From contig JBMFUT010000023.1 in assembly GCA_049966395.1 (NCBI GenBank), forward strand, positions 1 to 11,516: 11,516 nucleotides of DNA, in the 5' to 3' direction. Positions 1 through 11,516 of the stretch are shown in pieces (within the stretch, counting starts at the first letter, position 1; each line of letters begins with the position of its first letter). A model generated the notes under the pieces. It had not been told where the DNA came from, did no database searches, and saw only the letters and a list, made by a program, of their open reading frames with translations. The translations under genes were made by a program, and so were the position numbers. Source of the stretch: Candidatus Micrarchaeia archaeon. GTDB lineage: Archaea > Micrarchaeota > Micrarchaeia > Micrarchaeales > CABMGC01.

Positions 1-69
1 GGCAACAACGGACAGATAAATGGCGTTAACTTTGTCAGCAACTGGTGGAATGGCTACACGCCTCCATAA
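1..69 (+). CDS. 3' end of a gene running in from the left edge, possibly a LamG/concanavalin-like secreted protein (partial)
   Basis: Frame +1 reads GNNGQINGVNFVSNWWNGYTPP then TAA at 67-69. It resembles the '(DxSG)NGNNG...' ending I recall from LamG-domain surface proteins. Only 22 codons are visible. Confidence 0.5.
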   Translation, partial: GNNGQINGVNFVSNWWNGYTPP

Positions 70-136
70 TCGCAATGCAAAAAGGCAACAAGGCGCAAGT
101 TCTTCTGCGGACATAATGCATGAAGTGCACTCATTG

Positions 137-1063
137 CTAAAACGAACTGAAGTCTATTATCCCGGCCATCAGTTCCTTCGCCCTTGCCAGCGAAAGGGGT
201 CGCATGCCTTTCTTTTTAGCATAGGCGCACTGATATCTTATGTATGCCTCGTTTATCTTGGTGTTTGGATTTATCTCCTTGCAGCGCTGTATGTAGTTGT
301 ATATTATCGAGAATGCCTCCTCCTCGCTGAGCCCCCTTATGTTTGTCAGGTATGGAGCCAGCACAAGGTTTACTACCCTGTGCCTGAAGTCAGGTATGGG
401 AGTGTTTAGGAGTTGTTCTATCCAGCCGTAGCGCTTGCCCTGCGTTGCTGGGATCTGCGCAACCTCCGCCCTTGGCTGTTTCACGCTCTTCGCATACGCC
501 GAGACTTCCTTAGGTATTTCGGAGCTTTTTATCGGAAGCCCCGAGAGCACTTTCTTCTTTGCGGCCTCCGCAAGAAGCTGCACTACGGCGTATTTGTTCA
601 AGTATACGAAGCCGTCGCGCATGTTCTGGTGGATGAGGGCGAATTCCTCCCTGTCGTTGGGCACAACCTTAAGATAGTCGTAAAATGCAATCTTGAAATC
701 CTTTCCTTCGATAGAGGCGGGGCACCCGAGCTCTTTTGAGATTCTTAGTATGTTTTCTTCAGACTCTTCTACCAGGGCGCCAAGGATCCTCTTTGCCTCG
801 CCCTCTGCAAAAAGCTTGATTGGATGCGCTCCCATGACGCTTACCAGGAGCCTTGCAAAGGCGTAGCTTACCAGATAAGTCTTCTTCAAATCAGAATAGC
901 CTGTCTTGAGAAACTCCGCCTTTCCTGCAAAGTCTTCTTCAAGCCTGATCTTCGCTGCGTCGAGGTATGACTTCTCAACCTTAGTTATGTTTAGAGCAGA
1001 AACTATGCTTTTTGCCTCTTCCGAAAAAGGATACTTGTAAGCGAAATCCAAATCGTCAGGCAT
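137..1063 (-). CDS. priL: DNA primase large subunit with a C-terminal PriX-like domain and no 4Fe-4S domain
   Basis: N-terminal 'FAYKYPFSEEAK', 'SYAFARLLVS...FAEGEAKR' and 'FYDYLK...FALIHQNMRDGFVYL' match the archaeal PriL N-terminal domain, and the gene lies close to pcn. The C-terminus 'WIEQLLNTPIPDFRHRVVNLVLAPYLTNIRGLSEEEA' is PriX-like. ATG at 1063 is preferred over TTG at 1078 because a TATA-like element lies about 25 nt upstream. Confidence 0.88.
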   Translation of the reverse strand: MPDDLDFAYKYPFSEEAKSIVSALNITKVEKSYLDAAKIRLEEDFAGKAEFLKTGYSDLKKTYLVSYAFARLLVSVMGAHPIKLFAEGEAKRILGALVEESEENILRISKELGCPASIEGKDFKIAFYDYLKVVPNDREEFALIHQNMRDGFVYLNKYAVVQLLAEAAKKKVLSGLPIKSSEIPKEVSAYAKSVKQPRAEVAQIPATQGKRYGWIEQLLNTPIPDFRHRVVNLVLAPYLTNIRGLSEEEAFSIIYNYIQRCKEINPNTKINEAYIRYQCAYAKKKGMRPLSLARAKELMAGIIDFSSF

Positions 1064-1082
1064 AATAGGAAATCTCAACCAA

Positions 1083-1100
1083 AAATATTAACCTTTTGCT
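1083..1100 (-). promoter_or_regulatory. Putative BRE/TATA promoter for priL (probably leaderless transcript)
   Basis: Minus strand reads AGCAAAAGGTTAATATTT: a purine run followed by TTAATAT, about 22-28 nt upstream of the ATG at 1063. Confidence 0.45.
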
Positions 1101-1104
1101 GCGG

Positions 1105-1389
1105 TCAGTCCCAAAGCTCTTTGAGGTCCTTGCCGCTGAAAAGTATTTCCTTCAGCTCCTTAGCCATTGCAGCGTCGTGCCTTCTTATCCATTCCAAAAG
1201 CAGAGTGGCATGCTCTTTTTCGTCATCGCGGTTGTGCGCCAGCACCGCGGCCAATGACCTGTCCTTAGTTGCGCTGACTCTCTCGTCATACCACATCATT
1301 GCCTGAAGCTCTTCGACAAGCGACTGCCTTGCCCTGTTCAGGTCCTTTGTTTTCTCGTCTACATTTTCCTCGTACGCCAAAATCACCAT
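1105..1389 (-). CDS. Ferritin-like protein of the encapsulated ferritin (EncFtn/Flp) family
   Basis: 'RARQSLVEELQAMMWYDER...LAHNRDDEKEHATLLLEWIRRHD' matches the two-helix EncFtn pattern (SLxEELxAxxWYxxR...HNxxEExEH...LEWIRR). The start is uncertain (TTG 1392, ATG 1389, GTG 1386 or TTG 1380). Confidence 0.88.
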   Translation of the reverse strand: MVILAYEENVDEKTKDLNRARQSLVEELQAMMWYDERVSATKDRSLAAVLAHNRDDEKEHATLLLEWIRRHDAAMAKELKEILFSGKDLKELWD

Positions 1390-1411
1390 CAATATTCATT
1401 GCATGAAAGCT

Positions 1412-2155
1412 TCAGCTTTCTATGTAGGGCGCCAAATAGTATGTCACCGAGGCATCGCCAATGTTGTAGCTGACCTTCAATGGCTCGTTTGTCTTCATTG
1501 ATATGCTCATAGAGCTACCCATAGGGCACGCCTTAACTATGTTCTCCAGGTACTCGAGATTGAAAGTGACATCTGCGCCCTTGTCGGCCTTAAGCTTCTT
1601 TACTATGCTTCCGTCTACACCGTGCAACTCTTCCAGTTCTCCAGAATCACCGTGGGCGTTTATGACAAGTTCGTCCTTAGAAGCCTTGAATGCTACATAC
1701 GAAGATATCAGACTTGCGTCCTTTATTATTTCCTTTAGCGGATCCCCGGCAACCTCTGCGGTCGCGTCGAATTCCACGTTCGGTTCCTTCTCCACGTTTT
1801 TCCTTATGTCGATCATTGGCAGCTTGTATCTCCTCCTGCTGTTCTCGCCTATAAACTCCAACAGCAGCTTGCCATTTGTATCTTTCATCACAAGAGACTC
1901 GTTGTCCCTTGTCCTTGAAAGGACCTTGCTGAGGTTCTCCAAGTTGAGGCCGACGCTTGTGTTCTTCTCGACGTCGTACTTCTCGAAGGCCTTGCTCGGT
2001 ATGAAGAATGAAACCATGCTTATGCTAGAAGGATCCATTGCGCGGAGGCTTATTCCTTCGCTCGAAATTGTGAAAGACCCTTCGTCTACAAGGTTCACTA
2101 TTGATTCTACACAGTCCCTCCAGTATTTCGCATTAGAAATCTTGGCCTCAAACAT
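1412..2155 (-). CDS. pcn: DNA polymerase sliding clamp (PCNA)
   Basis: 247 aa with 'MFEAKI', 'GISLRAMDPSSISMV', 'FNLEYLENIVK' and the C-terminal 'YYLAPYIE'. A GGGGG run (SD-like) lies just upstream. Confidence 0.98.
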   Translation of the reverse strand: MFEAKISNAKYWRDCVESIVNLVDEGSFTISSEGISLRAMDPSSISMVSFFIPSKAFEKYDVEKNTSVGLNLENLSKVLSRTRDNESLVMKDTNGKLLLEFIGENSRRRYKLPMIDIRKNVEKEPNVEFDATAEVAGDPLKEIIKDASLISSYVAFKASKDELVINAHGDSGELEELHGVDGSIVKKLKADKGADVTFNLEYLENIVKACPMGSSMSISMKTNEPLKVSYNIGDASVTYYLAPYIES

Positions 2156-2385
2156 TTTATAACCCCCTTTCTATTAAACTACAAATGCAAAATATTTATA
2201 TCATTCTATTGCAAGAAAACGAGAGCCAGCATGCTGCAAACTAAACTTTCATCAAAAGATAACACGATAAAGGTAAAATCTTGCAAGCCTATTTGCATTG
2301 CTCCATAGAGATGAGTCTTTCAAACGCTTTCTTTTATTGCCTGATGCCATGACAATCGATGCATTTGAGATGCAGCCCGGCTGTG

Positions 2386-2643
2386 CTACTTTCTTGAGAA
2401 CAGGAAGAAGAATATTATTGCTATTAATATTAGTACTATGGCGAGCGCTTCTGCGACAACTACCATTCCTTGAGAGCTGCCGAAGATTATTGGCACTGGG
2501 CCTATCATCACGACGCCGCCAAAGCCAGTTGTGACGTTTTTGCCTGCCTGGGGCCTTGCTGCGTTTGCAAAAGAGTAGATTATCAGTGCTGCGAAGCCTA
2601 TTGCGACAAGGACCATTCCTCCTACAAGCAGATAGTCGTACAT
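2386..2643 (-). CDS. DUF131 (TIGR00304) family small membrane protein
   Basis: Two hydrophobic helices flank the signature 'GFGGVVMIGPVPIIFGS'. ATG at 2643 (85 aa) avoids overlap with the divergent gene. Confidence 0.85.
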   Translation of the reverse strand: MYDYLLVGGMVLVAIGFAALIIYSFANAARPQAGKNVTTGFGGVVMIGPVPIIFGSSQGMVVVAEALAIVLILIAIIFFFLFSRK

Positions 2644-2659
2644 GATACAATTACATAAA

Positions 2660-2673
2660 CAATATATAAATAA
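2660..2673. promoter_or_regulatory. Putative bidirectional TATA element between the DUF131 gene and dtdA
   Basis: AATATATAAATAA reads TATATAAA on + and TTTATATA on -. It lies roughly 20-30 nt from both the ATG at 2643 (-) and the in-frame TTGs at 2689/2698 (+). Confidence 0.5.
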
Positions 2674-3498
2674 TTGGCGCAATCTGAATTGGATTTATTG
2701 ATAGGGATAGTATATTCTACTGCCGACATTGCCTCTACAAATATCGCAAAGGCGATTATAGAAAGGCACGGATTCTCTGAGCATGGGGAGATTTGGGAGC
2801 TAGGCAATATACATGTAATCAGGACAGAATCTAGGCTAGTTGAAGCTGATTTCCTCGACGAGTTGCACGCCGAAGTGCTGGTAATGCTGAGCAAGCATAG
2901 CAGTGCAGCTGGAATCGGCGCGTTCACAACGCACCCTACAGGAAACTGGGGGAAAGAAGCTAAGCTTGGAGGTAAACCTAAGAGACTTTCCGTAGCGGCG
3001 CCAGTGCAGATGCTTGAGGTGCTCAAGAGCATTTCGAAGATTGGAGCTGAAGGCATGCAAGCGATTTACGAAGCAACACATCATGGACCTCTGCTTAAGA
3101 CGCCATCTCTTTTCGTGGAGCTTGGAGGAAACAGCGCGGTAGTTGAAAATACCAAGCTTGCGGAGAAGGAGGCTGATGCTATAATGGAAGCGATTGGGAC
3201 TTTTGGCAAGGAAGAAGAATATTCCAAAATCGCGATAGGCATAGGGGGAACGCACTATCCTAGCAAATTTTCAAGGCTTGCTATAGAAAAGGGGTATGCA
3301 TTCGCCCACATAATGCCCAAGTATGCCATATTCAATCAGGACGGAAGCGACAATGCTGACATGCTCGAGCAGGCGGTTGAGATGTCTTCAAAGAGGCCCG
3401 AAGTTGCGGTAATAGAGTGGAAAAGTATAAATGCTGCTACTCGGAATATCATTACTGCAAAACTTGAAAAAATGGGAATGCCATATGAAAAGGTTTGA
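2674..3498 (+). CDS. dtdA: Archaeal D-aminoacyl-tRNA deacylase (DTD2/GEK1 family)
   Basis: Motifs 'DIASTNI', 'LSKHSS', 'FTTHPTGNW', 'YEATHHGP', 'PSLFVELG', 'GIGGTHY' and 'FAHIMPKY'. The true start is probably the TTG at 2689 or 2698. Confidence 0.95.
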   Translation: MAQSELDLLIGIVYSTADIASTNIAKAIIERHGFSEHGEIWELGNIHVIRTESRLVEADFLDELHAEVLVMLSKHSSAAGIGAFTTHPTGNWGKEAKLGGKPKRLSVAAPVQMLEVLKSISKIGAEGMQAIYEATHHGPLLKTPSLFVELGGNSAVVENTKLAEKEADAIMEAIGTFGKEEEYSKIAIGIGGTHYPSKFSRLAIEKGYAFAHIMPKYAIFNQDGSDNADMLEQAVEMSSKRPEVAVIEWKSINAATRNIITAKLEKMGMPYEKV

Positions 3499-5482
3499 GA
3501 TTTTAGCTGTGGCAATTGCCATTGCAATAACACTCAATGCAGTCAGCGCCGAATACTGGTTCCAGACAGGAGCAAGAGCGGGTAACAGCGCGGCTTACAA
3601 CAATGGCGCCAGCGTAGAGATCCAAACGATAACCCCACAGCATCCATTTTCTGGGTCTTACGGCTTTTGGATAGGAGAAGATCTGCAAAATGGCGCCTTC
3701 TTGCAAGTAGGGTATGTTGTTGAAAACCAGAGCGGGGACTACACGTCAAGCTGCACAACCTCAGGCTGCACTGGGGATGAGTACATAAACGCCGGAGATG
3801 CGGAATGGTTCTATGAATACTTTCCCAGCAGAAGCAACATCAGCTTCCTTGGAGGGATAGGGCCTGACGGATCGGCTGGAGCCAACGGGACCTTCAACAC
3901 TTATTCATTTTACTCTATCGGCGACACGTGGTACTTCATGTTCAACGGTAACGTAATAGGAAGCGCAAACTTGGGGACTTCTACTTCTGGGCCCAACGTG
4001 CCAACTGCAATAGTCGAGGCTGCAAATGCGAGCAATGCAAATGATTTCATCATTCCTGTTGCGTTTTCAAACCTTTCAGCATATATAAACGGCAGGTACG
4101 ACCCTGTCGCTAAAGGCTATGCGACAATAGGTTATGGCTATGGAAGCAAAGAGACTCTTCAGAATCCTTATGGTGTCAAAGAAATAGGCAACAGGGTAAA
4201 CTATTTTGAGGCTGGATCTGGTCTGCCGCAGCCCCAGACTGGCACAGAGCTGTGGTCGCTTGGGTACAGGCTGAGGATTGTGTCAGATTACGCCAACATA
4301 AGCGGCAGCGTCCCATACGCAGCTTATTCTGCGGTGGGAATCTCTGCGCCTGAGTATGTTAACATAAGCAAAGGCGTGCGCGCGGTTTTCCAAGGATGGA
4401 TTGGCTCTGGATTGGGCTCGTATACAGGCATAATGAACAACGTCACACTGCAACTCGACAGCAACATAACTGAAACTGCCGAATGGCAGCTGCAGTACTT
4501 CGTAAACATTTCATCTGCCTACAATACCGCTTCGGGAAGCGGATGGTATAACAACGGGAGCGTTGCGTACTACAGCATTGACAATGGAACGGTATATTAC
4601 AACGCAACTGCAAGGGAAGTCTTCACTGGGTGGAGCAATGGAAATGACAAGCTCTCAGGGAAGCTGATTGTCAATGCACCAGAGCAGATAGCCGCAATAT
4701 GGCAGAAGGAGTTCCTAGTAAACGCCACTTCTTCTCTGCCGAGCATAGGCGCGACTGGAAGCGGATGGTATCCCAATGGAACAATAACGAACCTGTATGT
4801 AGACGGTACCACGCTTAACCTCAGCAGCTCCGAAAGATACGCGTTTGTCGGGTGGAGCAACGGAGTTCGCAACGCTTCTTTCCAAATCGCTGTTGATAAG
4901 CCAGTGCAAGTCGAGGCGCTCTTTGACATGCAGTATCTGGTCACTTTGCAGGGAGTGGACGAATACGGCAATCCTGTACAAGCCGAGAGCTTCTATATAG
5001 ACGGAAAAGACTACGGCACAAGCGCCTTCCTTACGGCAAACGCCACTTACAATGTGACTGGCGCGCTCTACAATGGTGCAATGGTCAGAGCTTCACAAGC
5101 CATAAGCGTTGACGGGCCTTCTGTGGTGCAGGTCAAACTGCCACTCTACAATGTAAGCGTAAAGGTTACTGATTTCTTAGGCATACCTGTGAACTCTCTT
5201 ATAGTGGCAAAGTTCTCCAACATGACTACTTCTGATTTCTATACTGGCGGCAGAACTATAACCCTCAAAGACGTTCCTTACGGCTATGTGAACGCAACAG
5301 TATACAATCTCGGCATAGGTTACCATGCGTCAACCCGCAGTGGGATTGGATTGCAGGAAACCGTATTCTCATTGTACGACATTGCCATAGCGATTATTGT
5401 GCTGGCGGCTATCTTTTCTTCATATGAAATATCAAAGAGACATTATTCCAAGGGAGCTGCACCGCAACAGGGCAATAAATAG
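3485..5482 (+). CDS. Secreted, C-terminally membrane-anchored protein with an N-terminal glutamic peptidase (G1)-like domain and a beta-repeat stalk
   Basis: From ATG 3485 (665 aa): Sec signal peptide MKRFEILAVAIAIAITLNAVSA; motifs FWIG...FLQVG, WFYEYFP and TAIVE; three 72-77 aa repeats; C-terminal TM IAIAIIVLAAIFSSY followed by basic residues; many N-x-S/T sequons. The CDS is well supported, the peptidase call is moderate. Confidence 0.75.
   Translation: MKRFEILAVAIAIAITLNAVSAEYWFQTGARAGNSAAYNNGASVEIQTITPQHPFSGSYGFWIGEDLQNGAFLQVGYVVENQSGDYTSSCTTSGCTGDEYINAGDAEWFYEYFPSRSNISFLGGIGPDGSAGANGTFNTYSFYSIGDTWYFMFNGNVIGSANLGTSTSGPNVPTAIVEAANASNANDFIIPVAFSNLSAYINGRYDPVAKGYATIGYGYGSKETLQNPYGVKEIGNRVNYFEAGSGLPQPQTGTELWSLGYRLRIVSDYANISGSVPYAAYSAVGISAPEYVNISKGVRAVFQGWIGSGLGSYTGIMNNVTLQLDSNITETAEWQLQYFVNISSAYNTASGSGWYNNGSVAYYSIDNGTVYYNATAREVFTGWSNGNDKLSGKLIVNAPEQIAAIWQKEFLVNATSSLPSIGATGSGWYPNGTITNLYVDGTTLNLSSSERYAFVGWSNGVRNASFQIAVDKPVQVEALFDMQYLVTLQGVDEYGNPVQAESFYIDGKDYGTSAFLTANATYNVTGALYNGAMVRASQAISVDGPSVVQVKLPLYNVSVKVTDFLGIPVNSLIVAKFSNMTTSDFYTGGRTITLKDVPYGYVNATVYNLGIGYHASTRSGIGLQETVFSLYDIAIAIIVLAAIFSSYEISKRHYSKGAAPQQGNK
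4265..4933 (+). repeat. Three tandem protein-level repeats (77, 72 and 74 aa) in the surface protein
   Basis: Units at 4265-4495, 4496-4711 and 4712-4933 share (Y/F)xxxxxS...GSGWYxxG...RxxFxGW...AxWxxQ/E (unit 1 is more diverged). This resembles divergent InlB-B-type repeats and the stalks of thermopsin-like proteins. Confidence 0.7.
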
Positions 5483-5542
5483 GCGGCATTTTCAATAATC
5501 AGATAGAATTTTATCTTTTTATATGTCAATAAATATGATTCG

Positions 5543-6064
5543 ATGCGCGTCGCTATAGTTATTCCGCCAAAGGATTTCAAGGACGAGACCGTGGCAGGGA
5601 TAAAGCTCATGCTTGAAAAGTGGCACGTGCAAGTGATCGTGTCAAGTTACACTTCTGAGGAGTGCATTGGCTACCACGGCGCAATATACAAGCCCGGAAT
5701 TGATGCGACTAAGCTTGGCGACGAAAAACTTGACGCGGTGGTTTTTGCAGACGGGCCTGGCGTTGACGAATACAAGCTTTACGATTTTAGGCCGCTGCTT
5801 GACATGGTGAGGAACTTCAATTCTTCAGGAACGCTCATAGGCGCGATTGGCAACGCGGTCAAGATAATTGCAAGGGCAAACATAATAAACGGCGTCCATA
5901 TTTCAGTACCGAACGATGGGGAAACAATAAGGCTCGTGCAGCTATACAAGGGAATTCCGTCTGGCAAAAGCGTAGAGCTTGAAAAGAACATAATATCTGC
6001 AAAAGGGCACGAAAGCGCTACCGAATTTTCAAATGCTGTTCTTGACAGGTTTGGGCTGCGCTGA
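5543..6064 (+). CDS. DJ-1/PfpI family protein, apparently lacking catalytic residues
   Basis: 'MRVAIVIPPKDFKDE', 'LDAVVFADGPG', 'LIGAIGNAVKIIARANII' and 'VELEKNIISAKG' follow the DJ-1/PfpI pattern. The nucleophile elbow reads AIGNA instead of AICxG/A. Confidence 0.85.
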   Translation: MRVAIVIPPKDFKDETVAGIKLMLEKWHVQVIVSSYTSEECIGYHGAIYKPGIDATKLGDEKLDAVVFADGPGVDEYKLYDFRPLLDMVRNFNSSGTLIGAIGNAVKIIARANIINGVHISVPNDGETIRLVQLYKGIPSGKSVELEKNIISAKGHESATEFSNAVLDRFGLR

Positions 6065-6373
6065 GTATGTTATGTGGTTCTCGCAGCCGCATGCACATTT
6101 GTATACTACATACCTTCCGGAGCTTGCTAGCCTTACGCTGCAGTTGAAGCCTGGCACCATGAAGCTGCCGCAGCATTTGCATATTCTAGCCTTTATGCTG
6201 CCGGGAATGCGCACTCCGTAATGGCTGCTTATCTCCCTTGCTATGCGCACATACTTCTTGGCAAGCTTCTCAGAATCCGCAACGCCTGAAATTTCTATCG
6301 CTTCGGCAAGGCGCGCAAGCCGTGATATGCGCCAAGAAGCGACCGCGTTGACAACGCCGCTGTTCTTTACCAT
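6029..6373 (-). CDS. rnp4: Ribonuclease P protein component 4 (Rpp21/Rpr2)
   Basis: 'LAKKYVRIAREISSHYGVRIP...RICKCCGSFMVPGFNCSVRL...VVYKCACG' matches the Rpp21 helical hairpin plus zinc ribbon. ATG at 6373 preferred; TTG at 6382 is an alternative. Confidence 0.92.
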   Translation of the reverse strand: MVKNSGVVNAVASWRISRLARLAEAIEISGVADSEKLAKKYVRIAREISSHYGVRIPGSIKARICKCCGSFMVPGFNCSVRLASSGRYVVYKCACGCENHITYSAQPKPVKNSI

Positions 6374-6426
6374 GCTAACCAACAGTAACTCTATTCTAGA
6401 ACGGAAAAGACTGGCAAATCTTTAGG

Positions 6427-6681
6427 CTACATTGCCTTGTTCTGCGACTTGTCGTAGTCCAGCCAGCTGTTGTACGTGTTCATGTCCCTCTGCTGGAGCC
6501 TGCTCAGCACTTCCTTCCTTATCTCTGCTGATGTTACAGAGCTCCTGCTCGCGAACATGTTTTCTATTTCGCTGGCTATCGCCCTGGCAATATCCGGACG
6601 TCCCCCTGCCTTCACTATTGCCACTACTATCTTTTCCCTTACAAATTCCTCCTCGCTTCCGTCTCTCCTTTTTACCTTCAT
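6427..6681 (-). CDS. Stand-alone ATP-cone domain protein
   Basis: 84 aa consisting only of an ATP cone: 'MKVKRRDGSEEEFVREKIVVAIVKAG...VTSAEIRKEVLSRL'. Confidence 0.88.
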   Translation of the reverse strand: MKVKRRDGSEEEFVREKIVVAIVKAGGRPDIARAIASEIENMFASRSSVTSAEIRKEVLSRLQQRDMNTYNSWLDYDKSQNKAM

Positions 6682-6702
6682 TTTACCGATAGCAAATGTA
6701 CT

Positions 6703-6720
6703 AAGAAATTATATAAACTT
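6703..6720. promoter_or_regulatory. Putative bidirectional TATA element between the ATP-cone gene and kae1
   Basis: AAGAAATTATATAAACTT gives a purine run plus TTATATAAA on + and TTTATATAA on -. It sits in the 69-nt divergent gap between ATG 6681 and ATG 6751. Confidence 0.55.
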
Positions 6721-6750
6721 ATTCGGCGCAAAGTGAGCATAGGTGTACAC

Positions 6751-7731
6751 ATGCTTGTGATGGGCATAGAAAGCAGCGCCCACACTTTCGGCGTAGGCAT
6801 AGTAGACGGCAAGAGGATAATCGCCAACGAAAAGGAGATGTATCCTATAGATACCAGGGGGATGATACCTTCAAAAGTTGCAGAGTTCCATGCGAGAAAT
6901 TTCGACAATGTCATAAAAAGAGCACTCGAAAGCGCGTCTGTTGGAATCGGCGACATAGAAGGAATAGGGTACACAAAAGGTCCTGGTCTTGGGCCCTGCC
7001 TACAGGTAGGTGAGCTAGCCGCTAAGACAATTGCACATGAAAAAAGTATTCCCATAGCGGAAGTCCACCACGGCGTTGCCCATATAGAGATTGCAAAGTT
7101 AACTGCGAGGCTCAATGATCCTGTTGCGCTATACGTTAGCGGGGGAAATTCGCAGATACTGAAAAAACGCAAAGAGCCTTTCAGCCACTATCATGTTCTT
7201 GGCGAGACATTCGACATAGGCGTGGGCAACATGCTAGACTCTTTTGCGAGGGAACTGAAGCTCAGGCCGGCGTGGGGCTCTGCAGTTGCAAAGGAAGCTG
7301 AGGGCGGCAGATATATCAAGATGCCGTACACCGTAAAAGGCATGGATTTCTCTTTCACCGGGCTTCTGACCAGGGCAACGTCCATGATAGGAAAAGCCAG
7401 TAGCAAGGACCTCTGCTTTTCTATTCAGGAAACCGCTTTTGCAATGCTCTGCGAGGCTACAGAGAGGGCGCTCATGCTCACTGGCAGCAGGGAGCTCTGC
7501 GTGTGCGGTGGCGTTGCACAGAGCGCAAGGCTCAGGGAAATGCTTGACGATATGGCATCTGAGCACCGCATACGCTTCGGCGCAGCTCCTAACGATTACA
7601 ATGCCGACAACGGCGCAATGATTGCGTATGTTGCTGAAAGGATGATAGAAAACGGTATAGTGTCAAGGCCGCGTGACTGCAGTATAATGCAAAAGTACAG
7701 AATAGACAAGGCGGAGGTGCCATGGTCATGA
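6751..7731 (+). CDS. kae1: KEOPS complex tRNA N6-threonylcarbamoyltransferase Kae1
   Basis: 'MGIESSAHTFGVG', 'GPGLGPCL', metal-binding 'HHGVAHIE', 'LYVSGGNSQ', 'GETFDIGVGNMLD', 'PYTVKGMDFSFTG', 'GGVA' and 'DNGAMIA'. ATG 6751 is preceded by AGGTG. Confidence 0.98.
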   Translation: MLVMGIESSAHTFGVGIVDGKRIIANEKEMYPIDTRGMIPSKVAEFHARNFDNVIKRALESASVGIGDIEGIGYTKGPGLGPCLQVGELAAKTIAHEKSIPIAEVHHGVAHIEIAKLTARLNDPVALYVSGGNSQILKKRKEPFSHYHVLGETFDIGVGNMLDSFARELKLRPAWGSAVAKEAEGGRYIKMPYTVKGMDFSFTGLLTRATSMIGKASSKDLCFSIQETAFAMLCEATERALMLTGSRELCVCGGVAQSARLREMLDDMASEHRIRFGAAPNDYNADNGAMIAYVAERMIENGIVSRPRDCSIMQKYRIDKAEVPWS

Positions 7732-8345
7732 GCGGCACTGCAATTATAAGCGAAGGCGCGGAAGCCAAAATTTACATGCAGAGCATATTCGGCGCAAATG
7801 CAATAGCTAAAGTGAGAGAGCCAAAAAAATACAGGCAGGCTGCGCTCGACGAAGAAATAAGGTCTTCAAGGACAAGAAGCGAAGCCAAGATAATGGCGGT
7901 TGCAAATAGCTTCGGCATTCGCTCCCCATCGCTGCTCGCCGTAGGCAAGTACACCATAATAATGAGCAAGATAAGCGGCAAAAGAATGAGCTCTTTGAAA
8001 AAGCCTAGCATGCGCATATTTTACAAGCTAGGCATGCTTCTCGCAAAGTTGCACGAGGCAGGAATAGCGCACGGAGACTTCACTCCGGCAAACATAATCA
8101 TATCGAAAGGCTTGCCTTATGTAATAGACTTCGGCCTGGCTGAAATAACAGGCAGCATTGAGGAGAAGGCAATAGACCTGCTGCTCATGAAGCGCTCGAT
8201 AGGCGCAAGGCAGTACGCAGCAATGGAAAGGGCTTATGCCGCCGCCTACACTCCTGCCAAGGCCGTAATAAAAAGGCTCGCCGCCATAGAAAGGCGCGGA
8301 AGGTACCAGACAAGGACCATGCAGGCGGCCGAAGAGTCTGACTGA
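7728..8345 (+). CDS. bud32: KEOPS complex kinase/ATPase Bud32
   Basis: 'EGAEAKIY', 'KVREPKKYR', 'RTRSEAKIM', 'HGDFTPANII', 'IDFGL' and the C-terminal 'RRGRY'. ATG 7728 overlaps the kae1 stop as ATGA; ATG 7722 is an alternative. Confidence 0.96.
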   Translation: MSGTAIISEGAEAKIYMQSIFGANAIAKVREPKKYRQAALDEEIRSSRTRSEAKIMAVANSFGIRSPSLLAVGKYTIIMSKISGKRMSSLKKPSMRIFYKLGMLLAKLHEAGIAHGDFTPANIIISKGLPYVIDFGLAEITGSIEEKAIDLLLMKRSIGARQYAAMERAYAAAYTPAKAVIKRLAAIERRGRYQTRTMQAAEESD

Positions 8346-8346
8346 G

Positions 8347-8460
8347 TCAGAGCTCTCCAACACGTCTCTTTTGAGCCCTCTTCTGTCTCTTTCTCCTCTT
8401 CTTTATCCACTTCCAGCGCATCCTTCCCTTCTTCTTCCATTTCCTAGGTATGCTTCCCAA
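8347..8460 (-). CDS. rpl41e: Ribosomal protein eL41 (L41e, also called eS32), 37 aa; not in the ORF track
   Basis: TTG at 8460 to TGA at 8347 translates to [37 protein letters not shown], containing the archaeal L41e signature [25 protein letters not shown] at 8469-8465 lies 4 nt upstream of the start. Confidence 0.93.
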
Positions 8461-8525
8461 AATATCACCGATGAACAGATATATTTGAAACAAAACATAT
8501 TTAATAAATAGCGCCTAAATACTCA

Positions 8526-9302
8526 ATGGATGAAAACATGCACAAGGGAATACTTGCATACATAATTGTGCTGCTTATACTTCTGATTGTGGTATTCTTG
8601 GTTCTAAGGCCTCATGTTGCGACTAAGACTGCCACCACAATAACCACGAAAAACACAACTGTGGCAACGACCACCATCCAGAATTCGACAGTGGTTACCA
8701 CTATTGCAAATACTACAACGATAACAATACCTTCGTGCCTTTCCCTTGCGCAGACAGTCCCAATATACAACGGCAACTTTTCCACAGGCAATTACACTGG
8801 TTGGGAGGTTTCCGGATATGGTTTCGGCACTTCGCCTTTAAACCTGACATACGCTAACCAGAACATGGGCTATTACAATCACACATGGGTAGACTACAAC
8901 GGCACCTTCGCCGCCACGACATTCCATGGCGGTCTCGCCCTGCAGAACGGCAACCTGACTTCGATGCCATTCAAGGTGGTTGAGCCTTATCTCAACTTCA
9001 AGATAATCTCTCCACAGAACAACCTGCTTTACGTTGAGATACTTTCAAATGGCAAGCCTGTCATTGTAGCGCACTACAATACCTACAATGCGCCCAACAA
9101 CCCATATCCAAGCAGCCAGTTCGTGAATGCAAGCATGCCGCTTTCGCTTCTCATGTGCCAGAACGTGAGCATAAAGGTAGTTGCCGGCGTTGTAGGATCT
9201 CTTGCAACGAGGAACCAGTACATCGCAATCGGGGACTTCTACCAGAGCAGGCAGCCGGTTTCAACGCCAGGCATAATAGTAAACCAGACGATAGTAGGAT
9301 GA
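8526..9302 (+). CDS. Membrane-anchored surface glycoprotein with a Thr-rich stalk and a putative carbohydrate-binding-like beta domain
   Basis: N-terminal TM (ILAYIIVLLILLIVVFLVL), Thr-rich linker, 'NGNFSTGNYTGW' jelly-roll-type start, 12 N-x-S/T sequons and two Cys. TTTAATAAA lies about 20-26 nt upstream of the ATG. Confidence 0.8.
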   Translation: MDENMHKGILAYIIVLLILLIVVFLVLRPHVATKTATTITTKNTTVATTTIQNSTVVTTIANTTTITIPSCLSLAQTVPIYNGNFSTGNYTGWEVSGYGFGTSPLNLTYANQNMGYYNHTWVDYNGTFAATTFHGGLALQNGNLTSMPFKVVEPYLNFKIISPQNNLLYVEILSNGKPVIVAHYNTYNAPNNPYPSSQFVNASMPLSLLMCQNVSIKVVAGVVGSLATRNQYIAIGDFYQSRQPVSTPGIIVNQTIVG

Positions 9303-9324
9303 TTGCAAAGGACAGGTGCATGCT

Positions 9325-10815
9325 GTGGAAGCCAACGTAATAGGCTCAAAAATTTCCGGAAACAACGGCAAGCTAGTTGTGTTCAATACCCTGACAAGGA
9401 GCAAGGAAACTTTTGTTCCTATGCACGACAATGAAATCAAGATGTTCGTCTGCGGGCAGACTGTTTACGACGATGCGCACATGGGCCACGCAAAGACCTA
9501 CATAAACTTCGACGTCATAGTAAGGTGGCTCAGGTTCTTGGGCTACGATGTAAACTACATACAGAACATAACCGATGTTGACGACAAGATAATAGCCAGG
9601 GCCAACGAGAGGGGCATGAGCTCTACAGAACTCGCGAGGTACTACGAAGAGAGGCTCATGAAGGACATGGATGACATAGGCGTCAGGCAGAACGTCAGCA
9701 AGTACATACGCTCAACAGACTACATAGACGCGATGAGGGATCAGATACAGCTGCTTGTTGACAGGGGCTATGCTTACTTTCTTGATGGCGACATTTATTA
9801 TGACGTTTCAAAATTCCCGGACTACACTAAGCTTTCAGGAATGAAGGTGGAAGAGCTTGTGAAGCACAGGATAGAGCCCAGGGAGGGCAAACGGAACAGC
9901 TACGACTTCGCGCTCTGGAAGGCGTCTAAGCCTGGTGAACCTTCTTGGCGCATAGATATCAAAATAGAAGGGAAGACAATGCAACTTGAAGGCAGGCCAG
10001 GATGGCACATAGAAGATACAGCAATGACCTACGCTAATTTCGGCCCGCAATACGACATACACGGTGGCGCTTCTGAGCTGATATTCCCACACCACACAAA
10101 CGAGATAGCGCAGGCGGAAGGCGCTTATGGAGTGAAGCCTTTTGTCAGATACTGGCTCCACAGCGGCGTCTTGAACATACGCAACGAGAAGATGAGCAAG
10201 AGCCTCAAGAATTTCGTCAAGATAAGGGATGTCATAGACAAGTACGGCGGCGAGGCAATACGCTTCCTCTATATACAGACGCACTACAGGAAGGATTTCA
10301 ACTACTACGACGCGCTTATGGACGACGCATACAAGAAGCTCAACTACTTGTATGATGCCTTCAGCATATTTTACAACATGAACGAAGCCGAGGGCGCATC
10401 AAGCATAGACCAGAAGGTTTTGGATGCTGTCTCGCGCTTTGAATCTGAATTCTCAGAGGCCATGAACGACGACTTCAATACGCCGCTGGCACTATCCAAG
10501 CTTGTGATAATAATAAACTCGCTGAGGAACTTCGCCGAAACCTCAGAGAGGATAGGGAAGGACGCCAAGTCAAAAGCAATAGAGGCGGTGCTCAGATATT
10601 CAAACGCGCTCGGCATACTCACAAAGGAGAGCTACAAGAAGTCAATACCGCTGGAGGTGTCCAAGCTCATAGAGGAGCGCGACAGGCTCAGGAAGGAGGG
10701 AAAGTATGAAGAAGCAGACGCCATAAGAGAGAAACTTTCCTCCGGCTATGGCATAAGGCTTGAGGATACCGAATACGGCACAATATGGTTTACGTCGCAG
10801 GGCGCTTCGCGCTAG
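9325..10815 (+). CDS. cysS: Cysteine--tRNA ligase
   Basis: 'VFNTLTR', 'CGQTVYD', HIGH-type 'HMGH', 'NITDVDDKII', 'DFALWK', 'GRPGWHIE', 'FPHHTNE', 'KMSKS', 'DDFNTP' and 'ADAIREKL'. In-frame GTG at 9325 follows AGGTG (9314-9318); GTG 9316 is an alternative. Confidence 0.98.
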   Translation: MEANVIGSKISGNNGKLVVFNTLTRSKETFVPMHDNEIKMFVCGQTVYDDAHMGHAKTYINFDVIVRWLRFLGYDVNYIQNITDVDDKIIARANERGMSSTELARYYEERLMKDMDDIGVRQNVSKYIRSTDYIDAMRDQIQLLVDRGYAYFLDGDIYYDVSKFPDYTKLSGMKVEELVKHRIEPREGKRNSYDFALWKASKPGEPSWRIDIKIEGKTMQLEGRPGWHIEDTAMTYANFGPQYDIHGGASELIFPHHTNEIAQAEGAYGVKPFVRYWLHSGVLNIRNEKMSKSLKNFVKIRDVIDKYGGEAIRFLYIQTHYRKDFNYYDALMDDAYKKLNYLYDAFSIFYNMNEAEGASSIDQKVLDAVSRFESEFSEAMNDDFNTPLALSKLVIIINSLRNFAETSERIGKDAKSKAIEAVLRYSNALGILTKESYKKSIPLEVSKLIEERDRLRKEGKYEEADAIREKLSSGYGIRLEDTEYGTIWFTSQGASR

Positions 10816-11312
10816 CCTTCAGGCTGCGCGTCGTCTTTGACAGCCGCATCTTCCGCACTTGGAGGGTCTTCGCTATGCTCCTCTGCTTTGGCTGGCTCTT
10901 CGTTTGTTGAAGGTGACCTCCCGCCCCTTTTCTGCTGCTTTGAAGACCTCGCATTTGCAAAAAGCAGCGCGGGATCCTCCTCTGCAGTAGAATCTATCCA
11001 CTCCTTTATGAATGTGGCGAAATTGCGCAGCGGCTTTGAATACCTGTCAGTAAATGAGTAGGCGCTGTTTTCATGCTTGAGTATACCCACTGTAACCCCG
11101 AAGTCCAAGTACCTTTTCCACGTTGCAATTGGCAGCTCTGAGCCGCAGTCCTTGAGGCGCAGCTCCTTGGCCTTCTTCACGGCGAGCAGTGCCTTGGCGA
11201 ACCTGTATGCCTTGGTTTCGTTGTCGAAGTATGCCTTGGCAAGCTCCTTGACGCTAGGATTCTTGAGCTTTTCCTTGAGCGGAGCGTCCTCGAATTCCCA
11301 GTATTTTATCAT
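10812..11312 (-). CDS. Hypothetical protein, possible winged-helix DNA-binding domain with a disordered acidic tail
   Basis: 166 aa with an ATG start, filling the gap; its stop overlaps the cysS stop (CTAG). 'LRLKDCGSELPIATWKRYLDFGVTVGILKHENSAYSFT' has a helix-turn-helix plus wing pattern. The C-terminus is low complexity (E/D/P/A/S). Confidence 0.7.
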   Translation of the reverse strand: MIKYWEFEDAPLKEKLKNPSVKELAKAYFDNETKAYRFAKALLAVKKAKELRLKDCGSELPIATWKRYLDFGVTVGILKHENSAYSFTDRYSKPLRNFATFIKEWIDSTAEEDPALLFANARSSKQQKRGGRSPSTNEEPAKAEEHSEDPPSAEDAAVKDDAQPEG

Positions 11313-11403
11313 AATCGCATCTATAGCAATTCTACGCTTAAATATTTATTGCCATCGCAGCAGATAAGTTTTTATTGTTTGCATTCGATAGCAAAGAGAT
11401 GCA

Positions 11404-11516
11404 ATGGAAAGCGGTAATAAATTTGTTGCATTTTTTGCAGGAAAGCAACATCATAAGGTCCAGTCCGCTATGGAATACCTCATGACTTATGGATGGGCAA
11501 TTCTTATTATTGCAGT
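11404..11516 (+). CDS. 5' part of a class III signal peptide (type IV pilin-like) protein (partial)
   Basis: Translates to MESGNKFVAFFAGKQHHKV-QSAMEYLMTYGWAILIIA and stays open to the window end. It has Lys before the predicted cleavage site, Q at +1, E at +5 and then a hydrophobic helix. Confidence 0.85.
   Translation, partial: MESGNKFVAFFAGKQHHKVQSAMEYLMTYGWAILIIA

Follow-up and report, generated by a model that had tools for sequence, protein, structure and literature searches.

The sole large (regulatory) subunit of the replicative primase in a Candidatus Micrarchaeia archaeon is very probably a protein in which a PriL N-terminal domain is tethered to a PriX-type module that stands in for the usual 4Fe-4S domain, and priming by such a primase would be free of a cluster. 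The gene, which we call priL-X, was found in contig JBMFUT010000023.1 of assembly GCA_049966395.1, whose positions 1-11,516 were analysed and are referred to here as the window. It occupies positions 137-1063 on the reverse strand and is read from an ATG start through 308 codons and the stop (137-139); if translation began instead at the TTG at 1076-1078, on the same strand, the ORF would have 313 amino acids (137-1078). Residues 1-192 (488-1063, reverse strand) were assigned to the PriL N-terminal domain by phmmer, Foldseek and NCBIfam matches and by identity to P0158, a Micrarchaeia PriL. A flexible linker follows at residues 193-209 (437-487, reverse strand), delimited by low pLDDT and DSSP. 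Residues 210-308 (140-436, reverse strand) form a PriX-type helical C-terminal domain (CTD), recognised by Pfam, NCBIfam and its fold, in the position that the 4Fe-4S domain usually occupies.

The initial annotation had read the first ~200 amino acids as a PriL N-terminal domain, and both sequence and fold bear this out for residues 1-192; the linker and C-terminal sequence that it quoted are both present in the translation. It had also described a protein with no PPC motif and three scattered cysteines. The PPC motif is indeed absent from the translation and there are three cysteines (positions 114, 261 and 279), but two of these are not merely scattered, as C261 is found in 154/154 and C279 in 145/154 of the full-length homologues.

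The CTD fits PriX profiles above their curated cut-offs, as had been anticipated, whereas the matches to PriL profiles are limited to the N-domain. Pfam PriX (PF18689) matches residues 212-297 with an E value of 7.1e-14 and a score of 52.3 bits (cut-off 25), and NCBIfam NF033412 (primase_PriX) matches residues 211-305 with 111.8 bits (cut-off 50). The NCBIfam PriL equivalog models, on the other hand, match only within residues 9-196 and fall far below their full-length cut-offs, and Pfam DNA_primase_lrg (PF04104) stays below its cut-off (20.5 versus 22.4 bits), with a match confined to profile positions 2-61 of 266, ahead of the Fe-S part. No AEP domain was detected in the protein by the Pfam search. 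Among PDB sequences the top match is 5OFN_B (E 2.6e-24, query residues 30-297), and S. solfataricus PriL NTD, 1ZT2_B, is matched by phmmer at 1.2e-11. In a PHROGs search, 2 of 11 proteins matched a primase family, and PriL-X was not one of them.

The predicted fold agrees with the profiles. The full-length AlphaFold2 model, built from 101 sequences, has a pLDDT of 93.6, and its sole low-confidence stretch is the linker, with a mean of 59 around residue 205 against 85-98 elsewhere; DSSP finds no secondary structure in residues 192-209 of this model. The N-domain resembles S. solfataricus PriL-NTD 1ZT2_D (Foldseek E 1.3e-8, TM 0.77, rmsd 3.1), and the C-domain of the full model superimposes on PriX 4WYH with an rmsd of 1.4 Å over 86 columns. 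When the CTD was modelled separately (pLDDT 92.2), Foldseek returned three matches at E <= 1e-3, all of them S. solfataricus PriX, with the next at 1.6; against 4WYH and 5OF3_C the rmsd is 1.5-1.7 Å over 86 columns, with a TM of 0.73-0.76 and 31% identity. VIA-align against structure representatives aligned 98 residues of the CTD to 5OF3_C at Z 13.5, with the next chain at 5.4 and the Fe-S domain of a eukaryotic PriL, 6DI2_A, at only 4.0. The domain therefore adopts the S. solfataricus PriX fold that had been predicted for it, and Foldseek, VIA-align and profiles all place it closer to PriX than to an Fe-S PriL.

Conservation was assessed in 154 full-length homologues (P0001-P0155, of 290-345 amino acids, minus one 249-residue fragment). 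The motif D225-F-R227-H-R229 (377-391, reverse strand) aligns by HMMER with D70-S-R72-K-R74 of S. solfataricus PriX in 5OFN_B, so that D70, R72 and R74 correspond to D225, R227 and R229, which are conserved in 100%, 99% and 100% of the homologues, respectively. In PriX these three residues bind the initiating NTP, as described in passages of PMC5700102. W214, A236-P237-Y238 and Y257 are likewise conserved in 100%, and H228 in 97%. PriX Y103 falls opposite I258, adjoining the invariant Y257, although this is a low-confidence equivalence, and PriX D140 has no confident equivalent in the PriL-X alignment. By analogy with PriX, we infer that the module would bind NTP, act in initiation and hold no metal.

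The two conserved cysteines could be taken to mean that the module is still metal-bearing, with C261 and C279, perhaps together with His228 or a partner protein, binding a cluster or zinc. Cys261 (281-283, reverse strand) is invariant in the PriL-X family and nearly so in the one-chain primases discussed below, in which a catalytic AEP domain carries a C-terminal PriX module (AEP-PriX). Cys279 (227-229, reverse strand) is kept in 94% of the homologues and H228 is at 97%, and a mini-gene encoding seven cysteines usually comes after priL-X in relatives; in the present genome a seven-Cys protein of 47 amino acids is encoded at G000:C14:136-279. Nevertheless, we regard a metal centre as highly improbable. 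Ligation of a 4Fe-4S cluster is beyond two cysteines alone, and the number of CTD cysteines per homologue is two in 132, three in 13, one in 9 and four in none. S. solfataricus PriX has neither cysteine at the aligned positions and is described as Fe-S-free in passages of PMC5700102 and PMC9258230, and C279 is not kept in most AEP-PriX relatives. A complex prediction for PriL-X with the seven-Cys mini-protein scored 0.04, against a mark of 0.32, and bears on the matter in neither direction. The idea that this mini-protein is a new gene substituting for the cluster was weakened by the finding of weaker homologues, unlinked to priL, in families with an Fe-S PriL.

Loss of Fe-S assembly was considered as a cause of the loss of the cluster and rejected. 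SufBD has two matches in this genome and was found in 46/46 and 62/65 genomes of the two families that carry priL-X (f1 and f3, respectively), and its retention means that loss of Fe-S assembly does not account for the change. Conversely, SufBD was not found in some families with a four-Cys PriL (f7, 0/6; f8, 0/2; f14, 0/3). Judged by its gene content, then, the organism is not iron-sulfur-free in general. A conserved replication operon upstream of priL-X was likewise rejected, with the EncFtn gene kept in 1/44 and PCNA in 3/44 of the relatives' loci, and a scan of promoters and terminators revealed nothing beyond the shuffled expectation.

PriL-X appears to have no competitor within its genome. 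The assembly comprises 694 kb in 34 contigs, of which the window is one, and is 89% complete. PF04104 and PF18689 each match a single gene genome-wide, and that gene is priL-X; PriS (PF01896) is also encoded by a single gene, separate from priL-X, on contig C1 (G000:C1:89190-89846), with a product of about 380-414 amino acids. Neither tblastn with five Fe-S PriLs nor a six-frame search with an Fe-S CTD profile revealed a second PriL in this 89%-complete genome, and no free PriX was found in it. The initial annotation had raised the prospect that a canonical Fe-S PriL elsewhere in the genome might be the functional subunit, and none was found in the assembly. Free-standing PriX genes were not found in relatives either.

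The family is a property of the lineage. Near-length homologues (n=137) come from Candidatus Micrarchaeia, Micrarchaeales and Micrarchaeaceae, with a few labelled Marsarchaeota, and PF18689 is present in 120/120 among the matches listed. Our sample of the phylum held 251 genomes, including the unpublished G210 (f1) and G038 (f3), whose omission has no material effect. The PriX domain was found in 45/46 genomes of f1 and 63/65 of f3, both of them families of the order to which the window belongs, and in 0/139 genomes of other families. The architecture is thus a mark of one order of Micrarchaeota, being found in 108/111 sampled genomes of f1 and f3. Elsewhere PF04104 was found in 112/139 genomes, at profile positions ~2-205. 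Family f2 of the same order, represented by a single genome, retains a 307-amino-acid four-Cys PriL, and the sister orders mostly keep a four-Cys PriL.

These counts bear directly on whether the protein is simply an accessory PriX, as NCBI names it, with the true Fe-S PriL missing from an incomplete assembly. The homologues do carry the product name 'DNA primase noncatalytic subunit PriX' where one is given, apart from one JGI record that reads 'DNA primase large subunit', and the genome is indeed incomplete and divided among 34 contigs. Residues 1-192, however, are a PriL N-domain by both sequence and fold. Among the f1 and f3 genomes, PF04104 was matched in 11/111, each time as a weak match to the N-part inside a PriX-bearing ORF, and full matches number 0/111, a set that includes the closed or near-closed one-contig genomes G017, G032, G058 and G123. 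A gene like that of P0158, which has a four-Cys CTD, was not found in 246 genomes of the two families. We therefore give this explanation almost no credence, and continue to regard PriL-X as the sole large subunit.

How did the PriX-type module come to be there? We consider it likely that the Fe-S domain was replaced once by a PriX-type module in the ancestor of the two families of one order, rather than having decayed, and that the nearest kin of the module are the C-terminal modules of accessory one-chain AEP-PriX primases from other archaea. Replacement is favoured because the two halves of the protein have different nearest relatives. For the N-domain it is P0158, at 42% identity (E 1e-47), an Fe-S PriL with a PPC-type four-Cys CTD (60.7 bits to PF04104); identity to the N-domains of other Micrarchaeia Fe-S PriLs is 28-34%. 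The CTD, on the other hand, has no BLAST match to the CTD of P0158 but shares 48-52% identity (E values of 1e-26 to 1e-28) with P0165, P0172 and P0174, which have an AEP catalytic domain where PriL-X has its PriL N-domain. The N-terminal parts of 36 proteins, these three included, fall into a single homology cluster, and AEP catalytic motifs are present in the 26 of these parts that were aligned. The initial annotation had spoken of an apparent PriL-PriX fusion. A PriL N-domain is indeed joined to a PriX-type module, but the arrangement is better read as replacement of a resident Fe-S domain.

In-situ decay offers a different history, in which the ancestral Fe-S domain lost its four cysteines and a C-terminal sub-domain and drifted until it was PriX-like, with nothing acquired. 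PriX and PriL-CTD are homologous folds, and a remote homology appears when the family CTD is compared by hhalign with Fe-S CTDs from 35 Micrarchaeia-type PriLs (95.6% probability over 52 columns, with the second cluster ligand aligned to L292). Because of this homology, very fast divergence in situ keeps a small probability. In the same alignment C261 lies within a 10-residue insert relative to the Fe-S CTDs, and C279 is opposite a Val, which is no cluster ligand. The tblastn alignments of Fe-S PriLs also extend into the CTD, at ~29% identity. There is even a precedent within the class, as the PriL of family f10 (G050) has a CTD without all four ligand positions that is plainly alignable to that of the Cys-bearing f11 (G051), and from the sequences this is a genuine loss of cluster ligands in situ. 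Yet it is this same case that speaks against decay in PriL-X, since the f10 CTD, still like that of f11, indicates that decay leaves the sequence recognisable. In contrast, the Fe-S CTD profile gives the priL-X ORF only 12.6 bits, the profile of the family CTD matches 0/35 of the Fe-S PriLs (with a faint 24.5 bits on an intermediate, P0232), and the CTD of P0158 lacks BLAST similarity to that of PriL-X, whereas the differently built AEP-PriX proteins share 48-52% identity with it. We accordingly think decay unlikely, and prefer replacement.

The trees add detail to the replacement. The CTD tree is unrooted and comprises 68 rows and 109 columns. Of the 154 family members 22 were chosen by hand, and to these were added 5 other PriL-X, 31 AEP-PriX and 10 short proteins; short coverage led to the exclusion of P0194, P0234 and P0261. 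The trees contain no Sulfolobales PriX, because a search for short free PriX homologues with residues 206-308 as query gave no candidates. The family, represented by its 22 sampled members, holds together in 94% of bootstrap trees and is sister to P0172 (97/89), on a weak backbone (27/68). Other proteins combining a PriL N-domain with PriX fall in three further positions. The N-domain tree (65 rows) is a quick tree rather than the product of a careful search, and in it the 22 family members and P0158 form a clade with an SH-aLRT of 100, apart from the other PriL-X. Within this quick tree P0158, despite its Fe-S CTD, is nested inside the PriL-X clade and not beside it. A single 3.6-kb contig is the only source of P0158, and among 248 genomes of the order the one counterpart found is a 36%-identical gene in f2. 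Its position inside the clade and its short, solitary contig may mean either that the history is more complex or that the contig is chimeric.

A scan of species-representative genomes for relatives of the module yielded 79 loci. Full-length one-chain AEP-PriX relatives were found at 3 Aenigmatarchaeota loci, and PriX-domain matches at 44 Nitrososphaerales/Nitrosocosmicus loci, with several per MAG, 4 loci labelled Thermoproteota, 27 in Micrarchaeota and 1 on a contig labelled Alphaproteobacteria. In 3/3 Aenigmatarchaeota genomes checked, a primase of the normal kind, with PriS fused to an Fe-S PriL (442-451 amino acids), is encoded elsewhere in the genome, and AEP-PriX therefore appears to be accessory in these organisms. 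At one locus (L056) the AEP-PriX gene lies ~3.6 kb from a tyrosine integrase and adjoins a restriction-modification pair; phage records gave no tblastn match to P0165. PriX-type modules are joined to PriL N-domains at a minimum of three to four separate positions in the domain tree. Since PriX modules occur in several places in the tree and are free in Sulfolobales, the initiation module of cellular primases may have been renewed repeatedly from a mobile gene pool. If this is true, Sulfolobus PriX is one case of a general process and no crenarchaeal oddity. We advance, as a tentative proposal that we would put at somewhat less than an even chance, that a whole order replicates its chromosome with a primase lacking any Fe-S cluster, the initiation module of PriL having been swapped for the PriX-type module of a mobile-element-style one-chain primase.

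The PriL N-terminal domain docks on PriS in solved primases, and in PriL-X it would bind the separately encoded PriS. The flexible linker of ~17 residues would tether the PriX-type module, of four to five helices, where a 4Fe-4S domain is otherwise found. Homology with S. solfataricus PriX suggests that D225, R227 and R229, at the N-terminus of the central helix, would hold the initiating NTP; the linker would let the module swing to the active (elongation) site of PriS, where the first dinucleotide would be formed. During extension the module would presumably withdraw, a step suggested by passages of PMC5700102. Part of another paper (PMC6042085) proposes that PriX limits primer length. Limiting primer length is a possible additional role of the PriX-type module. 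Such a primase would operate without any iron-sulfur cluster.

The need for the 4Fe-4S cluster of PriL in priming has long been disputed, with a redox switch proposed by one side. The strongest prior evidence against a requirement comes from an engineered Sulfolobus chimera, although the native Sulfolobus PriL retains its cluster. PriL-X would be a clean natural case, as it appears to be an order-wide, single-copy large subunit from which the cluster domain has gone and in which a PriX module has taken its role. Fe-S clusters for other proteins are still produced in these organisms. The system, PriS with one 308-amino-acid partner, is also directly testable.

PriX was reportedly defined by Liu et al. 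in 2015. In passages of several papers it is treated as limited to Sulfolobales or 'some Crenarchaeota' (PMC9258230, PMC10250227, PMC12770985, PMC12680538). Our results indicate that PriX is not restricted to Sulfolobales or Crenarchaeota, contrary to papers up to 2025. Similarly, DPANN cluster 1, including Micrarchaeota, is credited with 'canonical priS and priL' in part of PMC7414124, and a 2026 preprint agrees. There is an annotation problem here, in that NCBI labels the protein 'PriX', and Micrarchaeota have been scored in comparative studies as possessing 'canonical priL'. Kazlauskas et al. (2018) placed PriX, PriCT-1/2 and PriL-CTD in one fold class (PMC5862659), and the relevant passages of that paper make no mention of a PriL-PriX protein. 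No description of a natural PriL-PriX protein was found in the full-text literature searched. At the level of databases the family is already recognised, by its Pfam and NCBIfam matches and by the NCBI product names.

Comparison with known systems places PriL-X among several partial relatives. It shares with canonical PriL (PF04104) a homologous N-domain, a length of ~310 amino acids and a separate PriS gene, but it is missing the four-Cys 4Fe-4S C-terminal domain. NEQ395 of Nanoarchaeum equitans, in DPANN cluster 2, is likewise a DPANN-specific rearrangement of primase domains, as described in part of PMC10250227. In NEQ395, however, PriS and the Fe-S-bearing CTD of PriL are combined in one chain, whereas here PriS is separate and the cluster domain has been replaced. 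The uncharacterised one-chain AEP-PriX proteins of Aenigmatarchaeota, Nitrososphaeraceae and Thermoproteota MAGs have the C-terminal module closest to the PriL-X CTD, at 48-52% identity, and share its W, D-G-R-H-R, P-Y-L and Cys positions, but they begin with a catalytic AEP domain and PriL-X with a PriL N-domain.

Sulfolobales PriX, the third subunit of PriSLX (4WYH, 5OF3), has its fold, NTP motif and missing cluster ligands in common with the PriL-X CTD. It is, however, a free protein of 154 amino acids beside a PriL that retains its Fe-S domain, whereas in PriL-X the module belongs covalently to the PriL chain and, unlike in PriSLX, no Fe-S domain is left anywhere in the primase. The PriL-X CTD is also nearer to the AEP-PriX modules (48-52%) than to Sulfolobus PriX (31%). 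The closest parallel is the chimera 5OFN (Holzer et al. 2017), a fusion of S. solfataricus PriL (residues 1-211) with PriX (residues 42-154) that, according to passages of PMC5700102, primes at wild-type levels. The two proteins share their junction and the order of a PriL N-domain, a short linker and a PriX globular domain, with no Fe-S domain, and both contain the D-x-R-x-R NTP motif. The chimera is ~25-31% identical to PriL-X and lacks its two conserved cysteines, and it was man-made from two genes of one crenarchaeon, whereas PriL-X occurs in nature, serves as the sole large subunit and is conserved in a DPANN order. PriL-X, which is new in the literature searched, is thus a natural variant of a known system.

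Directly 3' of the gene for the PriL-PriX fusion protein (priL-X), relatives encode a mini-protein of 43-62 amino acids with seven invariant cysteines in the pattern CxxC..CxxCG[KR]..C..CxxC..G[KR]. The spacing between the two genes ranges from a 29-nt overlap to a 23-nt gap, and locus L005, where the mini-gene lies at 1793-1951 on the forward strand directly behind priL-X, serves as an example. Pfam returned zinc-finger matches for the mini-protein, all of them weak. The mini-gene was found in 32 of the 44 loci of priL-X relatives, a count that leaves out one five-Cys ORF dissimilar to the others, and at none of seven loci encoding an Fe-S PriL. Across the phylum sample it was present in 42/46 genomes of f1 and 56/65 of f3, the PriL-X-bearing families of the order studied here, and the families with an Fe-S PriL have weaker homologues of the mini-protein that are not linked to priL.

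The contig under study, C23, begins 136 nt past the priL-X stop codon, and positions 1-136 of the window hold no mini-gene ORF. The mini-gene of this genome lies outside the window, on contig C14 at 136-279 (forward strand), where only C14:1-135 precedes it. Farther along C14, a 90-amino-acid gene matches the gene that comes right after the mini-gene in L005. Because the mini-gene stands at the start of C14 and is accompanied by this match to L005, the ends of C23 and C14 are probably adjacent in the genome, parted either by an assembly break or by an insertion.

Between PCNA (window 1412-2155) and priL-X lies an encapsulated-ferritin-like (EncFtn-like) gene (1105-1392; E 3.5e-31), all three on the reverse strand. 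This order was not kept in relatives, among which EncFtn was seen at 1/44 loci and PCNA at 3/44. Elsewhere in the window, Kae1/TsaD (6733-7731) and a Bud32/RIO-type kinase (7722-8345), both on the forward strand, are distinct genes overlapping by 10 nt, that is, the KEOPS pair in its unfused form. In three families of the phylum survey that keep a four-Cys PriL, no SufBD match was found (f7, 0/6; f8, 0/2; f14, 0/3), and several of the genomes concerned are 96-100% complete.

One protein, P0158 (334 amino acids, from a single 3.6-kb metagenome contig), has an N-terminal domain that falls within the PriL-X clade, with 42% identity to the window's protein, and a canonical PPC-type C-terminal domain with four cysteines. 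No counterpart was found among 248 genomes of the order. P0158 may represent the last relative that still bears the Fe-S domain, the result of a reversal, or the product of a chimeric contig.

Outside the order, seven proteins (P0162, P0175, P0194, P0195, P0209, P0234 and P0239) also carry a PriL N-terminal domain and a PriX domain. Their N-terminal domains share just 24-28% identity with that of the window's protein, a BLAST search with which gave no match for P0209 and P0239, and their C-terminal domains fall in three separate places in the domain tree. This low identity and scattered placement hint that the two domains were joined repeatedly and independently. It is also worth noting that NCBI, through a domain-level model, labels homologues of about 310 amino acids 'DNA primase noncatalytic subunit PriX', which masks their status as the sole PriL of their genomes. 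Four homologues are labelled Marsarchaeota, yet group with Micrarchaeota sequences.

A PriX-type module is also found in an uncharacterised family of single-chain primases with an AEP catalytic domain (AEP-PriX), which occur in Aenigmatarchaeota (L055, L056:4806-5942 and L125), where they are accessory, and in Nitrososphaerales (L082-L133). In L056, a tyrosine integrase is encoded about 3.6 kb away from the AEP-PriX gene, and soil Nitrososphaeraceae MAGs hold several copies each. A single unexpected match was seen on a 1.95-Mb contig labelled Alphaproteobacteria (L102).

Finally, the PriL of family f10 (G050; L137:1345-2271, forward strand) is missing all four ligand cysteines, and its C-terminal domain still clearly aligns with the Cys-bearing one of family f11 (G051; L136:1282-2313, reverse strand), in which priS is directly downstream of priL. 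Neither the PriL model PF04104 nor the PriX model PF18689 matched in f10 (0/6) or f11 (0/11). Family f10 appears to have arrived independently at a cluster-free PriL, by a second route within the same class as the order that carries PriL-X.
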